Virus record (IMG/VR): IMGVR_UViG_3300030511_000001
Coordinates: 1 to 64,000 of that record
DNA length: 64,000 nt
Direction: 5' to 3' (one strand)
DNA from: a virus
Lineage: Duplodnaviria; Caudoviricetes
Shown: positions 1 through 64,000 of the stretch, in pieces
Position numbering within the stretch: the first letter of the stretch is position 1
Layout of the letters: each line of letters starts with the position of its first letter
Notes under the pieces: generated by a model
Told to the model about the DNA's origin: nothing
The model's input: the letters and a program-made list of their open reading frames with translations, nothing else
The model's database searches: none
Program-made: the position numbers and the translations under genes

Positions 1-16
1 CGGTCTCGACAAGGCA

Positions 17-493
17 ATGCCGCATAAGCAGTTCCTCACGTGGCTCGAGTCGCTGCGGCCCATCATCGGAATCGACACCGGCACGGCGGACAAGCCACAG
101 TTCGTCTCGCAGTACGCCGAGATCGCCGCGGCGTTCCGCGTGCTCCGTCTTTCGACGAAGGCGAAGATGCTCTCCGAACCGCTGCTCAACGACGCCGGCA
201 CGAAGGGCTCCACGATCGACTTCAAGATCGAGGTTGCCGGAGTCGCCGGCGGCGTCGACGTGAAGATCCCGCAGTCGTTCCCGGTGCTCGTGCAGTTCGC
301 GCGCGGGGACAAACGCAAATACGCGTTCGACGTCATGGTGGACATCAACCCCGGTCCGAACGAGACGCCGGTCATCACGCCGTACGCGGCGGCGGTCGAC
401 GCGGTGTCCGAGCAGGCCGTGGTCGACGAAATGGAGGAGTTCGAACAGGCGACCGGCGATCTGCCGAAGCTGCTCAACCTCGTCAACTTCTGA
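17..493 (+). CDS. hypothetical protein
   Basis: 158-aa ORF co-oriented with downstream genes; no family recognised. Confidence 0.5.
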   Translation: MPHKQFLTWLESLRPIIGIDTGTADKPQFVSQYAEIAAAFRVLRLSTKAKMLSEPLLNDAGTKGSTIDFKIEVAGVAGGVDVKIPQSFPVLVQFARGDKRKYAFDVMVDINPGPNETPVITPYAAAVDAVSEQAVVDEMEEFEQATGDLPKLLNLVNF

Positions 494-511
494 CCATCGA
501 GCGGAAGTGCG

Positions 512-751
512 TTGCCGCTGCGCGTCTTCATCGACTTTCTGGTGACGGGCACCGAGGCGGCGATAGAGGCGTTCCGCAAACTCGGTGACGCGTTTAAGGA
601 GCTCGCTGACCGCATGAAGGCCAATACGATCGCAATCCCCACGAACGACACGCTGGTGGCCGAGCTGGCCGAGTGGCGCCCGGACGGCGGGATCAGAACG
701 CGAGAGGAAGCCGAAAAGCGGGCGCGGGACATCCTTCGCCGCGACTACTGA
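512..751 (+). CDS. hypothetical protein
   Basis: 79-aa helical ORF followed by a terminator. Confidence 0.55.
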   Translation: MPLRVFIDFLVTGTEAAIEAFRKLGDAFKELADRMKANTIAIPTNDTLVAELAEWRPDGGIRTREEAEKRARDILRRDY

Positions 752-776
752 CGCGAAGCCCTACCCCGGGGATGAG

Positions 777-808
777 GCGGCGCCGGCGAACCCGGCGCCG
801 TCTTTTTT
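777..808 (+). terminator. intrinsic terminator
   Basis: GGCGGCGCCGG/CCGGCGCCGTC stem followed by a T-run. Confidence 0.8.
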
Positions 809-809
809 C

Positions 810-837
810 TTGACGTTCATTCGTCGTGACGTAGAAT
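810..837 (+). promoter_or_regulatory. sigma70-type promoter carrying repeated motif TTCGNCGTGAYGTAGAAT
   Basis: TTGACG-16 nt-TAGAAT; motif recurs 6-8 times in the window. Confidence 0.75.
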
Positions 838-863
838 GATTCGCATCGAATGGAGACCGACGA

Positions 864-1901
864 ATGAGCATCGAAACGAGCATCGAATGGACGGTGCAGC
901 GGTTGCCGGATGGCCGGGTGGTCATCGGCTCCACGACGAACGGGTGGAGCGGTTGCACCAAGCACCTGCTGCCGAGCGGCAAAGTCGATCCGGAGTGCGT
1001 GCCGTGCTACGCCGAGCGTGAAGAAGACGCGCGCCGCGGCCGCTCGCAGTGGGGCAAGGGCAAGCCGCGCACGCAGTTCAAGACGTGGAAGAAGACGCTC
1101 GCGAAGCTGAACGAGGCCGCGAAGCGTCAGGGCGTCTATCCGTTCAACTTCATCTCGTCGCTCTCCGACTGGGCCGACCAGGACGCGATGGTCCCCGAAG
1201 CGTGGCGGGACGAGCTCGTCGACGCGGCGCTCGCCGCGGATCACATGACGCACCTGTTTCTCACGAAGCGCGCCGTCGAGGGTGCGGCGTACATGATGCG
1301 GCGTTTCCCGAATGGCCTTCCGCCGCACTTCTGGTTTGGCGTGAGCGCGGGCGAGCCCGAGGGACTGCGGTGGCGTCTCGAGGCCGCGCAGCGCGTGAAG
1401 GCCGACGTCCTGTTCATCAGCATGGAACCGCTCGCCGAGGACTGTGCCGAACACCTTGACGCGATGCTCCGCAGCGGCCTCCGTCTGGACTGGCTGCTGA
1501 CCGGCGGGCCGAGCGGGCCGTTCGACGACATGACGTATCCGAGCGGCAAGCGCGTCGTGGGTGCATGGCGATCCGTTGCGCACTCGTCGTGGTATGCAGG
1601 CGTCCTCGACGTGGCGGGCGCGTACGGCGTTCGCCGGCACCTGAAACAGTGGGGCAACTTCGCGCCGCTCGACCAGTCGCAGGCCGGCGTCATGCCGACG
1701 CGAGGCGTCCGCGTCTCGCGCGGCGGCGAGCGGGAGCTCGTGAAGGACGGCCTCGTCGCCCGTGACGTCTGGACCGACACCGACAGCAGCAACTGGGAGT
1801 TTCACGGCTTCCTCGGCGGATCGAACGGCAAGCACGCGCACGGCCGCATGCTGAACGGCGTCACCTACGACGAGCACCCCGCCGTGAGGTACGACGCATG
1901 A
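864..1901 (+). CDS. DUF5131 / phage Gp37-Gp68 family radical-SAM-like protein
   Basis: N-terminal SIEWT...GWSGC...ECVPCYA, LFLTKR, FGVS, FISMEPL, LDWLLTGG.SG, LKQWG, HGRMLNG.TYDEHP. Confidence 0.85.
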   Translation: MSIETSIEWTVQRLPDGRVVIGSTTNGWSGCTKHLLPSGKVDPECVPCYAEREEDARRGRSQWGKGKPRTQFKTWKKTLAKLNEAAKRQGVYPFNFISSLSDWADQDAMVPEAWRDELVDAALAADHMTHLFLTKRAVEGAAYMMRRFPNGLPPHFWFGVSAGEPEGLRWRLEAAQRVKADVLFISMEPLAEDCAEHLDAMLRSGLRLDWLLTGGPSGPFDDMTYPSGKRVVGAWRSVAHSSWYAGVLDVAGAYGVRRHLKQWGNFAPLDQSQAGVMPTRGVRVSRGGERELVKDGLVARDVWTDTDSSNWEFHGFLGGSNGKHAHGRMLNGVTYDEHPAVRYDA

Positions 1902-2122
1902 CCGAGATGCGCGTCTACCTCGCCGAGCCCGGCGAATCGCTGACCATCCACGTCGAGACGTTCGACGAAAACAACGTCCGCTATGAGTTCCCGATCGAGA
2001 TCACCGTGCAGCAGCAGGACAAGCCCCGCCTCGTCGGTGTGAAGGTCATGAACACGCCGGTGCTGTTGCGCGGTCTCGATTCGGTGTTCCACCTCGGCGG
2101 ACAGCAAGAGGCGGGCGACTGA
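1898..2122 (+). CDS. hypothetical protein
   Basis: 74 aa, ATGA overlap with upstream gene. Confidence 0.65.
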   Translation: MTEMRVYLAEPGESLTIHVETFDENNVRYEFPIEITVQQQDKPRLVGVKVMNTPVLLRGLDSVFHLGGQQEAGD

Positions 2123-2123
2123 C

Positions 2124-2990
2124 GTGGGCCGCCAACTCGTCACGCGGCCGCCGATGCGCTACTTCGGCGGGAAGTGGGTGATTGCGCCGTGGATCATCGG
2201 CAACCTGCCGGAGCACCGCGTCTATGTCGAGCCGTACGGCGGCGGAGCGTCGGTCCTGCTGCGCAAGCGCCGGTGCTATTCCGAGGTGTACAACGATCTC
2301 GACGGCGAGGTGGTGAACGTCTTCCGGGTGCTTCAGAATCCCGAGACGGCCGCGCAGCTCCGCGAGCTCCTGCACCTGACGCCGTTCGCTCGCGACGAGT
2401 TCCGGCTGTCCTTCAATGACGATGAGACCGTGAGCGACGTGGAGCGAGCGCGGCGCACGATCATGCTCTCGCTCATGGGGTTCGGTGCCGATGCGATGCT
2501 GCGCCTCTCGACGGGCTTCCGCGCTGTATCGAACCGCTCCGGCACGACGCCGGCGCACGACTGGGCGAACTATCCAGATTGCATCCCGGCCTTCGTCGAG
2601 CGGCTGCGCGGCGTTGTGATTGAGAACCGCGACGCGCTCGAGATCATCGCGCAGCACGACAGCCCGTCGACGCTGTTCTACGTCGATCCGCCCTACGTGC
2701 ACGACACGCGATCGCGGAAGACGAACCGCAAGAGCGGACGACTAAAGGCGCACGGCTACCGTCACGAGATGACGGACGACGAGCACCGCGCTCTCGCCGC
2801 CACGCTTCACCAAGTCAGCGGCCGCGTGGCGATCAGCGGCTACCACTCGCCGCTCTACGACGAACTGTATGGCGATTGGCAGAGCGTCGAGAAGCCGACG
2901 CACGCCGATGGCGCACGCGATCGTCTTGAGGTGCTGTGGCTCTCGCCGCGTGCCGTGGTGCAGCAGAAGCTGCTGGCGGTGAATCAGTGA
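2124..2990 (+). CDS. dam: DNA adenine methyltransferase (Dam / D12 class)
   Basis: YFGGKW, YVEPYGGGASV, EVYNDLD, IENRDAL, FYVDPPY. Confidence 0.92.
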   Translation: MGRQLVTRPPMRYFGGKWVIAPWIIGNLPEHRVYVEPYGGGASVLLRKRRCYSEVYNDLDGEVVNVFRVLQNPETAAQLRELLHLTPFARDEFRLSFNDDETVSDVERARRTIMLSLMGFGADAMLRLSTGFRAVSNRSGTTPAHDWANYPDCIPAFVERLRGVVIENRDALEIIAQHDSPSTLFYVDPPYVHDTRSRKTNRKSGRLKAHGYRHEMTDDEHRALAATLHQVSGRVAISGYHSPLYDELYGDWQSVEKPTHADGARDRLEVLWLSPRAVVQQKLLAVNQ

Positions 2991-3241
2991 CGAAGGACCG
3001 CACGCTGTTCTGCAACCGGAAGCCGGACGCCTATCCAGTCGGGGATCCGGCACCGTGTTCCTTCAAGCTCACGCTCGAAACGTACGGCATGAGCACGGCC
3101 ATCCGCGGGCGCTGCACCGTCCATGAGGGCGGGGAGCTCGTCATCCACACCCGCGTCACGATCGGCACGCAGCTCAAGCTGATCGGTGACGGCGCCATCG
3201 CCGTCGAGGAGACGCTGACGGTGGCCCGGAGGGAATCGTGA
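2987..3241 (+). CDS. hypothetical protein
   Basis: GTG overlapping the dam stop (MTKDRTLFC...). Confidence 0.6.
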   Translation: MTKDRTLFCNRKPDAYPVGDPAPCSFKLTLETYGMSTAIRGRCTVHEGGELVIHTRVTIGTQLKLIGDGAIAVEETLTVARRES

Positions 3242-4014
3242 CCGGAAATCAGCGGTGGCGCGAGGGCCGCGCCAGCTACCGGCCTGCCGCCGAGACGATC
3301 GTCACCGCCGAGTACTCGGTCGAGGCGCTTCCGGAGCTCGACGCGAAGTCGTTCGTGGTCGAGCACCACTACTCGAGCTCCTACCCGGCGGCGCGCGGGC
3401 GGTTCGGCCTGTTCCACCGCTCGCACCTCGTCGGCGTCGCGGTGCTCTCGCACCCGTGCAGCGATCGCGTCCTGACGAACGTTTTCCCGGGCGTCCCGAC
3501 GCTCGAAGCCGTGGAGCTCGGCCGGTTCGTTCTGCTCGACCGCGTGCCGGGCAACGGCGAGACCTGGTTTCTCGCGCGCGTCTTCCACGCGCTGCGCCGC
3601 GAGGGCTTCGCTGGCGTCGTGTCGTTTTCCGATCCGGTCGCGCGCACCTCGGCCGCCGGCGATGTCGTGTTCCCCGGTCACATCGGGACCATCTACCAGG
3701 CACACAACGCCGCCTATCTCGGGCTCTCGACGCCGCGATCGCTGCGCCTCCTGCCGAACGGAAAGGTGCTTTCCGACCGCGCGATTCAGAAGGTCCGCGG
3801 CGGGGAGCGCGGGTGGGGCCGTGTCGTCGAGTTGCTGTGCGAACACGGCGCGCCGCCCTTTGGCGGTGATCGGCGCGAGTGGCTTCAGCGCGCGCTGCAG
3901 GTGACGACACGCGTCCTCCGCCACGGCGGGAATCACCGGTACGCTTGGGGACTCACGCCGAGCACGCGGCGGCAGCTCGAGGGCGGGCCGTACCCGAAGA
4001 AGGTGGCGGCGTGA
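3238..4014 (+). CDS. Mom-like (GNAT-fold) DNA modification protein
   Basis: FVVEHHYS, LVGVAV, VELGRFVL.D, GETWFLAR, VVSFSDP, GHIGTIYQA.N..YLG resemble Mu Mom homologs. Confidence 0.75.
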   Translation: MTGNQRWREGRASYRPAAETIVTAEYSVEALPELDAKSFVVEHHYSSSYPAARGRFGLFHRSHLVGVAVLSHPCSDRVLTNVFPGVPTLEAVELGRFVLLDRVPGNGETWFLARVFHALRREGFAGVVSFSDPVARTSAAGDVVFPGHIGTIYQAHNAAYLGLSTPRSLRLLPNGKVLSDRAIQKVRGGERGWGRVVELLCEHGAPPFGGDRREWLQRALQVTTRVLRHGGNHRYAWGLTPSTRRQLEGGPYPKKVAA

Positions 4015-4184
4015 AGCGCATCAGCGTCGTTCCGCATTGGCACGTCGGGAGCCCGTACGTCGACGCGCCGTTTAGCATCGCGATCAACGCGCATCGGTGG
4101 GCGCTCGGCCTCGTCGTGCACACGTGGGGGCTGCGGGTGCTTTTCTTCGCATGGCACCTCTGCATCCACTGGGGGCGTCGGTGA
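4011..4184 (+). CDS. small hydrophobic hypothetical protein
   Basis: 57 aa, overlapping start/stop on both sides. Confidence 0.55.
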   Translation: MKRISVVPHWHVGSPYVDAPFSIAINAHRWALGLVVHTWGLRVLFFAWHLCIHWGRR

Positions 4185-4909
4185 TGTTCTTCGTCGGCCT
4201 CCATCAGCCGAGCGACGCGCGGCACTTCGATCGAGCGTTCGTGAGCGTGAACCGTCTGCGCGGCCGCCGCTCCGATTTCGAGGTGCACGAGTGGATCATG
4301 GACTCGGGCGCCTTCACGGAGATCGCTACGCATGGCCGCTACCGCGCGAGCGTCGACGAGTACGCGGCGCAGGTCCGCCGCTGGCGCACGTGCGGCAGCA
4401 TGCGCGCGGCAGTCGCGCAGGACTGGATGTGCGAGCCGTGGATCGTGAAGAAAACCGGCCTGACGGTGGCCGAGCACCAGCGCCTCACGGTCGAGCGGTT
4501 CGACGCGCTGCGCGACCTCGTCGCCGGCGACGCGTACATCCTGCCGGTGCTTCAGGGCTACACCGTCGCCGACTATCTTCGCCACGTTGACGCGTACGGT
4601 GGCCGCCTGGCACCGGGGCAATGGGTGGGCGTCGGCAGCGTGTGCAAGCGGAACGCGAATGTCCGCGAGGTGGAAGCGATCCTCGCAGCGATCCGCAAAG
4701 CGCGTCCGGACCTTCGTCTACACGGCTTCGGATTGAAGATCACCGCATTACAGAGCGCCATTGTGCGCGACGCGCTCTACAGCGCCGACTCAATGGCGTG
4801 GAGCTACAACGCCCGCAAACACGGCCGCAATGCGAACGACTGGCGCGAGGCCGCGCGCTTCGCTGAACGCATTGAGCGGATGCCCGCACAGCAGTCGATT
4901 TTCCATTGA
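4184..4909 (+). CDS. TGT-fold / DpdA-like base-exchange protein
   Basis: WIMDSGAF, QDWMCEP, LPVLQG, VGVGSVC, LHGFG, SADSMAW typical of tRNA-guanine-transglycosylase-like TIM barrels. Confidence 0.7.
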   Translation: MFFVGLHQPSDARHFDRAFVSVNRLRGRRSDFEVHEWIMDSGAFTEIATHGRYRASVDEYAAQVRRWRTCGSMRAAVAQDWMCEPWIVKKTGLTVAEHQRLTVERFDALRDLVAGDAYILPVLQGYTVADYLRHVDAYGGRLAPGQWVGVGSVCKRNANVREVEAILAAIRKARPDLRLHGFGLKITALQSAIVRDALYSADSMAWSYNARKHGRNANDWREAARFAERIERMPAQQSIFH

Positions 4910-4938
4910 GCAGGAGGAATAAAATCATTGACATCTTA

Positions 4939-4951
4939 CCCCCCCCCCCCC
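4939..4951 (+). repeat. poly-C13 homopolymer tract at 5' end of methyltransferase gene
   Basis: 13 consecutive C, between TTGACA (4928-4933) and TACACT (4955-4960). Confidence 0.95.
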
Positions 4952-4985
4952 TCCTACACTGCGCCCGTACTATGACGACGGCACG

Positions 4986-5771
4986 GTGCAGATTTTCCAC
5001 GGAGACTGCCGCGAGGTGATACCGCAACTCGCCGCGCAGTCGATCGACCTGTTGCTGACCGACCCGCCGTACGGGCAGCAGTTCCAAGGTCAGGCGCTCA
5101 TCACCGCGAAGGCGAACATTCGCGCGGATGGAGCGCGGCAGGGCATGCGCCTTGTGCGGCAGATGCTGTTCGCGATCGTCGAGGAAGGCCGCGTGATGAA
5201 GCCAGACGCGCACGCCTATCTCTTCTGCCACTGGGAGTCCTGGCCGGACTTCTACGACGCGGCGAGCAGCTACATGAAGATCCAGAACGCGCTCGTTTGG
5301 TTCAAGAATCGCGGCGGCAGCGGCGACACCGAGTACGAGTACGCGCGCGACTATGAGGTGATCCTCTACGGGCTCACGGGCCGCGGCAGGCCGCTCGCCG
5401 GCCGACGCGATGGAGCTGTCATCGCCGGCATCCCGCCCGTCCTCGGTGACCGGCTCCACCCCACCGAAAAGCCCGAGAAACTGTTCCGCTATCTGATCGA
5501 GAAGTCGTGTCCCGTGGGCGGCGTCGTGCTCGACCCGTTCGGCGGAGCGATGCCCGCAGCTCGCGCGGCGAAGGCGTGCGGCCGCCGGGCCGTCGTGATC
5601 GAGATCGAGGAGCGGTATTGCGAGATCGGCGCGGAGCTCATGCGCCAAACGCCCCTGTTCGTGCCGGCGCCGGTTGCGCCGCCGGCGGTGCAGATGGAGG
5701 GCGGGCTGTTCGGCGGGATGCCCGAGCTGCAGCCCGAAGTGACCGACGAGGAGGAGGCGATCGCCGAATGA
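4986..5771 (+). CDS. DNA methyltransferase, N4/N6 family (true start probably upstream of or across the C tract)
   Basis: PYYDDGTVQIFHGDCRE, LLTDPPYG, HPTEKP, VLDPFGG, IEIEERYCE. Confidence 0.9.
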   Translation: MQIFHGDCREVIPQLAAQSIDLLLTDPPYGQQFQGQALITAKANIRADGARQGMRLVRQMLFAIVEEGRVMKPDAHAYLFCHWESWPDFYDAASSYMKIQNALVWFKNRGGSGDTEYEYARDYEVILYGLTGRGRPLAGRRDGAVIAGIPPVLGDRLHPTEKPEKLFRYLIEKSCPVGGVVLDPFGGAMPAARAAKACGRRAVVIEIEERYCEIGAELMRQTPLFVPAPVAPPAVQMEGGLFGGMPELQPEVTDEEEAIAE

Positions 5772-6292
5772 CGACGACGTCGTGGCACGAGTTCAAAGGC
5801 TCCGGCCTGTTCTGCGATATGCGCGGCTGCGGCCAGGCCCACTCCGCCGCGGTGCATCAGAAACCAGCGCCGGCGCCGACCACCGAGACGGCGCGGCCGC
5901 ATCGGTACGTCGCGAACCCGGCGTGCTGCACGTTCCCTGTCGACGACGCGGTGCACATCGAAACGCGGTACGACCATGCGCCAGGCGCGCACACGATCGA
6001 CGAGGCGTATGAGGAGTTCCATCGGAACAACCCGCGCGTGTTCGACGAGCTCGTGAAGCTCGCGCGCGAGGCGCAGGCCGCCGGCGCGAAGCACTACGGC
6101 ATCGCCGCGCTGTTCGAAGTGCTCCGGTGGCACCGGCTGAAGAGTGGCGAGGTGATCCCCGACGACGACGGGTTCAAGCTGAACAACAACCTCCGCGCCG
6201 TGTACGCCCGCAAGATCATGGAAGCGCATCCGGAGCTCGCCGGCTTCTTCCGGACCCGAGCTCGAGCAGGCGAGGAGCCCGCCGATGGATAG
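5768..6292 (+). CDS. conserved phage hypothetical protein
   Basis: C-terminal FHRNNPRVF...LFEVLRW...FKLNNN...YARKIM...FFRTR recalled from phage hypotheticals. Confidence 0.75.
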   Translation: MTTTSWHEFKGSGLFCDMRGCGQAHSAAVHQKPAPAPTTETARPHRYVANPACCTFPVDDAVHIETRYDHAPGAHTIDEAYEEFHRNNPRVFDELVKLAREAQAAGAKHYGIAALFEVLRWHRLKSGEVIPDDDGFKLNNNLRAVYARKIMEAHPELAGFFRTRARAGEEPADG

Positions 6293-6500
6293 CGCGAAGC
6301 TGCTCGGCATCATTCGGATTCTCGTCGGCGGCGAGGACTGCTACGCACCCACCGCGTTCGGAGCCGACAACTTTGTCTCGCAGCACTGCACGAACCCCGT
6401 CACCCACATCGGCACCAGCGGCGACGCGCGATGCAGCGAGCACCTTTCACACTTCACCGACCGCGGCGAGGAGTTCGTCGCGCTGGAACCGGAGCCATGA
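6285..6500 (+). CDS. hypothetical protein
   Basis: 71 aa, coupled overlaps. Confidence 0.6.
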   Translation: MDSAKLLGIIRILVGGEDCYAPTAFGADNFVSQHCTNPVTHIGTSGDARCSEHLSHFTDRGEEFVALEPEP

Positions 6501-6982
6501 AGCACTATCAGCGCGGCCACTGCACTCACACGGAAGTCGCTGGCGTGATCGGCGTCGAGTGGTGCGTGTGCGGGCACGTCTGGCAGCTCGGCACGCGGCA
6601 CGACTGCATTTGCCCGGTTTGTCCGGCGTCGACTGCCGATGACCGGCGCAATGTCCTCTGGAATTCGTTGCTCGAGGGCGCGGCAATGCGGTGGATCAAT
6701 ACGCTGCCGGTGAAGCCGTACAACGAAGGCACCGTGCGGGAGCGGGAGGAGGACATCATCATTTCGCGGCGTCCCGGCACGATGACGCACCTCTCGTATC
6801 GTCTCCTGACGGGAAAGCGCGTCCGCACCAGTGGCCGATCGCTCTTTGAGGCGGCGCAGCACCTATCGATGGAACTGCGCAGGAGACATCACCCGATGCC
6901 GCCCACATATCTCTATGAACTGCAGCAGCAGGTGTGGAACATCTTTCAGGCCGTTCGGCGTGATGTAGAATCGCCATCATGA
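6497..6982 (+). CDS. Cys-rich hypothetical protein
   Basis: ATGA overlap, CxCGH and CxCxxC motifs. Confidence 0.6.
   Translation: MKHYQRGHCTHTEVAGVIGVEWCVCGHVWQLGTRHDCICPVCPASTADDRRNVLWNSLLEGAAMRWINTLPVKPYNEGTVREREEDIIISRRPGTMTHLSYRLLTGKRVRTSGRSLFEAAQHLSMELRRRHHPMPPTYLYELQQQVWNIFQAVRRDVESPS
6954..6971 (+). promoter_or_regulatory. repeated promoter motif copy (leaderless to ATG 6979)
   Basis: TTCGGCGTGATGTAGAAT; ATG 7 nt after -10. Confidence 0.7.
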
Positions 6983-7503
6983 ACGAAGAACGATCCGCAC
7001 GCATCCGCGCCGCATGGGCGAAGGTCCGATCGACCGGCATGGCGCTCCTATTTCGACTCGGGCCGATCATCGCCGGCGCGGCGCTAATCGTCGGCTTCTT
7101 CACCGCGCTCTGGTATCTCGTCCTCCGTCCGCTCGGCAGCGGCGCGACCGGCCTTTATGACGAGTTTTTGAAGGCGTTTCGCGACGCCGATCCGAATCTG
7201 CGACTCATCGTCGCGAGCGTGATGGTGCTGGCGTTTCTCGCGGTGATCTTCTGGCGGCCGAGACGTCCGGTCGTCAACAACGCCGACACGTCGATCGATC
7301 CGTTCCAGCTCAACATCCTCGCCGGCGACGGGCAACGCTTCACGCCGCGGCACGTCGTCTACGTGAACATGCTGCCGGCGCCGACGCAGTTCGTTTCCGC
7401 GAATCACCTGACCGTGTACATCACCCGACAGCACCTCATCGCGAACACGGCGGGCGTGCCGAACATCATCGTCGAGGTGAAACGGTCGAACGTTCCCACG
7501 TGA
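6979..7503 (+). CDS. membrane protein
   Basis: two hydrophobic segments. Confidence 0.7.
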   Translation: MNEERSARIRAAWAKVRSTGMALLFRLGPIIAGAALIVGFFTALWYLVLRPLGSGATGLYDEFLKAFRDADPNLRLIVASVMVLAFLAVIFWRPRRPVVNNADTSIDPFQLNILAGDGQRFTPRHVVYVNMLPAPTQFVSANHLTVYITRQHLIANTAGVPNIIVEVKRSNVPT

Positions 7504-7554
7504 CCAAACGCGTGACCCGGCCAAGGTCGGCACGCGAATTTGAAGGAGGAGACC

Positions 7555-8145
7555 ATGGCAGACGAACCCAACACCCCGCCGGCAGAAACCCCGGCACATA
7601 CACCGACCGCACCGACCGGCGACGCCGGAAGCGCAGCGGCGGATCCCGCTGCGGCCACGACGGACGCCGGGGCCAACACCACCGAGGCGATCGGCGAGAC
7701 CGCGCCGGAGCTCGAGACCGAGGCGGATGTCGACGGCCCGAGCATCAGCCCGTCGACGATCAACACGCGCGAGACGGCCGACGCGATCTCGCACACCATC
7801 CCGCTCGACGTGGCGACGGTCGACGAGATCGCCGACTACCTCGACGACGGTTTCGCGCCCGAGGTGCGGCGCTTCATGAACACGCACCCCGGCGTCCGTC
7901 ACATGATGACGATCGCCGTACACGCCCAGGGCGAGATCGTTCACGCGTTCGACGTGCAGCGCGATCTCGCCCTCGCGCGCGACGCGAAGGCCGACACCGA
8001 CCGCCTCGACCAGTACCTCCGCAGCCGCTTCGCGCTCGAGTACGCGAACGGCGGGAATCCGGTCGACGTGGTCATTCGCCTCCTCGACAAGTTCTCGCCG
8101 CGTTCGGCCGCCGAGGCGGGTTTGGCGGCCGCGACGGGCCGTTAG
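7555..8145 (+). CDS. hypothetical protein with acidic low-complexity N-terminus
   Basis: AAGGAGG RBS, MADEPNTPP... Confidence 0.75.
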   Translation: MADEPNTPPAETPAHTPTAPTGDAGSAAADPAAATTDAGANTTEAIGETAPELETEADVDGPSISPSTINTRETADAISHTIPLDVATVDEIADYLDDGFAPEVRRFMNTHPGVRHMMTIAVHAQGEIVHAFDVQRDLALARDAKADTDRLDQYLRSRFALEYANGGNPVDVVIRLLDKFSPRSAAEAGLAAATGR

Positions 8146-8177
8146 GCGGTAGAATCCGCCACGTCAAAGGAGGATCG

Positions 8178-8636
8178 ATGCGACTGACCCGCTCTCTCAT
8201 CCCGGTTCTCATGCTCCTGCTCGCGCTTCCGGCTGTCGCCGGCTGGACGAACGAGCCCGTCGTCCCGAACATCAGCTTCACGGCCGCCGGCGACGCGAAC
8301 GTGACCGGTGTCGCCGTCACCGACTACTCGTACCGCGTCGACGGGGATGTGATGCACGTCTCCGTGGCGATGACGGGCAATCTGTCGGAGATGGCGCCCG
8401 AGCTCTACGTGAACATCCCCGGCGCGATGCGCGCGAACCGCGTCCATCGAAGCGGGGGCGTGAACCTGAAGGTGGGCACGGTCACGGCCGCCGCCGAATG
8501 GTCGACCGCCGGCACGCAGATCGTCGTCAAACGTTTGGACGGTCAGCAGATCGCGCCCGGCCCGGTCGGCATCAGCTTCGTGATCGCGATCGACGCCATT
8601 CCGCGCAGCTCCGTCCCTCCCGGTCCAGATCTGTAA
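8178..8636 (+). CDS. secreted beta-rich protein
   Basis: AAGGAGG RBS; signal peptide MRLTRSLIPVLMLLLALPAVA. Confidence 0.75.
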   Translation: MRLTRSLIPVLMLLLALPAVAGWTNEPVVPNISFTAAGDANVTGVAVTDYSYRVDGDVMHVSVAMTGNLSEMAPELYVNIPGAMRANRVHRSGGVNLKVGTVTAAAEWSTAGTQIVVKRLDGQQIAPGPVGISFVIAIDAIPRSSVPPGPDL

Positions 8637-8665
8637 CCGCCCCAACCCCTTCCCCAACCTGCCAG

Positions 8666-8703
8666 CGTACGGCCCGCCTGAGAACGGCGGGCCGTACGTT
8701 TTT
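8666..8703 (+). terminator. intrinsic terminator
   Basis: 13-bp stem CGTACGGCCCGCC/GGCGGGCCGTACG plus T-run. Confidence 0.9.
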
Positions 8704-8727
8704 CAAGGGATTGACTTCCGTCCCCAG

Positions 8728-8755
8728 TTGCGAAGTCTCCCCGCCTCTGTGCGAC
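8728..8755 (+). repeat. 28-bp repeat copy 1 (candidate late promoter)
   Basis: TTGCGAAGTCTCCCCGCCTCTGTGCGAC; copy 2 at 47687-47714 with 1 mismatch. Confidence 0.8.
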
Positions 8756-8814
8756 TCTCCTGAGAACGGCCCCGGTTCAATCGGTCCCGCGGCCTACAAC
8801 TGAGGAGGTTCGCA

Positions 8815-9780
8815 ATGCGTCGTTTCCCGACTCTCGGGGTTCTTCTGGCCGTGCTCTGCATGGTCTTCTCGGTGGCCGCTGCGTCGGCCGCGGATGCCTT
8901 CCCGGGCAAAGTCTTCTACGCCAAGGGCGCCAACTGGCGCGCGGAGATCAACGTCGCCGCGCCGGTCGACGCTGAGGTGACGTGGGACATCGAGGGCTGC
9001 ATCGTCGTCGGCCCGAGCCCGTGCAAGGGGGCGAAGATCGCCAAGGGGGGCGCCCTGACGCTCTCGAGCGACTTCATCGCCGGCTACTTCGCCGGACCTG
9101 CGATCGGCGTGGTGAACGTGCCGGAGGGCGCGTGGTCGGCGAGCTCCTTCCTCGAGTTCAACGACGGCAACACGCGCACGGCGTTCACGGTGCCGGCGCT
9201 GAGGTGGGTTCTCGACAACCCGCTCGACGACTTCCGAGCTGCCACGGCCGCCCGCACCGCGGACAAGTCCACCTGCTCGACCTTCTACACCGAAGCGGAG
9301 CACGGTACGGCCATCCAGGTCGTCGCGTATGGCGCTGACGGGGATCGAGCTCGAGACGAGGACGGCAACTACTCGCCCACGGACGTCTACTTCATCGCCC
9401 CGCGCGCGGTCGCGCAGGGATGTCTCGGCGACTGGCGCAACGACGACGGCAGCGTGCGTGTCAAAGGCCCGTCGTTTACCGCGGGCAGCGTGCGCCTCTC
9501 GTTCGGCTGCGCCGGCGTCGGCCCGTGCCCCGCACCGCAACGAACGTGGTTCGTGGTCACGAAGGGACCGCTCAGCGGCGCGACCGTCGAGACACTGCCG
9601 GTCCAGAACATCGGCGCCGTGGAAGGTACGTCGGCCGCCGTTCTGGCCGCGGCCACCGCCGCCGGCGGGGAGCGCGCTGCGCTCATTCGCCTGCATGGTC
9701 CCGCGCCCGATGCTCTGCGCGAAGCCGTTGAGCTGCACAACGCCGAGATTCGGCGAATGCGCAGCACCTCGGACGAGTAA
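8815..9780 (+). CDS. secreted Cys-containing protein of unknown function
   Basis: GAGGAGG RBS; signal peptide ending SVAAASA-AD. Confidence 0.8.
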   Translation: MRRFPTLGVLLAVLCMVFSVAAASAADAFPGKVFYAKGANWRAEINVAAPVDAEVTWDIEGCIVVGPSPCKGAKIAKGGALTLSSDFIAGYFAGPAIGVVNVPEGAWSASSFLEFNDGNTRTAFTVPALRWVLDNPLDDFRAATAARTADKSTCSTFYTEAEHGTAIQVVAYGADGDRARDEDGNYSPTDVYFIAPRAVAQGCLGDWRNDDGSVRVKGPSFTAGSVRLSFGCAGVGPCPAPQRTWFVVTKGPLSGATVETLPVQNIGAVEGTSAAVLAAATAAGGERAALIRLHGPAPDALREAVELHNAEIRRMRSTSDE

Positions 9781-9919
9781 CGCAACGTGGACGACTTCAC
9801 CCGCAACACCTATCGGCTCCTCCGTCGTGACCCGCGCCGTGACCGTCACCAGCACGTGACGCTCGCGGCGATCATCGCGGCGGAGGCGCCAGGCGGAGCG
9901 GGAACGAGAGAGGCGGGAG

Positions 9920-10327
9920 ATGGCAACGCGGAAGGGGACGGACAAGCCGAAGCGCCGAGCTGCTGCGAAGGGTGAGGATCAATACCCGCGGCAGAAGGGC
10001 GGCCGCTTTGCGCCGTCGACTCCCGACAAGCCGAACCCCGGAAAGCCGATCGGCGCGAAGCATTGGTCGAATCGGAAGCTCGCTGTGATCGCGCGCGAGT
10101 ACCTGGACGACGGTGGCGACGACGCCATCCGGTTCCTCCTCGAGCAGCGAAAGAACCCTGCAGTTCTCCTCGCGACCATCGAGTTTCTTGCGGATCGCGC
10201 GGAAGGCAAGGCACCCCAAACGGTCAAGAACGGCCTCGACCCCGATTCGCTGGAGGCGATCCTCCTCTCGATGCAGGGCCAGGCGCTCCCCGGTCAGCGT
10301 GGCGGTGGTAGCAACGAAAACAAGTGA
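9920..10327 (+). CDS. terS: probable terminase small subunit
   Basis: basic N-terminus, GRF...NPGKPIG, FLADRAEGKAPQ; upstream of terL. Confidence 0.55.
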   Translation: MATRKGTDKPKRRAAAKGEDQYPRQKGGRFAPSTPDKPNPGKPIGAKHWSNRKLAVIAREYLDDGGDDAIRFLLEQRKNPAVLLATIEFLADRAEGKAPQTVKNGLDPDSLEAILLSMQGQALPGQRGGGSNENK

Positions 10328-10339
10328 GGGAGGGAAGAG

Positions 10340-10756
10340 ATGCACCACCACAGCCGCGCAACGGACCCCGGCGAGTTCTCAGGTGTTGACCATCGCCGCA
10401 AGACGGACGAGCCGATCGAGGTGGCGAACAAGTTCCTCGGCATGCCGATCACTCGGCTGCTCGGCGGCGCGATCGGCTTCGTGCTCGTGACCGTGTTCAC
10501 CGTGTGGCTCGCGCACGACCGCGCGCTCGCCGCCCAGGAGCGGCAGCAGAAGGCCGTCGAGGATCGTGTCCAGAAGCTCGAGCAGGCGGAGAAGGATCAG
10601 CGTGAGCGCGAGGAGAAACAGCGCGAGCGCGAGGAGAAACAGCGCGAGCGCGACACCGCACTCCTCACGGCCATCACCGAAATCAAGACGACGCTCGGCG
10701 ATGTGAAGGAGCGCGTCGTCCGGATCGAAAACCATCAGCAGCAGGGAGGGAAGTAG
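10340..10756 (+). CDS. single-TM coiled-coil protein (holin/antiholin-like)
   Basis: one TM then coiled coil with QREREEK repeats. Confidence 0.6.
   Translation: MHHHSRATDPGEFSGVDHRRKTDEPIEVANKFLGMPITRLLGGAIGFVLVTVFTVWLAHDRALAAQERQQKAVEDRVQKLEQAEKDQREREEKQREREEKQRERDTALLTAITEIKTTLGDVKERVVRIENHQQQGGK
10598..10653 (+). repeat. 21-nt in-frame tandem repeat (QREREEK x2.7)
   Basis: CAGCGYGAGCGCGAGGAGAAA repeated. Confidence 0.9.
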
Positions 10757-10758
10757 TC

Positions 10759-11148
10759 ATGTCCATCGTCAAGCCCGCATCCGAGTCGAAAACGCTTCAG
10801 TTCAACCGCTTCGCTACGATCATCGCCGCGATCGTCGCCGCGGCCCCCACGGTCATCAGCTTCGTCGTCGACCTGTTCGCCGATCCGGAGATCGGCGCGG
10901 CGATCGCCGGTTTCATCCCGGTCGAGTACCGCGCGCTGGTGTTGCTCGTCGTCGCGTTCGTCGCGAAGCGCAACAGTGACCTCCGCCGGCAGACGACGAC
11001 GCCGATTCAGGGAACGCCGGCCGCCGCGGAACACGCGGAGGCGCTTCAGCGTCTCGGGTTGCCCGAGGAAGTGATCGCCATCAGCAGCAACGGCGACAAC
11101 GGCGCGCTCGAGCGGTTCCTCACCGGCGGAGACGCCCGGAAGGAGTAG
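10759..11148 (+). CDS. holin-like membrane protein
   Basis: SKTLQFN...two TMs...LRRQTTTPI resembles SKTxWFN/LR..TT.PI holins. Confidence 0.55.
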   Translation: MSIVKPASESKTLQFNRFATIIAAIVAAAPTVISFVVDLFADPEIGAAIAGFIPVEYRALVLLVVAFVAKRNSDLRRQTTTPIQGTPAAAEHAEALQRLGLPEEVIAISSNGDNGALERFLTGGDARKE

Positions 11149-11172
11149 CGGCGAGGCACCGCCGCCGGCGTC

Positions 11173-12750
11173 ATGGAAGTCATCTCCCGCGACGCTGTCG
11201 CCGGCCTGCTCGAGAAGTGGTATCACGACCCGGTCGCGTTCTGTCACGACGTCTTTCCCCGCGAGGAATGGCCGCGGCCGCAGCAGTGCGAGATCCTTGA
11301 CGCGATTTGGCGCAACCCGGCCACGGTCGTCGCGGCGCACCGTGGTTGGGGCAAGTCGCGAACGGAGGCGTTCGCCGCGCTCGCCTTCATTTGCACGCGT
11401 GCGAATTCGCTCGTCTTCACGATCGCGCCGCGTTGGGACCAGGTCACGCAGGGCGTGTGGGTAGACATCCGCCACCTGTGGGCCGTTTCCAAGCTGCCGA
11501 AGATTTTCCCGAGCTGGCGCGTCCTCACGCACGAGATTCAGACGCACCCGCTCACCCCGAAGTGGCGAGCGGTCGGCGTCGCCGCCTCCGAAGTCCAGAA
11601 CATCGAAGGCAAGCACCCCGCAGCCGGTCGTCCCGCGCTCGTCCTGGGCGACGAGTGCAAGGCGATCCCTGACGAGTTCCGCGAGTCGGTGAAGGGCATG
11701 CTGAAGCACCCCGAGAGCCGCTTCGTCGGCATCGGTACGCCTGGCATCCCGTTCGGCTGGTTTTACGAAGCGTTCACCACGCGGCGGCGCGGCTACAAAA
11801 CGTTCCAGTTCCGCGGCGACACCTCGCCGGATCCCGAGGTGCGCGCGCATGTGCAGAAGATCGGCGATGACGCCGGATGGGACGATCCGTTCTTCCGGCA
11901 GCAGTGGCTCGCCGAGTTCACGGGTGCCGACGAGGGCGTCATCATCCCGCTCAAGATCGTCACGCCGGCCATCCGCCGGCGCCTCGAGTTCTCCCCGGTC
12001 TGGCGCAAGGTGATGAGCGTCGACCCCGCCGGCAAGGGCTCGGATCACACCGTCGTCACCTACCGCCTCGGCCCGGTCACGATCAAACAAAAGGCATGGC
12101 AGGGGTGGGACATCATCAAGAGCGAGCGCGAGGTGATCGCGCTGATTCTCGAGTGGAAGCCCGAGCGCGTCATCATCGACGAGGGGGGCCTCGGCGAAGG
12201 CGTCGTGTCGCACGTGCGCGACGCGCTGAAGGACACCGACATCGAAATCGTCGGCTACCGCGGCGGCGCGAAGCCGCACGACAAAGAGCGGTATGAGAAC
12301 CGGAAGGCCGAGGACGTGCACGCGCTGCGCGAGCGGTACAAGGAAGGCGCGGAGTTCGTCGAGAAGGTGCATGCCGAGCTGCGCGGCCGCCTCTTGCAGC
12401 TCAACCCGAGCCCCGAGGCCGTCACCAGGACGTTCGACTACCTGCACCGCCTCACCTACGGCAGCTTCACGCCCGAGCAGATCGCCGCAGTGCGGCCCGG
12501 CTCGCCCGAGGCCGCGGCGCTCGCCGACGAGATCGCGGCGAAGCTGCGCAAAGGCCCGGGCATCTCGATTCCGAACGAGCCGAACCTCATCGGGCAGACG
12601 TGTTCGTGGACGGCCGACCGGTCGAAGGCGAATCGCACGATGGTCATTGATCCGGACGACTCGCCCGACTACGCGGACAGCGACATGATGGCGTATGCGG
12701 CGGACACGTTCGGCAGCTCGCTCAAAGGAACGACGATTAGCGTGGTGTAG
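11173..12750 (+). CDS. terL: terminase large subunit
   Basis: Walker A AAHRGWGKS, Walker B LVLGDE, IGTPG, nuclease VDPAGKGSD, C-terminal SPDYAD. Confidence 0.92.
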   Translation: MEVISRDAVAGLLEKWYHDPVAFCHDVFPREEWPRPQQCEILDAIWRNPATVVAAHRGWGKSRTEAFAALAFICTRANSLVFTIAPRWDQVTQGVWVDIRHLWAVSKLPKIFPSWRVLTHEIQTHPLTPKWRAVGVAASEVQNIEGKHPAAGRPALVLGDECKAIPDEFRESVKGMLKHPESRFVGIGTPGIPFGWFYEAFTTRRRGYKTFQFRGDTSPDPEVRAHVQKIGDDAGWDDPFFRQQWLAEFTGADEGVIIPLKIVTPAIRRRLEFSPVWRKVMSVDPAGKGSDHTVVTYRLGPVTIKQKAWQGWDIIKSEREVIALILEWKPERVIIDEGGLGEGVVSHVRDALKDTDIEIVGYRGGAKPHDKERYENRKAEDVHALRERYKEGAEFVEKVHAELRGRLLQLNPSPEAVTRTFDYLHRLTYGSFTPEQIAAVRPGSPEAAALADEIAAKLRKGPGISIPNEPNLIGQTCSWTADRSKANRTMVIDPDDSPDYADSDMMAYAADTFGSSLKGTTISVV

Positions 12751-12753
12751 AAT
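12741..12753 (+). promoter_or_regulatory. repeated promoter motif, partial copy
   Basis: CGTGGTGTAGAAT over the terL stop. Confidence 0.55.
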
Positions 12754-12759
12754 GGCGCC

Positions 12760-12845
12760 GCGCGACTGGTGACGGCTATGGGTGCCGGAGGGGAGCTCCG
12801 GACCAGGATCGTCGGACCCTACATGAAACACCGCGCCGTCGCGCT
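12760..12845 (+). ncRNA. candidate structured small RNA / leader
   Basis: starts at predicted TSS; GCGCGAC/GTCGCGC, TGGTG/CACCG, GGGT/ACCC, CCGGAG/CTCCGG nested stems. Confidence 0.4.
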
Positions 12846-12879
12846 TCAACCGGCCCACTTTTTCTGAAGGAGCACAACG

Positions 12880-13110
12880 ATGACGGTACGCGCGAAGTTC
12901 ATGGTGAGCGAGAAGACGTCTTTCGCATGGTCCCCGGACTCGGTTCGGGTGAAGCTCACGCCGCAATACGATCAGAGCATCCCCGAGGATCAGCGTTTCG
13001 CGAAGGCGACGCCGAGCGGTGAGTTCTGGATGCAGATCGACAATCCGCCGGCGGCTGCCGCGTTGGAGCTCGGCAAGACCTACTACATCGACATCACACC
13101 CGCCGAATAG
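12880..13110 (+). CDS. conserved phage hypothetical protein
   Basis: MTVRAKF...F.KATPSG...IDNP.A...ELGKTYYIDITPA pattern; AAGGAG RBS. Confidence 0.85.
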   Translation: MTVRAKFMVSEKTSFAWSPDSVRVKLTPQYDQSIPEDQRFAKATPSGEFWMQIDNPPAAAALELGKTYYIDITPAE

Positions 13111-13121
13111 GCGGGGCTCTC

Positions 13122-13209
13122 GCCGCGGTAGTCGAGTACGGCGCTCGAGCGGGCTGTAGACCCGTTTCGCTTCGGCGGCCATGCGGTTCGATTCCGTGAC
13201 GCGGCACCA
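13122..13209 (+). tRNA. tRNA-Tyr(GUA), class II, encoded CCA
   Basis: acceptor GCCGCGG/ACGCGGC, U8A9, D stem TCGAG/CTCGA, anticodon arm GCGGG-CT GTA GA-CCCGT, long UUCG variable arm, T-loop TTCGATT, A73-CCA. Confidence 0.88.
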
Positions 13210-13234
13210 CACATCACCACGAAGGAGCTGCACG

Positions 13235-13555
13235 ATGGACGACACGAAACCCACCCCCGGGACGAGCAACCCCGCAAGCGGCGCCGGCACGTCGTCGCCG
13301 AACTTCAATTTCACCTCGCCGGCGAACGCATCGGCCGAGCAGATTCGCGAGCTCGTCGAGGAGCGGTTCCGCTACAAGCCGTGGGACGAGCAGCAGAAGG
13401 AGGACGGGAAGGCCGTCACCGACGCGGCGGTCGACTTCGGCGTGGCGATCATGTCGAAGGTGCCGCCCTGCCCGACCCGCACGCGCGCACTCAATCTGAT
13501 CGAGGAAGCGCGGATGCTCGCGAACGCCGCGATCACGCACGGCGGCAAGTTCTGA
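13235..13555 (+). CDS. Acb2/Tad1-like helical-hairpin protein (candidate anti-defence sponge)
   Basis: ERFRYKP..EQ...AAVDFG..I...VPPCPTRTRALNLIEEARMLANAAI pattern. Confidence 0.55.
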   Translation: MDDTKPTPGTSNPASGAGTSSPNFNFTSPANASAEQIRELVEERFRYKPWDEQQKEDGKAVTDAAVDFGVAIMSKVPPCPTRTRALNLIEEARMLANAAITHGGKF

Positions 13556-13565
13556 GGCATGGCCG

Positions 13566-13958
13566 ATGCCCATTCCGCGCTCCGAGGCGGAGGCACTTCT
13601 CGCTGAAGAGTTAGACGCGCTCGACGAGCGTGTCACGCTGGCCGAGCAGGAATTGGTGGCGTTGCGGCAGATGCGGAGCGATAAGCGCGCCGAGCTCGCA
13701 GAAGTCATGCGGAGGAGACAGACGAAAATGACCATTCTTCAGCGCATCGCGAACGCGCGGCACGCCTACTTTCACGAGACCGGGAAGCTCCCGAACCGCA
13801 TCATGCTCACCCCGGCAGACGCCGAGGAGTGGCGACAGTGGTGTGCCGATCACCCCGAGGCGCAGGCGGAGCCGAGCGAATTCCGCGCTGAGGCGCTGAA
13901 CGACGCCCCGGTCATGGTCGAGGGCGACGAGTTCAAGGTCTGGCGCGAGGAGCCGTAA
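13566..13958 (+). CDS. coiled-coil hypothetical protein
   Basis: 130 aa, N-terminal heptads. Confidence 0.7.
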   Translation: MPIPRSEAEALLAEELDALDERVTLAEQELVALRQMRSDKRAELAEVMRRRQTKMTILQRIANARHAYFHETGKLPNRIMLTPADAEEWRQWCADHPEAQAEPSEFRAEALNDAPVMVEGDEFKVWREEP

Positions 13959-14138
13959 ACGAACGTCGTGGGGTGGCGGCTACGCACCGCCGCACCTGCG
14001 CGGCAGCCGGGAGCCCATGTCCCGGCCACAGGCGGCGCCTACCCGGCGCCGCTTGCGTTTTCTGATGCCAATTCGCCACCCTGAGCGGTAGCAGCGCCGG
14101 CAGGGCCGAGCTCTGCGCAATCTCTGAGGAGTTCGCGC

Positions 14139-15944
14139 ATGACGCTTTCCGCCGGTCTATCCGCTGGCACCAACACCGTCACGTTCGCCGATAACGTCAC
14201 GCCCACCGTCGTCATGAACGACGCCATGGCCGACGTCGTGACGCTGTTCCGCGACTACGAAAACAACGGGGCCAATCCCGAATACAAGGCTTTCGAGGCG
14301 CGGATCAACTACGGCTCCTCGTTCTACCGCCGCTCCGCCGGCGCGAACGTGTGGGAGTTCATCAACGACGCCGTCGACGGCTCCGGCGGCTTCGCCAACG
14401 GTGCCTACCTCTTCCCCTTCAAGCTCGAGATGGAGGAGAGCGGGAAGCCGACGCTGAAGTATCTGAAGCGTCAGGAACAGGCCGACTACGACAACTTTGC
14501 CCACCACGTCTGCAACACGCCGTGGGACGTCATCGTCGGAAGCGCCGATCTGATCGAGCGGAAGGCGAAGGCCGGGACGCCCGCGGCGAAGCTGCTGGAC
14601 GAGTTCTGGCACAACGTCGATCTCCACGGCACGGCAATCCTCGACTTCCTCGAGTACCCCCACAAGCAAGCCCGCCGCTTCGGCACCGGCATCATCATCA
14701 TGGACCGCCCCTCGTTCGAAAACCGGAGCGAGGCGGACAACAAAAACCCGCAGAACCGGCCGTGGGTGTACGCGGTCCCCACGCAGAACGTCGTGCACTG
14801 GGAGTTCGGCGAGGACGGCGAGCTCGCTGGCATCGTCGTCCTAGTGCCGCAACTCATCGACCTCGGCGACGGCAAGGGCCGCCAGAACGTGACGGATGTC
14901 CGCGTCTGGACACGCAGTCAGTGGGCGGTGTTCCGCCGCACGAGCGATACGCGCCACGACGGCACCACGGGTGTGCAGGAGAGCCCGGGCGAGACCTTTG
15001 AGCTGATCGACTCCGGCGACCACAAGCTCGGCGAGGTGCCAGTCGTCGCGATCTACAACGACACGCCGGAGCCCGGGCACCTGCTCGCGCATACCGAAAT
15101 GCTCGACGTCGCGCGCATCGCGCAGACGGTCTACAACATCGACAGCGAGGCGCGCGAGATCGAGCGCAAGTGTGCCCTCTTCCTCGCGATCCCGGTGAAG
15201 AACACCGATTCGTTCAGCGAGAAGAAGGCGATCATCTCCACGGAGAACGCCCTGCTGTTCGACGGCGAGGCCGGCGCGCCGCAGTGGATTTCGCCGGACC
15301 TCGGCATCCTCGAAAACCTCACGACGCGCCGCGAGGCGAAGAAGCTCGACGCCTACAAGATGGCCGGCCTCGGCGCGATCGCGGCGACGACCGACACCGT
15401 ATCGACGGCCAGCGGCTACCACGCCGAGGTGGAGTTCCAGAAGACGGAGCGCCGCATCGCTCGCCACGCTTCGATGCTCGAGGCGGCCGAGAAGCGCCTG
15501 GCACGCCTCTACCTGAAGTTCTACGGGATCGACTCCGACCAGGAGGCCGACCTGTTCTCCATCACGTACCCGCGCGACTACGGCGTCCGCGACATGGAAG
15601 CCCTCGTGCTCCGGACAAAGGAAATCCTCGGCCTGAACCTCGGCGAGAAGTGGGACCAGCGCACGCTCGAGAAGCTGGCGAAGGCGCAGTTCCCGCGCAT
15701 GAGCGACGAGGAGATCGCCGAGATGGTGGAGGACGCCGTCACCGAGCGCAGCGCGGCGAAGAAACAGCAGCAGGAGCTCGAGCGCGTCAAGAGCATGGCC
15801 GCCGTTCTCACGCGGCCCCAGCCTGGCCCCGGCGCCGCAGCCGAGGGCAAGGGCCCGCAACCGAAGCCCGGCCAGAAGGCTCCGCCGGCGAAGGCGGAGA
15901 AGCCCGACCCGAAGAAGCCCGAAAAGAAGAAGGTGGCGGCCTAA
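14139..15944 (+). CDS. portal protein
   Basis: ~600 aa after terL; VVHWEF, LGEVPVVAIY, VYNIDSE, QWISPD, SGYHAE; Pro/Lys-rich tail; start uncertain. Confidence 0.8.
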   Translation: MTLSAGLSAGTNTVTFADNVTPTVVMNDAMADVVTLFRDYENNGANPEYKAFEARINYGSSFYRRSAGANVWEFINDAVDGSGGFANGAYLFPFKLEMEESGKPTLKYLKRQEQADYDNFAHHVCNTPWDVIVGSADLIERKAKAGTPAAKLLDEFWHNVDLHGTAILDFLEYPHKQARRFGTGIIIMDRPSFENRSEADNKNPQNRPWVYAVPTQNVVHWEFGEDGELAGIVVLVPQLIDLGDGKGRQNVTDVRVWTRSQWAVFRRTSDTRHDGTTGVQESPGETFELIDSGDHKLGEVPVVAIYNDTPEPGHLLAHTEMLDVARIAQTVYNIDSEAREIERKCALFLAIPVKNTDSFSEKKAIISTENALLFDGEAGAPQWISPDLGILENLTTRREAKKLDAYKMAGLGAIAATTDTVSTASGYHAEVEFQKTERRIARHASMLEAAEKRLARLYLKFYGIDSDQEADLFSITYPRDYGVRDMEALVLRTKEILGLNLGEKWDQRTLEKLAKAQFPRMSDEEIAEMVEDAVTERSAAKKQQQELERVKSMAAVLTRPQPGPGAAAEGKGPQPKPGQKAPPAKAEKPDPKKPEKKKVAA

Positions 15945-15965
15945 CCGCCGGCGAGGAGGATCACC

Positions 15966-16859
15966 ATGTTCACCATCACGCTCGGACGCAGAGACGCCAA
16001 GGGGCGGTTTCGCTTTTCGCAGCTCAACCTCGAGGACGGCATCACGTGGGAGCAAATGCTCGAGGATCTGAACCTCAGCTCCGAAGAAAGCGGCGAGGTG
16101 TACTACTGCGCGTCCGGCGACTCGCACACGTCGCGCAACCCCGCGACGGGCGACGAGAGCCCCGGCTTCGGGACGGTGTACACGTTCGTCCCGACCGGCG
16201 TGGCGATGGCCGACCCGGCGCAGGGCGCGACACTCCTGCTCAACCCGCCCGACAACGGCGACCCGCTCGTCGTGCAGCCGCATCCGGGCGGACGGTTCGA
16301 CGCGCGGGCGATCGACAAGGTGGTTTCCGGGGTGAACGTCATCGGCGCGCCTGGCCGCGTCGGATCGTATTTCCTCTCGCTGCAGGACGTCGTGCTCGTC
16401 GGCACTACGCTCGCCGAATGGGCGCTGCAGCCGGGCGCGTTCGCCGGCGGCACCGTCACGATCGAGAATCCGGGCACCACGGCGATCGACCTGGCCGAAG
16501 TGGCGATCGCCGCGAACAAGGTGGGCGCCGGGTGGGCCGAGTGGGTGGTGTCGGCGACGGACGGGACGGACTTCTTCGTCGCGTCGTACGTCGGCCACTT
16601 CGTCGCCACGAACAAGGCCGGGACGATCGTCTCGGCGGTCAAGAGCCACGCGGCGCTCGACCTCGAGGCGGCCAGCGGCGGCGCGACCCCGATCACGGCG
16701 CCAGCGTCGCTGTCGAACGGCGCGAACAAGGTCACGTTCCGCGTGACGCCATCGGCCGCCACGCCCGCGCTCACGTCGATCACGGTGGCGTTCCGTATCT
16801 ACGACCGTCTCGGCAACACGGTCACGCCGATCTCGCACGGCGAGGTGTTCGAAGAGTAA
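15966..16859 (+). CDS. probable virion-associated beta-rich protein
   Basis: GGAGG RBS, 297 aa after portal. Confidence 0.6.
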   Translation: MFTITLGRRDAKGRFRFSQLNLEDGITWEQMLEDLNLSSEESGEVYYCASGDSHTSRNPATGDESPGFGTVYTFVPTGVAMADPAQGATLLLNPPDNGDPLVVQPHPGGRFDARAIDKVVSGVNVIGAPGRVGSYFLSLQDVVLVGTTLAEWALQPGAFAGGTVTIENPGTTAIDLAEVAIAANKVGAGWAEWVVSATDGTDFFVASYVGHFVATNKAGTIVSAVKSHAALDLEAASGGATPITAPASLSNGANKVTFRVTPSAATPALTSITVAFRIYDRLGNTVTPISHGEVFEE

Positions 16860-16909
16860 AAATGAATCCGCCGGCGGGGAGACTGTCCGGCGCAATTGAA
16901 GGAGGGACC

Positions 16910-17509
16910 ATGTTCAAGTTTCGAGCTCTGCTCATCGCGCTCATCGCGCTCATCGCATTCCCCGTCGTCGTCCAGGCGCAGGAGGACGTGCAGGCCACGC
17001 GGCTGACGTTCGTCACCGGGAAGAAGCCGGCGGCGACGTACTGCCGCCCCGGCACGCTGACCCTGTGGTTTGACGGCACGGCGTTCCGCTCGGGAACGAA
17101 GTCGGACTGCACCACGTGGCCGGACTTCCGCCGCGCGCCGATCGTTGTGTCGATCCCGATCAAGCTGTCGAAGGTCGCGAACGGCGACGTCCTGACCAAC
17201 TACACGCCGGGGTTCGCCGGCAAGATCACGAAGGTGGCGTTCGCGATCACCGACCCGGTCACGACCGCGGCGAAGGCGACCACGCTGAACCTCGAGATCG
17301 GCACGACCGACGTGACGGGAGGCGCGATCGCGCTGACGAGCGCCAACAGCACGCCGCTCGGTGCGGTGATCGCCGGCACGGCCATCACGGCGGCGAACAC
17401 GTTCACGGCGTCGAGCACGATCTCGGTGGAAGCGTCGTCGACCACGGCGTTCGTCGAGGGCGAGGGCGTTCTGCTCATCACGATCGAGTCGTCGCCGGCG
17501 TACCCGTAG
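16910..17509 (+). CDS. signal-peptide protein with beta-sandwich C-terminal domain
   Basis: GAAGGAGG RBS; MFKFRALLIALIALIAFPVVVQA. Confidence 0.7.
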   Translation: MFKFRALLIALIALIAFPVVVQAQEDVQATRLTFVTGKKPAATYCRPGTLTLWFDGTAFRSGTKSDCTTWPDFRRAPIVVSIPIKLSKVANGDVLTNYTPGFAGKITKVAFAITDPVTTAAKATTLNLEIGTTDVTGGAIALTSANSTPLGAVIAGTAITAANTFTASSTISVEASSTTAFVEGEGVLLITIESSPAYP

Positions 17510-17523
17510 GTGCCGATCGGCGC

Positions 17524-17552
17524 TTGACGGCGCTCCGCGTCGACGGTACTGT
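17524..17552 (+). promoter_or_regulatory. sigma70-type promoter
   Basis: TTGACG-17 nt-TACTGT. Confidence 0.55.
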
Positions 17553-17558
17553 AGCGAC

Positions 17559-17645
17559 CAAACAACGCGCGACGCAGTTTCACCCGATCCTGCATCAACC
17601 GTTTGCGACGGGCGGCCTCCTAACCGGGGCCGCCCGTCGTGCTTC
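17559..17645 (+). ncRNA. candidate small RNA
   Basis: promoter, then ~85 nt without ORF/RBS, then 12-bp hairpin. Confidence 0.4.
17606..17639. terminator. terminator hairpin between convergent units
   Basis: CGACGGGCGGCC/GGCCGCCCGTCG 12-bp stem. Confidence 0.8.
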
Positions 17646-17652
17646 CGAGGTT

Positions 17653-17934
17653 CTACTTCTCGGGCTGCGGCGCGACGATCTCCACGCGCCGCGGCGTCAC
17701 GTACGTGGTCTCGTTCGGCGCGGGCGCGTGCTCCTTCGCCCACGCTTCTGCATCGTCGGCGGACTTGAAGATCCCGTAGTGGTAGATGCGGCCGCAGCGC
17801 GAGCCGACGCCGGTCTCCACAACGACGATCCAGCATTCCTCCGATGCGGCGAACGGGTTCCCGCCTCCGCAAGCGTAGACGGCAGTGGCGAGAGAGAGGA
17901 CGAGGACAGCAAGGGCGATCAGTCGGATTTTCAT
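17653..17934 (-). CDS. lipoprotein
   Basis: MKIRLIALAVLVLSLATAVYA-C lipobox-like; AAGGAG RBS. Confidence 0.75.
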   Translation of the reverse strand: MKIRLIALAVLVLSLATAVYACGGGNPFAASEECWIVVVETGVGSRCGRIYHYGIFKSADDAEAWAKEHAPAPNETTYVTPRRVEIVAPQPEK

Positions 17935-17992
17935 GGGGTGCTGCTCCTTTCGATATGAAAGACACCAGCACCCCGGAAATGTGGCGCAGCTC

Positions 17993-18256
17993 CTACGCGA
18001 CCACCTTCCTCCGGTTCATGATCCGCACGACGACCAGGACGAACGCCAGCGAGAGCAGGAACATCACCGGCGTCGTCCAGACGCCAAGTAGGTCGACGAT
18101 CGGCTTCATGGCGCCCGTGAAGAGCAGCAACGCGCCGCCGCCGGCGCACGTGCCGGCGAGTAGCAGGAACGGCAGGACGCAGCACGCGCCGCATCCGCCG
18201 CGGACGCCGGTGCCGACGCCGTGGGTGACATAGACGGGGATCGGTTGTTCGCTCAT
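17993..18256 (-). CDS. two-TM membrane protein
   Basis: MSEQPIPV..., hydrophobic, Cys-rich. Confidence 0.65.
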   Translation of the reverse strand: MSEQPIPVYVTHGVGTGVRGGCGACCVLPFLLLAGTCAGGGALLLFTGAMKPIVDLLGVWTTPVMFLLSLAFVLVVVRIMNRRKVVA

Positions 18257-18263
18257 CAGTTCC

Positions 18264-18659
18264 TCAGAAGAAAAATCGCAGCTTGAACAGGTCCATGGCG
18301 ACGCCCTGCTGTTGGAGCTGGCGCACGATGCTGTTCCGCACAAAGTCCACGCGCTTGCGCCGCGGCGGCTGCAGGTTGCGGTGATGCGTCACGAAGTCGA
18401 TCGCCGCGATGACGATCTCGAAGGCGTACTGCTGCGCCAGAACGCCGAACAGCGGCGGCGTCTCCGGGTTCGGGTGGTTGTCGGCCGTCGCACCGCACAC
18501 GTCGGCCAGTCGACGCGCGGCGCGGTAGATGTTCAGGCGCTCGCCGGGGCTCATGTGTTTCACGGCCTCGAGGAGCGCGGCGTCGTCGCCGGCGACGGCC
18601 TGGCGCATCGCATCGGTAGCTGCTCGGGCAAGGGCGTCCGCGTAGGGCGCGACGGTCAT
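18264..18659 (-). CDS. hypothetical protein
   Basis: ATG overlapping upstream stop (MTVAPYAD...). Confidence 0.6.
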   Translation of the reverse strand: MTVAPYADALARAATDAMRQAVAGDDAALLEAVKHMSPGERLNIYRAARRLADVCGATADNHPNPETPPLFGVLAQQYAFEIVIAAIDFVTHHRNLQPPRRKRVDFVRNSIVRQLQQQGVAMDLFKLRFFF

Positions 18660-19183
18660 CGCGTCGCTCCGAGCTCGGGATACTCCTCGATTCGACCGCC
18701 CTGGCCGCTCCGCACAGGCCACGCGACTCCGACGCACGTGGAGCCTGTCGCGCAAAGCGCGCAGGTTTCCGGGTCAGGCTCGTCGGTCGCGGTGGTGCAC
18801 AGAATGAACTTCGGGCCTGTCGGGACGCGGCTGACGTGTACGCGGATATTCGTCCACGTCGCGCCCGGGCTGATCGCGCTGCGTAGCGTTGCCATCGTCT
18901 TCTGCACGGTGTCGAGCGTCGCCGCGTGGGCGTCGACAGCGTTGCGCGCGATGGCATTCGCCTCGTCGACGAGAGCTACCCACTTCGCCCACCAGACCGG
19001 CGCGCGAAGCGCCTGCATGGCAAGGTAGAAGGCGGCGGCGGCAAAGATGAGCCACTTCCATCCGCCGGTCGGCTGCGCGAGCGCGAGCAGCGCGATTTCA
19101 CACACCACGACGATCAGCGCGTCGAGCAAGCGCCGCCGGCGGCTGTAGCGAGGTGTCGGATTCACATAGGGGGAGGGCGTCAC
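18656..19183 (-). CDS. membrane protein
   Basis: two N-terminal TMs, coiled coil, C-terminal Cys motifs. Confidence 0.65.
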   Translation of the reverse strand: MTPSPYVNPTPRYSRRRRLLDALIVVVCEIALLALAQPTGGWKWLIFAAAAFYLAMQALRAPVWWAKWVALVDEANAIARNAVDAHAATLDTVQKTMATLRSAISPGATWTNIRVHVSRVPTGPKFILCTTATDEPDPETCALCATGSTCVGVAWPVRSGQGGRIEEYPELGATR

Positions 19184-19533
19184 GGGCGAGCTCCTTTCAT
19201 TTGCGCGACCAGTTCGGCGAACCGCTTCCGGTTGCGCGGAGCCGTGCGCTTACCTTCGTTGTTGGGGCGTCCCGCGGCTTCCCACAGCGCGCGTGCGCGA
19301 TCGTAGTGACCTTGGGCCTTATCGAACTGCCGCTGCGTCGGACGCATGCCGTCGAGCGCGCCGGGGTGAATCCGCTCGAGCTCAATCTCCCACTGTGAGG
19401 GCTCGGCGTCGGCTGCGTTCATGTCGCCGCGCACGCGGCGCAGATTGCCGCGAGCCTGCGTGAATTCGTGGTGGATGCGCAGCGGGTGAGTCCGCGGCAG
19501 CTTGTACCACGGTGTCGGTTTCGGATCAGCCAC
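19180..19533 (-). CDS. hypothetical protein
   Basis: 117 aa, coupled overlaps. Confidence 0.6.
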   Translation of the reverse strand: MADPKPTPWYKLPRTHPLRIHHEFTQARGNLRRVRGDMNAADAEPSQWEIELERIHPGALDGMRPTQRQFDKAQGHYDRARALWEAAGRPNNEGKRTAPRNRKRFAELVAQMKGARP

Positions 19534-19708
19534 GGCGCGATCTCCGCTTCCCTTCCTGCTGCGCCTCGGCCGCGGCTTCGCCCTTCGCGCCCCAACGCGC
19601 GAGCGCGGCCTTGCGCGCGCGTTCGCTGCGCTCGGGCAGCGATAGCTTCGCTGCGCTGGCGCGTCCGGCTTTCGAGCTGATCTCCTGGTGCTTGTTCATT
19701 CGGGGCAT
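19526..19708 (-). CDS. small basic protein (GRA.AAKL...ERSE.ARKAA.ARW family)
   Basis: motif common in phage/plasmid small basic proteins; AAGGAG RBS. Confidence 0.7.
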   Translation of the reverse strand: MPRMNKHQEISSKAGRASAAKLSLPERSERARKAALARWGAKGEAAAEAQQEGKRRSRRG

Positions 19709-19719
19709 CGTCGTCTCCT

Positions 19720-20211
19720 TCAATTCGCGCGATCGTGAGGCGTGTTGTGGTCGGTGATGCAGTCGCGCGGCGTGATGACTTCCTCGCCGTGCGGGCAGTA
19801 GAAAACGTGATCGTGTCCGGTCGGCTCGAGCCCTTCCGCGAGCGCGTGCAGATCGGCTCCATGGTTGACGTGCAGGAACGGCTGCGAGCAGTGCCGGCAG
19901 AGGATGGCCTGCGCGAGCACGCTGATGCGCTTGTCCTCCTCGTCCTCGCACCGCGACTGCATCTCGTCGGCGAAGGCGGCGACGTAGAGCCACAGGAGCG
20001 CGACGCGATCAAGTGCTGTGAGTTCGTCCCCTACCCCCTTCGGACGCGCGTCGGCGTGGAGCACGCGGCCGACGTCATCGAGGGCCCACGTCTGAAGGAG
20101 CGGCGCAAGCTCGCTCATGAGCGGTTGCGGGTAGTAGCGCGAGGCGCGCGCCTCGGCGGCCTCGCGGATTCCGGTCTCGACCTCGCTGGTGTTCAGAATG
20201 CGCGCGATCAT
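19720..20211 (-). CDS. hypothetical protein with C-terminal CxxC/Cys-His motifs
   Basis: 163 aa. Confidence 0.65.
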   Translation of the reverse strand: MIARILNTSEVETGIREAAEARASRYYPQPLMSELAPLLQTWALDDVGRVLHADARPKGVGDELTALDRVALLWLYVAAFADEMQSRCEDEEDKRISVLAQAILCRHCSQPFLHVNHGADLHALAEGLEPTGHDHVFYCPHGEEVITPRDCITDHNTPHDRAN

Positions 20212-20510
20212 GCGATCCTCCAGTGACGGGGCGACTGCCCGTCGTTGCTGATAAAGCCGCGGCGGCGGAGTTTCGCGAGGGCCGATCCAACGCGCTGCGG
20301 CGTCACTGCATCAGCGGAGCCGACATAGGTGACGGCCACGCGGCGCAGTTCGCGGGTGATGTCCGCGCAGGTCATGCCGCTCGTCTTGTAGAAGCCGCGC
20401 GCGTCCTTCAGGACGTTGCGAACCAACTGCTCGAAACCCGGGATGAGACGGTGGGCCGGCTTCGGGAAGCATGAGAACTGGGGGGAGGTGCGCTGCATCG
20501 TCGTTTCCAT
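20208..20510 (-). CDS. winged-helix DNA-binding protein (candidate operator-binding regulator)
   Basis: MTCADITREL...TPQRVGSALAKLRRRGFI...WRI wHTH pattern; leaderless start METT. Confidence 0.6.
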   Translation of the reverse strand: METTMQRTSPQFSCFPKPAHRLIPGFEQLVRNVLKDARGFYKTSGMTCADITRELRRVAVTYVGSADAVTPQRVGSALAKLRRRGFISNDGQSPRHWRIA

Positions 20511-20516
20511 GCCCCC

Positions 20517-20545
20517 AATGTAATGCTTACCGGTTAGCATGTCAA
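20517..20545 (-). promoter_or_regulatory. promoter with 18-bp palindromic operator, copy A
   Basis: TTGACA-17-TACATT; ATGCTWACCGGTWAGCAT at 20523-20540. Confidence 0.9.
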
Positions 20546-21018
20546 GTGGGAACTTGGAAACCCGTGAACCGGGCTGCCGCGGCCGCGTCATCGTCGGTCT
20601 CAAAGAAGCGGCATGTGTCGCACCGCTCGACATGCGCGGGCGTGCCCTCGGGCTCGTCGGCGAGGTTCATGAAGACGAAGCCGCGCCAGTCGCACTCCTC
20701 GCACCCAGGACGCAGCACCACGACCTCGACGTCCACGACGCCGTATCCGGCGCTCAGGTCGTGGATCGAGTCGTCGTCGAGACGCGCGAGCAGGGAGTTC
20801 TCCGACAGATCAAGCTGCAGCACGGTTCCCATGCGGTGATAGTCCTCGTCGAGCAGCACGTCGCCGACGCGAATTTCGCGCACGCTGATGTGGTGGATTT
20901 CCATCGCGCCCTCGGGCGTGAAGGCGTGGCCGCTGGACACGTCGGCGTGCCGGAGGTTGTTCGCGTCGAACTCGGGCTCGTGGCAGATGCCGCAGAAGCG
21001 ATCGGTGGTCGTCGTCAT
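20542..21018 (-). CDS. hypothetical protein (Zn-binding motifs; VREIRVGDVL beta-barrel motif)
   Basis: GAGGAG RBS, CxxC pairs. Confidence 0.7.
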   Translation of the reverse strand: MTTTTDRFCGICHEPEFDANNLRHADVSSGHAFTPEGAMEIHHISVREIRVGDVLLDEDYHRMGTVLQLDLSENSLLARLDDDSIHDLSAGYGVVDVEVVVLRPGCEECDWRGFVFMNLADEPEGTPAHVERCDTCRFFETDDDAAAAARFTGFQVPT

Positions 21019-21028
21019 CGTCGTCTCC

Positions 21029-21391
21029 TCAGTTCGCGGGCTCATAGACGTGATGGCCGCGGATGTAGGGCGCCTGATGGATGTTGCCGGTGGACTGCGC
21101 GCCGCAGCGGCAGGGGACGTAGGTGGCGCGAGCGGCGGCGAGCGCCTTCGCGCGGGCTTCCGCCTCGGTGGTCTCGTCGTCGGTGAGGTGCTGGCGCTGT
21201 TCGATGTCGAGGAGATCGTTCAGCAGCCGCTCCGCATCCGCGGCGTCCGACCACGTGATGTGCGCCGTCATGCCGGCGGCTTCGAACTGCTGCGCCGAGA
21301 GGCGGGCCTGCATGATTTGAATGAGACCGAGGGCATCGGCGATGTGAGTGAGGGTGGCGGTTTTTGCGTCTGGCTTCTTCGTCGTTTCCAT
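21029..21391 (-). CDS. hypothetical protein, leaderless
   Basis: METTKK start 6 nt after TACATT. Confidence 0.75.
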   Translation of the reverse strand: METTKKPDAKTATLTHIADALGLIQIMQARLSAQQFEAAGMTAHITWSDAADAERLLNDLLDIEQRQHLTDDETTEAEARAKALAAARATYVPCRCGAQSTGNIHQAPYIRGHHVYEPAN

Positions 21392-21397
21392 GCTCAC

Positions 21398-21426
21398 AAT
21401 GTATGCTAACCGGTAAGCATTGTCAA
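21398..21426 (-). promoter_or_regulatory. promoter with 18-bp palindromic operator, copy B
   Basis: TTGACA-17-TACATT; palindrome 21403-21420. Confidence 0.9.
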
Positions 21427-21446
21427 GATGGGACGGAAGAAATGTA

Positions 21447-21464
21447 TTCGACGTGATGTAGAAT
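21447..21464 (+). promoter_or_regulatory. repeated promoter motif copy (divergent to copy B)
   Basis: TTCGACGTGATGTAGAAT. Confidence 0.7.
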
Positions 21465-21487
21465 GCGCGGCGGGAAGGAGGGCGGCC

Positions 21488-21814
21488 ATGAAAACGTACA
21501 CCGCCATCGTCGCGACCCTGACGCTTGCGGGCGTCGGAGTCATCATCGTTTATGGAAGGAGATTCATGAAGACCTTCGAAGAGTTCCGCCAGGTCGTCGA
21601 TCAGGAGACCACGCGCATCGCCGGCGTCGTCGAAAAGCTGCTGGAGAAGGCCAACACCCCGCAGGGCCTCTCCGACGAGGAGAAGGCCGAGGCCGAGGCT
21701 ACCGTCGCGCGTCTGCGCGCGATCGGCGCCGACCCGGACAATCCCGTTCCCGATGCGCCGCCCGCCGGCGGCGATGCGAACCCCAACCCCGGCACCACCG
21801 AGCCCACCGAGTAG
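21488..21814 (+). CDS. single-TM protein
   Basis: GGAGG RBS, N-terminal TM, Pro-rich tail. Confidence 0.7.
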   Translation: MKTYTAIVATLTLAGVGVIIVYGRRFMKTFEEFRQVVDQETTRIAGVVEKLLEKANTPQGLSDEEKAEAEATVARLRAIGADPDNPVPDAPPAGGDANPNPGTTEPTE

Positions 21815-21891
21815 CACGCGCCACCCGCCCAACGACCCGCCGAGCGCCCGGGTTCGCGCAGTCCCTCATGCGCGGCCCGGGCGTTCGTGCG

Positions 21892-21909
21892 TTCGTCGTG
21901 GTGTAGAAT
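21892..21909 (+). promoter_or_regulatory. repeated promoter motif copy
   Basis: TTCGTCGTGGTGTAGAAT. Confidence 0.7.
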
Positions 21910-21929
21910 GGCGCGCGGAGGTTCAATAG

Positions 21930-22322
21930 ATGGCAAACCCGACACCCCTGCGATGGATCGACCAGCGCAAGACGGAGCGCGGCACCTCGTTCGACATCAT
22001 GCGGCCGATGGTCTACGCCATGCCGCTCACCGCGCCGATTGAGGGCGAGCGCGCACGTGGCAACACCGTCGAATTTGAGTGCGGCGGATGCCGTGCGGCG
22101 CATGCGCTCGTCGGCCAGGAGAACAAGGCGAAGTTCGCGATCGACCGACACAACATCGCCAACTCGCTCGCGGTGGCGGCTGCGGCGGCGATCGAGCACG
22201 TGACCGGCCACAACTTCGGCGGCACGGTGTGGACGACCGTCGAGCTGCAGCCGGAACTGACCGGCACCGCCTTCGGCGCGGTCCTGCTGCGCGGCTACCG
22301 CGCGGAGGGCTCCACGTCATGA
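21930..22322 (+). CDS. hypothetical protein
   Basis: GGAGG RBS, CxxC. Confidence 0.65.
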   Translation: MANPTPLRWIDQRKTERGTSFDIMRPMVYAMPLTAPIEGERARGNTVEFECGGCRAAHALVGQENKAKFAIDRHNIANSLAVAAAAAIEHVTGHNFGGTVWTTVELQPELTGTAFGAVLLRGYRAEGSTS

Positions 22323-22594
22323 GGTTCCGCGCACACCGCGGCGGCCTCGATGAAGCCCTCAAGACGCAGCGCGACGTGAACACGTGGCCCGAGTTGATCG
22401 CCGCGGTTCGCGATGAGCTGAGCGGATGGCTCAAGTTCAACGATTCCGATGTGTGGATCGAGCCGTACGCCGGCGACGACGACCGCATTGGGTGGAAAGA
22501 CGTCTACATCGTCATGGTCTCGGGGTGGCATGTGCCGGCGGGATTCGTCGAGTACGGCGAGGCGTTCCGAGGCCACGTGCGGAGGACATCATGA
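22319..22594 (+). CDS. conserved phage hypothetical protein
   Basis: MRFRAHRGGLDE...PY..DDRIGW...IV pattern. Confidence 0.75.
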   Translation: MRFRAHRGGLDEALKTQRDVNTWPELIAAVRDELSGWLKFNDSDVWIEPYAGDDDRIGWKDVYIVMVSGWHVPAGFVEYGEAFRGHVRRTS

Positions 22595-22830
22595 CGTTCA
22601 CCGGAGCATGGGAGCCCGTAGGCGATCCGATCAACCTCACCGAGCGCCAAGCGGTGCCTGGGGGATGGCTCGTGCGCGTGTGGGCGGCGAACATCTACGG
22701 CGACTCGCCGCTCGCGCAGGTGACGGGCATTGCCGGCAAGCCGGTCGTGGTCGGCGTCTCCGTGACGTTCGTTCCTGACGCCGGCTACCACTGGAAGATC
22801 GAACCGCCGAGCGAGGAGCAAACTGCATGA
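22591..22830 (+). CDS. conserved phage hypothetical protein
   Basis: R..VPGGWLVR...TFVPD..HW pattern. Confidence 0.75.
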   Translation: MTFTGAWEPVGDPINLTERQAVPGGWLVRVWAANIYGDSPLAQVTGIAGKPVVVGVSVTFVPDAGYHWKIEPPSEEQTA

Positions 22831-23114
22831 ACTATCTGCGCGTGAAGCGCGTCGAGCTGACGATCGAGTACGACGACGGCACGACGTTCACCAGCGAGCT
22901 CACGAACCTGACGAGCCTCGAGACCGAAGCTCGCCGCGACATGGGCAGCACCCCGGGCGTCTTCACTGGTCCACTCATGGGACGCATCGTCATCGAGGGC
23001 CGTCTGCGTTCGGAGGTGCGGCGCGATCGTGATGGGCGCGACATCATTGGCGCCACGCCGTTGATAGAAGCCGGCAATCCCGCACTCGCGGCGGCCGAGG
23101 AGGTGGAGCGTTGA
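22827..23114 (+). CDS. hypothetical protein
   Basis: ATGA overlap. Confidence 0.65.
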   Translation: MNYLRVKRVELTIEYDDGTTFTSELTNLTSLETEARRDMGSTPGVFTGPLMGRIVIEGRLRSEVRRDRDGRDIIGATPLIEAGNPALAAAEEVER

Positions 23115-23461
23115 GCGCGGAGAGGATCGCCGAGCTGCGCGCGGCCATGGTGAACGATCGCGTGAAGTTCGCCGGCGAGCGGAACGCCTACACGATTCAG
23201 GCGCGATCGGAGCGGTTCATCGTCTGCACGAAGCCGTTCCCGTTGCGGCGGACGGTCATCTACACAATCGTCGACCTGCAGGAGCTCGTGCGTGGCCCGG
23301 AAAACCTGACGTTCGGCGCGGGCGCCGAGACGCCCGCGCACTGCGAACGGATGGTCGACCGGTTAGAAGGACGCGGACGCGATTTTCCCACCGAGGTTTC
23401 CCGGCGGAATCGCGTGCCGCTTGTAGTCGATCGAGTCATCTACCTGGGAGCACATCCATGA
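23111..23461 (+). CDS. conserved phage hypothetical protein
   Basis: VKFAGERNAYTIQARSERFIVCTKPF...YTIVD...RGP.N pattern. Confidence 0.75.
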   Translation: MSAERIAELRAAMVNDRVKFAGERNAYTIQARSERFIVCTKPFPLRRTVIYTIVDLQELVRGPENLTFGAGAETPAHCERMVDRLEGRGRDFPTEVSRRNRVPLVVDRVIYLGAHP

Positions 23462-23937
23462 GCTACGACCGCACGTACGTTCCGGAACCCGGCACCAAGT
23501 ACACCGCCGCGCAGGCGCGCGAGCTCGCCGCGATGCTCGAGGGCGACGAGAAGCGGCAGGACGGCGAAGGCCGCGACATCATCTACATCGGCAACGGCGA
23601 GACCGACGTCCTCATCGCGACGCTGTGGGACTATGCGGCGCGCGTCGAAGCGGCGGAGGCGAAGCGGCGACGCGAGATCGAGGCCAAGCAAGCGGCCGAG
23701 CGCGGGATCGTCATCGAAAGCATGACGGTCGTCGAAGGGCTCGTGACGGAGATGGATCTCGAGCTGCCGGTCGACCACCTGCCCGACCTGACGGAGATGG
23801 TCAACCGCGGCGGGCTCGCCCTGCCAGGCGCACGCGGGATCGTGTTCGCGCTCGTCGATTCGCCGCAGCTCCGAAGCTACGGCCGCGTCGGCGTCTCGCT
23901 CGTCATCAATCACATCTTCATGAAGGGGCACCCATGA
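23458..23937 (+). CDS. hypothetical protein
   Basis: ATGA overlap. Confidence 0.65.
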   Translation: MSYDRTYVPEPGTKYTAAQARELAAMLEGDEKRQDGEGRDIIYIGNGETDVLIATLWDYAARVEAAEAKRRREIEAKQAAERGIVIESMTVVEGLVTEMDLELPVDHLPDLTEMVNRGGLALPGARGIVFALVDSPQLRSYGRVGVSLVINHIFMKGHP

Positions 23938-24563
23938 CGTTCACTCCGTTCGATCCTGGCGCCGAGGCGCGCGAGCGCCGCATGGAGGCGCAATCCAACC
24001 GAGGCGCAGACGCCGCATGGTTGTACTCGCAACGCGATCGAATGAGCGGCCGCACTACGCGCACGGTCCTTCGTTCGTTGGAGCCGATTTCAGAGCATCG
24101 GCTCGTCTACTTCATCGCGGACACCTACGTCATCGCGGACATGCTGCGCAAAGCGGCGATTCAGGATGCTCGCGCGCTCGGCCTCGAGATCGATACATCG
24201 CGCATTCGGATCACTACGCTGCGCGAGTGGTACGACCACAAAGGCTACGGGCTCGACGGCGACGAACTGCGTGTGTTCGTCGACCACACCGCCGGCGGCG
24301 ACGAGGAGGCAACACGCGCATACGAGTTCGCCGTTGGCGCACGTCAGGCGCCACCGCCCCCCGCGCCGGCACGACGCAGAAGGCCGAAGCACGGGACGGC
24401 CGCTATCACGCTGACCAGCGCGGCGTTCCTTTTGGCGGCGACGTTCAGCGGCGACGTTACGAGCACCATGGGCGGGTTCATGCTGTGCTCCGTGCTCTGT
24501 AGCGTGTGGGCCGGTATTCGCGAATTCCGCGAAGCCCGTCTCGCCGTCTCTCGGCCAACATGA
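23934..24563 (+). CDS. hypothetical protein with two C-terminal TMs
   Basis: ATGA overlap, MTFTPFDP... Confidence 0.65.
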   Translation: MTFTPFDPGAEARERRMEAQSNRGADAAWLYSQRDRMSGRTTRTVLRSLEPISEHRLVYFIADTYVIADMLRKAAIQDARALGLEIDTSRIRITTLREWYDHKGYGLDGDELRVFVDHTAGGDEEATRAYEFAVGARQAPPPPAPARRRRPKHGTAAITLTSAAFLLAATFSGDVTSTMGGFMLCSVLCSVWAGIREFREARLAVSRPT

Positions 24564-25222
24564 TCCGCTCGCGCGACTACGACCGCCGGAACGGCTTCGA
24601 ACCCGGGGAGCCGCGGTACGATGTTCGTCACGGCACGCACCTCGTCGATCCGAAGGCCGAGCGGTACGGCTACGGAGACCGCGAGTGGATCGGCATGACG
24701 GACGGCGATCGTCTCCTCGGCCGGGCGTGCGTCTGGACCGATGGCCTGAGCGTGTGCGCCGGCGAGCGCGACGCGTGGGTGTGGCGGAAGCTCGAGCACG
24801 AGCAGTTCGACGACATCGGCGAGCCCCGGACATCGGAGTTTTTCAGCACGCTCTGGCGCGCCTACTTCACGTGCGGCTGTGAATCGCTGCGCTACCGCAT
24901 GCACCCGCCGGAGGAGTGGCCCGCGCTGAACGATCTGATGGGCGGACGGTCGACGGCGGTGCCGCGTGGCTTCATCCGCCGCACGGTGCTCTCCGGGCCG
25001 TGCGCGCTGCATCGCGCGATGCGCGACGAGTGGTCGCGCCACTGGGCGCGCATTCGCCAGAATCACGAGAAGCGGTTCGCCCTGGCGCTATACCTCACGC
25101 AGCCGATTCTCCGCGAGGTGTTTGGGATGAAGGAGCCCGAGGATGTCGAGCCGTACATCCGCGGCCCGTGGCCGCCCTTCGATCCGGAGGATGACGCCGA
25201 GCCCGAGGAAGCGCGCCCGTGA
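24560..25222 (+). CDS. hypothetical protein
   Basis: ATGA overlap, MIRSRDY... Confidence 0.65.
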   Translation: MIRSRDYDRRNGFEPGEPRYDVRHGTHLVDPKAERYGYGDREWIGMTDGDRLLGRACVWTDGLSVCAGERDAWVWRKLEHEQFDDIGEPRTSEFFSTLWRAYFTCGCESLRYRMHPPEEWPALNDLMGGRSTAVPRGFIRRTVLSGPCALHRAMRDEWSRHWARIRQNHEKRFALALYLTQPILREVFGMKEPEDVEPYIRGPWPPFDPEDDAEPEEARP

Positions 25223-25455
25223 GTGTTCCGTGGCAGTGCCCGTGCTGCGGCATCATTTGGGCGCCTGGCATGGCCTTCTGTCACTGGTGCTCGCCGCTCG
25301 GGCAGATCGACGAAAACGTGCGGCAGTTCCACGACTGCCCGACGTTCGGCCGCCAGGTCGACACCATGTTCGCGACGATGATGCGCGACGTCCCGACGAT
25401 CAAGCCCGAATACAAGGTGCCGCCGCGGCCCGACATCAAGCGGCGAGAGGAGTGA
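25219..25455 (+). CDS. small Zn-finger-like protein
   Basis: WQCPCCG...CHWC. Confidence 0.65.
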   Translation: MSVPWQCPCCGIIWAPGMAFCHWCSPLGQIDENVRQFHDCPTFGRQVDTMFATMMRDVPTIKPEYKVPPRPDIKRREE

Positions 25456-25457
25456 AG

Positions 25458-25739
25458 ATGGAGGCGGTGCAGGTCTACGTCACCCCCGAGTTTTTTGATG
25501 GCACGTGTCCCTATCCGGTCGCGGCGCTGTGGATCGATGGTGCGCTGTTCGACACCTACCCGTGCGGCATCGTTCGCAAGCGCGTGAAGTGGCTGCCGCT
25601 GTGGCTCCCCTTCAACGCGCGCTACGACTTCTCCATTTACGCGCAACTCGCGTGCGTGAAGCGGCTGCGTGAGCTCGGCGAGGAACTGCGGACGCACATG
25701 CACGGCGCGATTCGTCGTGATGTAGAATGCCACGCATGA
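25458..25739 (+). CDS. hypothetical protein
   Basis: GAGGAG RBS, MEAVQVYV... Confidence 0.6.
   Translation: MEAVQVYVTPEFFDGTCPYPVAALWIDGALFDTYPCGIVRKRVKWLPLWLPFNARYDFSIYAQLACVKRLRELGEELRTHMHGAIRRDVECHA
25711..25728 (+). promoter_or_regulatory. repeated promoter motif copy (leaderless to ATG 25736)
   Basis: TTCGTCGTGATGTAGAAT. Confidence 0.7.
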
Positions 25740-27535
25740 AAAAGCTGGCGATCGGCGACCCTGAACAGAACGGCGCGACTCTCCCCCTGAAGATGCTCGA
25801 GCTCCGAAGCGTGACGCTCGGCAGCTCGGGATCCGGCAAGACGACCGGCGGCCGCGTGCTCGCCGAGGAGTGTTACGAGCAGGGCGTGCCGTTCGGCGTG
25901 ATCGACCTCAAAGGCGACTGGTGGGGATTGAAGTCGAGCGCGGACGGCAAGTCAGCCGGCATCCCGGTCGTCATCTTCGGCGGCGATCATGCGGACCTTC
26001 CGCTCGACGAGCGCGGCGGCGCGGCGCTCGCTGAAATCGTCGTCGACATCCGGCAGCCGTTCATCATCGACCTGGAGAATCTGTCGCGCGCAAAGCAGTG
26101 CACGTTCCTCGCTGACTTCTTCGACCGTCTCTACGACGTGAACCGCGAACCGCTCGTGCTGTTCTGCGATGAGGTGGACCGATACGCGCCGCAGAAGTCG
26201 ATGACGGCGGAGGCCATCAAATCGCTCTCGGCGACGGAAGACCTTGCGAAGCGCGGCCGCAAGCACGGGATCTTCCCGAAGTTCATCACGCAGCGAAACG
26301 CCTCGCTGAACAAGAACGTGGCCGAGCTGTGCGACGTGGCGATGGTCTACCGCACCTCCGGGCCGAACGATCAGGAGGCGGTGTCGAATTGGTTCAAGAC
26401 GAAGGCGACGAAGGACCAGCTCACGAGCGTGATGGCCGTCCTCGCCGGCCTCGAGACCGGCACCGCCGTCGTGTGCAGCGCGCATCCGTCCGTGCGCACG
26501 TTCGAAACGATCGCGTTCCGCGAGCCCCGCACCTTCGACTCCTCGGCCACGCCGGAGATCGGCCGCACGGTCATCAAACCGAAGGCGATGGCTTCGGCGG
26601 ACCTCGACGCGCTGCGCGAGCGCATGGCCGCGACGATCGAGCGGATGAAGGAGAACGATCCGAAGGAGCTGCAGCGCCGAGTGAAGGAGCTCGAGGCCGC
26701 GGCGAAAAAGGCCGGCGGCATGCCGACCGAACAGCAGCGCGCTCTCCTCGAGGAAGCCCGCGCCGCCCGCGTGGCGGCTGAGCGAGAAGTTGAGCAGCTA
26801 CGCGCCAGCATCCGCGACCTGCGCGCGCGACTGAAGAACATCCGCGCGCACGCGGTGGCAATCGAGGAGGCGTCCGCGCTGGACGGTGAGGAGCCGAAAG
26901 CGGCCGCGCCACGCACGTTCTTCCTGAACGAGCAGCATGAGAGCCGTGGTCGGAAGTCGGCGCCGGCGCCGATCGTCCACAAGATGCCCGCCGCGAAGGT
27001 CGTGAAGGCGGCACCGCCGGCGGCGGTCTCGTCGAACGGTTTCCAGCCGAACGGTTCTCAGCAGCGAGTACTCGACGCGATCGCGTGGTGGGCGTCGATC
27101 GGCGTGCCGGAGCCGAGCCGTGCGGCCGTGGGCTTCGTCGCCAAGATCAAGCCGACCGGCGGCCACTTCAGCAACACCGTTGGACCGCTGAACACGCACG
27201 GCCTGACCTTCGCGCCGCGCGACGGCTTCATCGCGCTCACGCCCGCCGGCGAGGGGCATGCGAATCATCCGGACACGCCGCCGACGCTGGCCGAGTACCA
27301 CGCCGCCATCCGGTCGATTCTGAAGACGGGCGCGTCGATCAAGATGTTCGATGCGATCGTCGAGCACGGGCCCGGCGAAATGACCGTGGCCGAGGTGGGC
27401 GAGGCCACCAACATCGACCCCACCGGCGGGCACTTCAGCAACTCCATCGGCCCGCTCGGCACCCTCGGGATCATCACCCGAGGCGCCGGCATGGTGCGCC
27501 CGACCGAGCTGCTGTTCCCGCCGCACCTTTCGTGA
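25736..27535 (+). CDS. HerA/FtsK-superfamily ATPase with coiled coil and tandem C-terminal wHTH repeats
   Basis: LGSSGSGKT, VIDLKGDW, LFCDEVDRY, KRGRKHG, ITQR; two PTGGHFSN..GPL repeats. Confidence 0.8.
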   Translation: MKKLAIGDPEQNGATLPLKMLELRSVTLGSSGSGKTTGGRVLAEECYEQGVPFGVIDLKGDWWGLKSSADGKSAGIPVVIFGGDHADLPLDERGGAALAEIVVDIRQPFIIDLENLSRAKQCTFLADFFDRLYDVNREPLVLFCDEVDRYAPQKSMTAEAIKSLSATEDLAKRGRKHGIFPKFITQRNASLNKNVAELCDVAMVYRTSGPNDQEAVSNWFKTKATKDQLTSVMAVLAGLETGTAVVCSAHPSVRTFETIAFREPRTFDSSATPEIGRTVIKPKAMASADLDALRERMAATIERMKENDPKELQRRVKELEAAAKKAGGMPTEQQRALLEEARAARVAAEREVEQLRASIRDLRARLKNIRAHAVAIEEASALDGEEPKAAAPRTFFLNEQHESRGRKSAPAPIVHKMPAAKVVKAAPPAAVSSNGFQPNGSQQRVLDAIAWWASIGVPEPSRAAVGFVAKIKPTGGHFSNTVGPLNTHGLTFAPRDGFIALTPAGEGHANHPDTPPTLAEYHAAIRSILKTGASIKMFDAIVEHGPGEMTVAEVGEATNIDPTGGHFSNSIGPLGTLGIITRGAGMVRPTELLFPPHLS

Positions 27536-27546
27536 AGGCGACCGAC

Positions 27547-27849
27547 ATGACCCATTCCGCAACCTGCATCTCCTGCGAAGCGCCGCTCCCGGGCCCGCAT
27601 GTCGAGGGCTGCCCGATGTCGCTGTCGACCGGCGGCGCGAACATCCAACAGCCGCGCAACGTGTACCACGACGCGCAGCAGCGGTATCTCCACGATCCGC
27701 AGTTCCACGCAGCGTGCGAGACCATGGTGGCGATCGCGCTGCAGGGCGGCTTCACGCCTGGCGAGTTGCGGGACATCGCCTTCACTGCATCGCTGCTGAT
27801 CGAGCAACGGTATGCGCGGCCGTTTTTCGTGCAGAGGCGCCCGACGTGA
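27547..27849 (+). CDS. hypothetical protein
   Basis: CxxC...HxxGC N-terminus. Confidence 0.6.
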   Translation: MTHSATCISCEAPLPGPHVEGCPMSLSTGGANIQQPRNVYHDAQQRYLHDPQFHAACETMVAIALQGGFTPGELRDIAFTASLLIEQRYARPFFVQRRPT

Positions 27850-28127
27850 ACGGCATGATGCCGAAAGAACGGCTGGACCTCATACGTGCCCACGAAGGCG
27901 ACTACGGGCCCGTCCGCGAACTGCTCGACTACATCGACACGCTGCACAAGCGGCAGACGGCGCTCCACCGCCGGCTACAGAAGGCCGAGGGCGCCGCCGC
28001 GCGCGCGCAACGCAAGCCGATCGACACGTGGAGCTCGCGCGAGCGGCAGCAGGAGGCGGCAGAGCGCGATCGCGGTATGGCAGCCATCGGAAAGGCTGCC
28101 GCCCGCGAGAGGGAGCGCGACACGTGA
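27846..28127 (+). CDS. coiled-coil hypothetical protein
   Basis: GTGA overlap. Confidence 0.6.
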   Translation: MNGMMPKERLDLIRAHEGDYGPVRELLDYIDTLHKRQTALHRRLQKAEGAAARAQRKPIDTWSSRERQQEAAERDRGMAAIGKAAARERERDT

Positions 28128-28591
28128 GCCGATCGCCACGCCGCAAGGCGCTGAAGGCGCTGCGCCTCGAGCGAAAGCAGGTCCGCCGCGAGGGTGACGC
28201 ATACCGCGCGCAGCTCCTCCGCCAGATGAACGACTGGCTCGAGATGCACATGGCGGAGCTCCGCGAGGTGCGCGAGACGTTCGCGCCTCAATTGGAACGG
28301 CTCATCTCCGTTCGGATCGGCATGCCGCACAAGGTCGCGGTGCCGCACACCATCCCCAGGCATCGCGGGATCGACTCGGCGCCGGCAGTCGCGGAGGTGT
28401 TCAGCACGTATGACCTCGACACCCGCGAACTGCTGCGCCTCTGTATCGACATGCCGCGCGAGCTGATTCTCTACCTGTTCAACAAAGACGCTGAGTCCTG
28501 GCGCATCGCCGAACGCGAGCTGCAGCACGCCGCGACAAGGCTCGTGCGCGAACTGATGAAGATGGCCTTCACTGGGAGACTCGAGCAATGA
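28124..28591 (+). CDS. hypothetical protein
   Basis: GTGA overlap. Confidence 0.6.
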   Translation: MSRSPRRKALKALRLERKQVRREGDAYRAQLLRQMNDWLEMHMAELREVRETFAPQLERLISVRIGMPHKVAVPHTIPRHRGIDSAPAVAEVFSTYDLDTRELLRLCIDMPRELILYLFNKDAESWRIAERELQHAATRLVRELMKMAFTGRLEQ

Positions 28592-28752
28592 AACCCCTGC
28601 ACATCACAAAGATCGATCACGAGCACCGCGCCGATCCACGCATCCGCGGCATGTGCATCGGCTGCGAATGGCGAGGCCCGTGGCGCCGGTCGGCCGCCAA
28701 GGTCGACGAGGACCGGAAGCGCCACCACGACGAGATCACGGCGGCCACGTGA
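28588..28752 (+). CDS. small hypothetical protein (CxxCxWRG)
   Basis: 54 aa, below ORF-track cutoff; coupled overlaps. Confidence 0.55.
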   Translation: MKPLHITKIDHEHRADPRIRGMCIGCEWRGPWRRSAAKVDEDRKRHHDEITAAT

Positions 28753-29105
28753 TGAGCGATCCGACGACCGAACGCCGTTGCGACGACTGCTCGCAATGCG
28801 AGGGTGCGCGCATCCACCGCGACACCACGCTCCGGCACTTTCACCTCTTCTCGATTCCGCTGATGGAGCGGCCCGCGAGCGACTTTCCCGAGGGGTGGCC
28901 GCCGGGTTTTGAAGCGGTGATGTGTCCTCCTCGCCGGCACCTCGTGCAGACGGTCGTCGGCCAGCGCGCCGGCAAGCGCCGCGACGCCGAAGCCGCGCAG
29001 AAGGCGCACGAGCACGACATGGAGCTCATCAGGCGCCAGGCGTGGAAATGGGTGCAGGAGGAAGAGCAGCGAGAAGCCCAAGGCGACGCGCCGCTCGCGG
29101 ACTGA
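28752..29105 (+). CDS. hypothetical protein
   Basis: TGATG overlap, MSDPTTERRC... Confidence 0.6.
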   Translation: MSDPTTERRCDDCSQCEGARIHRDTTLRHFHLFSIPLMERPASDFPEGWPPGFEAVMCPPRRHLVQTVVGQRAGKRRDAEAAQKAHEHDMELIRRQAWKWVQEEEQREAQGDAPLAD

Positions 29106-29371
29106 TGGCGATCCGCACGCTGACCTTCGTGGCGATGAACAGCTTCGCCGTCTGGTGCGACACGTGCGCGGACGCGATCCCTTTCAGCGCGTTCGACGAC
29201 GTCGAGGTGATGAAGTCCGCGCTGCGCGTTCACGCGGCCGACGAGCACGGGCAAGACGTCGGCTTCTTCCGCGCGATCGCGCCAGGCGCAGACGCCGCCG
29301 AACTGCGCATCGAATTCGTCTGCGGTTCCCGTCGTCTGCGGCGGGCGTACCATAGGCGAAATGAACAGTGA
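29105..29371 (+). CDS. hypothetical protein
   Basis: TGATG overlap, CxxC...H. Confidence 0.6.
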   Translation: MAIRTLTFVAMNSFAVWCDTCADAIPFSAFDDVEVMKSALRVHAADEHGQDVGFFRAIAPGADAAELRIEFVCGSRRLRRAYHRRNEQ

Positions 29372-29627
29372 GGAATCGCGCCGCGCGGCCAACGCCGCGA
29401 TCGCTGCCGGTTCGGATGAGGAAGTCGACGCAGTCGTCGGCGGCGTCGTCCGGGGCGTGCGCGAGTTCGTCGCGCTCATTCGTTGCGGCCGCCGTGACTG
29501 CACGTACGCCGGCGAGCACATGATGCCGCTGCGCGATCGCATCCACGCAAGCGAGTGGATCGGGATGGCTGTGCTCCTGCATCCGACGACGCCGAACCTC
29601 CGCGTCGAGCTGCGCCGGTTGACGTAG
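29361..29627 (+). CDS. hypothetical protein
   Basis: 88 aa. Confidence 0.55.
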   Translation: MNSEESRRAANAAIAAGSDEEVDAVVGGVVRGVREFVALIRCGRRDCTYAGEHMMPLRDRIHASEWIGMAVLLHPTTPNLRVELRRLT

Positions 29628-29646
29628 ATTCGTCATTGCGTATAAT
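29619..29646 (+). promoter_or_regulatory. strong sigma70-type promoter
   Basis: TTGACG-16 nt-TATAAT, with TTCGTC motif variant. Confidence 0.8.
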
Positions 29647-29651
29647 GGCCC

Positions 29652-29736
29652 GCGCCGGCCCGGCTTCCCGCAAAGGTGGCGCGTTCCCGTTGCAAGACGC
29701 AGCGCGCAAAGCTGGCGCCGAACCCGAGGCCGGCGC
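29652..29736 (+). ncRNA. structured 5' leader of coiled-coil gene
   Basis: 9-bp closing stem GCGCCGGCC/GGCCGGCGC starting at predicted TSS; three GCAA-containing loops. Confidence 0.45.
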
Positions 29737-29754
29737 AAAATCGAAGGAGGAACG

Positions 29755-30303
29755 ATGGAACCGACGACCACCACCATCACCGAGGCGCTGGCCGAGGTGA
29801 AGCTGATCGGAAAGAAGATCGGCAAGAAACAGGAGTTCATCCTCACCTATCTGCTGCGCGGCGCGATGGTGAAAGACCCGCTCGAGAAGGACGGCGGTTC
29901 CGAGACGATCGTCGCTCGCGAGATGCAGGCGATTCGTGACCTCGAGGAGCGCGTCGTGAAGATTCGCACGGCGATCGCGCACGCGAACGCCACCGCGCAG
30001 CTCACGATCGGGACGACCACGCGCACCGTGTCGGAGTGGCTGACCTGGCGCCGCGACGTCGCGCCGATCGAGAAGAAGCTCCTCGGCGACATCGTGGCCC
30101 GCGTCAACGCCGCGCGTGAACAGGCGCGCCGCGCCACCGGGAAGCTCACGAGCGACGCCGCGGCGGCCGAACCGTCCGACATCCTCGTGAACCTCAGCGA
30201 AGTCGAGATCCAGACCCGCGTGGAGGCGATCGAGGAAGTGCTCGGCCGTCTCGACGGGTTGCTCTCCCTGCACAACGCTCGCACCACCATCACGCTCAAC
30301 TAG
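29755..30303 (+). CDS. DIP1984/DUF6847-like alpha-helical coiled-coil protein
   Basis: TITEALAE.K...KKI.KK...AI..AN....TI.....TVSEWL..R...LDGLLS..NA.T.I; GAAGGAGG RBS. Confidence 0.7.
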   Translation: MEPTTTTITEALAEVKLIGKKIGKKQEFILTYLLRGAMVKDPLEKDGGSETIVAREMQAIRDLEERVVKIRTAIAHANATAQLTIGTTTRTVSEWLTWRRDVAPIEKKLLGDIVARVNAAREQARRATGKLTSDAAAAEPSDILVNLSEVEIQTRVEAIEEVLGRLDGLLSLHNARTTITLN

Positions 30304-30311
30304 CTCAGGAT

Positions 30312-30589
30312 TGCCTTCGGCGGCGAAGTGAGAGAACGACAGCGGATCAAGGCGCCCTCGCCTTTCTCGGTCAGGGGGCACATGCTTGCGGAGCATGCGC
30401 AGCGGTTCAAACCCGCACGAGCTAACACGCTCAACGCTCAGAAGTTGAAAGGTACGAACGATGACAAGCTCAGTGCTCATGCTTCAAAGCTCGGTAAAAC
30501 CCGCCATTTGACTGGCCGCGGCGGAAACGTCGCGGAGGCGCCCACCGTTGCCGGCGCCTTCTCAGGTCGGCGGCTGCTGTTCGGAGGCA
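30312..30589 (+). ncRNA. candidate ~280-nt structured RNA (Y-RNA-like terminal stem, T-arm, heptamer repeats)
   Basis: 5' TGCCTTCGGCGGCG pairs with 3' TGCTGTTCGGAGGCA; GGCGAAG; GCGG-TTCAAAC-CCGC; A-rich NNGCTCA-like repeats; GAAA-capped hairpin. Confidence 0.6.
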
Positions 30590-30593
30590 TGTT

Positions 30594-31466
30594 TTGAGCG
30601 GGCGCGTCCTCGAGATGCGCACAAACGCGGAGGGCGGCGTCCGGATCATTGAGGATGCGAGCGTCGGCCCGCCGGATGTGGAGGATGTCGTACGCCGGTA
30701 CGGCATCCGCCCGACATCCATGGCGGTCTACTACGACGGCTCGGGCATCGCCAAAACAGAGCTGCACTTCGATCCGCCGGCGAGGCCGTTCACGCCCACG
30801 ATCCCCGGACGCTTTCAACCGCCGATCGGCCCGTCTCTCGCCGAGGCGATGGAGAACTTCGGCTCCGGAGTGCTCAACGGGTTGCGCACGCAGCTCCGCA
30901 ACGAACGGATGATCCGCAAGGCGTACGAGATGGGCGCGACCGTGCGATCGAACGCGAAGCCCGAGCAGTGGACGTGCGGCCGCTGCGTGCTCGACTGGCC
31001 CGACGAGTCGCCGGTCTGTCTGATGTGCGGCAACACCGCGGTTGCGCGGCATGTCCCGCCGCAGTCGATCCGTATCCCCGCGCTTCCGCCAATGGGTGAG
31101 ACGCGCGCCGTGCGCGTCGCGATCGACGGGAAAGTCGTGGGCGAGGTGCCGGTCGGCTCCTTTCTGGTGCTGAACGAAGGACCGACGCACGAACTGTCCG
31201 GCGTCACGATCGGCCACGGGTACGAGCTCGAGGCCGAGGAAGTCGCGCCGGCGCCGGTCTACGGCTTCGGCGTCTCGCCGGACGGTCTCACCGTGGATCC
31301 CGCACCGTTCGGAGCGTTGCCCGCGCCGCTGGCGAAGGCGAAGCCCGAGACGTGGGCCGAGAGTTACGAGACCATGTTCCGCATGCTCGGCAACGCTCGC
31401 GCCCTCGAGGCCATGGGCGTGCCGGAACCTTCACGCCCGTACCGACACACCTTCCGAGTGAGGTAG
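30594..31466 (+). CDS. hypothetical protein with internal Zn ribbon
   Basis: WTCGRC...CLMCG. Confidence 0.65.
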   Translation: MSGRVLEMRTNAEGGVRIIEDASVGPPDVEDVVRRYGIRPTSMAVYYDGSGIAKTELHFDPPARPFTPTIPGRFQPPIGPSLAEAMENFGSGVLNGLRTQLRNERMIRKAYEMGATVRSNAKPEQWTCGRCVLDWPDESPVCLMCGNTAVARHVPPQSIRIPALPPMGETRAVRVAIDGKVVGEVPVGSFLVLNEGPTHELSGVTIGHGYELEAEEVAPAPVYGFGVSPDGLTVDPAPFGALPAPLAKAKPETWAESYETMFRMLGNARALEAMGVPEPSRPYRHTFRVR

Positions 31467-31469
31467 CGC

Positions 31470-31820
31470 ATGCCGCTCGTCCGCGAGTTCGTCGTCACCC
31501 GCGACGCCGACAACCGAGTCACCGAATTGCTCGTGCGCTTCTACGGTGGCGGCGAAATCACCATTCCCACCACCGGCACGGCCGTCACCATGGGCCGGCT
31601 GTTCGCGAAGCCGCGCACGCTCGTCGACGTCGTGGCCTCGTTCCCGGCGGACGCACCGGACATCTCCGACGTCACGCTCACGGCGCTCTGCAGGTTTTGC
31701 CACCGGCCCGTGACCATCGGCGCGGACGTCACGAGCGTCGTCAATTCGCCGGTGTACTGCGCGCGGCCCGACTGCAAAGAGCTCGGGGAAGAGCTGGCGC
31801 GGCAGGCGGTCGCGGGGTGA
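31470..31820 (+). CDS. hypothetical protein with Cys motifs
   Basis: GAGG RBS; CRFC...CARPDC. Confidence 0.65.
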   Translation: MPLVREFVVTRDADNRVTELLVRFYGGGEITIPTTGTAVTMGRLFAKPRTLVDVVASFPADAPDISDVTLTALCRFCHRPVTIGADVTSVVNSPVYCARPDCKELGEELARQAVAG

Positions 31821-31825
31821 TCCGG

Positions 31826-32056
31826 ATGGACGATCGGCGCCTCTGCTCGCTCGCGCTGTGGCTCTACCACCTCGGCCTTGCGTGCTTGACGTGGGTGACG
31901 GGCTTCATGGCGATCGTCGCCGTGTCCGCGCTCTGGCGCGGTGGTGATGGCCCGATCGGCACGGGGCTCGTCGTCGTGGCGTGGCTCGTGACCGTCCTTC
32001 CGGCCTGGCGTGAGGTGATCGCTCTCCGGCGCGACCTGTTCAGGGCTCGGTCATGA
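31826..32056 (+). CDS. two-TM membrane protein
   Basis: hydrophobic 76 aa. Confidence 0.6.
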   Translation: MDDRRLCSLALWLYHLGLACLTWVTGFMAIVAVSALWRGGDGPIGTGLVVVAWLVTVLPAWREVIALRRDLFRARS

Positions 32057-32436
32057 GGGAGAAGAAGGGAGGCGACGGCCCCCTGACGCCGCCCGCGCGC
32101 CCTCACCGTAAATACGGTGCGAATTCGGTGACGGTGTTCCATCGGGATCGTCGGCAGCGTCGAGAGCTGATCTTCGACGAGGCGAAGTCGATCCCGGCCG
32201 AAGTCGTTGAGCGCGTGCGACATAACCTCGACGGAGGGGCAGAGCAGACGTGGAAGCCGCTCGGGCCGCGGCGGGGCGATGACTGGTTTGCTCGAGCGTT
32301 CGGCATGACGCCACCGCCAGCGGAGGGCCGCTGCCGCTACTGCGGGCGCTTCATGGCGCGCGACGAGGTGTATCCGCCGGAGTTCCCGCGGGAGTGCCCG
32401 CGCGCGCCGCTCGGCCGCTGCGTCGCCACCAACTGA
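32053..32436 (+). CDS. hypothetical protein
   Basis: ATGA overlap, CRYCG. Confidence 0.6.
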   Translation: MREKKGGDGPLTPPARPHRKYGANSVTVFHRDRRQRRELIFDEAKSIPAEVVERVRHNLDGGAEQTWKPLGPRRGDDWFARAFGMTPPPAEGRCRYCGRFMARDEVYPPEFPRECPRAPLGRCVATN

Positions 32437-32472
32437 CCGCCACTTTTCGCCGGCGCCAGTGTCTTCTAGAGC

Positions 32473-32691
32473 ATGGCAAAACCGACGAAAGAAACTGCCC
32501 CTCTGCCCACCGTCCGCCGTCGCCGCGAGGTTCAGGACCGCGGGATGAGCGACCTGGAACGGAAGCGCCGCCGTGAGCACGCGCGCCGCGAGCTGAGAGA
32601 CCATCAGCAGACGTGCGCGACGTGCAGCCCGCGCAAGCCGTGCAGCATCGCCCTCGCGCACGCGGACGCGATCGACCGCTACCGGGACTGA
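32473..32691 (+). CDS. small basic Zn-finger-like protein
   Basis: HQQTCATC...C. Confidence 0.55.
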   Translation: MAKPTKETAPLPTVRRRREVQDRGMSDLERKRRREHARRELRDHQQTCATCSPRKPCSIALAHADAIDRYRD

Positions 32692-32712
32692 CCTTCCGCC
32701 GCTGTAGTCGCT

Positions 32713-32752
32713 GGCCCGCCGGGATTGGAGACCTCGGCGGGCCGTTCGTTTT
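32713..32752 (+). terminator. intrinsic terminator
   Basis: GGCCCGCCG/CGGCGGGCC stem, T-rich tail. Confidence 0.7.
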
Positions 32753-32757
32753 GCCCC

Positions 32758-32786
32758 TTGACAATGCTTACCGGTTAGCATACATT
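32758..32786 (+). promoter_or_regulatory. promoter with 18-bp palindromic operator, copy C
   Basis: TTGACA-17-TACATT; palindrome 32764-32781. Confidence 0.9.
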
Positions 32787-32792
32787 GTGAGC

Positions 32793-33152
32793 ATGGAAAC
32801 GACGAACGCAGTAGCGCAGCCCTCCTCCCACGCCATCCCGACCGCTCCCGTGCGCATCGTGAAGCGTTGCGCGTCCACCATCGCGGTCGGCGATCAGATC
32901 ATGCCGCCGGCGCGCGAACTGCGCCTCTGGCTCCGCCGCAATCTCGCCGAGAAGGGCATGACCGAGGCCGAGGCCATCATGACCGTGACGGAGGTGAAGC
33001 AAGGCGCCCCGGACAAGCGCGGCCCGTGGCTCCTCGTCACGGCCTTCATGCCCGATGCGTGGTATGCCGAGTGCCCGAGCGGCCCGTACCCGTGGACGTT
33101 CCACATCCGCCCTGACACGCTGTGGCCGGTGGTCGTCGGAGGTGCGCGGTGA
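32793..33152 (+). CDS. hypothetical protein, leaderless
   Basis: METTNA start 6 nt after TACATT. Confidence 0.75.
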   Translation: METTNAVAQPSSHAIPTAPVRIVKRCASTIAVGDQIMPPARELRLWLRRNLAEKGMTEAEAIMTVTEVKQGAPDKRGPWLLVTAFMPDAWYAECPSGPYPWTFHIRPDTLWPVVVGGAR

Positions 33153-33295
33153 ACGCGCCGAAGATGGTCCCCGTCTACCGCGGCAAGCGCGCGCGAACGC
33201 TCGTCGGACACCTGCTGATGTTCTGGTGCAACTCGGCGGGCCGGTACGTGAGCATTCCGGGCGCCTCCTACTTCGTGCCGGCGGTGCAGCAGTGA
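33149..33295 (+). CDS. small hypothetical protein
   Basis: 48 aa, GTGA overlaps on both ends, GGAGG RBS. Confidence 0.5.
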   Translation: MNAPKMVPVYRGKRARTLVGHLLMFWCNSAGRYVSIPGASYFVPAVQQ

Positions 33296-33498
33296 GCGCC
33301 CCGAAGCACGTTCGCACGCACCGCTTCGACGCCGACACGCTCTACGTGCAGGACACGGGGATCATCAAGTGCGGCGCCCACGTCGGAACGGAAGCCACGT
33401 ACACGCCCGAGCGGTGGGACGCCCTGACGTCCGCCGAGATCGAGAAGATGGAGCTCGCGTGCGAGGACACGCGCTGCGCTAGGAAGGAACGGAGCTGA
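33292..33498 (+). CDS. hypothetical protein
   Basis: GTGA overlap. Confidence 0.55.
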   Translation: MSAPKHVRTHRFDADTLYVQDTGIIKCGAHVGTEATYTPERWDALTSAEIEKMELACEDTRCARKERS

Positions 33499-33500
33499 CC

Positions 33501-33779
33501 ATGAACCTCTACGCGCCCAACGGCAAGATCATCAACGGCACGCTCGAGCGTCTTGAAGGCGTCGCCATCATCGACGAAGTCGTGACGCTCGGCGACGGGC
33601 CCCTCCTCCCCGCCGACGCGATCAAGTGGGAAGGCATAACGGAGATCGACTGGGACTCGCAGAAGACGGCGACGGCGCAGGAGTCCGGCCGCATTTTCGT
33701 CGACGAGGAGGGCGGACGCTGGCCCGAGTCAGCGGTCGTCCGTGCTACGCGCGAGCGCATCGCAGGAGGCCACCAGTGA
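33501..33779 (+). CDS. conserved hypothetical protein
   Basis: APNG..I.GTLE.L.G...WEG.TEIDWDSQKT...FVDE.G..WPE pattern. Confidence 0.75.
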   Translation: MNLYAPNGKIINGTLERLEGVAIIDEVVTLGDGPLLPADAIKWEGITEIDWDSQKTATAQESGRIFVDEEGGRWPESAVVRATRERIAGGHQ

Positions 33780-34123
33780 AGGAGTTCAGCGTCCCCGTCA
33801 TCTTCACCGTCGACCGCGGCGTCGAGCACCAGGACGAGGCGAACCGCCGCGTCATCGCCGCCCTCGGCGCCACCATCGGCAACGGCCTGGCCGACGACGA
33901 CGGCATCGACTGGCGCGTCGCGAAAAGCGTCTCCATGGAGGGTGATGGCGTCCTTGTCGCCAAGGTCACGACGCCGGCGGAACTGATCGAAGCGTTGGAC
34001 GGCCTGCACACGCTCGCACTCGACAAGCTGCCGGACACGGTCGTTGCGCCGTTCGTCGATCTGCTCGAGCGCACGATCCGCGAAGCGTTGCAACTCGCGG
34101 CGATCAAGAGGCCGACGTCATGA
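33776..34123 (+). CDS. hypothetical protein
   Basis: GTGA overlap, GGAGG RBS. Confidence 0.6.
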   Translation: MKEFSVPVIFTVDRGVEHQDEANRRVIAALGATIGNGLADDDGIDWRVAKSVSMEGDGVLVAKVTTPAELIEALDGLHTLALDKLPDTVVAPFVDLLERTIREALQLAAIKRPTS

Positions 34124-34383
34124 GCGACCCGCGCAACCCGAAGCGACCGGAAGGCCCGGAGGGCGACTCCTGGGCCATTTGCCGCGGCTGCATGCGCGGC
34201 GCACCGCACGTGCGCGACATCCGCCACAAAAAGCATTGCCGCGGCCGCGCTCTGCCAGAGCTCACGGTGTTCACGGTCGACGACGTCGACATGCCCGACG
34301 CGCTGAAGCCCGAGCACGCGCTGAAGCCCGACACGCTGCGCCGCATCGCCGAGGGCATCCGCCGATACAGGGGGCGTCTCTGA
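34120..34383 (+). CDS. hypothetical protein
   Basis: ATGA overlap, CRGC. Confidence 0.6.
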   Translation: MSDPRNPKRPEGPEGDSWAICRGCMRGAPHVRDIRHKKHCRGRALPELTVFTVDDVDMPDALKPEHALKPDTLRRIAEGIRRYRGRL

Positions 34384-34607
34384 TGCTGCCGCCGCTCCGC
34401 GATCTCATCGCCGGCGCCGTCGAGGACGCAGCGCGCTACCGGCAGCATGCGAAGGCCGCGCGACAGCTCGCGCGCACCACGCGCAACCCCGTCGAGCGGA
34501 TCATGGCGCGCGGCCGTGTCGCCGAGTACGTGGCCGAGGCGAAGAAGCGCGACGCCTACGCCGCGGAGCTGCGTGCGCAGGCCGGGAAGGGAAAGGCGAG
34601 GCGGTGA
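34383..34607 (+). CDS. small helical protein
   Basis: TGATG overlap. Confidence 0.6.
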   Translation: MLPPLRDLIAGAVEDAARYRQHAKAARQLARTTRNPVERIMARGRVAEYVAEAKKRDAYAAELRAQAGKGKARR

Positions 34608-34921
34608 GCGGCGGTCAGCTCGAGCTGCAGTTTCACAAACGGCCGAAGCGCGTTCGCGGCGCGAAGCCGCTCGCGAAGGGCGCCCGAATGCGCATCATCG
34701 AAACGCCCGACATGACGTCGTGGTCGCGCGCGGACGTCGGCGTCGTCGGGACGATCGGCGATCCCTACCCGATGAAGGACCGCTATGGCCGCCGCGGCGC
34801 GCGCGACGTCATCGGCTACTACTACTTTTTCCCCGACGACGGGCAGAAGCCGTGGAGGCACAGCGACGAGCCGATCGCCGTCACATCGTTGCAGGTCGAA
34901 CCGGTGGAGATCGAGCCGTGA
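34604..34921 (+). CDS. hypothetical protein
   Basis: GTGA overlap. Confidence 0.6.
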   Translation: MSGGQLELQFHKRPKRVRGAKPLAKGARMRIIETPDMTSWSRADVGVVGTIGDPYPMKDRYGRRGARDVIGYYYFFPDDGQKPWRHSDEPIAVTSLQVEPVEIEP

Positions 34922-35214
34922 CACCGCGCCGGTGGGAGGCGCGCCTCGTCAACGGCGGCCGCACGATCGTCGGCACGCGCGGCCACTACCTCGGCCACCA
35001 CGTGGGCCGCTTCCCGACGCTCGGCGCCTACGTCCTCGAGGCCGAGGCGGAGCCGTTCTGGCACTGGACGCTCGTGTGGCTGTACGCCGGCGCGTTCCAA
35101 GGCTCCATCTCCGTCGCCGCTTGGCCGACGCACTCGGTGAACGCGCTGCAGCGCGTCGTGAGGCCGTGGGAGTTCGACGCCCGCCCTCTGCCGCCGGAGG
35201 CGCACGATGCGTGA
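34918..35214 (+). CDS. hypothetical protein
   Basis: GTGA overlap. Confidence 0.55.
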   Translation: MTPRRWEARLVNGGRTIVGTRGHYLGHHVGRFPTLGAYVLEAEAEPFWHWTLVWLYAGAFQGSISVAAWPTHSVNALQRVVRPWEFDARPLPPEAHDA

Positions 35215-35569
35215 CGCCAGACAGCGCGCGCCGAAATGGGAGCAATGCCGCAAGTGCGGCCGCGGCGCCAGGCGCCTCGACGCGATCGCGCACGCGCCTC
35301 ATTGCCCGACGATGACGGCCGTGCACGAGATGGCCGAGATGCCGCTGCCGACGTCCTCGGCGCAGACGCTCGAGGCGAAGGTGTGGGCGTGGCTCGAGTC
35401 CGGGCCCATGATGGACATCCACGCCGATCTCGACGTGCTGCCGTGCATTCGTGCCGCCGGCTGCTCGCTCAGCGACGCGATCGACGCGCTGATGGCCGAC
35501 CGCTTCGGCCCGATCGCGCGCATGTTCGACCGCGTGCTCGTCGTGGCCGGACGGCCGCTGCGCCGTTGA
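35207..35569 (+). CDS. hypothetical protein
   Basis: GGAGG RBS, CRKC. Confidence 0.6.
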   Translation: MRDARQRAPKWEQCRKCGRGARRLDAIAHAPHCPTMTAVHEMAEMPLPTSSAQTLEAKVWAWLESGPMMDIHADLDVLPCIRAAGCSLSDAIDALMADRFGPIARMFDRVLVVAGRPLRR

Positions 35570-35593
35570 CACCCATTCGGCGTGACGTATACT
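35566..35593 (+). promoter_or_regulatory. sigma70-type promoter with repeated motif
   Basis: TTGACA-16 nt-TATACT; TTCGGCGTGACG. Confidence 0.8.
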
Positions 35594-35617
35594 CGCTCCA
35601 CGTCGCGTAAGCCGGCA

Positions 35618-35736
35618 TGACGGAGCGCGACTTGGGGGAGGTCGCGGGTTCGAATCCCGTCCCCGGCTCCGCCGGGGTAGTCGCGGCGGGAAAGTCTGAC
35701 GGAAACTCTCGACTCTTTCCGTCACACCTGACGGAA
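35618..35736 (+). ncRNA. circularly permuted tRNA-like element (YrlA-like topology)
   Basis: T-arm GCGGG-TTCGAAT-CCCGT, hairpin acceptor CCCCGGC-TCC-GCCGGGG, then TA and GTC...GAC D-like arm, closed by TGACGGAG/TTCCGTCA. Confidence 0.6.
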
Positions 35737-35773
35737 CGCGCGAAGTCCCGGGCCCCTTTGCTACGCTCGCCGC

Positions 35774-36655
35774 ATGTCGTCAGCGGCCAAGGCGTTCCAG
35801 CGCCGGATCCTCGAGCACGTCGAGGAAGTCGAGTACGTGAAGGAGCACGCCAGGCGCGTCGCCGAGACGGTCATCGCCCGCGTCGACGTCCGCGAGCTCG
35901 CGCAGAACAGCGCCGGCGTCGTCGAGCGGATCATCGCCACCCTGCTCGCGGAACTCGGCCCCGCATCTCGCCGCCTCGCCACGCTGTCGGCCACCTACGC
36001 CGTCTTCCTCGGCTTGCCGAAGCTGACCGCGGCGCAGGTCCGGCAGCTCGCCGAGGAGGCGTCGACGAAGTTCTTCGCGTTCGCTTCGCCGGCGATGACC
36101 GACGCAGGGCTGCAGGTGAGCTCGCGCATCAACGACATGGTGGCCGCCGGCGTCGATCCTGCCGGCGTGAACGCCGCCCTGAGCTCGAGGGAAGGCCCGC
36201 GCGCGCTGATGGTCCCCCTCGCCGCGGTGACGAAGCGCGTCTCGGCGAGCTGGATGCAGTTCGTCGATCGAGACATCAACGACGCCGCGGTGTCGCTGGC
36301 CGTCGATCCCCCAAAGACGCGCGCCCGCGACCGCGTATTCGGGGAGAAAATCTTCTCCTTCGTCGTCGACGCCCGCCCGTTCACGTGGATCGCCGTCATG
36401 GACGGCCACACGTGCGACGGCGAGTTCCCCTTCGCTTGCGCGCCACGCCACGGCCAGCGCCGGACGCTGATCGAGTGGCGGTACCACGGTCTGCCGGGCT
36501 CGCCGGTGCTCGTCTGCTCGATGCACGCTCCTCGAGGCGCTTCCCCCTGCCGGTGCGTCCTGGCGAGCCCGAAAGACCTCGAGGCGATCGAGGCGCTGGA
36601 AGCGATCGACGCGGCCGACGCGATCAAGCGCGGCAAGGCCCGCGCGCGACGCTGA
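35774..36655 (+). CDS. head morphogenesis / minor capsid protein (SPP1 gp7 / Mu gpF-like)
   Basis: W.AVMD.HTC...C...HG...H....CRC C-terminal motif; upstream of scaffold. Confidence 0.7.
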   Translation: MSSAAKAFQRRILEHVEEVEYVKEHARRVAETVIARVDVRELAQNSAGVVERIIATLLAELGPASRRLATLSATYAVFLGLPKLTAAQVRQLAEEASTKFFAFASPAMTDAGLQVSSRINDMVAAGVDPAGVNAALSSREGPRALMVPLAAVTKRVSASWMQFVDRDINDAAVSLAVDPPKTRARDRVFGEKIFSFVVDARPFTWIAVMDGHTCDGEFPFACAPRHGQRRTLIEWRYHGLPGSPVLVCSMHAPRGASPCRCVLASPKDLEAIEALEAIDAADAIKRGKARARR

Positions 36656-36886
36656 CCGACCCTCGGTTTCCCTAGGAAAACCAAGGTCCGGCTCGGCCTT
36701 TCCGCAGACGGGCCGCCCGCTCAGTCCGTTCTATGTAATGTCGAATGAGCGGCTTACGGCCTCGGTGTCGCGGAATCGTGGCACTTGACTTTTCGAATGC
36801 CAACCTGCGCACCATGGGCGAAATCGCGGCCGAGCCTGGGGTTCGGCCATCGTCCAAAAGCGGTTCCAAAACTCGGAGGCAATTGC

Positions 36887-37819
36887 ATGCAGCGTTTCCA
36901 CGTGCGCTCGGGCTGGGCCCATTTCCGCGCAACCATGGCTGAGCCGTTTTCCGGTCGTCGTTCCAGCACTCAGTTCTTCGAACCCCTGTGCATCGACGAT
37001 CCGAACGCCGGCGGCGGTGGGGGCGGTGGTGGGGGCGGCAACGACGGCGGCGGGAACAATGGCGGCGACGGTGGGGCCGGCGGCGCTGGTGGCGGCAATG
37101 CAGACGACGAGGCGGCAAAGAAGGCCGCCGAGGACCGGAAGCTCGCTGCGGAAGCGGCCGGGTGGCGCACGAAGTATCGGGATGAGCAGAAGAAATTCGG
37201 CGATTTCCAGACTTCCGCCACGGCGCAAATTGATGCGCTGAAGGCCGAACTCGAGGAGATGAAGTCGCGCGGCAATGGCAACGGCAACGGGAACCCCCAG
37301 CCTGGCGCCAACGGCCAACCCGCGATCGAAACCCACCCCGAGTTCGTGAAGATGCAGCGCCAGCTCACCGAAGTGACGAAGTCGCTGACGGCCGAGCGCG
37401 AAACCCTCGCGAAAGAGCGTGCGACGCTCAAAAACGAGAAGATTCAGCGCGCGGTCGGCGAGGTGGCCGGCGAGGGCAAGTTCCTCCTGCCGACCATCTT
37501 CCGCAAGGTGCTGGCCGAGAAGGTCGACATCGCCGCGGACGGCGCCCTCGTCATGAGGGTTCCCAACGAAGTCGGCGGCACCGATGAAGTGCCGTTCACC
37601 CTCGACAACGTCCTCAAGTACCGCCCGATCGACGAGTTCGACAGCTTCCTGCCGTCGAACGGTTCCAACGGTTCCGGCAACAACGGCGGCGGCAGCGGCA
37701 AGGGCCGTCAGAACGACGGTATCGACTGGGCGAAGGTCGAAGGCCCCGGAATGGACCTCGACTACATCCAGAAGAACGCGCAGAAGATCGCCGCCGCAAG
37801 GCTCGCACGACAGCAGTAA
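36887..37819 (+). CDS. capsid scaffolding protein
   Basis: Gly-rich repeat, coiled coil, Gly/Asn-rich tail; immediately before capsid; GGAGG RBS. Confidence 0.75.
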   Translation: MQRFHVRSGWAHFRATMAEPFSGRRSSTQFFEPLCIDDPNAGGGGGGGGGGNDGGGNNGGDGGAGGAGGGNADDEAAKKAAEDRKLAAEAAGWRTKYRDEQKKFGDFQTSATAQIDALKAELEEMKSRGNGNGNGNPQPGANGQPAIETHPEFVKMQRQLTEVTKSLTAERETLAKERATLKNEKIQRAVGEVAGEGKFLLPTIFRKVLAEKVDIAADGALVMRVPNEVGGTDEVPFTLDNVLKYRPIDEFDSFLPSNGSNGSGNNGGGSGKGRQNDGIDWAKVEGPGMDLDYIQKNAQKIAAARLARQQ

Positions 37820-37906
37820 CCAAGATCATTGCCGCAAGGGCTCAGCAGGGCTGAGGCAATGGGGCGCTGATCTCCAACTAGCACAAACAGTTAGGAGACA
37901 ACGCAG

Positions 37907-39133
37907 ATGGCTAACCAGTTCGACAAAATCGCGAGCGATATCACCTTCTTCGGTACGCTCGTCCTCGCGCAGCTCCGTCAGCAGCTCGCGCTCGTCAATC
38001 GCGTCAACACCGACTACAAGGGCGCTTCCTCGGCGGCCGGTCGGAAGATCAGCATCCCCGTGGTCGAGATGTCCGGCAGCGCGCAGACGCGCGGCATCGG
38101 CGGCGGCGTCACCCGCAACAGCGGTAAGGCGACGGCCGTCGAGGTGGTGATGCAGCAGATCACCTACTCGTGGGAGCTCGACAACCTCGAGGAGACGTTC
38201 TCCAACGTCAACACCGTCCTCGAGATGGCGCAGCGCGCCGCGATCAAGATGGCGGACGGCGTCGACGCGCTGCTCACCGGCCTCTGGCCGCTGATCCCGT
38301 ATCGCGTCGGCCCGCTCGACGGCTCGGGTCTCTTCAACCCGACCGACAAGGTGAAGGCGTTCGCTCAGGCCCGCAAGGCCCTGAAGGACAACCTCGCCCC
38401 GACCGACCGTCTGTTCATGATCCTCGGCACCACCGAGGAGCTGAACCTCACCACGCTCGACATCTACACCCAGGCGCAGCAGTCGGGCGATCCGACGCAG
38501 CTTCGCACGGGTGCACTCAAGCCGATCATGGGCGTGCAGCCGTACGCCTCGCAGGCCGTGCCGACGAACATCACGTTCACGCCGGCCGACAACACCGGCT
38601 GGAACACCCCGACCACCTCGGGCGTGAACGCCATCGGCGCGACGACGCTGAACGTGGCCGGTCTCGCCAATGGCGCGACCATCACCAAGGGCAGCATCTT
38701 CACCATCGCCGGCGGCGGCACCATGCCGAACGGTCAGCCGCAGCCGTATTCGGTCACGGCCGACGTCGTCGCCAGCGGCGGCGGCGCCGCGGCGCTTCCG
38801 ATCTCGCCCGCGCTGAAGGCGGCGCCGGCGAACGGTGCGACGATCACGCCGGTGGCCTACACCGGCACCCACTCCATCAACCTCATCGCGGACCCGAGCG
38901 CGTATCTGTTCGTCGTTCGTCCGCAGGCCGCGGTTCCTCCGGGCGCCGGCGTCCTGCAGATGGACTTCACCGACCCCGTGTCGCAGCTCACCTTCCGTCT
39001 GTCGATCGAGGCGAACATCGCCCGCGACAACGCTGCGGGCCGCGCGTACACCACCGTGTGGACGCTCGACCTGCTCGCCGGCGCGAACATCGTTCGTCCG
39101 GAGCTGGCGGTGCGCGCCGAGGGCGAGGCGTAG
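37907..39133 (+). CDS. major capsid protein (P22 coat-like, with beta-sandwich insertion)
   Basis: MAN...LVNRVNTDY..., ELDN, LAP...R; insertion GATTLNV...ITKGSIFTIAG...ALPISPAL. Confidence 0.85.
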   Translation: MANQFDKIASDITFFGTLVLAQLRQQLALVNRVNTDYKGASSAAGRKISIPVVEMSGSAQTRGIGGGVTRNSGKATAVEVVMQQITYSWELDNLEETFSNVNTVLEMAQRAAIKMADGVDALLTGLWPLIPYRVGPLDGSGLFNPTDKVKAFAQARKALKDNLAPTDRLFMILGTTEELNLTTLDIYTQAQQSGDPTQLRTGALKPIMGVQPYASQAVPTNITFTPADNTGWNTPTTSGVNAIGATTLNVAGLANGATITKGSIFTIAGGGTMPNGQPQPYSVTADVVASGGGAAALPISPALKAAPANGATITPVAYTGTHSINLIADPSAYLFVVRPQAAVPPGAGVLQMDFTDPVSQLTFRLSIEANIARDNAAGRAYTTVWTLDLLAGANIVRPELAVRAEGEA

Positions 39134-39168
39134 TCGGTTGTTCTCTCGTTCACATAGTCGCTTTGGGC

Positions 39169-39201
39169 ACGGCGGGGCTAACACCCCCGCCGTCGCTTTT
39201 T
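39169..39201 (+). terminator. intrinsic terminator
   Basis: ACGGCGGGG/CCCCGCCGT plus T-run. Confidence 0.85.
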
Positions 39202-39214
39202 CCGGAGGCGGCCG

Positions 39215-39535
39215 ATGAAGCGGCCGATGACCGACACGTGGCCGGAGCGCATCTACGTCGCCGCGCGCGGCGAGTGCGTCTTCACGTCCGTGCACGATGC
39301 CGACTCCGGCGTCTCACTCCCGAACACCCAACGCGTCGACCTGTCGATCGGCTGCGAGGGGTTCATCACGGCCACCGTCACGGCGCTCCGCGTCGACGCC
39401 GAGGGCCAGATCGAAATCGACGTCGACGAGCAACGCGCGGCGACATTCACCCGCACCTTCATCGTGCAGCCATTCGAGCAGTTCGGCTTCACGTGCGAGC
39501 CCGCGGAAACCCCGGAGGCCACCGATGAGCAGTGA
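39215..39535 (+). CDS. hypothetical protein
   Basis: GGAGG RBS. Confidence 0.6.
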   Translation: MKRPMTDTWPERIYVAARGECVFTSVHDADSGVSLPNTQRVDLSIGCEGFITATVTALRVDAEGQIEIDVDEQRAATFTRTFIVQPFEQFGFTCEPAETPEATDEQ

Positions 39536-40232
39536 TCCGCAGACCACCCACGCCGGCGCTACGCCTGGCACGAAGCCCGAGCTCTCGCTCTCGTCGCGAG
39601 CGTTGGATCTCATCCTCGAGTACGAGGGTTTCGACCGCGGCGGGTGGCCTGGTGGCGCCTCGGGCATCACGATCGGCTACGGCTACGACCTCGGCTACCA
39701 CACGCTCGGTGAGTTCGCGAAGGACTGGCGCACGCACCTGAGCATCAACGACTACCAGAAGCTCCGCGCGTGCGTCGGCATCAAAGGCACGCGCGCGCAG
39801 GCCCGTTCGCGCATCCTCAGCGGCATCAAGATCAGCCGCGAGGCCGCACGAGCGGTGTTCGCGAGCGCGTCGATTCCGAAGGCGATCACGGCGACACTCG
39901 CCGCGTTCCCTGGCGTCGAGAAGCTGCCGGCCGACGCCGCCGGCGCGCTCATCTCGCTCGTGTTCAACCGCGGCGGGCGTCTTTCGGACAACGATCCTCG
40001 GTTGCAGGAACGCCGCGAAATGCGCGCGATCCGCGCGGCCGTGGCGGCGGGCGACCTGATGGAGATCGCGATGCAGCTCCGCTCCATGGTTCGTCTGTGG
40101 GAGGGGAAGGGCCTGGGTGGCCTCATTCGCCGGCGCGAGGCCGAGGCCGCCCTCGTCGAATCCTGCATCGAGGGCGCGCCCGGCGCCCCTTCCACCACAC
40201 CCGCCAAGGCCACGGGCGCCGCGGCGAAATAA
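39525..40232 (+). CDS. endolysin, lysozyme-like (GH24-related) muramidase
   Basis: ILEYEG, SGITIGYGYDLG, ALISLVFNRG, GLIRRREAEA. Confidence 0.85.
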   Translation: MSSDPQTTHAGATPGTKPELSLSSRALDLILEYEGFDRGGWPGGASGITIGYGYDLGYHTLGEFAKDWRTHLSINDYQKLRACVGIKGTRAQARSRILSGIKISREAARAVFASASIPKAITATLAAFPGVEKLPADAAGALISLVFNRGGRLSDNDPRLQERREMRAIRAAVAAGDLMEIAMQLRSMVRLWEGKGLGGLIRRREAEAALVESCIEGAPGAPSTTPAKATGAAAK

Positions 40233-40242
40233 CGGAGGTTCC

Positions 40243-40677
40243 ATGCGTCACCTGACCCGCACCGTTCTCCTTCTTCTCACGCTTCTCACCCTGGCCGGCT
40301 GTTTCGCCTCGAGCGGATCGACGCCGGCGCCGGTGGTGACGCCGCCCGACACCGCGACGTCGCCGGCGGACGAGATGAGCAAGCTGCCGGACCTGCTCAA
40401 AATCACCACGCCCGAGCAAGCCGAGGACGTCTTCTTCTCCATCGTCAAGATCGTGAAGAAGACGAGCGACGCCGTCGAGGCCGAGCCGATCAAGACGCCG
40501 GCCGACGAGAAGGCGCACAAGGCCGTGAAGGATGCCGTCCGCACCTTCAAAGCCGCGGCCCGTACCGTCTATCCCGCGATCGAGCTGTGGCGAAGCGTCG
40601 GCGATCGCGCCACTTGGGACCGCGAGGCGCCGAAGTTCCTCGCCGCCGCGGTCAAAGTCGCAACGGAGGTGAAGTAG
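40243..40677 (+). CDS. lipoprotein (spanin-like position)
   Basis: lipobox LAGC after hydrophobic core; follows endolysin. Confidence 0.75.
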   Translation: MRHLTRTVLLLLTLLTLAGCFASSGSTPAPVVTPPDTATSPADEMSKLPDLLKITTPEQAEDVFFSIVKIVKKTSDAVEAEPIKTPADEKAHKAVKDAVRTFKAAARTVYPAIELWRSVGDRATWDREAPKFLAAAVKVATEVK

Positions 40678-40679
40678 CC

Positions 40680-40895
40680 ATGCCGAAGCTGAGCATTTCC
40701 GATCCGACCGTCCGCGCAGTGCTCGTGAAGGCGCTGAAGATCGGCGTCAAGACGTTCGTCCCCGGCGGGGGCGCCATCGTCGCCGGCGCTGAGGCGTTGT
40801 GGGAGGCGTACCGCGACGCGCTGATGAACGAGTTCAGCGTGCCCGTCGAGGAGCGCGCCGCGCTGCTCGAGTGGATCGCCACCGACGACGAGTAG
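40680..40895 (+). CDS. small hypothetical protein
   Basis: GGAGG RBS. Confidence 0.6.
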   Translation: MPKLSISDPTVRAVLVKALKIGVKTFVPGGGAIVAGAEALWEAYRDALMNEFSVPVEERAALLEWIATDDE

Positions 40896-40982
40896 ACCGC
40901 CATCACCGTCCACCACTGACCGGGGCGGCCTCGCCTGATGCGCTGGCCGCCGCCGGATCCCGACTTCTACAGGAGGTTTTTC

Positions 40983-41687
40983 ATGAGCGAAACAGCCACG
41001 ATCCTACCGGGCGAGCAGCGCCCGATGGTGTGGATGTACATGCCGCCGGACGGGACGCCGATGCCGTGTCTGGCCGACAAAGTCGCCTACGCGCGCGGCC
41101 TCGGATACGAGGAATGCAACCCGCCCGACGCGGAGCGTAAGCCCGTCAGCGACGTCATCCCCGAGGAGACCGCCGCCGACCACGAGGAGCGCGTCGCGCG
41201 CGAGCTCGAGGAGCGGCAGGCCGCCGTGGCCGAGCAGCTTGCGGCGATCGGCGTGGTGCGGCCGCCGAACATCGGCTGCGCCGACTGCGGCGGTTCTGGA
41301 CTTTGCCCGAAAGGCGCCGTTGCGCCGTGCTGGACGTGTTATCCCGAGGCCCGCGAGGCCGCTGAAGCCGCGGCGAAGGGCCCCAACCTCGAGGACGACT
41401 CGCCCACGCTCGGCGGCAGCGACAACGGCGACGTGATCGACGGCCTGCCGGCCGACACGACCACGATCACCGTCACCGGGACCGGATTCGAGCCCACGAA
41501 CACCGTGAAGCTCGACACGACGACTCCGCGGAGCTGCAATATGGCCGGCTGCAAGGGCCTCTGCGGAATCTGCCCGCCACCGAAGAAGGTCACGGTGCGC
41601 GCGGGGCGTGAGCTGAACAAGAATCGCCGCGCCCTCGGCCTCGACCCTCTCAAGATCGTCGACGGCGTCGTGAAAGGCGGTGCGTGA
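40983..41687 (+). CDS. hypothetical protein with two Cys clusters
   Basis: AGGAGG RBS; CADC.GSG.C...CWTC; C..AGC.G.CGIC. Confidence 0.65.
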   Translation: MSETATILPGEQRPMVWMYMPPDGTPMPCLADKVAYARGLGYEECNPPDAERKPVSDVIPEETAADHEERVARELEERQAAVAEQLAAIGVVRPPNIGCADCGGSGLCPKGAVAPCWTCYPEAREAAEAAAKGPNLEDDSPTLGGSDNGDVIDGLPADTTTITVTGTGFEPTNTVKLDTTTPRSCNMAGCKGLCGICPPPKKVTVRAGRELNKNRRALGLDPLKIVDGVVKGGA

Positions 41688-42169
41688 TGCAGGAGCCGAC
41701 CATCACCACGCCCGTCATCATGGGCGTCGACCCGGCGGGACCGGAGGGCGATCGCACCGTCGTCCGCGCCTTTCCGCGTGCTGCTGTAGAGCAGCTATCC
41801 GGCATCTCGGGAGATGCTGAAGAGCAGCCGATTGACAGCCAAACGGCTGCCGATCGGATCAACAGCAGCCTCCCGCCCGTCCAGGCGAAGCGGCCGAATG
41901 TCGCGCTCATGAAGAAGTGGAGCGCCGACCCGGTCAAGTTCGCGCACGACATCGGCGTGAAGCTCGACCGCGAGGAAGCGAAGGTTCTCCGGCGCGCGAT
42001 GCGCGGCGACATGCCCACCGGACGCCGGAAGAAGGACATCCTCGAGGCGGTGCGCGTGAAGATCGAAAACGCGCTGCAGCGCATCCACGAAGCCGACACC
42101 GCCGGAACGCTCGTGCGTCCCCAGGCCGTGCCGTCGCTCGAGCCGGAGGTGTCCGATGGCGGCGAGTGA
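41684..42169 (+). CDS. hypothetical protein with TerL N-terminus-like motif
   Basis: KKWSADPVKFAHDI. Confidence 0.6.
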   Translation: MMQEPTITTPVIMGVDPAGPEGDRTVVRAFPRAAVEQLSGISGDAEEQPIDSQTAADRINSSLPPVQAKRPNVALMKKWSADPVKFAHDIGVKLDREEAKVLRRAMRGDMPTGRRKKDILEAVRVKIENALQRIHEADTAGTLVRPQAVPSLEPEVSDGGE

Positions 42170-42695
42170 GCTGACGATCGACGTCTCCGGGCAGCTTCGC
42201 GAGTGGTACGACAACCCGATCGCCTTCACCGAGGCGCTGATCCTCGGCCGACCGATGAACCGCCACGAGATGCGCGTGGTCAACGCGTTGTTTTCCGCCG
42301 GGCATGAGACACCCGACCCCGCGCGCGACATCATGGAGTATCTGAAGCCCCAGGCGTTGCGGATCGTCGCGGCGCTCGGCCTGAACACCGACTCCGGCCG
42401 CCGGCGACGCCGGAAGGCCGGCCATCTCGAGACGTTGCGCGCGTTTCGCCAGCAGCCCGACATCTACCCGGCGCTCCGCTATGAGCACCGGTGGATTCGC
42501 TCGCGCTGCGGCTTCTGCCGCGCGCTGTACGCCTCGGAAACGTTCATCAGCTTCGTGCAGCTCATGACCGGACGCCGGATGTACGTGCTCGAGCGCGAGG
42601 ACGTGCTCGACTGCGGCCACCCGTCCGCCTTGCTGTACCCCGTGGAGTGGGAGCGCGATGGCCGGCCGGTCCCCTGCGCCAGCAAGGGCGCGTGA
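42156..42695 (+). CDS. hypothetical protein with TerL N-terminus-like motif and Zn motif
   Basis: REWYDNPIAFTE; CGFC...CGH. Confidence 0.6.
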   Translation: MAASELTIDVSGQLREWYDNPIAFTEALILGRPMNRHEMRVVNALFSAGHETPDPARDIMEYLKPQALRIVAALGLNTDSGRRRRRKAGHLETLRAFRQQPDIYPALRYEHRWIRSRCGFCRALYASETFISFVQLMTGRRMYVLEREDVLDCGHPSALLYPVEWERDGRPVPCASKGA

Positions 42696-43005
42696 GATCG
42701 AACCGGAGCGCCGGCGCGAGCTCGTCGAGCACGTCCGGCGCCGCGCTTTCGAGCGCATCGGCTCCGATTTCGAGATTACCGACTCGCGGTACGACGAACT
42801 GCGCCGGCGGTGCCGTGAGCGCCGCGGGCGCCATGTCGGCGGTCGTGGCACGGGGGAGATTTGGCGCCTCGTCGTGTGGGGTGGCGTCGTCCTCTACGCC
42901 ATCTTCGTCCGGGCCGATGACGAGCTCGTGACCCTTGTAAGCGAGGAGATGTTTCGGGAAAACTGGGTTGCGACGTATCCGTCCAACGGCCGCAGCAGGA
43001 AGTGA
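42658..43005 (+). CDS. hypothetical protein
   Basis: 115 aa. Confidence 0.55.
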   Translation: MAGRSPAPARAREIEPERRRELVEHVRRRAFERIGSDFEITDSRYDELRRRCRERRGRHVGGRGTGEIWRLVVWGGVVLYAIFVRADDELVTLVSEEMFRENWVATYPSNGRSRK

Positions 43006-43014
43006 GGAACGACC

Positions 43015-43497
43015 ATGGCGCTCACCAGCGAGCAGATCGACGTCATTCGACGGCAGTACATCCGCGACCTTTGGAAGCCGGCGGTGCCCAACGTCTCGCC
43101 GGCGGAAGGGCTGTCGCACTTCAACCTCGCGAACAAGCGGGCGTTCATCAGCGACGAAGGGCTGCATGCGAAGGCGGACCAAGTCAGCCGCGCGTTTCGC
43201 GATGAGCTCTCCGGCGTGTACGAGGACGAGTACTCCCGCCTGACGCGCGGCGGCGTTTCCGAGTCGGTGGCCGAGACCGACGCGACCGCGCTGCAAAACG
43301 ACGCCTTCTATCGGCTCATCCGAGCTGCCGTGTACGAGGACATGATGCTCGATGCCGGCTACGTCGGCTCCATCGCCGACAACGACCAGCGCACCGCCCT
43401 GTTCAAGACGTGGGAGAAACAGATCATCCGCGATCGCCAGTTCACGCGCCAGCGCACGACGCCGGCGCTGCGATCGCTGCCGCTCGAGCGGTTCTGA
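43015..43497 (+). CDS. probable head-tail adaptor/neck protein
   Basis: helical 160 aa preceding neck genes (position-based). Confidence 0.5.
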   Translation: MALTSEQIDVIRRQYIRDLWKPAVPNVSPAEGLSHFNLANKRAFISDEGLHAKADQVSRAFRDELSGVYEDEYSRLTRGGVSESVAETDATALQNDAFYRLIRAAVYEDMMLDAGYVGSIADNDQRTALFKTWEKQIIRDRQFTRQRTTPALRSLPLERF

Positions 43498-43505
43498 GGT
43501 GCGCC

Positions 43506-44009
43506 ATGCCGTTCGGAGTCACGACCACATTCACGGGCAACGCCGGCGGGAAGCTGCGCGATCTTGCGCGCCGTATCGTCGAGACGCGGCCGCTCGTCGA
43601 CGCGGCCACGCTCCGCGCGAGCGAGTCCATGAAGCGGAACATCCAGCAGTCGCGGAGCCCGGAGGGCGAGCCGTACGCGCCGCTCTCCGAATTCACGCTG
43701 CAGAACCGAACCGGCGACAGCATGATCCCCCTGAAGGACACGCTGATGCTGTTCCACAGCATTCATCCGGAAACGCGCAGCGATGTCACTGGGTGGGCTG
43801 GGCCCCTCGGCCTCGACGCGTACTACTACGCCTACCAGAATCAGGGTACGAGCAAACGCGGCAACTTCCGCAAGGGCGAGACGGTGACGCCTGGCATCAA
43901 AGCCCGGCCGTTCATCGGCATCCGCGATGAGGATTTGCCGGGCTACCAGGAAGACGCCGCGCGCTTCGTGCGCGCCGTGCTGCTCGTGACCGCCGGGAGA
44001 TTCAACTGA
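43506..44009 (+). CDS. virion morphogenesis protein (Mu gpG / P2 gpS-like)
   Basis: SPEGEPYAPLS...L.DT..L..SI...YA.YQN.G...I.ARPFIGI. Confidence 0.85.
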   Translation: MPFGVTTTFTGNAGGKLRDLARRIVETRPLVDAATLRASESMKRNIQQSRSPEGEPYAPLSEFTLQNRTGDSMIPLKDTLMLFHSIHPETRSDVTGWAGPLGLDAYYYAYQNQGTSKRGNFRKGETVTPGIKARPFIGIRDEDLPGYQEDAARFVRAVLLVTAGRFN

Positions 44010-44524
44010 TGCCGTCCTATCCGATCGTCGATCCCGATGCGTTCCTCACGGTGAACCGTCTCGCCATCTTGCAGCTCCTCCGCGAGATTCCGTACCTCGA
44101 CCCGACGCAGGGCGGCACGCTGACGTTCGTCACCGACCCGCGGACCTCGTTCGACTGGACGACATACACGCCGCCGGCGATGGTGCTGGCGCCGCGCGGT
44201 TCCGTGCTCGGCCACGCCGAGAGCAAACAGCAGGACGGGTGCGTTTTCGAGGAGGACTTGCAGTGGGCGCTGTTCGTGGTCGGGCGCAACTACGCGCTCG
44301 ACGGCAGCGGCGTCGCCGACATCGCGCCAGGCGAGCCGACCGTCGAGGTGATGCTCCACCACGCGCGGATCGCACTCTACGGCCGCGTGGCGATGCTCTC
44401 GCCGCGGGCTGTGAAGGTCATGCCGGCCAACCCGCCGTTTTCCTCGCTCCCTCTCGAGCCGACGCGCGTGGTCTATCAGATGAACATCCGCACGAATTGG
44501 CTCATCCAGGGCCCGGTGCCGTGA
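44009..44524 (+). CDS. probable tail terminator
   Basis: position after gpG-like; PPAMVL, W.LFVV. Confidence 0.55.
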   Translation: MPSYPIVDPDAFLTVNRLAILQLLREIPYLDPTQGGTLTFVTDPRTSFDWTTYTPPAMVLAPRGSVLGHAESKQQDGCVFEEDLQWALFVVGRNYALDGSGVADIAPGEPTVEVMLHHARIALYGRVAMLSPRAVKVMPANPPFSSLPLEPTRVVYQMNIRTNWLIQGPVP

Positions 44525-44955
44525 TCCGACTTCCGCACGTCCGACAGGAGGATCGGTGGGGCTGCACGATCGCCGTGGTGGCAATGGTCACAGGGTGGAG
44601 CTATCGGGACGTCCGCGCGCTGTTCCCCACAAGCGTCGCTGAGCGCGAAGGTCTGATGCTGTGGGAGGTGTTCCAGACGTTCGCATGGTTCGGCTACGCG
44701 CTGCGTGTGTTCGGCCAGCAGAAATATGCCTTCTGGCCGGAGTGCGAGCGAGCTGCCGCCGGCGAGCCGTTCGCCGACGTGCACGTGTGCGAGGTTGTCG
44801 ATTTCGAGGGCGCGGACGGCCATCATCTCGTCGTAATGCTCGCTGATGGCTCCGTGCTCGATCCGCTCCGCGAGCAGCCGCGCCGATTGTCGGACTATCA
44901 CGCCGTCGTGTACGTCGCGGGCGTCTATCCGATCGACCCGCGGCCAGCGCCATGA
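44521..44955 (+). CDS. peptidase C39-like (papain-fold) protein
   Basis: Q...WGC.IA..AM..G..Y...H.VV...D...LDP. Confidence 0.65.
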   Translation: MIRLPHVRQEDRWGCTIAVVAMVTGWSYRDVRALFPTSVAEREGLMLWEVFQTFAWFGYALRVFGQQKYAFWPECERAAAGEPFADVHVCEVVDFEGADGHHLVVMLADGSVLDPLREQPRRLSDYHAVVYVAGVYPIDPRPAP

Positions 44956-45182
44956 CGCACTCCATCATCATCAGCGAGTCCACGCCGTTCATCCTGGCCG
45001 ACACGTGGTGCGGGCCGCGCTACATCGGCCGGCGACGGTGCTTCGCGTGTGGAGCTCGAGCACGGCGACGCCACCGCGTGACGCTAGTGCTGGTGCATCT
45101 CGCGACGCTGGACGTAGCACCCGCGTACGTGCAGCCGCGGCGCTGGCCGGTCTGCTGGCGGTGCGCCCGCGAGCTCCGGTAG
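44952..45182 (+). CDS. small Zn-finger-like protein
   Basis: CFACG...CWRC. Confidence 0.5.
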   Translation: MTHSIIISESTPFILADTWCGPRYIGRRRCFACGARARRRHRVTLVLVHLATLDVAPAYVQPRRWPVCWRCARELR

Positions 45183-45326
45183 CTCCTCGTCGATCGGCTG
45201 CTGCGCGGCGTGAATAATTCGGCGCATAAAATGCGCGCGAAAAGACACGGTGCTAAGCATTCTGCGAGGTAAGCCTTTCCGGTGCAGTGGTTTCAGCATG
45301 CCGTGGCCACGCCGCGCTGCAGTGAA

Positions 45327-45506
45327 TCAATCCGCCGTGCGGAGGCGAACCGCGACGATGACTCCGGCAGCTTCGTACGCTCTGCGCCGGATTTCACGCT
45401 GATGCTCCTCGAGGGCGCGGATGACCTCCTCGTCGGGCAGTCGGAACACGAGCCCGGAGACAGGATCGGCGTACGGATTGAGGTTCGGCGTGGCGTCGTC
45501 GGGCAT
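45327..45506 (-). CDS. small hypothetical protein, leaderless
   Basis: ATG 7 nt after TAGAAT (45514-45519, minus). Confidence 0.55.
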   Translation of the reverse strand: MPDDATPNLNPYADPVSGLVFRLPDEEVIRALEEHQREIRRRAYEAAGVIVAVRLRTAD

Positions 45507-45522
45507 GTGCGAGATTCTACGC

Positions 45523-45594
45523 GGGGCGGGCACGGAATCGAACCGTGCACCTCCGCGGCAGAGCCCTCCCGGCATTCACTCCGGCGACCGACCC
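45523..45594 (-). pseudogene. degenerate tRNA-like sequence
   Basis: acceptor GGGTCGG/CCCGCCC (6/7), perfect T-arm CACGG-TTCGATT-CCGTG, CT at 32-33, anticodon stem unpaired. Confidence 0.45.
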
Positions 45595-45652
45595 GCGGAA
45601 CCGACTGAAGGCCGGCCTCCGACCCACTGGAGACGACCACCCCGCGCCGATT

Positions 45653-46092
45653 CTACGTGTTCGCGATGCGCACGCGCGTGCTGTCGAACAGCTTGAACGA
45701 GGTATCCCCGACGTGCGCGCAGGTCGCGCCCCAAATGATGTGCACGCGCGTCACCTTGCCGATCGGTTCGTCCCGATCGTTGAGGAGCGTGTCGCCGGGG
45801 TGGAGCTCGTCGGGCGAGATGGAGATCGCGCGGTGCGCGGTTGCACCCCTGGCAGCGGGAGCTCGCCACGCTGGCGCGCGGCGGCCACAGCCTGTCCCAT
45901 ACGCGACGTCGACGGCGCAGTCGCGCAGTCGCGGCAGATGCCGTCCAGAAACTCCTGATTCGTGCTGTGGGCGATCATGCCCGGCAGATTGCCGGCGGGG
46001 CACTCGCGACAGAGCGCCAAGAGATCGGCGATGTTCAGGGTGTAGCCGAGGACTTGCTTGCGGGGGGCGGCGGCCTTCGTCGTGTTTTCCAT
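45653..46092 (-). CDS. leaderless hypothetical gene, apparently split by a frameshift near 45846-45849
   Basis: MENTTK frame (to 45751) degrades into shadow-like tail; alternate frame gives ISPDELHPGDTLL... to 45653. Confidence 0.5.
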
Positions 46093-46098
46093 GCGCCC

Positions 46099-46127
46099 AA
46101 TGTAATGCTAACCGGTAAGCATGTCAA
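46099..46127 (-). promoter_or_regulatory. promoter with 18-bp palindromic operator, copy D
   Basis: TTGACA-17-TACATT; palindrome 46105-46122. Confidence 0.9.
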
Positions 46128-46209
46128 GGGGGCGGGTGTAGAATCTCCGCAGTCAAGTCGAGACCCGAAGCACCTGCAGCACCCAGTCACGTCAAGTTCA
46201 GGAGGCACC

Positions 46210-46797
46210 ATGGACAACACCACCGGAAACACCGGCGCCGAGGGCGCCGTGGCCGGAAACACCGGCACCACCTTCCGCATCCCGGGCACTGTCGAAGTCA
46301 CCTCGCCCAACACCTTCAGCATCGGCACTCCCGGCAACGGGCCGACCATGTCGCTCGACGGGACGCCCGTCGACTTCAGTCTGTTCGACGCGCGGCTGTT
46401 CGCGCTGCGCGAGCTGAAGGATTACACCGCGCACCTCGTTGGCGGTCTACTGACGATCATGGAGGCGGTCGTCACCGACGCGAAGCAACTCACGGCCGTG
46501 AAATCGCTCGTGAAGCGCGAAGTGTGGGAGGCGCACTACGAGGAGGCGTTGCGGTGGGCGCAGCGCCAGGCGGAGATCGAATTCAAAGCACTCGCCGCCT
46601 GGGACGCCTATCGCAGCACCGAGGAGGCGTCACGAAGCGCGTCCGGCGGCCCGCACCCCGTCGCGCCGCAGTCGTGGGCCGACGTCGTCACCGATCGCTT
46701 CATCGGCGTGAACGCCGCGTGGAACGTCTTCCCGTTCAGCCGCAACGGCGCGCCCGCGCCGATCGACGAGCGATTCCCCGACGCTGTGTCGCGGTAA
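46210..46797 (+). CDS. hypothetical protein
   Basis: GGAGG RBS; GTGTAGAAT upstream (46136-46144). Confidence 0.7.
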   Translation: MDNTTGNTGAEGAVAGNTGTTFRIPGTVEVTSPNTFSIGTPGNGPTMSLDGTPVDFSLFDARLFALRELKDYTAHLVGGLLTIMEAVVTDAKQLTAVKSLVKREVWEAHYEEALRWAQRQAEIEFKALAAWDAYRSTEEASRSASGGPHPVAPQSWADVVTDRFIGVNAAWNVFPFSRNGAPAPIDERFPDAVSR

Positions 46798-46867
46798 TCA
46801 CATAGCCGTCACATAAAACCCGCTCGACTTGACCGCGGGCCGGCGCGTGGCCGGCCCGCACCTTTCC

Positions 46868-47239
46868 TCAGCGCGCGGCGCTCGCCAGGTCGGCGACGTC
46901 GTACCACGTGAACGGCCAGACGCTACAGAACACGTAGCGGACATGCCGCTCGCGCGCGAGCGCGTCGAAGCACAAGGCGCACAGCTCGTGCTCGCCCCAT
47001 TCCGGCGTGGCGACGGCGTCCCAACATGCCCGCGTGACCGTGTAGCCGATGACGATGGGGCGCTCGCATCGTTCGCAGAGCTCCGGAAGGGCCAGCGGGA
47101 GGACCGTGACCTGCGTCCGCTCGCACTCCTCGAGCTGTTGCATGAACTTCTGGAACTCCGCGCGGGCATCTTCGTCCCAGTCGAGCCACGCGGCGAAGCG
47201 GTAGACGATCTCAGTGAGGGCTTTTCGGATTTTTCTCAT
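46868..47239 (-). CDS. hypothetical protein with Cys motifs
   Basis: CERC...ELCALCFD. Confidence 0.6.
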   Translation of the reverse strand: MRKIRKALTEIVYRFAAWLDWDEDARAEFQKFMQQLEECERTQVTVLPLALPELCERCERPIVIGYTVTRACWDAVATPEWGEHELCALCFDALARERHVRYVFCSVWPFTWYDVADLASAAR

Positions 47240-47333
47240 GCGATGGAAGACACGGAAGCGGCCGAATGGTGGCGGCGCGGACGATGGCGCCCCTCAGATA
47301 GTGACGTTCGCCGCTGATCCGTTTCAGCCGGAC

Positions 47334-47349
47334 TGTTCCACGTGGAACA
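47334..47349. promoter_or_regulatory. parS: parS-type 16-bp palindrome
   Basis: TGTTCCACGTGGAACA, perfect match to the chromosomal parS consensus. Confidence 0.8.
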
Positions 47350-47379
47350 CGCGCGCGTGCGCGCGCGCGGAGGGCCCAA

Positions 47380-47545
47380 CTTGACGAATTGCGCAAGTTG
47401 CCGGTTTAGCGTTCGAAGCGGTCAACACGTTGACCATTCGGGCCAAATGTAAACAGGCGCTTTACAGCTTTACATCGGCTCTGCGCAAATAACTATCGGA
47501 TTTCGGCCCGGAAAAGTTGCGTGGTTTCTCACTTTTTGCGTGAAG
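47380..47545. other. AT-enriched non-coding region with inverted repeats (origin/terminus-like)
   Basis: AACTTG/CAAGTT, GGTCAAC/GTTGACC, GTAAA/TTTAC inverted repeats. Confidence 0.45.
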
Positions 47546-47686
47546 CGCCGCGCGCCCGCGAACCGCCTGCACCAGCGCCTTCACTCCGGCGCGGCCTACG
47601 GGTCTACCGCTTGGTGGGTTCCGTCATGGCGTCCCGGCCCAACGTCGCACGCCGCGCGCGGCGCGATCGCATTGTAGTGGCGGGAC

Positions 47687-47714
47687 TTGCGAAGTCTCCC
47701 CGCCTTTGTGCGAC
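47687..47714 (+). repeat. 28-bp repeat copy 2 (candidate late promoter)
   Basis: TTGCGAAGTCTCCCCGCCTTTGTGCGAC upstream of tail operon. Confidence 0.8.
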
Positions 47715-47875
47715 GCTGGCAGAGTCAACGACGCTTCTGAACCTGACGGCAGGGCCGCTCGGTTCACTGGGGGGCGTTGGAAAGTAGCCGCGAGAGCTCG
47801 TCGAGCGTGGGGGCGCGACACGAGAGCGAGCGGCGGAACGGTCCAACAACTCATTTTCAGTGAAGGAGTTCCACC

Positions 47876-49153
47876 ATGCCGCCTTACGGTCAGGGAACGA
47901 GCGAATCGCTCACTCTCGGCTTCGAAAACGGCTTCAAGACGATGCCCAACGCGCCGGTCACCGGCGACAAGGTGCCCGTCACGAGCCCGAACATCCGCCC
48001 CGAGCGGAACAAGTTCACCTCCAACGCACTCACCGGCTCCCATGAGCCCCGGCCGATCGTCTTCGGGAAGGTCGGCGTCTCCGGTTCGTTCGGTCTCGAG
48101 TGCAATCCCGCTTCGCTGATGCCGGTCTGCAAGGGCCTGTTCGGCGGCGTCCGCAGCAGCGGCGTCTCCGGCGTCTTTGCCGTCGAGTACTACCTCTCGA
48201 CGATGCTGCCGATGTTCATCCAGCAGAGCCACGCCGACATCAATCAGTATCTCCTCTGGAACGGCATCTACCTCGGCTCGACCACGTGGCAGTTCGGGTC
48301 CGAAGGTCTGATGGAGTGCACGGTCAACGTCATGGGCGCGAAGCAGTCCGTCTTCAGCGCCACGCAGATCGGCGGCACCGTCACCGACCGCACCGGCTAT
48401 GAGCCGTTCTCCTACCTCCTCGTCCGCATCAAACAGGGCGGGACGGTCATCGGCTATTCGCAGGCCGTCGAGCTCACGATCGATCGGAAGCTCGGCAAGG
48501 CGATGGCCCAGGACCAGACGAACGAGGTGGCCGTCGTCTTCTCGGAAGTCGCCGAGATCATGGGCAAGATGACGGCGCTGTTTCAGGACGCCACGCTCCT
48601 GAACCTCGCGCTGTCGGGCGCGGAAACGTCGCTCGAAATCTGGCTCCCGAGCATCAACGGCTTCGGCCTGCTCGTCGAGCTGCCCACCATCAAGTTCCGC
48701 CCGCCCGCGGTCGTCACGAACGGCACGGGCCTCGTCACGCAGGAGCTGGAGTTCGACGTCTACGGGAAGGCCGGCGTGAGCCTGCACCCGGGCCGCGTGC
48801 GCTCCAACTACATCAGCGGATCCACCACCGCGCTCGACACGCTCACCCTCGTCATCGCCGTCGACGGCGGCGCCGATCAGACGGTGACGTTCGCGAACCC
48901 GGCCGACGTGAACGCCGTCGTCACGCAGATCAACGCGCAGACGACCGGCCTGACGGCGAGCCTCGACCGCGCGGCGACGGACACCACCGCCGGCGTGATC
49001 CGCATCGAGTCGGACACGAAGGGCACGACGTCGAGTGTCGTGGTGAAGGCCGCGTCGACCGCGGACGTGATCCTCGGCTTCGACAACGCCGTCCACTCGG
49101 GTCTCGACGGCAAATCCATCCTCGTCACCATTCTCACGCCGGTCGCGGCGTAA
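47876..49153 (+). CDS. major tail (tube) protein with C-terminal extra domain
   Basis: GFE..F...P...S.AL.GS..P...VSG.F..E; GAAGGAG RBS; precedes chaperone/TMP. Confidence 0.8.
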   Translation: MPPYGQGTSESLTLGFENGFKTMPNAPVTGDKVPVTSPNIRPERNKFTSNALTGSHEPRPIVFGKVGVSGSFGLECNPASLMPVCKGLFGGVRSSGVSGVFAVEYYLSTMLPMFIQQSHADINQYLLWNGIYLGSTTWQFGSEGLMECTVNVMGAKQSVFSATQIGGTVTDRTGYEPFSYLLVRIKQGGTVIGYSQAVELTIDRKLGKAMAQDQTNEVAVVFSEVAEIMGKMTALFQDATLLNLALSGAETSLEIWLPSINGFGLLVELPTIKFRPPAVVTNGTGLVTQELEFDVYGKAGVSLHPGRVRSNYISGSTTALDTLTLVIAVDGGADQTVTFANPADVNAVVTQINAQTTGLTASLDRAATDTTAGVIRIESDTKGTTSSVVVKAASTADVILGFDNAVHSGLDGKSILVTILTPVAA

Positions 49154-49218
49154 GGAGCCCCGCGGGCGGTGCTCACCACACCGCCCGCAAAAAATCTGAA
49201 GGAGAGAACGAAAGCATC

Positions 49219-49752
49219 ATGGATATTCGCAACGCAATCGTCACCACCCCCGGCCGCACGCGCATCGTTCACCCGCTGTCCGACCCGAAGAAGGTTCACC
49301 CGCGCTTTCTCGACCCCGAGTTCTTCGTCGAGGTGAAGGAGGAATCCAACACCGCGACGGCGCGCCGGTGGGACCTCTTCAAGTTCAATCCGAACAACCT
49401 GAAGGACAAGCGGTACGCCGAGAAGCAGATGAAGGTGGCCGAGCAGTCCGTGCAGGATCTCGTCGTCAACTTCGGCGGCCTGTTCAACGCCGGCGAGCCG
49501 ATCGCGTGCAACCCGGAAGGGCGCGCGCTGCTCACCCGCGCATCGGTGGAGTGCTTCGTCCAGGACGAGGACGAGGACGAGACGGTGAAGACCGCGGTCG
49601 GCAAGGTCGGCGACGACGAGCCGGAAGACGAACGCGAGGAAGCCCTCGACCTCGAGGAGCGTGAGACCGAGTGGAAGTCGCTGTGGGTGCTCACGCAGGA
49701 AGCGATCGCCGATCAGAAGAAGGAAGAAGCGGGAAACTCGACGCGCTCGTAG
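49219..49752 (+). CDS. tail assembly chaperone (gpG-like)
   Basis: acidic 177 aa between tube and TMP with slippery site. Confidence 0.8.
   Translation: MDIRNAIVTTPGRTRIVHPLSDPKKVHPRFLDPEFFVEVKEESNTATARRWDLFKFNPNNLKDKRYAEKQMKVAEQSVQDLVVNFGGLFNAGEPIACNPEGRALLTRASVECFVQDEDEDETVKTAVGKVGDDEPEDEREEALDLEERETEWKSLWVLTQEAIADQKKEEAGNSTRS
49731..49737 (+). other. -1 programmed ribosomal frameshift site G GGA AAC
   Basis: X XXY YYZ heptamer in frame; -1 frame open to 50165. Confidence 0.85.
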
Positions 49753-50165
49753 CCTACTTTTTCGGGGAGCCGGTGTCGGGCGGACAACGGCAATCCCCAG
49801 GCAAGAGCGCATGTGATCTTTGCCGCCTACGTGGTCTCGAGGCCGGGTTGCCGAAGAAGGACAACCCGGCCGAACAGATTTGTTTCGCAAACCGCGCGGC
49901 AGGGCCGGGCGGCTGTATCAACCCGGAGCCGACCGTTCACTTCCGCCTTGCGGGGACGTGGGCCGTCGTGGGGCTTGTGCAGCAGGGCTATCGCGCTGAC
50001 GGGATGACCGGGCGTTTTGAGCGGCCGTCATGGGCCGACATCGAGACGATAGCGCGGGGCTGCGGCGAGCCCTGGGACGAGACCACGATCGCGCGCCTGA
50101 CGAAGTGGCTCGCCGGCTTCGATGATCGGTTGCCGAAGCCGAAGTCCAAAGGAGCCGCGCGATGA
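49731..50165 (+). CDS. tail assembly chaperone frameshift extension (gpT-like)
   Basis: -1 frame KLDALVAYFFG... Confidence 0.75.
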   Translation, partial: GKLDALVAYFFGEPVSGGQRQSPGKSACDLCRLRGLEAGLPKKDNPAEQICFANRAAGPGGCINPEPTVHFRLAGTWAVVGLVQQGYRADGMTGRFERPSWADIETIARGCGEPWDETTIARLTKWLAGFDDRLPKPKSKGAAR

Positions 50166-50578
50166 AAAAGACGGTTGCCACGCTCGTCATGCTGATCGCT
50201 GGCGCCTTCGCCGCGCTCGTCCTCGCCGACGAGCCGGCGCCGGCGCCCTCGCGTCCTGTCATTCCGATCGCCAAGGCGAAGAAGGGCTGCACGTTCCGTG
50301 TGGGCGGGCTGCGCAACTCCGTCTATTACGAAGCGGCGTACATCGTCGCGAAGCGCCTCATGCCGATCGGCGAGCCGGACGAGTTCTGGATCGTCTTCCC
50401 GAATCGCGAGCAGGACCGCGACGAGTCGGGCCACCTCCGGACGAACAACGTCAGCGCCGATCGCGTGCTGTTCATGAGCCCCAAAGACGGGCCGGTGATC
50501 GTGCTGCGCGATGGCCTGAAGTGCAAGTGCCCGCCGGCGCTGTGGGGAGCTGCGAGCGGAGTGAGCGCGGAGCACTGA
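50162..50578 (+). CDS. secreted protein inserted in tail operon
   Basis: signal peptide MKKTVATLVMLIAGAFAALVLA. Confidence 0.7.
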   Translation: MKKTVATLVMLIAGAFAALVLADEPAPAPSRPVIPIAKAKKGCTFRVGGLRNSVYYEAAYIVAKRLMPIGEPDEFWIVFPNREQDRDESGHLRTNNVSADRVLFMSPKDGPVIVLRDGLKCKCPPALWGAASGVSAEH

Positions 50579-50579
50579 G

Positions 50580-53500
50580 ATGGACATCGTCCAGGGCGTA
50601 CGGATTGAGGTGTCCACCCGCGGTGCGGATCGCATCGCGCAGGTGGGGCGTCAGATCGACGATCTGACCGGGAAGCTGTCGAAGCTGAACGGAGCCTCTC
50701 TGTCCGGACTGAACGGCGCGCTCAACGCCGCGGCGCAGGCCGCCGCCGGCATTCTCAAGACGGTCACGAAGGTCTCCGAAGACGTTGCGCGCTCAACCTC
50801 GCGCATGACGCAGCAGGCCGTGCGCGAGGCGCAGACGTCCGCGAAGGAGCGCGCGCGGCAGGAGACGATCGTCGCGAAGGAGGCCGAGCGCACCGCCAAG
50901 TTGCAGGAGGCGGCGGCGCAGCGCGCGGCGAAGGAACAGGAGCGCGCGTCCGCGCGAGCTGCCAAGGCCGCCGAGCAAGCGGCGAAACAGGCGGAGGCGG
51001 CGGAGTGGCGGAAGCTGCTCGCCGCAGAGCGTGTCGCGCAGCGCCAGGCGCGCGCGGCGGAGGAAGCCGCGGCCGCGGTGAAGAAGGCCGCCGATGCCGC
51101 CGCACGTGAGCAGGAGAAGGCCGCGAAGAAGGCCGCCGACATCATCGAGCGCGAGGCCGCGCGAGCTGCCAAAGCTGCGGCCAAAGAGGCGGAGAAACAG
51201 AAGAAGGCCGCCGAGGAGATGGCGAAGGCCACGGCGGCCGCCGCGCGATCGCTCGGCAACACCACCGCCGGCAAAGGAACGCCCGGAGGCCGCGACGCGA
51301 TCGCGGAGATGGGCCTCTCCATCAAACAGCTTCAGAGCATGAGCCCGACGAAGGCGTTCAACGAAGTGAAGAACGCCATCATGCAGATCAGCGATCCGAC
51401 GCAGCGCGCGTCCATGGCGATCCGCATCTTCGGCGACGAGGGCCGGCGCCTCGGCCCGCAGCTCGAGTTCGGCGTGAAGGAACTCAAGATCCTCGACGCG
51501 GCCGCGCGCAAGGCGAAGGAGCCCGTCGACGAGCTGGCCGATGCGCTGAAGCGTCTCGGTAAATCCACGAACGACCTCGAAAAGCTCGAGGCGCTACGCA
51601 CGCTCGGGCTCAACCCCGAGCAGATCATCAAAGGCAAGCCGGAAGCGGCGCTCGTCGCCATTCAGATGGCGCTCCGCGGAGTGAAAGACCCCGCGCAGCG
51701 CGCGCAACTCGCCATCGCTCTGCTCGGCCAGGCCGGCAAAAAAATGGCCGACGAGATGAATCAGGGAAGCGCCATCCTGAAGTTCTTCGGGCAGGTGCTC
51801 GGCGGCCTGTTCCCGGGACTCATCGGCGGAAACATCCTCGCGAACCTGCTGACGATGGCGATTCTCAAAGTCATCGACGCGGTGAAGTGGCTCGCCGACA
51901 AGATGATCGAGGCCGTGAAGATGGGAGTTACCTACAACTCCTTCCTTCGCGAGACGGAGCTCGGCATCGCTTCGCTCGTCATGACGTACGGCAAGTGGAT
52001 CGACGCGCAGGGCAACGTCGTCGCCTCCACGCGGGCGTTCGCGCTTTCGCAGGTGCTCGCGAAGGACGTGCTCGAGCAGGCCCGCGTCGCCGCGCTCGAG
52101 ACCACGGCCACGTTCCCCGAGATGACGCGCGCGCTTCAGGAGGGCATGGGGCCCGCGCTGCAGGCCGGTCTCAATCCGGACAACATCGTCAAGTTCACCC
52201 AGGCGATGACGCAGGCCGCCGGCGCGATCGGGCTACCGTTCGATCAGCTCGGGCAGGAAATCCGCGGCGTGCTCGAGTTCGACCTCTCCCGCAACAGCCG
52301 CATCGCGCGAATGCTGTTTCAGGGCATGGGCAAGAGCGCGGATGAACTGCGAAACCAGTTCAACGCGATGACCGCCTCGGCCAAGTTCGACTACCTCATG
52401 GAGAAGCTGAAGGCGTTCAGCGCCGCCGGCGAAGCCCTCGCCCGCACTCCGAAGGGCGCGATGTCGAACCTGAAGGACGCCATCGAGCAGATGATGGGCG
52501 AGGGCACCACGCAGCTCACGAAGGACTTCACCGAAGCGGTGCTGCAGCTTTCCCAGTCCTTCCTCATCACCGGAACGAACGGAAAGAAGGCGTTCGATCC
52601 GACGCTCATCCAGGCCATCAAAGACGCCTACAAGGCGGTCGACGAGTTCGGCATGCAGCTCCTCGACCTCGCGGAGACGTGGGCGGCGCTGAACGGCCAG
52701 TCGATCAAATTCGAAGGCGAGACCACGTTCGAACGTCTTGCCGACGCCGTCCGCCAGGTCACGCACGACCTGCGCGAGCTGATGGCGATGTACAAGGAAT
52801 TCAAAGAGCTCGGGCCGATCGAGCGCGCGATGCCGTGGGCGCCGCTGACTGCCGCGAAGCGCGGCGAACAGCGCGTGGCGGAGGAGGACGAGTGGCTGAA
52901 GGGCATCGCCGATCCGAACGTCGCGAAATACATCGCGCAGCACATGGAGTCGGAGGATGACCGGAAGTGGATTCGCGACAACATCGGCTGGCTGAAGAAG
53001 TTTCAGGCCGGGAACATGCCGGAGCCCGCGGAAGGCGCCGGATTCAACACGAGCGACGTTCCGGATATGTACCTGCCGGCGGGCAAGCCGGACAACGCCG
53101 AGACGGCGCAGAAGATCCTCGTCACGCAAAAGCAGGTCGAGGCCGCGCAGATTCAGGCGCAGCTCGCCGGCACCGGCAACGCGCTCGCGCGTGAGCGGCT
53201 GCAACTCGAAATCGGCATCCTGAACGCTTCCGAAAAGCTCGCGAAGTCGAAGATCGACATCGAGAAGGCCGAGGGCTCGACGGCGCAGAAGGCCGCCATG
53301 ACGGCGCTCGCGCAGCAGATGGCCGACGCCGAGAAGACGCAGGCGCGGCGCGGGTACGAGCTCGCCACCGAGCGCATCGCGAAACAGGAGGCCGACCAGG
53401 TTGCGGCGCAGCGCGAGCAGCTTGACCTGCTGCGGCAGCAGCTCGGCACCGCCGGCGAGCTCAGTGCGCTCGTCAAAGAGCGCGTCGACCACGACGCACG

Positions 53501-56321
53501 GCTCGCGTCGATTGAGGCCGAGCGCCAGGCGCAGCGCCGTTCGATCGACCCGTACGCCGGAAACAAGGTGGAGCTCGAAAACCTCGCCGACGAGACGGCG
53601 CGGGTGAAGGTGCTTCAGGCCGAGCAGCAGCATCATGCCGTCCTCGAGGCCATCACACGCGAGATCGCCACGCAGACCGCCACGCTCGAGCGCCAGGCGG
53701 CGCAGGCCGAGAAGAACGTCGAGGTGACGCGCGCTCAGGTCGAGGCCGAGCGTCTGCGCTCGCGCGAGATTCAGACCGTGGCAGACGTGCAGCGCATCGC
53801 GCAGGCCGATCGGCTCGCGGCGGAGGCGGAGTTTCAGGCGCGTCGCGTAGAGCTCGAGGCGCAGGCCGAGCAGCAGATCGCCGAACAGCGCGCGACCGCC
53901 ATGGCCTCGCTCAAGCGCCTCATGACCGGCAACGGCACGGCCGAGGACATCGCGTCGATCAAAACGGCGCAGGAGCGCATCGCGGCCATCCAGCGGACGA
54001 CCGCGGCGACGATCGCCGCCGACCGCGCGAAGCTCGAGGGGCAAATTTCGAAGATCGTGATCGACGCGGAGACGAACCGCATCAAGGTCACGAATCAGCT
54101 CCGCGGCAATCAGCGCGCGCAGCAGCTCGCGCAGGCGTACTCGGAAGCACAGACGCTCGCCGAGGTGATGCGGGCGACGGCGGCGGAGGCGCAGGGCGCC
54201 GCGAACATGGGCCTCGCCGTCACCGCCGGCGCCGTCGCCACGGCCGCCGCGGCTTCAGCCGCGGTGTTCAAAGCAGAGCTGGAGAAGCTGCTCAAGCTCC
54301 TCGACAAGATTTCGTCCTGGTGGCAGACGTTCGCGCAGAACATGGCGAACGCCGTGGGGACCGCCTTCGACACGCTCTCTCGCGGCGGGAAGTTGTCCGA
54401 CGTTTTCAAAGCGATCGGGGACAGCTTCCGCACCACCATGATCGACGCCGTTCAGGCGTGGATCAACGACTACACGTCGAAGCTCGCATTCGCAGCCGAG
54501 GGCAAGGATTCGAACGGCAACGTCATCGAGTCCGGCGCCGGCGCCATGGGGAGCAAAGAGCAGAAGGGCGCGCTCGCGAAAATGGGCGCCGCCCAGGTCG
54601 CGCAGGCCGGCTTCAGCGGCTACGCGGCGGGCCGCGGCAACGGTCAGGCCACGATGAGCGCGGCGCTCGCGGCGTTCGGCACGTACGCGTCGACGGGCAA
54701 CATCTACGTGGCGATCGCCGCGGCCATCGCTTCGCTCATCGGCTCCGCGCTCAGCGCCCAGGCGAAACAGAAAGACTACAAGTGGGGGATGCCGACGTTC
54801 GGCGCAAACGGGCGCGTCGACGTGTACGCGAATAAGAACATTCTCGACAGCGAGCGGGAGATGATGGTCTCCAAGTTCCAGAACGCGGTGAACGATAACT
54901 GGAACTCCTGGGTGAACATCCTCCTGAAGCTCCCGGGCGCGAACATCCCCAACATCAGCAAACTCGTGCCCACGGCGAACGATCCCATTCGCTACGTGCA
55001 GGAGCGGCCGTCCGCGAACTTCATGAAGCACTGGGACGAGTATCTTGCGAACGACCTCCCCAAATACATCGCCGGCAAGTTCAAAGACTCGCTGAAGGAA
55101 GCGTTCACCGGCGCGATGGAGTCGCTGACCCGCGGCCCGATCACGGCGGACGTGAAGAAGGCGCTCGGTGCCCAGTTTGAAAAGTTCTGGACGGAGGCGG
55201 AACGGCTCGACCAGTCGACGCGGAAACAGTTCTGGTCCGACATGGCGGACGGCTTCGTGGCCTTCGCCAATGCGGCGCGCCGCATGGAGAACGTGAACAA
55301 GGCGCTCCGGAACCTCGGGCAGACCCGCTTCGATGAGAACGGCGATTTCAAGATCAGCGGCGACTCGGATTTCGTGTCGTGGCTGAAGGCCGGCACGCAG
55401 GGCATCTACGACCAGGCGCGCGCCATGGTCAACCTCACCGGGCCGGAGCGCGTCGCGGCGTTCAAAGCCCTCGGCCAGTCCGTCGAGGGCGTGACGAAGG
55501 CTCTCAGCGAGTACATCGCCCACATCGCCGACGTGCTGCGCCAGCTCAAACAGTCGTTCCACGACGCGCGGTATCAGATGGACCTCCACCGCGCCGGCGA
55601 AGTGCGCGACGCGAACGGCAACGTGATCCACGAAGCCGACCGCAACGCCATGGCCCGCATCATGGAGGCCGAATACAACCGCCTGATGAACCGCATCAAC
55701 AATGCGGCGGCGCTCGGGCTGACGGCTGACGAAGTTGCGGCGGACACGCAGCGCGCGATGTCGATCCTCAACGACATCTACATGCTCGACCCGACCGAGG
55801 CGGCCTATGAGTGGTGGCTCGCGCAGATGGCGGCGCTCGAGGCCGCGAGCACCGCGGCACTTCAGGAGCTCGGCGACCTTGCCCGCGATGCGGTCACGGC
55901 ACTGATCGAGTCGCTGCAGCCGTTCGTGGATTGGTTCAACGGGCTGCCGGTGGACCTCGCCGCGGCGCAGGCGCTCCTCACCGGTCCCGCCGGCGCGTTC
56001 GCGGGCTTCGCCGAGGCGCTGGCCGACCTCACCGAGCGCGTGAAGGAAACGCTGCCGCCGGGCGGCGGTACGACTCCTCCCGGTGGCGGTATTGATCCTC
56101 CCGGGCGCGATGACGACGACGGCGTGCGCCATCAGAACCTCTCGACGGGCGGCGGGTTCACGGCGATGTCGTCGGCTGCGGTCGTCGATAACTCGGGTGG
56201 CGACACCTACAACTTCTACTTTGGAAACGTCTACGGCGTCGACGAGCTGCAGCAGGTCGTCACCGATGCCGTGCAGTCGGTCGCGCGGAACAACCCCAAC
56301 AAGCTCCGGAGGGACTGGTAA
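50580..56321 (+). CDS. tape measure protein
   Basis: 1913 aa Ala-rich helical, after chaperone; two LGL...DP.QRA..AI..G repeats. Confidence 0.93.
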   Translation: MDIVQGVRIEVSTRGADRIAQVGRQIDDLTGKLSKLNGASLSGLNGALNAAAQAAAGILKTVTKVSEDVARSTSRMTQQAVREAQTSAKERARQETIVAKEAERTAKLQEAAAQRAAKEQERASARAAKAAEQAAKQAEAAEWRKLLAAERVAQRQARAAEEAAAAVKKAADAAAREQEKAAKKAADIIEREAARAAKAAAKEAEKQKKAAEEMAKATAAAARSLGNTTAGKGTPGGRDAIAEMGLSIKQLQSMSPTKAFNEVKNAIMQISDPTQRASMAIRIFGDEGRRLGPQLEFGVKELKILDAAARKAKEPVDELADALKRLGKSTNDLEKLEALRTLGLNPEQIIKGKPEAALVAIQMALRGVKDPAQRAQLAIALLGQAGKKMADEMNQGSAILKFFGQVLGGLFPGLIGGNILANLLTMAILKVIDAVKWLADKMIEAVKMGVTYNSFLRETELGIASLVMTYGKWIDAQGNVVASTRAFALSQVLAKDVLEQARVAALETTATFPEMTRALQEGMGPALQAGLNPDNIVKFTQAMTQAAGAIGLPFDQLGQEIRGVLEFDLSRNSRIARMLFQGMGKSADELRNQFNAMTASAKFDYLMEKLKAFSAAGEALARTPKGAMSNLKDAIEQMMGEGTTQLTKDFTEAVLQLSQSFLITGTNGKKAFDPTLIQAIKDAYKAVDEFGMQLLDLAETWAALNGQSIKFEGETTFERLADAVRQVTHDLRELMAMYKEFKELGPIERAMPWAPLTAAKRGEQRVAEEDEWLKGIADPNVAKYIAQHMESEDDRKWIRDNIGWLKKFQAGNMPEPAEGAGFNTSDVPDMYLPAGKPDNAETAQKILVTQKQVEAAQIQAQLAGTGNALARERLQLEIGILNASEKLAKSKIDIEKAEGSTAQKAAMTALAQQMADAEKTQARRGYELATERIAKQEADQVAAQREQLDLLRQQLGTAGELSALVKERVDHDARLASIEAERQAQRRSIDPYAGNKVELENLADETARVKVLQAEQQHHAVLEAITREIATQTATLERQAAQAEKNVEVTRAQVEAERLRSREIQTVADVQRIAQADRLAAEAEFQARRVELEAQAEQQIAEQRATAMASLKRLMTGNGTAEDIASIKTAQERIAAIQRTTAATIAADRAKLEGQISKIVIDAETNRIKVTNQLRGNQRAQQLAQAYSEAQTLAEVMRATAAEAQGAANMGLAVTAGAVATAAAASAAVFKAELEKLLKLLDKISSWWQTFAQNMANAVGTAFDTLSRGGKLSDVFKAIGDSFRTTMIDAVQAWINDYTSKLAFAAEGKDSNGNVIESGAGAMGSKEQKGALAKMGAAQVAQAGFSGYAAGRGNGQATMSAALAAFGTYASTGNIYVAIAAAIASLIGSALSAQAKQKDYKWGMPTFGANGRVDVYANKNILDSEREMMVSKFQNAVNDNWNSWVNILLKLPGANIPNISKLVPTANDPIRYVQERPSANFMKHWDEYLANDLPKYIAGKFKDSLKEAFTGAMESLTRGPITADVKKALGAQFEKFWTEAERLDQSTRKQFWSDMADGFVAFANAARRMENVNKALRNLGQTRFDENGDFKISGDSDFVSWLKAGTQGIYDQARAMVNLTGPERVAAFKALGQSVEGVTKALSEYIAHIADVLRQLKQSFHDARYQMDLHRAGEVRDANGNVIHEADRNAMARIMEAEYNRLMNRINNAAALGLTADEVAADTQRAMSILNDIYMLDPTEAAYEWWLAQMAALEAASTAALQELGDLARDAVTALIESLQPFVDWFNGLPVDLAAAQALLTGPAGAFAGFAEALADLTERVKETLPPGGGTTPPGGGIDPPGRDDDDGVRHQNLSTGGGFTAMSSAAVVDNSGGDTYNFYFGNVYGVDELQQVVTDAVQSVARNNPNKLRRDW

Positions 56322-56845
56322 TGCTCGCACTCGAGCTCATCGCATGGCTTCTCGCCGCGTATGTCGTGACGTCGGCGTTCGAATACTTTCCGCACCGGTG
56401 GGTGATGCACAGTCGGCAGCTCGCGCGCCGTGTCGGCTCTGCGCGTCTAGCCGAGGAGTTCGAATCGCACGCGACGCTCCACCATGGACGATTCTTCGGC
56501 CCGCGCTCGTTCACCACGTGCGCCGACCCGGCCGCGCGGTACGTGTCGATCGACACCGGCGCGCTCTACATGCTCGGAAAGACGTGGTGGGTGTGGCTGC
56601 CGCTGGCTGCGGTGTCGCTCATCGGCGCCGGCGTGCTCGCCGCCTTCTTCGCCGCGCATGGCGCGCTCTGGACGGCGGTCCATCGCGAGATGCACTACCC
56701 GAGCGGCCGCTGGTTTGCGCGGTCGTCCGCCTATCGCTTCTGGCACCGCTATCACGAGACGCATCACGACCGTCACGGCACGAACTTCAACGTGCTTTGC
56801 CCGGGCTTCGACCACCTGTTCGGGACGTACGGAGGGCTCGCGTAG
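56321..56845 (+). CDS. fatty-acid hydroxylase / sterol desaturase superfamily membrane enzyme
   Basis: His boxes EYFPHRWVMH, HATLHH, HREMH, HRYHETHH, NFNV...DHLFGT; TMs. Confidence 0.88.
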   Translation: MLALELIAWLLAAYVVTSAFEYFPHRWVMHSRQLARRVGSARLAEEFESHATLHHGRFFGPRSFTTCADPAARYVSIDTGALYMLGKTWWVWLPLAAVSLIGAGVLAAFFAAHGALWTAVHREMHYPSGRWFARSSAYRFWHRYHETHHDRHGTNFNVLCPGFDHLFGTYGGLA

Positions 56846-57445
56846 ATGCGCAGCGTCACGGGGCTCAACGGGCAGCACACCGCCGGCGAAAACAACGCGC
56901 CGGTGTCGCTCGTCGCGCTCGAGATTCCGGATAACCCGTTCTACATCACCGACATCGATGACGAGTTCGGAGACATCTTCCTGAACCGCACGACCGGCGC
57001 GATGCAGAACGTGTGGGCGGACGGCTTCACGCAGTTCGTGCCGCATGCCGGCCTGCGCGTGCCCGCCTTCTCGCTGACGGATCAGACGATTCAGGACGAC
57101 CTCACGATCTCGCTGGCGAACGAAAACCGCGCGTGGTTTCAGGTGCTCGCGGAGAACGCCTACCGCGATGCACTCGTGACGGTGTGGCAGGGGCAGCTCA
57201 ACGTCGCGCCGATCGCGATGGTGCCCGAGGCCATGGCCTTCGCGCCTGGCACCGTGAAGATGTACGTCGGCCGCATCTCCGGAAACATGAACGTGACGCG
57301 CGAGGTGGTGACGATCCTCGTGAAGCCGCACGTCGTGCCGTTCACGGTGACGATCCCCTACCGCATCCACGACGCGACCACGTTCCGCCGCATGCCCAAA
57401 GCCGGCCGCAAGCTCACGTGGGGCTACACGGAAAGGACGGAGTAG
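56846..57445 (+). CDS. minor tail / baseplate-hub-like protein
   Basis: position after TMP; LVALEI...YITD...F. Confidence 0.6.
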   Translation: MRSVTGLNGQHTAGENNAPVSLVALEIPDNPFYITDIDDEFGDIFLNRTTGAMQNVWADGFTQFVPHAGLRVPAFSLTDQTIQDDLTISLANENRAWFQVLAENAYRDALVTVWQGQLNVAPIAMVPEAMAFAPGTVKMYVGRISGNMNVTREVVTILVKPHVVPFTVTIPYRIHDATTFRRMPKAGRKLTWGYTERTE

Positions 57446-57447
57446 CG

Positions 57448-58140
57448 ATGCCGCGCAACTACATCCCCGCCTTTCCCGACATCCGCGGCCAGCGGTACGA
57501 GCGCGTCCTCATCAGCGAGACGCAGACCTCGCCGCTCGACACGGCGGCCGACCTGCGCGGCATCACCGGCAGCGTCATCACCTCCGGCGCCGAGGGTGAG
57601 GTGCGCACGCCGACCGTCCGCCGCTACCGCTTCCGCCTCGGGTGGGACTATCTGACCACCGAGGAGGCCGTCGACGTCGAGTACGCCGCGGTGGAGCTCT
57701 GCGCCGATGGCAACGGCGTTTGCCCGTTCATCGAGTGGGAACCGACGTCGGAGCTCGAGTATCCGGGCGATCTGTTCGCGCTGTGGCCTGGAAAGGTCAC
57801 GGGCGCCACGCCGTACGTCGGGCCGTTTCACTGGTGGGACTTCGACCCCGCGTACGTGTCGATCGTCCCGGCGCTCGGCGAAGATCCCGTGTTCGCCACG
57901 CTGACGTCGGACGACACGTGGCTCGGGAACATCCCCACGTTCAGCGTCGCTGCGCCGGCGCACGCGCGGTACTACGCGACGCTCTATGCGCCCCTGTTCC
58001 ATGCGCCGCGGCGCATTCGTCTCGTGACGATCGAGCCGGGCACGTACATCCGTGACAAGTCGAAGATTCCCGATCGTTGGGCGGTGAGCGTGACGCTCGT
58101 CGAGAAGGAGACCGGCATCGCGCCGGGCTACGCACGATGA
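57448..58140 (+). CDS. distal tail-like protein
   Basis: RRYRFRLGWDYL...CPFIEW resembles the next gene. Confidence 0.6.
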   Translation: MPRNYIPAFPDIRGQRYERVLISETQTSPLDTAADLRGITGSVITSGAEGEVRTPTVRRYRFRLGWDYLTTEEAVDVEYAAVELCADGNGVCPFIEWEPTSELEYPGDLFALWPGKVTGATPYVGPFHWWDFDPAYVSIVPALGEDPVFATLTSDDTWLGNIPTFSVAAPAHARYYATLYAPLFHAPRRIRLVTIEPGTYIRDKSKIPDRWAVSVTLVEKETGIAPGYAR

Positions 58141-58763
58141 GCGCATTTCCTGACATCACGCCGGCGTCCATGAACGTCGGAAGCCGGTACCGCGCCGTGC
58201 CGCTGTGGGGCCCGCGCTCGGTGCTCAGCCGCGGCGGGGCGCAGTTCACGGCCTTCCGGAAGTTCCGGCGGCCGCGCTATGCCTTTGAGCTCGCGTGGAC
58301 GCATCTCGAGCTCGCGACCGCGCGCGAGATCGCGCAGCACATCACCGATCAGCACGTGACGCTGCTGCCGTTCGATTGGTTCGACTGGTATCCGTTCTGG
58401 TGGCGCTCGGTGTTCGTCGGCATCGGCGACGGCGCGACGACGCAGTGGGTGCTCCCCGCGAAGGACGTCACCGACGTGACGATCTATGTGGGCGGCGCGA
58501 CGTCCGCCGGCGGCACCGACCGCACGTTCATCGGCGGCAATCAGCTTTTCCGAATCGGGCCGAATTTCGAGGACGGCGTCTCGCTCTTTGCGCCGCCCGC
58601 GCTCGGCCGCCCGATTTGGGCCTACTTCCGCGGCCGTCGCCGCTGGAACGTGACGATCGAGGCCGACATGCAGGGCGCGATGACGCGCGATCTCGAGACG
58701 GGCACCTACGCGGTCTCGATGCGCCTGATGCAGACGAAGCCGGCGCCGGCGGGGGTGGTGTAG
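58137..58763 (+). CDS. DUF2460-like distal tail protein
   Basis: PRYAFELAW..L...PFDW.D...GIGDG.TT.W.L. Confidence 0.65.
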   Translation: MSAFPDITPASMNVGSRYRAVPLWGPRSVLSRGGAQFTAFRKFRRPRYAFELAWTHLELATAREIAQHITDQHVTLLPFDWFDWYPFWWRSVFVGIGDGATTQWVLPAKDVTDVTIYVGGATSAGGTDRTFIGGNQLFRIGPNFEDGVSLFAPPALGRPIWAYFRGRRRWNVTIEADMQGAMTRDLETGTYAVSMRLMQTKPAPAGVV

Positions 58764-58766
58764 GCC

Positions 58767-61700
58767 ATGGCGTTCAACGACCGTTTCCGCCGCAACCCCG
58801 ACCCGCCGGAGCCCGGCCCGGGCGGCATCGCCACGCGCCGCGGCGGCGTCGACCCGGCCAACGTCATCCGCCGGAACATCTACGCTGTCAATCCGCGGCC
58901 GTGGATTCCCGGCGCCGGACCTCCGGCCGCCACGCCGACGCAGCGGACGTTCCACGATCCGCGCGAGTACACGGGCACGTTCAGCGCGGCGGGGCTGCCG
59001 ATCGACATTGCGCTCGGCCGATGCCTTCAGCCGGTCACGAAACTGATCTATGAGGAGTCGTGGAACAACTTCACGACGCTCACATGGATCGTCTCGCTTT
59101 GTGAGGGCCCGATTCAGTCGATTCAGCCGGTCGTCGACGACAAACCGCTGCGTCTCGTCTCGGGCAGCTTCACGAATCCGAACGGCACGAAGTTCGTCGA
59201 CGAGTCGGGCTTCATCCAGGTCTATTGCTACGACGGCTCGCAAACCTCGCTCGCGTCGTCGGGCCTCGGCTCGTTCGATCCGCTCGCGGCCGCGGAGGAG
59301 GTGCACACCGGCCTCGCGCTGGCCGTCGTGTTCATCACGTTCGACCCCGAGAAGATGAACACCGCGCCGAACATGACGTGGATTCTCGAGGGCTACCGCC
59401 TCTGCAAAGACCCCGTCGACGGCGTGCAGCGTTACTCGCCCTATCCGGCGGTGCATGCGCGCGAGCTGCTGGTGAACAAGACGTGGGGCATTCAGATGCC
59501 CGACGACACGCTCCACCTCGACGACCACCTGACGAACCTCGGCGGGTGGGGCCGCGCGCGCAACGACTGCGCGATCGCCATCTTCCCGCCGAAGCCGTCG
59601 AACCCCGTGACCCTCGCCAACGGCGGCGCCGGCAGCATCCCTGCCGGGAGCTACTACTACACCTTCACCAGCGTGACCGGCGACGGCATCGAGACGCTGG
59701 AATCGCCGGTCTCGAGCGTCATCACGTTCGGCACGGCGAGCCGCGTCACCGTCACCGTTCCCGCCGGCGGCGCGGGAACGAGCTCGCGCAACATCTACCG
59801 CAACGCCGTGAGCGGTGTGCAGACGCCGCGCTACCTCGTCGGCACGATCGCGAACAACACCGCGGGCGCGACCCTCAGCGACAACACGCCGAACACGGTG
59901 CTGCTCGCGAATGGAGCCACGGCGCCCGTCGTCGCGCCGCGGCCGGAGCGGTATGTCTCGGGAATCCTCATCTCGCGCCAGGCGAACGGGCAGGACTGGC
60001 TGGACACGATCCTCGCGCACTTCGCGGGGAAGGTCACGATGGACAACGGGCGCTATCAGTGCCGCGTCGATCAGAAGCTCGACGCCGGCTACACGCCGAT
60101 GGTCCTCCGCGACGAGATGCACGACGACGGGACGAACGTCCTGCCGGCGAACGTCGATCCGCTCACCGTCGAGGTGTGGCGCAAGGATGAGACGGAACTG
60201 TTCAACGTAGTCACCATCAACTACCTCGACAGCAACAACAACTTTCAGCCGGCCAGCATCACGATCAAGCGCGACAAGGTGAAGGCGCTCCTCGAGCGGC
60301 CGCGCGTGGCGACGTACGAACTGCCGGGATGCCCGGACAAGAATCAGGCACTCCGCATCGGCACGCTCTATCTGAACCGCGCGTGGGATGACCTGCTGTG
60401 GCGCATCCGCGGCGATCGCTCGGTGCTCGCTCTGCAGCCCGGTCTGGACGTCGCCGAACTGCGCATCGGCGGCCTCGTGTTCGATGGTCGCGCGCTGAAG
60501 CTCTCCACGGACGGCGACGCCTTCATGCTCGAGGGCGAGGAGTATCACGAGGAGAGCTACGCGGAGCTCGTCCAGAACGAGGACACGCCGATCGGCACGA
60601 CGATCCCCGACCCGAGCTCGACGCCGCCGAACCCGACGAACTGCAACGTGCAGGAGGTGCCCGCCGAGGACGGCAGCGGCGCCGGCGCCTACTTCCTCGT
60701 GACCTTCACGCCGGGGCTCACCCCGTACTACCGCTCCACGCGCGTCGTCGTGAACGACGGCCTGAACACGTATGTGGCGGCCGAGCAGGAGAACGGCCCG
60801 GTGCCGATCCGGAACCTGCGCCGCGGCTTCCCGCACCTCATCACGCTCTACACGCTGACCGATCGCGGTACGCGCATCTCGACGGGCGTCACGCTCGGCC
60901 CGATCACGCCGCAGCTCCTCGGCCCCATCGTGCCGGACGTCCTGAACCTGGCCGCGCCGTTCGACACGCACGAGCGCCGCGGCACCATCACGTGCACGCT
61001 GCCGCCGTACGTCGGCATCGACCACATCGAGGTTTTCGACAACTTCGGGAACCCCGTCGTGCCGCCGCGTATCGCATCGGTGCCCGCGTCGACCGTCTCG
61101 ACCGGCGCGCCGATCGACCTCAAAGCGTTCATCCACGGCGACGGCTACGCGAACGATCAGGTGTTTTCGATCATCGTGAAGGTCGTCAACTCGTTCGGCG
61201 ACAAGTCGCCGGGCATCCCGATTTCGTGGACGATCAAACAGAACGGCACCGCGGCGTACACGGTCGGCTTCGATCCGCGCGACGTCACGTTCGACGGCTC
61301 CGCGGTGTGGGTGGCGAATCACAACGGCGGGAACGTTCAGCGGATCAAGCGATCGACCGGAACGGTGGATCTGACGGTGAACGTCGGCTCGAAGCCGTAC
61401 GGCATCCTCTACGAGAGCGGCCGCATTTGGGTGGCGAACTATGGCTCCGACACCGTGACGTACATGAACACGGACGGCTCGAGCGTCGGCACTCTGAGCC
61501 TCGCCGCCGGCGACGGGCCTCTCGGGCTGATCGCCTACACCAACAGCACGGGCGAGCGGCGCATCGTCGTGAGCTGCCACAAGACGAACCGCGTGAAGAT
61601 CATCGACCCCGTGGGCCTGTCGGTGACGGGCACGGTCATCAACGTCGGACGGAAGCCGTGTTTCATGTACGTCGTCGACGTCAACGGCGAAGCGCGCCGG

Positions 61701-62195
61701 TACGTCGCGAACTATCTCGATAACACGGTCAGCGTCATCTTCGGCTCTGCGGTCATCGCCACCATCCCGGTCGGACAGGGACCGTTCGGCATCACTTACG
61801 ACGGCTCGCGCCTGTGGGTGTGCAACTACGCCGACTCTTCGCTCACGCTGATCGACCCAGTGACGAATTCGGTCATCGCGACCATCCCGCTCGGCACGCG
61901 CACGGGCCCCACCGATGCCTCGTACGTCGACGGCTACGTGTGGGTGACGGAGGCCCAGGCGCGCCAGGTCACGCGCGTGAACACCGCGACGCTGCGGCCG
62001 ACCGCGCACGACCCGATGCCGTCCTCGCCGCGTTCGATCATGTACGACGGCACCGACCTCTGGATGCCGCTGAATCTGAACGCCTCGAGCAGCGTTGTGC
62101 CCGTGACGGTCACGAACCCCGCGCCTGGCGGCGGCACGTCCGCCCCCGTGAACTTCACCATCCTCGGCGTCGATCCGTCGCCGCTGCCGACGTAG
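58767..62195 (+). CDS. tail tip / host-specificity protein (gpJ-like) with C-terminal YVTN-type beta-propeller
   Basis: LCEGPI, YPA..ARELL, FNVVTINY.D, YELPG...A.R; repeated ..VG..P.GI..DG..LWV.N. Confidence 0.85.
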   Translation: MAFNDRFRRNPDPPEPGPGGIATRRGGVDPANVIRRNIYAVNPRPWIPGAGPPAATPTQRTFHDPREYTGTFSAAGLPIDIALGRCLQPVTKLIYEESWNNFTTLTWIVSLCEGPIQSIQPVVDDKPLRLVSGSFTNPNGTKFVDESGFIQVYCYDGSQTSLASSGLGSFDPLAAAEEVHTGLALAVVFITFDPEKMNTAPNMTWILEGYRLCKDPVDGVQRYSPYPAVHARELLVNKTWGIQMPDDTLHLDDHLTNLGGWGRARNDCAIAIFPPKPSNPVTLANGGAGSIPAGSYYYTFTSVTGDGIETLESPVSSVITFGTASRVTVTVPAGGAGTSSRNIYRNAVSGVQTPRYLVGTIANNTAGATLSDNTPNTVLLANGATAPVVAPRPERYVSGILISRQANGQDWLDTILAHFAGKVTMDNGRYQCRVDQKLDAGYTPMVLRDEMHDDGTNVLPANVDPLTVEVWRKDETELFNVVTINYLDSNNNFQPASITIKRDKVKALLERPRVATYELPGCPDKNQALRIGTLYLNRAWDDLLWRIRGDRSVLALQPGLDVAELRIGGLVFDGRALKLSTDGDAFMLEGEEYHEESYAELVQNEDTPIGTTIPDPSSTPPNPTNCNVQEVPAEDGSGAGAYFLVTFTPGLTPYYRSTRVVVNDGLNTYVAAEQENGPVPIRNLRRGFPHLITLYTLTDRGTRISTGVTLGPITPQLLGPIVPDVLNLAAPFDTHERRGTITCTLPPYVGIDHIEVFDNFGNPVVPPRIASVPASTVSTGAPIDLKAFIHGDGYANDQVFSIIVKVVNSFGDKSPGIPISWTIKQNGTAAYTVGFDPRDVTFDGSAVWVANHNGGNVQRIKRSTGTVDLTVNVGSKPYGILYESGRIWVANYGSDTVTYMNTDGSSVGTLSLAAGDGPLGLIAYTNSTGERRIVVSCHKTNRVKIIDPVGLSVTGTVINVGRKPCFMYVVDVNGEARRYVANYLDNTVSVIFGSAVIATIPVGQGPFGITYDGSRLWVCNYADSSLTLIDPVTNSVIATIPLGTRTGPTDASYVDGYVWVTEAQARQVTRVNTATLRPTAHDPMPSSPRSIMYDGTDLWMPLNLNASSSVVPVTVTNPAPGGGTSAPVNFTILGVDPSPLPT

Positions 62196-62210
62196 AGAGG
62201 ATTTCTAGAA

Positions 62211-64000
62211 ATGCCGCCGACCATCAGCAGCATCACGCCGAACAGCAAGCCCCAGGGCTCGGGCTCGTTCGTGCTCACCTGCCAGGGCTCGGGTTTCATC
62301 CGCAAGGATTTCGACAACCCGCTGCCGGACGGCGGATGGACCTTCATCCGCGTCGACGGGATCATCTTCGACGGCACCTACTACCCGGTCGACCCCTCGA
62401 CCCGCACCGGCACGAGCTGTAGCGCGACCATCCCGGCATCCGAGGTTGCGACGCCCGGCAGCTACAACGTCCGCGTCGAGATGGAGGACGGCGAGCAGTC
62501 GAACGCCGTGACGTTCACCGTCACCGCGAACCTGCCGGTGCTGACCAGTGTCACGCCGACCTCGGTGACGAGCCCCGCATCCGCCACGATCGTCTGCAAC
62601 GGTAGCAACTTCACCGCGTCGAGCGTCATCCGCGTCGACGGTGTGGCGATCGGAACGACGTTTGTGAGCTCGACGCAGCTTCAGAGCTCGAGCGCGTACA
62701 GCTTCAGCGGCCCGGGCGGCACGCACGCCGTGACCGTCTTCATCTCCGGCGTCGGCGAGTCGGAAGGTCGCACGATCACGAAGAACAACCCGCTGCCGAC
62801 CATCAGCGCGTTTTCGCCGAACGTGAAGACGTGCGGCGACGCCGATTTCACGCTGACGATCACCGGCACCGGCTACAACGCGGACACGCGAGCTGCGTGG
62901 AATGGCTCCTACCGCGACACGGTGGTCGTGAGCGCGACGCAGCTTCAGGTGTCGATCCGACAGACGGACCTTGCGAGCGCCGGATCCCCGGTCATCGGTG
63001 TCATCAACCCGGCGCCCGGCGGCGGCACCGCGCGCAACGACCAGGCGCCGAACATCGTGGCGTTCACGATCAACAACCCGGCCCCGATCATCACCGAGAT
63101 TTCGCCGACCACTGCCACGGCCGGAACTGGCCCCGTGACCATCAGCGTCCGCGGCAGCCGGTTCGTCGGTGGCACCGGGAAGACGGTCATTCGGTGGAAC
63201 GGCGTCGATCAGCCCACCACGGTCATCGACAACGGTGGTTTCGAGTGCACGTTCGTCGCGACGCAGGCGATGCTCGCGCAGCCCGGCTCCTTCACCATTG
63301 CGGCATTCAATGGATCGCCCGCCGGCGGGCTGTCGAATTCCAAGACGTTCAACGTCACCGGCGGCGTCCCGGTCCTGAATTCGATCGACCCGTCGTCGGT
63401 GCCGGTCGCGAGCTCGACGACGATCACTCTGCGCGGAAGCGGCTTCGCGCCCGATCACACCGTGCGTCTCGAGGGCGTCGTCGTGGCGTCCGACTGGGAC
63501 AGCACCTCGCGAATTCAGGTCAACCTGACGCCGGCAATGATCCCGACGCCCGGGACGTACGACGTCAAAGTCACGAACAACGGCGCGAACGGGGGCACCT
63601 CGGCCACGCGCTCGTTCCAAGCGGCGAACGGCGTGCCGGTGCTGACGAGCATCAACGTCACCACCAAAACGGTCGGCGACGCGGCGTTCACGCTCACTCT
63701 CACCGGTTCGGGCTTCATCAACGGCGCCAGCTCGGGGGCGGTGAACGGCGCTGCGCGCGCGACGACGTTCGTGAGTTCGACGTCGCTTCAGATCATCATC
63801 ACCGCGGCGGACCTCTCCACCGGCGGAACGCTCTCCATCACCGTCGTCACCGCGGCGCCTGGCGGCGGCACGAGCGCCGCGCGCACGCTCACGATCAACT
63901 ACCCCGTCCCGACCGTCAGCTCGTTCGATTCGGCGAACATCGTCATCGGCTCGCCCGACACGACCGTCGCCATTAACGGGACCGGCTTCGGGACCGGGAC
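62211..64000 (+). CDS. tandem IPT/TIG (Ig-like) repeat tail protein, truncated at window end
   Basis: ATG 62211 after GAGAGG; >=6 repeats P.(I/L)TS(I/V)TP...L...GS.F...V.N...GG.S; not in ORF track because no stop in window. Confidence 0.85.
   Translation, partial: MPPTISSITPNSKPQGSGSFVLTCQGSGFIRKDFDNPLPDGGWTFIRVDGIIFDGTYYPVDPSTRTGTSCSATIPASEVATPGSYNVRVEMEDGEQSNAVTFTVTANLPVLTSVTPTSVTSPASATIVCNGSNFTASSVIRVDGVAIGTTFVSSTQLQSSSAYSFSGPGGTHAVTVFISGVGESEGRTITKNNPLPTISAFSPNVKTCGDADFTLTITGTGYNADTRAAWNGSYRDTVVVSATQLQVSIRQTDLASAGSPVIGVINPAPGGGTARNDQAPNIVAFTINNPAPIITEISPTTATAGTGPVTISVRGSRFVGGTGKTVIRWNGVDQPTTVIDNGGFECTFVATQAMLAQPGSFTIAAFNGSPAGGLSNSKTFNVTGGVPVLNSIDPSSVPVASSTTITLRGSGFAPDHTVRLEGVVVASDWDSTSRIQVNLTPAMIPTPGTYDVKVTNNGANGGTSATRSFQAANGVPVLTSINVTTKTVGDAAFTLTLTGSGFINGASSGAVNGAARATTFVSSTSLQIIITAADLSTGGTLSITVVTAAPGGGTSAARTLTINYPVPTVSSFDSANIVIGSPDTTVAINGTGFGTG

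Follow-up and report, generated by a model that had tools for sequence, protein, structure and literature searches.

The window analysed here, a 64,000-nucleotide stretch that comprises positions 1 to 64,000 of the tailed-phage record IMGVR_UViG_3300030511_000001, contains an operon of five DNA-modification enzyme genes at 864-5771, and the observation of this operon is confirmed. All five genes lie on the + strand, overlap or are tightly packed, and encode, in order, a DUF5131 protein, a D12-class (Dam-type) methyltransferase, a Mom enzyme, a DpdA-type protein and a beta-class N6/N4 methyltransferase. Each of the five enzymes scores above its Pfam cut-off and keeps its catalytic motifs, and profile searches showed that all five family assignments made in the original prediction, with their coordinates, were correct. 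The tight coupling claimed for the operon is seen in its gene overlaps (ATGA at 1898; GTGA at 2987, 3238 and 4011; TGATG at 4184), with the exception of a 76-nt gap between the DpdA gene and the last methyltransferase gene, and three small ORFs with coding-type GC3 values of 0.86-0.88 (1898-2122, 2987-3241 and 4011-4184) are found between the enzyme genes. Directly upstream of 864, and on the same strand, are a strong intrinsic terminator that closes the upstream unit (774-804; a 13-bp stem with 10 GC pairs, then a T run) and a predicted sigma-70-like promoter (810-837; TTGACG-16-TAGAAT, 27 nt 5' of the first start codon) that was called only by its match to the sigma-70 consensus (10 of 12 positions). 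The operon is situated directly 5' of the packaging genes (terminase and portal) of a tailed phage, whose 81,380-bp (~81.4 kb) genome is considered closed and complete on account of the 253-bp terminal repeat in its record.

The first gene (864-1901, + strand) encodes a 345-aa, three-Cys protein of the DUF5131 (Gp37/Gp68) family (PF07505, 6.6e-32, 111.4 bits, cut-off 28.9; phrog_2045), in which C31, C45 and C48 have the spacing Cx13CxxC and are invariant in 7 homologues. The earlier description of this protein as radical-SAM-like is in line with its predicted structure, since the best structural neighbour of the low-confidence model (mean pLDDT 65) is spore photoproduct lyase 4FHC (Z 12.8, rmsd 3.5, 221 aligned). 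The next structural matches (Z 10-11) are mostly radical-SAM enzymes, with some generic and designed TIM barrels among them, Foldseek matches were weak, and the radical-SAM profile PF04055 did not match the protein. It also matches the PADLOC candidates PDC-M41B and PDC-M30B. The 74-aa ORF that follows (1898-2122, + strand; ATGA overlap with the DUF5131 stop; GC3 0.88) has no Pfam, PHROG or NCBIfam match and was not found in the single sister phage.

The Dam-type enzyme (2124-2990, + strand; 288 aa) is a predicted N6-adenine DNA methyltransferase (PF02086, 8e-18, 65.5 bits, cut-off 22; phrog_56, 7e-63; PADLOC MTase_II, 1.2e-52) with DPPY at 188 and a SAM-binding YGGG at 38-41. Its score of 56.7 bits against TIGR00571, the E. 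coli Dam equivalog that denotes GATC specificity, is below the cut-off of 114.85. The beta-class enzyme (4986-5771, + strand; 261 aa from GTG 4986; PF01555, 5e-22, 79.4 bits, cut-off 26.7; phrog_67, 4.4e-47) has DPPY at 26, preceding the SAM-binding motif DPFGG at 183. Relatives of this protein begin M-x-P-Y-Y and the matching P-Y-Y motif here is upstream of GTG 4986, so the native N-terminus also lies upstream of that codon. The leader of this gene (4912-4951, + strand) contains AGGAGG at 4912-4917, TTG at 4928 and, within the 76-nt gap, a C13 tract at 4939-4951. At its assembled length, this tract places both usable TTG starts (4906 and 4928) out of frame, and a stop codon is reached at 4973-4975. 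A tract of C12 or C15 would be required to bring TTG 4928 into frame, and one of C14 to do so for TTG 4906. The tract length in the assembly may be wrong, and the sister phage contig breaks inside the corresponding C tract.

Between the two methyltransferase genes is one for a 258-aa Mom-family GNAT enzyme (3238-4014, + strand; phrog_1384, 5.9e-27), which matches PF25680 over profile positions 2-202 of 202 (2.2e-25, 89.9 bits, cut-off 27.1). Assignment to the Mom/GNAT fold is further supported at the profile level, as a 15-sequence clade profile matches Mu Mom 8BV8 (E 5.7e-8) and the key residues are kept: Mu H58, Y59, R111, D149, R151 and Y159 align to H44, Y45, R96, D132, R136 and Y153, all invariant in the 15 clade members. 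Mu S124, which is essential (PMC13219725), aligns to T109, a substitution that is invariant in the clade and retains the hydroxyl group. An HTH-like insertion (Mu 175-209) is also needed for Mom activity, and residues ~170-225 here form a segment of suitable length with invariant R181, K185 and W193, in a region where the alignment to 8BV8 is broken. The gene is flanked by two small ORFs without a family match: directly 5', an 84-aa ORF (2987-3241, + strand; GTGA overlaps at both ends; GC3 0.88) that was not found next to Mom relatives, and downstream, a hydrophobic 57-aa ORF (4011-4184, + strand; GC3 0.86) with a 55% identical copy in the sister phage, at the same position after Dam.

The fourth enzyme is a 241-aa DpdA-type DNA guanine transglycosylase (4184-4909, + strand; phrog_1279, 2.5e-70) that matches PF23859 over profile positions 5-224 of 291 (2.2e-45, 155.3 bits, cut-off 27), in agreement with a whole-genome scan. 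Its AlphaFold model (pLDDT 94) is a complete 8-stranded barrel for which the top Foldseek match is the DpdA structure 7UI4 (E 1.5e-7, probability 1.00, TM 0.60 by query), with TGTs from every domain of life ranking next, so the predicted structure agrees with the TGT/DpdA fold that had been proposed. D40 (in D-x3-F44), D80, H180-G181, D202 and a Gly-rich loop do not vary among 23 sequences, the most distant at 41% identity; judged by motif order, the three aspartates and the His-Gly pair probably correspond to bDpdA D95, D130, D256 and H181-G182. DpdA proteins have been reported to share a conserved structural zinc site (PMC10164549). Neither the CxCx2Cx22H site of bDpdA nor the compact Cys cluster of actinophage DpdA was found in this protein, which has no Cys after D202; GRNANDWREA replaces the zinc motif here and in ~20 close relatives. 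Because the zinc site is absent, the protein is assigned to a zinc-less DpdA-like clade and not to canonical DpdA. Relatives at 40-47% identity retain the Cys cluster, and zinc-less proteins make up 77 of the 87 scorable top representatives.

The lack of preQ0 synthesis genes, originally noted for the window, holds for the entire closed genome, which has no match to QueC, PTPS/QueD, FolE, radical-SAM QueE or YhhQ. QueC is absent from all 34 viral records in which a related DpdA occurs, 14 of which are at least 90% complete, and bacterial genomes with a related DpdA contain a clear QueC elsewhere in three of five cases and only weak QueC-like matches in the other two. Because the complete phage genomes of this DpdA clade also lack QueC, the enzyme most likely uses host preQ0, as has been proposed for ‘DpdA-only’ phages, a group with DpdA and no preQ0 genes that was described in 2019 (PMC6884629). 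Phage DpdA enzymes produced in E. coli without other phage proteins incorporate preQ0 made by the host (PMC10516641).

Each operon gene has its own distribution among relatives. The co-occurrence of Mom and DpdA is indeed unusual, as the original prediction had remarked: none of the 34 DpdA records contains Mom, none of the 17 Mom records contains DpdA, and no neighbour of DpdA is conserved across 25 loci. The sister phage keeps DUF5131, Dam (82% identical), the 57-aa ORF and the last methyltransferase (93%). Because this backbone exists there without Mom and with another gene in the DpdA slot, the operon genes are swappable cassettes with a mosaic history, and the comparison of relatives shows what appears to be a patchwork of independent anti-restriction genes with no single new pathway. 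The near-absence of six hexamer palindromes from the genome shows restriction pressure on the phage. A separate 1030-aa C5-cytosine methyltransferase, encoded elsewhere in the genome, has a ~520-aa variable region that is typical of multispecific protective methyltransferases.

Taken together, these observations indicate that the operon is probably a co-transcribed island of anti-restriction genes, brought together by cassette exchange, whose enzymes act independently of one another. The earlier proposal had offered layered anti-restriction or a new base modification; the former is favoured, and no evidence was found for the latter. We infer the modifications, their target motifs and their protective role, with each enzyme expected to act separately on phage DNA between its replication and its packaging. 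The Dam-type enzyme would form N6-methyladenine, and the beta-class enzyme would form m6A or m4C at another motif, with its translation depending on C-tract length. Mom, by its published mechanism (PMC13219725), would use host Gly-tRNA(Gly) as the glycine donor for adenine N6, with the product rearranging to N6-carbamoylmethyl-adenine. The zinc-less DpdA would replace selected guanines with a host-made 7-deazaguanine, most likely preQ0, for which host supply is assumed, DUF5131 may be a radical-SAM-fold enzyme whose substrate is possibly DNA, and the C5-cytosine methyltransferase could add a further layer. Several observations count against such an island: a DpdA-only phage, Orion, lacks 7-deazaguanine, the zinc site is missing, Mu S124 is replaced by Thr, and the gene for the last methyltransferase lacks an in-frame start as assembled. 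In addition, methyltransferases encoded beside a terminase can have packaging or regulatory roles rather than protective ones.

It is unlikely, though it deserves the most weight among the alternatives, that the zinc-less DpdA puts no 7-deazaguanine into phage DNA, being idle as in Orion or having another substrate or role. Mycobacterium phage Orion is DpdA-only and was found without the modification (PMC6884629), the zinc site has been lost across the clade, genes for the precursor or its transport are absent from the genome, and QueC-like matches are weak in two of the five bacterial genomes. However, the three aspartates, His-Gly and Gly-rich loop are invariant, the model is a complete and confident barrel, and the size of the zinc-less clade argues for selection on activity; moreover, dADG is present in the DpdA-only phages MED16 (PMC8306585) and 7-11 (PMC6884629). 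A role of the methyltransferases mainly in recognition of the packaging site, the timing of gene expression or other processes of the phage itself would fit the position of the operon 5' of the terminase and portal genes, the requirement of the P1 pac site for Dam methylation (reviewed in PMC12707154) and the lack of GATC avoidance (672 sites in the genome, observed/expected 1.01). It is nevertheless improbable, because three methyltransferases together with Mom and DpdA are more than regulation would require, palindrome avoidance in the genome is strong, and the variable region of the C5 enzyme is of the multispecific, protective type.

The least probable reading is that the five enzymes form one functional unit, a pathway that builds a new hypermodified base in which, for example, DpdA would insert an aminomethyl-deazaguanine, the Mom-like GNAT would acylate it from a charged tRNA, and a methyltransferase or DUF5131 would tailor the product. 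Tight translational coupling in one operon and the rarity of Mom with DpdA favour such a pathway, and phages are known to tailor dPreQ1 with methyl and formyl transferases (PMC10516641). However, 16 records contain a Mom relative (54-62% identity) but no DpdA and 34 contain a DpdA relative but no Mom, the Mu Mom active-site residues are kept apart from the S124 to Thr change, and no QueF or other preQ1-forming gene was found among Pfam and PHROG scans of called ORFs. The separate distribution of each gene, the unconserved neighbours of DpdA and a sister backbone that lacks both Mom and DpdA all speak against this part of the original prediction.

Among known systems, Mu Mom (8BV8, PMC13219725) belongs to the same Pfam family as the Mom enzyme here, with full-length coverage and six conserved residues, but similarity is low and detected at the profile level, Thr replaces S124, an unrelated 84-aa ORF takes the place of a Com-like zinc-finger gene upstream, and the gene is in mid-operon and not at the genome end. 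In the two-gene TcmP/DUF5131 module (TIGR04474 with PF07505), a three-Cys DUF5131 protein also adjoins a methyltransferase-fold gene; however, no operon protein had an NCBIfam match to TcmP, the neighbour here is the D12 Dam-type gene, and the Cys spacing is Cx13CxxC versus Cx7CxxC.

Bacterial DpdA (Salmonella Montevideo, 7UI4, PMC10164549), the top structural match, shares the TIM barrel, three catalytic/recognition aspartates and His-Gly pair, but is a 413-aa protein with four insertions and a CxCx2Cx22H zinc site, and it needs the DpdB ATPase, whereas the phage protein, at 241 aa, is a minimal barrel that has no zinc site and is not accompanied by a DpdB. The closest cultured-phage DpdA, gp25 of Sinorhizobium phage phiLM21 (NC_029046; 58% identical, 274 aa), is likewise zinc-less, the region shown around it contains no preQ0 genes, and two genes downstream lies that for a CcrM-like methyltransferase, gp27; however, no Mom, Dam or DUF5131 homologue is found within 6 kb either side of the DpdA gene, and gp27 has no detectable relation to the operon's methyltransferase. 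‘DpdA-only’ phages (Hutinet et al., group 3) resemble this one in having DpdA without FolE, QueD, QueE or QueC and in the host preQ0 use proposed for them, and 7-11 and MED16 carry dADG, but the DpdA here is from a clade without the Cys-rich zinc site and shares its operon with Mom, two methyltransferases and DUF5131. The layout is also reminiscent of phages that stack DNA modifications, such as those with multispecific Bacillus phage methyltransferases (reviewed in PMC12707154), in that several modifications would face many restriction systems; the difference is that five genes are here united in a single coupled operon, one of them gated by a homopolymer tract.

The DNA-modification operon at 864-5771 is preceded by a sigma-70-like promoter (810-837; 10/12 consensus matches), which directly follows a strong terminator (774-804) and lies 27 nt ahead of the DUF5131 start codon. 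The operon comprises eight + strand genes linked by overlaps. These encode a DUF5131 protein (864-1901), a 74-aa ORF (1898-2122), a D12/Dam-type methyltransferase (2124-2990), an 84-aa ORF (2987-3241), Mom (3238-4014), a 57-aa hydrophobic, Trp/His-rich ORF (4011-4184), DpdA (4184-4909) and, 76 nt after DpdA, a beta-class N6/N4 methyltransferase (4986-5771). The five-enzyme operon of the original prediction was borne out, since all five proteins score above Pfam cut-offs and their PHROG families concur. GC3 is 0.84-0.88 in every operon gene, including the small ORFs, and Pfam, PHROG and NCBIfam gave no match for the 74-, 84- and 57-aa ORFs or for the downstream genes up to the terminase. A Com-like zinc finger was considered for the 84-aa ORF that precedes Mom and was rejected, as its three Cys are scattered and it has no homologue adjoining other Mom genes.

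The AlphaFold model of DpdA (pLDDT 94) contains a full eight-stranded barrel, and Foldseek ranks the solved structure of a bacterial DpdA, a DNA preQ0 insertase (7UI4), first, ahead of tRNA-guanine transglycosylases and CBASS Cap10, in agreement with the fold originally proposed. Aligning 23 relatives with identities as low as 41% shows D40 (with F44), D80, H180-G181 and D202 to be invariant; matched by motif order, these residues would be the general acid/base, base-recognition aspartate, His-Gly pair and nucleophile described for the bacterial enzyme (PMC10164549). The structural zinc site is absent from this DpdA and from ~20 closer relatives, which likewise have GRNANDWREA in its place, and more distant relatives (40-47% identity; actinobacterial phages and prophages) keep a Cys cluster after the nucleophile. 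An exhaustive search returned 1969 representative clusters, and the Cys cluster is absent in 77 of the 87 top scorable representatives. The zinc-less proteins form a large, uncharacterised DpdA clade, cultured members of which are phages of Sinorhizobium, Rhizobium and Microcystis; DpdA relatives hint at Rhizobiales, cyanobacterial, planctomycete and verrucomicrobial hosts. Single-sequence phmmer searches of PDB sequences with DpdA, Mom and DUF5131 found nothing relevant, a DpdA profile had no match there, and comparing the DpdA alignment with the lone E. coli Tgt sequence by hhalign gave no useful information (probability 0.7%).

For Mom, a 15-sequence profile finds the solved Mu Mom (8BV8) at 5.7e-8, as expected from the predicted fold. 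Residues H58, Y59, R111, D149, R151 and Y159 of Mu Mom are conserved here, and its essential S124 is a threonine (residue roles from PMC13219725). The Dam-type enzyme carries DPPY and a YGGG SAM-binding motif, and in the beta-class methyltransferase DPPY precedes DPFGG.

The presence of Mom and DpdA in one operon had been called unusual and was thought to reflect either layered anti-restriction or a new base. The pairing is indeed rare among relatives: Mom exceeded the cut-off in none of 34 DpdA-bearing relatives, and DpdA was found in 0/17 records (Mom-bearing relatives plus the sister phage) by a search validated on four known positives. In addition, no neighbour of DpdA is conserved across 25 loci. 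The sister phage (IMGVR_UViG_3300005337_000019), a contig of 82,990 bp with flanking genes in the same order, retains DUF5131 (46% identity), Dam (82%), the last methyltransferase (93%) and, adjoining the variable slot on its upstream side, the 57-aa ORF (55%); it lacks the 74-aa ORF, the 84-aa ORF and Mom. Its DpdA slot holds a 174-aa gene (positions 16438-16962 of the sister record, L056) that matches nothing in Pfam, resembles Mom only faintly (phrog_1384, 6e-4) and may be another DNA-modification cassette. An 18-mer search for more sister phages, based on the conserved methyltransferase leader, returned the one sister and four chance matches only. The separate distributions of Mom and DpdA, the lack of a fixed DpdA neighbour and the gene content of the sister phage therefore indicate that both are cassettes inserted into a conserved backbone. 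Such an architecture speaks for layered protection by enzymes acting independently rather than for a joint pathway; thus the first of the two proposed explanations is the better one, whereas nothing found supports a new base.

How a DpdA of this kind obtains its precursor can be considered for the whole genome. The source record is 81,633 bp (67% GC; the window is its bases 1-64000), and its bases 1-253 repeat 81381-81633 (L001:19382-19634, in the later stretch of the record) with one mismatch. Because of this direct terminal repeat, and because gene order in the sister phage agrees with that across the terminal junction, the assembly closes on itself as an 81,380-bp genome; ORF 17-493 represents the 3' part of a 282-aa gene starting at genome position 81025. 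The closed genome encodes a large terminase (11173-12750), portal (14139-15944), major head protein (37907-39133) and a single tRNA-Tyr, and belongs to a tailed phage. Searches of it for QueC, PTPS/QueD, GTP cyclohydrolase I, the radical-SAM family and the YhhQ transporter gave no match, which extends the predicted lack of preQ0 synthesis genes beyond the window. That such genes are hidden in an unassembled fifth of the genome (the database label is linear, 79% complete by CheckV estimate) is ruled out by the self-closing contig and the junction synteny. QueC is also missing from all 34 viral records with a related DpdA, 14 of them at least 90% complete, so the clade typically lacks precursor genes. 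Of five bacterial genomes with a related DpdA, three encode a clear QueC at another locus. DpdA phages without precursor genes were the largest group in 2019 and were proposed to use host preQ0 (PMC6884629). Among those tested, Orion is unmodified, and 7-11 and MED16 contain the 7-deazaguanine dADG (PMC6884629; PMC8306585). Expressed on their own in E. coli, DpdA enzymes of phages insert bases made by the host (PMC10516641). The most likely activity of the DpdA studied here is host-fed 7-deazaguanine insertion, a predicted step.

The DUF5131 protein has three invariant Cys, arranged as Cx13CxxC here and in the sister phage and as Cx7CxxC elsewhere. Its model is only moderately confident (pLDDT 65); in an exhaustive structural comparison this model ranked spore photoproduct lyase first (Z 12.8, rmsd 3.5, 221 aligned), and the next matches were mostly radical-SAM enzymes (Z 10-11) with generic and designed TIM barrels mixed in. 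RadicalSAM.org also places DUF5131 beside spore photoproduct lyase (PMC9477430), and the structural ranking concurs. DUF5131 occurs in 10 of 50 viral records chosen solely for DpdA or Mom and matches two PADLOC candidate defence components. Its neighbours in four other phages include no constant partner (one D12 methyltransferase, one RecT), and TcmP is absent among the operon proteins. A DNA-acting radical-SAM enzyme akin to spore photoproduct lyase, adding a chemically new DNA modification, possibly with the adjacent Dam-type methyltransferase, is a conceivable but improbable function; if true, it would explain the place of DUF5131 at the operon head, the Dam pairing kept in the sister phage and the recurrence in viral records. 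Separately, a Planctomycetaceae MAG contig (CAYLTY010000026.1, L057) combines DUF5131, a D12 methyltransferase and a zinc-less DpdA (61% identical) within 5 kb; all three have low identity to the genes here, so these same kinds of parts came together there independently.

The gap separating DpdA from the last methyltransferase contains AGGAGG, a TTG at 4928 and a C13 tract (4939-4951), such that a good ribosome-binding site with a TTG start precedes the tract. Relatives of the methyltransferase start with M-x-P-Y-Y, a motif that is kept in the sister phage and here is encoded upstream of GTG 4986, so the native start must precede the tract. A tract of C12 or C15 would bring TTG 4928 into frame, and C14 would do so for TTG 4906; only C13, the assembled length, is out of frame with both starts, and it leads to a stop at 4973-4975. 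The sister contig breaks exactly inside this tract. Phase variation may explain the tract, as may an error in assembly; an on/off switch, if real, would produce mixed populations, some of them perhaps able to evade modification-dependent nucleases.

As a sign of restriction pressure, six hexamer palindromes are nearly absent from the genome (observed vs expected: AGCGCT 0 vs 34, AGGCCT 0 vs 22, CAGCTG 0 vs 26, TGATCA 0 vs 16, TGGCCA 1 vs 20, AGATCT 1 vs 8). CTAG is low (10 vs 50), and GATC occurs at the expected rate. Outside the window, at genome 71276-74368 (L001:9277-12369), the conserved motifs of a 1030-aa C5-cytosine methyltransferase (146-264, 376-426 and 973-1020) are split by a variable region of ~520 aa, as in multispecific phage enzymes, which suggests that it too is multispecific, with several target-recognition domains. 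In two other phages (L042, L047) a homologue immediately precedes Mom. Upstream of the 1030-aa gene is a 502-aa protein (genome 69512-71020; L001:7513-9021) with an Mgm101/Rad52-like single-strand annealing domain (PF06420, 7.3e-18).

Phage DNA modifications determine escape from restriction and CRISPR systems and are a source of biotechnology enzymes. This locus is a compact natural test bed, clonable as one piece, that places three adenine-N6 chemistries, guanine exchange and a putative radical-SAM-fold enzyme within 5 kb. It raises the questions of host preQ0 insertion by a widespread zinc-less, precursor-less DpdA clade, of DUF5131 function and of on/off control of a phage methyltransferase by a homopolymer tract. 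The five families and the rarity of their combination are real, and what is new comprises the zinc-less DpdA clade, the cassette architecture, the homopolymer tract as a possible gate and, for DUF5131, a lead at the fold level. As a whole the locus is not a new system; it exemplifies a known strategy, the stacking of DNA modifications.

Follow-up and report, generated by a model that had tools for sequence, protein, structure and literature searches.

A predicted helical-bundle phage protein and its putative partner RNA

We examined a 64,000-nucleotide stretch (the window) of a soil phage (Duplodnaviria; Caudoviricetes), corresponding to positions 1 to 64,000 of the 81.6-kb IMG/VR virus record IMGVR_UViG_3300030511_000001. 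On the plus strand, a sigma-70-type promoter (TTGACG, 16-nt spacer, TATAAT) lies at 29619–29646; it matches 11 of 12 consensus positions, against 0.1 such sites expected in shuffles of the 2-kb region, and is the likely start of the unit, with its function inferred. A Shine-Dalgarno-like AAGGAGG at 29744–29750 precedes by 4 nt the ATG of an ORF encoding 182 aa (29755–30303). Eight bases after the stop codon, within an ORF-poor segment (30304–30593) whose G+C content of about 0.57–0.63 falls below the 0.68 of its surroundings, begins an element at 30312–30589 that we identify as a non-coding RNA, bounded here by the first and last paired bases of its closing stem. The module sits among phage DNA replication and nucleotide-metabolism genes. 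A preliminary description of the locus, made from the sequence alone, had noted the promoter, the gene and the downstream segment with its paired ends and internal hairpins, and this observation is confirmed by our analysis, except for an upstream leader discussed below.

The 182-aa protein is predicted to be a four-helix bundle (AlphaFold2 pLDDT 96.6) and has 212 homologues. Its best solved match is the DIP1984 structure 3KDQ (Foldseek probability 1.00, TM 0.66 by target; VIA-align Z 10.8 over 152 of 152 residues), which alone stands above the helical-bundle background, with the next unrelated row at 8.1. As Z values below about 13 are not decisive for helical bundles, this indicates likeness at the superfamily level. 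The protein itself has no PF20935 (DUF6847) or NCBIfam hit at E up to 0.1, although 17 of 95 relatives hit PF20935 (best E 2e-4), and it matches phrog_1491 clearly (E 1.3e-17); Siphovirus Gp157 is a lead only. We therefore regard it as a distant member of the DIP1984/DUF6847/phrog_1491 superfamily. A profile search of the family against PDB sequences returned nothing significant, and literature searches for DIP1984, septicolysin, DUF6847 and Gp157 found no functional study. Conserved residues include K16, K20, K21, K24, K25, R35, R71, W95, W98, R99, R100 and R121; however, the median pI of the family is 6.8, so that it is not an overtly basic RNA binder. A structure prediction with controls supports self-association, with a score of 0.56 against a best control of 0.25, contact agreement of at least 92% and partner pLDDT of at least 84; that mark was reached by 20 of 30 proteins solved as pairs and by 1 of 23 solved as single chains. 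The prediction used four copies and a custom alignment, and because a DIP1984 crystal structure exists, the pass may partly reflect memory of it.

To ask whether the downstream segment is a structured RNA, we compared it across related loci, as thermodynamic stability was uninformative: folded alone, 30304–30593 is no more stable than expected (z −0.70 on the plus strand and +0.07 on the minus strand). On 45 sequences, the 54 pairs of the consensus are paired in 90.1% of cells, against 40–44% when the partners are slid, and 48 of 54 show compensatory change. The covariation score of 0.607 compares with 0.12–0.14 for slid partners, and 0 of 500 shuffles reach the observed value. On an independent 20-sequence alignment, 30 of 36 RNAalifold pairs are compensatory. 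Scanning 28500–31500 against Rfam 15 at E up to 10 found nothing in the element, including no Y-RNA, tmRNA, GOLLD or ROOL match, and nine related loci at E up to 1 gave only tRNA hits inside it. The family thus appears uncatalogued, although a survey of more than 10,000 viral RNA candidates of 29–151 nt (PMC10690425) may contain fragments of it. Searches of cultured phages with the window's unit by blastn and tblastn gave no match, and the close family is known only from metagenomes and MAGs.

The RNA comprises five parts. The closing stem P1 pairs 30312–30325 with 30575–30589 (13 pairs, 90% of cells paired, 10 pairs with changes on both sides), and conserved G-U pairs fix the strand. A nearly invariant GCGAAG (30323–30328) follows, in which GCG closes P1 and AAG forms a 3-nt linker to a pseudoknot between UGAGAG (30329–30334) and UUCUCA (30559–30564), with changes on both sides in 6 of 6 pairs and 89% of cells paired. 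A K-turn reading of GCGAAG was dropped, as the bases after the linker form Watson-Crick pairs rather than tandem G-A pairs. A variable insert at 30346–30418 comes next, followed at 30419–30500 by an A-rich array of about ten 7-nt units (family consensus AAAG-Y-U-N), predicted to be mostly unpaired. In this array, a spacing of 7 nt dominates with 85 cases, autocorrelation peaks at lags 7, 14 and 21, and the length is 80–85 nt in 34 of 45 elements. The 3′ domain contains two helices, CCGCC (30501–30505) with GGCGG (30569–30573; 99% of cells paired, 4 of 5 pairs compensatory) and GACT (30510–30513) with GGTC (30565–30568; 94%, 4 of 4), and two hairpins. One is an 8-bp hairpin (30516–30535) with compensatory change in 8 of 8 pairs and a GNRA tetraloop, GAAA here and GAGA or GAAA across the family; the other (GCGCC/GGCGC, 30538–30557) is compensatory in 5 of 5 pairs, with 84% of cells paired.

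In the window, the variable insert is a degenerate tRNA-like domain consisting of a D-arm-like stretch, a CATGCT/AGCATG hairpin and a T-arm-like element at 30402–30416, and neither ARAGORN nor Rfam calls a tRNA there. The T-arm-like element nevertheless aligns with the T arm of complete tRNAs embedded at the same place in relatives. At this place, ARAGORN calls a tRNA in 19 of 59 relatives, the Rfam tRNA model scores 42–70 bits in 9 of 9 loci tested, and the T-loop motif is present in 34 of 59, with 1.3 expected. Anticodons vary freely and include Ser, Leu and Tyr types without a long extra arm. DNA-type contigs of close relatives from three sequencing runs, which held no information on transcripts, showed a swap of exactly 30346–30411.

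The RNA is closely tied to the protein gene. Profile nhmmer searches found it on the gene's strand in 51 of 52 viral loci, the exception being cut off 229 nt after the gene, and in 14 of 14 MAG loci that have downstream sequence, from several phyla. A search from the RNA side gave 15 true hits, all with the gene alongside, including 5 of 5 new loci; three further hits (loci L065, L066 and L070) match only 33 nt and are chance matches, that in L065, the one inspected, lying inside a coding frame. No other gene family is shared by more than 7 loci, host G+C ranges from 34% to 68%, and the hosts span at least seven phyla. The module, often found beside tRNA genes, travels as an accessory cassette in changing neighbourhoods.

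These comparisons bear on two readings in which the segment would not act as RNA. The 89-aa ORF 30328–30597 is open in the window, but long open frames are expected by chance at 68% G+C, 37 of 45 homologous elements have at least 2 stops in all three frames, and there is no Pfam, PHROG or NCBIfam match; conservation follows base pairs and a 7-nt period, not codons. A coding role is thus refuted by comparison. Conservation of this ORF as protein, or absence of the downstream element from homologues, had been set beforehand as grounds for rejecting the proposal, and neither was found. The short repeats, A-richness and location within the replication module might alternatively suggest a DNA-level element, such as a replication origin with 7-bp iterons and an A-rich unwinding region. 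This is very unlikely: long-range compensatory pairing keeps conserved G-U pairs, which would be A-C mismatches on the other strand, the orientation relative to the gene is fixed in every locus that carries the element (71 places), and the GNRA loop and same-strand embedded tRNAs likewise indicate an RNA of the plus strand. No reverse transcriptase (PF00078) was found in the virus record, and retron-like or template readings were dropped.

The preliminary description had also described an 85-nt structured leader upstream of the gene, hinted at a relation to bacterial Y RNAs, and proposed oligomerization of the protein on the RNA to form a ribonucleoprotein involved in RNA repair, decay or counter-defence; this interpretation is only partly supported. 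The downstream RNA, its constant companionship with the DIP1984/DUF6847-like gene and, by prediction, the self-association of the protein are borne out. By contrast, the leader (29654–29754) folds no better than shuffled sequence (z −0.82) and has no counterpart in 52 related loci, so that the picture of two structured RNAs is not supported. Nor is the Y-RNA link. GGCGAAG at 30322–30328 satisfies the motif GNCGAAN0-1G in the window, but its first G is A in most relatives (consensus RGCGAAG) and only GCGAAG is conserved. A search with PF05731 (TROVE/Ro60) gave no match in the virus record or in 20 related phage genomes, 14 of these 21 genomes being at least 90% complete, whereas control genomes did match; RtcB is present in 1 of 21, far from the module. 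The phage YrlA RNAs described in PMC4201824 lie within 4 kb of a phage Ro60 gene. A Y RNA of the YrlA type working with a host-encoded Ro60 (Rsr) would fit the end-formed closing stem, the tRNA-like domain and GGCGAAG near the 5′ end, but given these data, the lack of a Y-RNA match and an obligate partner gene for a different protein, we consider it very unlikely. Any role in RNA repair, decay or counter-defence is conjectural, and the neighbouring genes point instead to the DNA replication and nucleotide-metabolism module.

Taken together, the locus holds a self-contained two-part phage module. The comparisons establish a new, pseudoknotted RNA family with a closing stem, a GCGAAG-plus-pseudoknot core, a swappable tRNA or tRNA-like insert, a length-conserved row of about ten A-rich heptads and two hairpins, one with a GNRA loop, inherited strictly together with the protein gene and with nothing else. 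What we infer from sequence and prediction alone is that the two are made from one transcript and assemble into a ribonucleoprotein. Self-associating protein units would bind the RNA, most plausibly at the single-stranded heptad row, through the conserved basic face of helix 1 and the WxxWRR segment, and the tRNA-like arm would be exposed as a handle or mimic for tRNA-recognising factors. We hold this explanation with moderate confidence, as transcription, accumulation and binding of the RNA are likewise inferred, and as strict linkage is also expected for a cis-regulatory element or for two parts of one pathway that never touch. In addition, the two need not share a transcript: in some loci, the RNA is 75–380 nt from the gene, once (locus L052) upstream of it, and once (locus L017) a terminator-like hairpin lies between them.

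A cis-acting 3′ element that stays attached to the mRNA and controls the upstream gene, through stability, termination or autoregulation by its own protein, would account for the RNA beginning 0–20 nt after the stop codon in most loci, always on the gene's strand, and for the enrichment of T after the closing stem (0.37 against 0.22). However, about 280 nt with a pseudoknot, a GNRA hairpin, a tRNA domain and a length-conserved heptad row is far more than known 3′ stabilisers or terminators need, the element occurs at a distance with genes or tRNAs in between, and no terminator-like site was found in the window; we consider this reading unlikely. Equally unlikely is an independent trans-acting decoy or sponge, in which the heptad row and tRNA-like arm would titrate a host factor, such as a tRNA-directed nuclease, an RNase or an RNA chaperone, and the protein would work in the same pathway without binding the RNA. 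Repeated short single-stranded units are typical of sponge RNAs, and the varying anticodons and cassette-like mobility would fit, but 100% linkage to one protein family across very distant hosts is most simply explained by direct partnership, and no host target is identified.

The pairing may extend to the wider superfamily. In our sample, Bacillota DUF6847 genes also carry a conserved uncatalogued downstream element with a compensated long-range helix; RNAalifold on nine such regions gave a poor consensus, and only this helix, proposed by eye, was then assessed. In phage T5, gene T5.085 (phrog_1491, E 9e-84) is followed by an unannotated 363-nt gap at 43142–43504 with the same layout, whereas T5 'RNAX' shares only a T-arm-like stretch with the family. 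The RNA of the window shows no nhmmer match to the Bacillota elements and only a weak match (E 0.0012) to the heptad row of the T5 element. It is possible, though somewhat less likely than not, that the DIP1984/DUF6847 superfamily is the protein half of a widespread and undescribed class of ribonucleoprotein particles in phages, bacteria and possibly archaea, each branch having its own cognate RNA of about 200–350 nt directly behind the gene. In the branch seen here, self-associating units would bind the measured heptad row while the tRNA-shaped arm engages tRNA-recognising machinery during phage replication, for example as bait for, or shield against, tRNA-directed host nucleases. If the pair is a particle, it adds a new machine to the short list of universal-style RNPs (SRP, RNase P, tmRNA-SmpB, Ro-Y RNA) and gives a first functional handle on a large family (DIP1984, DUF6847, phrog_1491) that has had a crystal structure since 2009 but no known role. 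The fold is unusually rich for the RNA's size, and the related version in T5 places the question within reach of a standard laboratory system.

Several known systems offer partial parallels. Like YrlA RNAs (PMC4201824), which are also found in phages and encoded next to their protein partner, the RNA is modular, with ends that form a long stem, a purine-rich CGAA-containing motif near the 5′ end and an internal domain that mimics tRNA; its partner gene, however, encodes a DIP1984-like predicted four-helix bundle rather than the Ro60 ring, it is 2–3 times longer, with a pseudoknot, a heptad row and two extra hairpins, and its tRNA part is a complete side branch including an anticodon arm. In smpB-ssrA, a small protein gene is likewise followed on the same strand by a pseudoknotted RNA of about 300 nt with a tRNA-like domain, and the pair works as one particle. 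Here, the tRNA part is internal and in normal order rather than formed by the RNA's ends, there is no tag reading frame (the periodicity is 7 nt, not 3), ARAGORN finds no tmRNA in the window, and the protein is helical, not an SmpB barrel. Type III toxin-antitoxin systems (ToxIN-like) have tandem repeats of about 30–45 nt upstream of an endoribonuclease toxin gene, whereas the present repeats are 7 nt, downstream of the gene and inside a folded scaffold, and the protein has no PADLOC hit. GOLLD and ROOL are also elaborate phage-borne RNAs of unknown function found near tRNA genes, and can carry tRNAs inside variable regions, but are 500–800 nt long, are reported to assemble as RNA-only complexes and are not known to have an obligate protein gene. 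Finally, rows of short protein-binding units occur in HutP and TRAP targets and in CsrB-type sponges. These involve different proteins and units, and the present row, for which binding is inferred, is embedded in a large folded scaffold; the resemblance lies in evenly spaced short purine units in a single-stranded stretch, as in HutP sites, which are NAG triplets spaced 7 nt apart and read by a ring of identical subunits.

The region lies in an 81.6-kb IMG/VR virus record of about 68% G+C, derived from a soil metagenome. A near-consensus sigma-70-type promoter sits at 29619-29646, with 11 of 12 consensus matches against 0.1 such sites expected, and is followed by a Shine-Dalgarno-like AAGGAGG and the 182-aa ORF 29755-30303. 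From 30304 to 30593 the G+C content falls to about 0.57-0.63, and the next long frame starts at 30594. In the window itself, the upstream neighbour is a 602-aa HerA/FtsK-like ATPase (25727-27535, + strand), which is also a weak PHROG 'terminase large subunit' hit and whose C-terminal half holds two copies of a repeat containing GGHFSN-(T/S)-(V/I)-GPL. In related loci, the neighbours that could be annotated are a family A DNA polymerase, a Gp2.5-like single-strand-binding protein, helicases and thymidylate synthase. tRNA genes are often nearby. In the 64-kb window, tRNA-Tyr (GTA) at 13122-13209 (+) is the only tRNA gene that ARAGORN finds. One related phage with a complete 76.8-kb genome (locus L018) encodes a permuted tmRNA about 2 kb downstream of the module (5983-6232, + strand; Rfam RF04321, 94 bits against a gathering score of 47).

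To determine whether the segment behind the gene is more than a chance feature, we first folded it alone, which was uninformative (z = -0.70); comparison, however, is decisive. The protein has 212 homologues, all unnamed, through which we retrieved 52 viral loci. A single-sequence nhmmer search with the 290-nt segment from the window already hit the same-strand region behind the homologous gene in 26 loci at E below 0.01, and a profile search then found the element in 51 of 52, the exception being cut off 229 nt after the gene. These phages range in G+C from 34% to 68%, and most show an ORF-free gap of at least 300 nt at this position. In an independent collection of MAGs (Planctomycetota, Bacteroidota, Chloroflexota, Alphaproteobacteria, Armatimonadota, Acidobacteriota and others), 14 of 14 loci with downstream sequence carry the element. 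We also searched from the RNA side with a 22-nt degenerate pattern; of 18 hits, 15 are true elements, all with the gene beside them, whereas the other three match over only 33 nt, and in L065, the one of these inspected, the match lies inside a coding frame. No other gene family is shared by more than 7 loci, and the conserved unit is therefore exactly gene plus RNA. The spacing of the two parts varies: in locus L021 the 189 nt between gene and RNA (732-920) look like two further tRNA-like sequences; in L017 a strong hairpin followed by TTTT (3577-3668), resembling a terminator, separates gene and RNA, hinting at separate transcription in some phages; and L052 is the only locus where the RNA (2661-2937) lies upstream of the gene, ending 64 nt before its start on the same strand.

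RNAalifold on 20 sequences predicted 36 pairs, 30 of them with compensatory changes. On 45 sequences, we tested 54 pairs in 9 helices and found 90.1% of cells paired, compared with 40-44% when partners were slid by 1-3 columns, and a covariation score of 0.607 compared with 0.12-0.14; 48 pairs have changes on both sides, and none of 500 shuffles reaches the observed values. In window coordinates, the helices comprise the closing stem P1 (30312-30325 with 30575-30589), a pseudoknot proposed by eye (30329-30334 with 30559-30564) in which all six pairs covary, two helices formed by 30501-30505 with 30569-30573 and by 30510-30513 with 30565-30568, a GNRA-capped 8-bp hairpin (30516-30535) and a second hairpin (30538-30557). 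The 3' strand 30559-30589 is thus paired almost without a break to four different upstream segments. Conserved G-U pairs, the GNRA loop and the embedded tRNAs described below show that the + strand transcript is what folds, and a DNA site is unlikely. Nor is a reading frame conserved: 37 of 45 elements have at least two stops in all three frames, and ORF 30328-30597 is an artefact of high G+C.

Between the core and a heptad row described below lies an insert of changing length. ARAGORN calls a tRNA there in 19 of 59 elements, always at the same place and on the same strand, and the Rfam tRNA model scores 42-70 bits in nine of nine loci tested. The anticodons differ (Ile, Arg, Val, Glu, Gln, Thr, Lys, Asn) and include Ser, Leu and Tyr types that lack the long extra arm, and two have abnormal loops. 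The anticodon therefore seems not to be under selection, and the arm is better called a tRNA-shaped module. A T-loop motif is present in 34 of 59 elements, with 1.3 expected. The copy in the window is degenerate, retaining the T-arm-like 30402-30416 and a hairpin with a 5-nt loop at the position of the anticodon arm. Contigs of close relatives from other soil and wastewater samples keep both flanks but replace exactly 30346-30411 with unrelated letters, in one case with 67 other letters; the insert site turns over even between close strains.

The insert is followed by 80-85 nt (34 of 45 elements fall in that length range) that are A-rich and periodic. Successive AAG-type anchors are 7 nt apart in 85 cases and 14-15 nt apart in most others, and sequence autocorrelation peaks at lags of 7, 14 and 21. 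The unit is roughly AAAG-Y-U-N. As only one weak helix was predicted here (helix 5 of those tested), this heptad row is probably mostly single-stranded.

AlphaFold2 modelling of the protein with 95 relatives (pLDDT 96.6) predicts four long helices with a small sheet at one end. The only solved structure that stands out is 3KDQ, the DIP1984 protein of Corynebacterium diphtheriae, with a Foldseek probability of 1.00 and a VIA-align Z of 10.8 over all 152 residues, the next row scoring 8.1. The protein of the window reaches no Pfam, NCBIfam or PADLOC threshold but hits phrog_1491 at 1.3e-17; 17 of 95 relatives touch PF20935, and the protein atlas points to DUF6847 and Siphovirus Gp157 clusters as leads. 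The DIP1984/DUF6847 assignment in the preliminary description was therefore right at superfamily level. Invariant or nearly invariant residues include a basic stripe on helix 1 (K16, K20, K21, K24, K25), followed by R35, R71, W95, W98, R99, R100 and R121, although the overall pI is neutral. A four-copy structure prediction passes its controls with a score of 0.56, compared with 0.25 for the best control, a mark reached by 20 of 30 proteins solved as pairs and by 1 of 23 solved as single chains. The runs agree in at least 92% of contacts, and the pLDDT of the partner is at least 84. However, the job differs from the calibration in using four copies and our own alignment, and a DIP1984 crystal exists, such that the pass may partly reflect memory.

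Among 301 sampled genomes of one phylum, taken around a Clostridium MAG, 15 carry DUF6847 genes. In these Bacillota genomes (loci L088-L104), the 250-330 nt just downstream of each DUF6847 gene are ORF-poor and hold a conserved, uncatalogued non-coding element with shared blocks GGUAGC and GGCGAG, a T-arm-like hairpin in some, and a G-rich 3' GUGAGGGUGGG block; no Rfam match lies on these downstream stretches. A second sequence type occurs in L094 and L097-L100. A long-range helix that we proposed there keeps pairing through changes on both sides in 6 of 6 pairs, with 87% of cells in that helix paired against 19-51% for the tested pairs when the partners are slid, although this rests on nine sequences only.

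We also examined phage T5 (AY543070; locus L108). Its gene T5.085 is a phrog_1491 member (E 9e-84) and a distant relative of the family of the window (hhalign E 4.8e-5, probability 68%). Directly behind it lies an unannotated 363-nt gap (T5 43142-43504; L108 2643-3005, - strand) that, by eye, holds an end-pairing stem, an ACGAAAG motif, a row of 7-nt A-rich units and a CCUAG/CUAGG helix; it looks like a T5 version of the same gene-plus-RNA layout. The family profile hits the row weakly (E 0.0012). T5 'RNAX' (T5 40848-41566; L108 349-1067, - strand), annotated as a stable RNA of unknown function next to tRNA-Arg, contains a T-arm-like GGTTCGAATCC followed by AAAAGCU but otherwise does not resemble the family.

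Taken together, the comparative analysis establishes a new structured RNA family and its obligate linkage to a gene for a protein of predicted DIP1984 fold, whereas co-transcription of the two, direct binding of the protein to the RNA and the role of the heptad row are inferences. The observation in the preliminary description of a structured RNA behind a DIP1984/DUF6847-like gene thus holds. Its interpretation is supported only in part, as neither the proposed structured leader RNA nor the suggested connection to Y RNAs, Ro60 and RtcB finds support.

Bacterial Y RNAs of the YrlA type are described as carrying GNCGAAN0-1G near the 5' end and a tRNA-like domain, and as being encoded within 4 kb of Ro60, including in phages that carry Ro60 (PMC4201824). 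In the present family, the first G of this motif is A in most relatives. No TROVE gene exists in the 21 phage genomes searched, 14 of them at least 90% complete; RtcB is found in one 241-kb phage, far from the module; and no Rfam model other than tRNA matches the element. Although membership of the Y-RNA family is thus not supported, the RNA works architecturally like a Y RNA, combining an end stem with a tRNA mimic.
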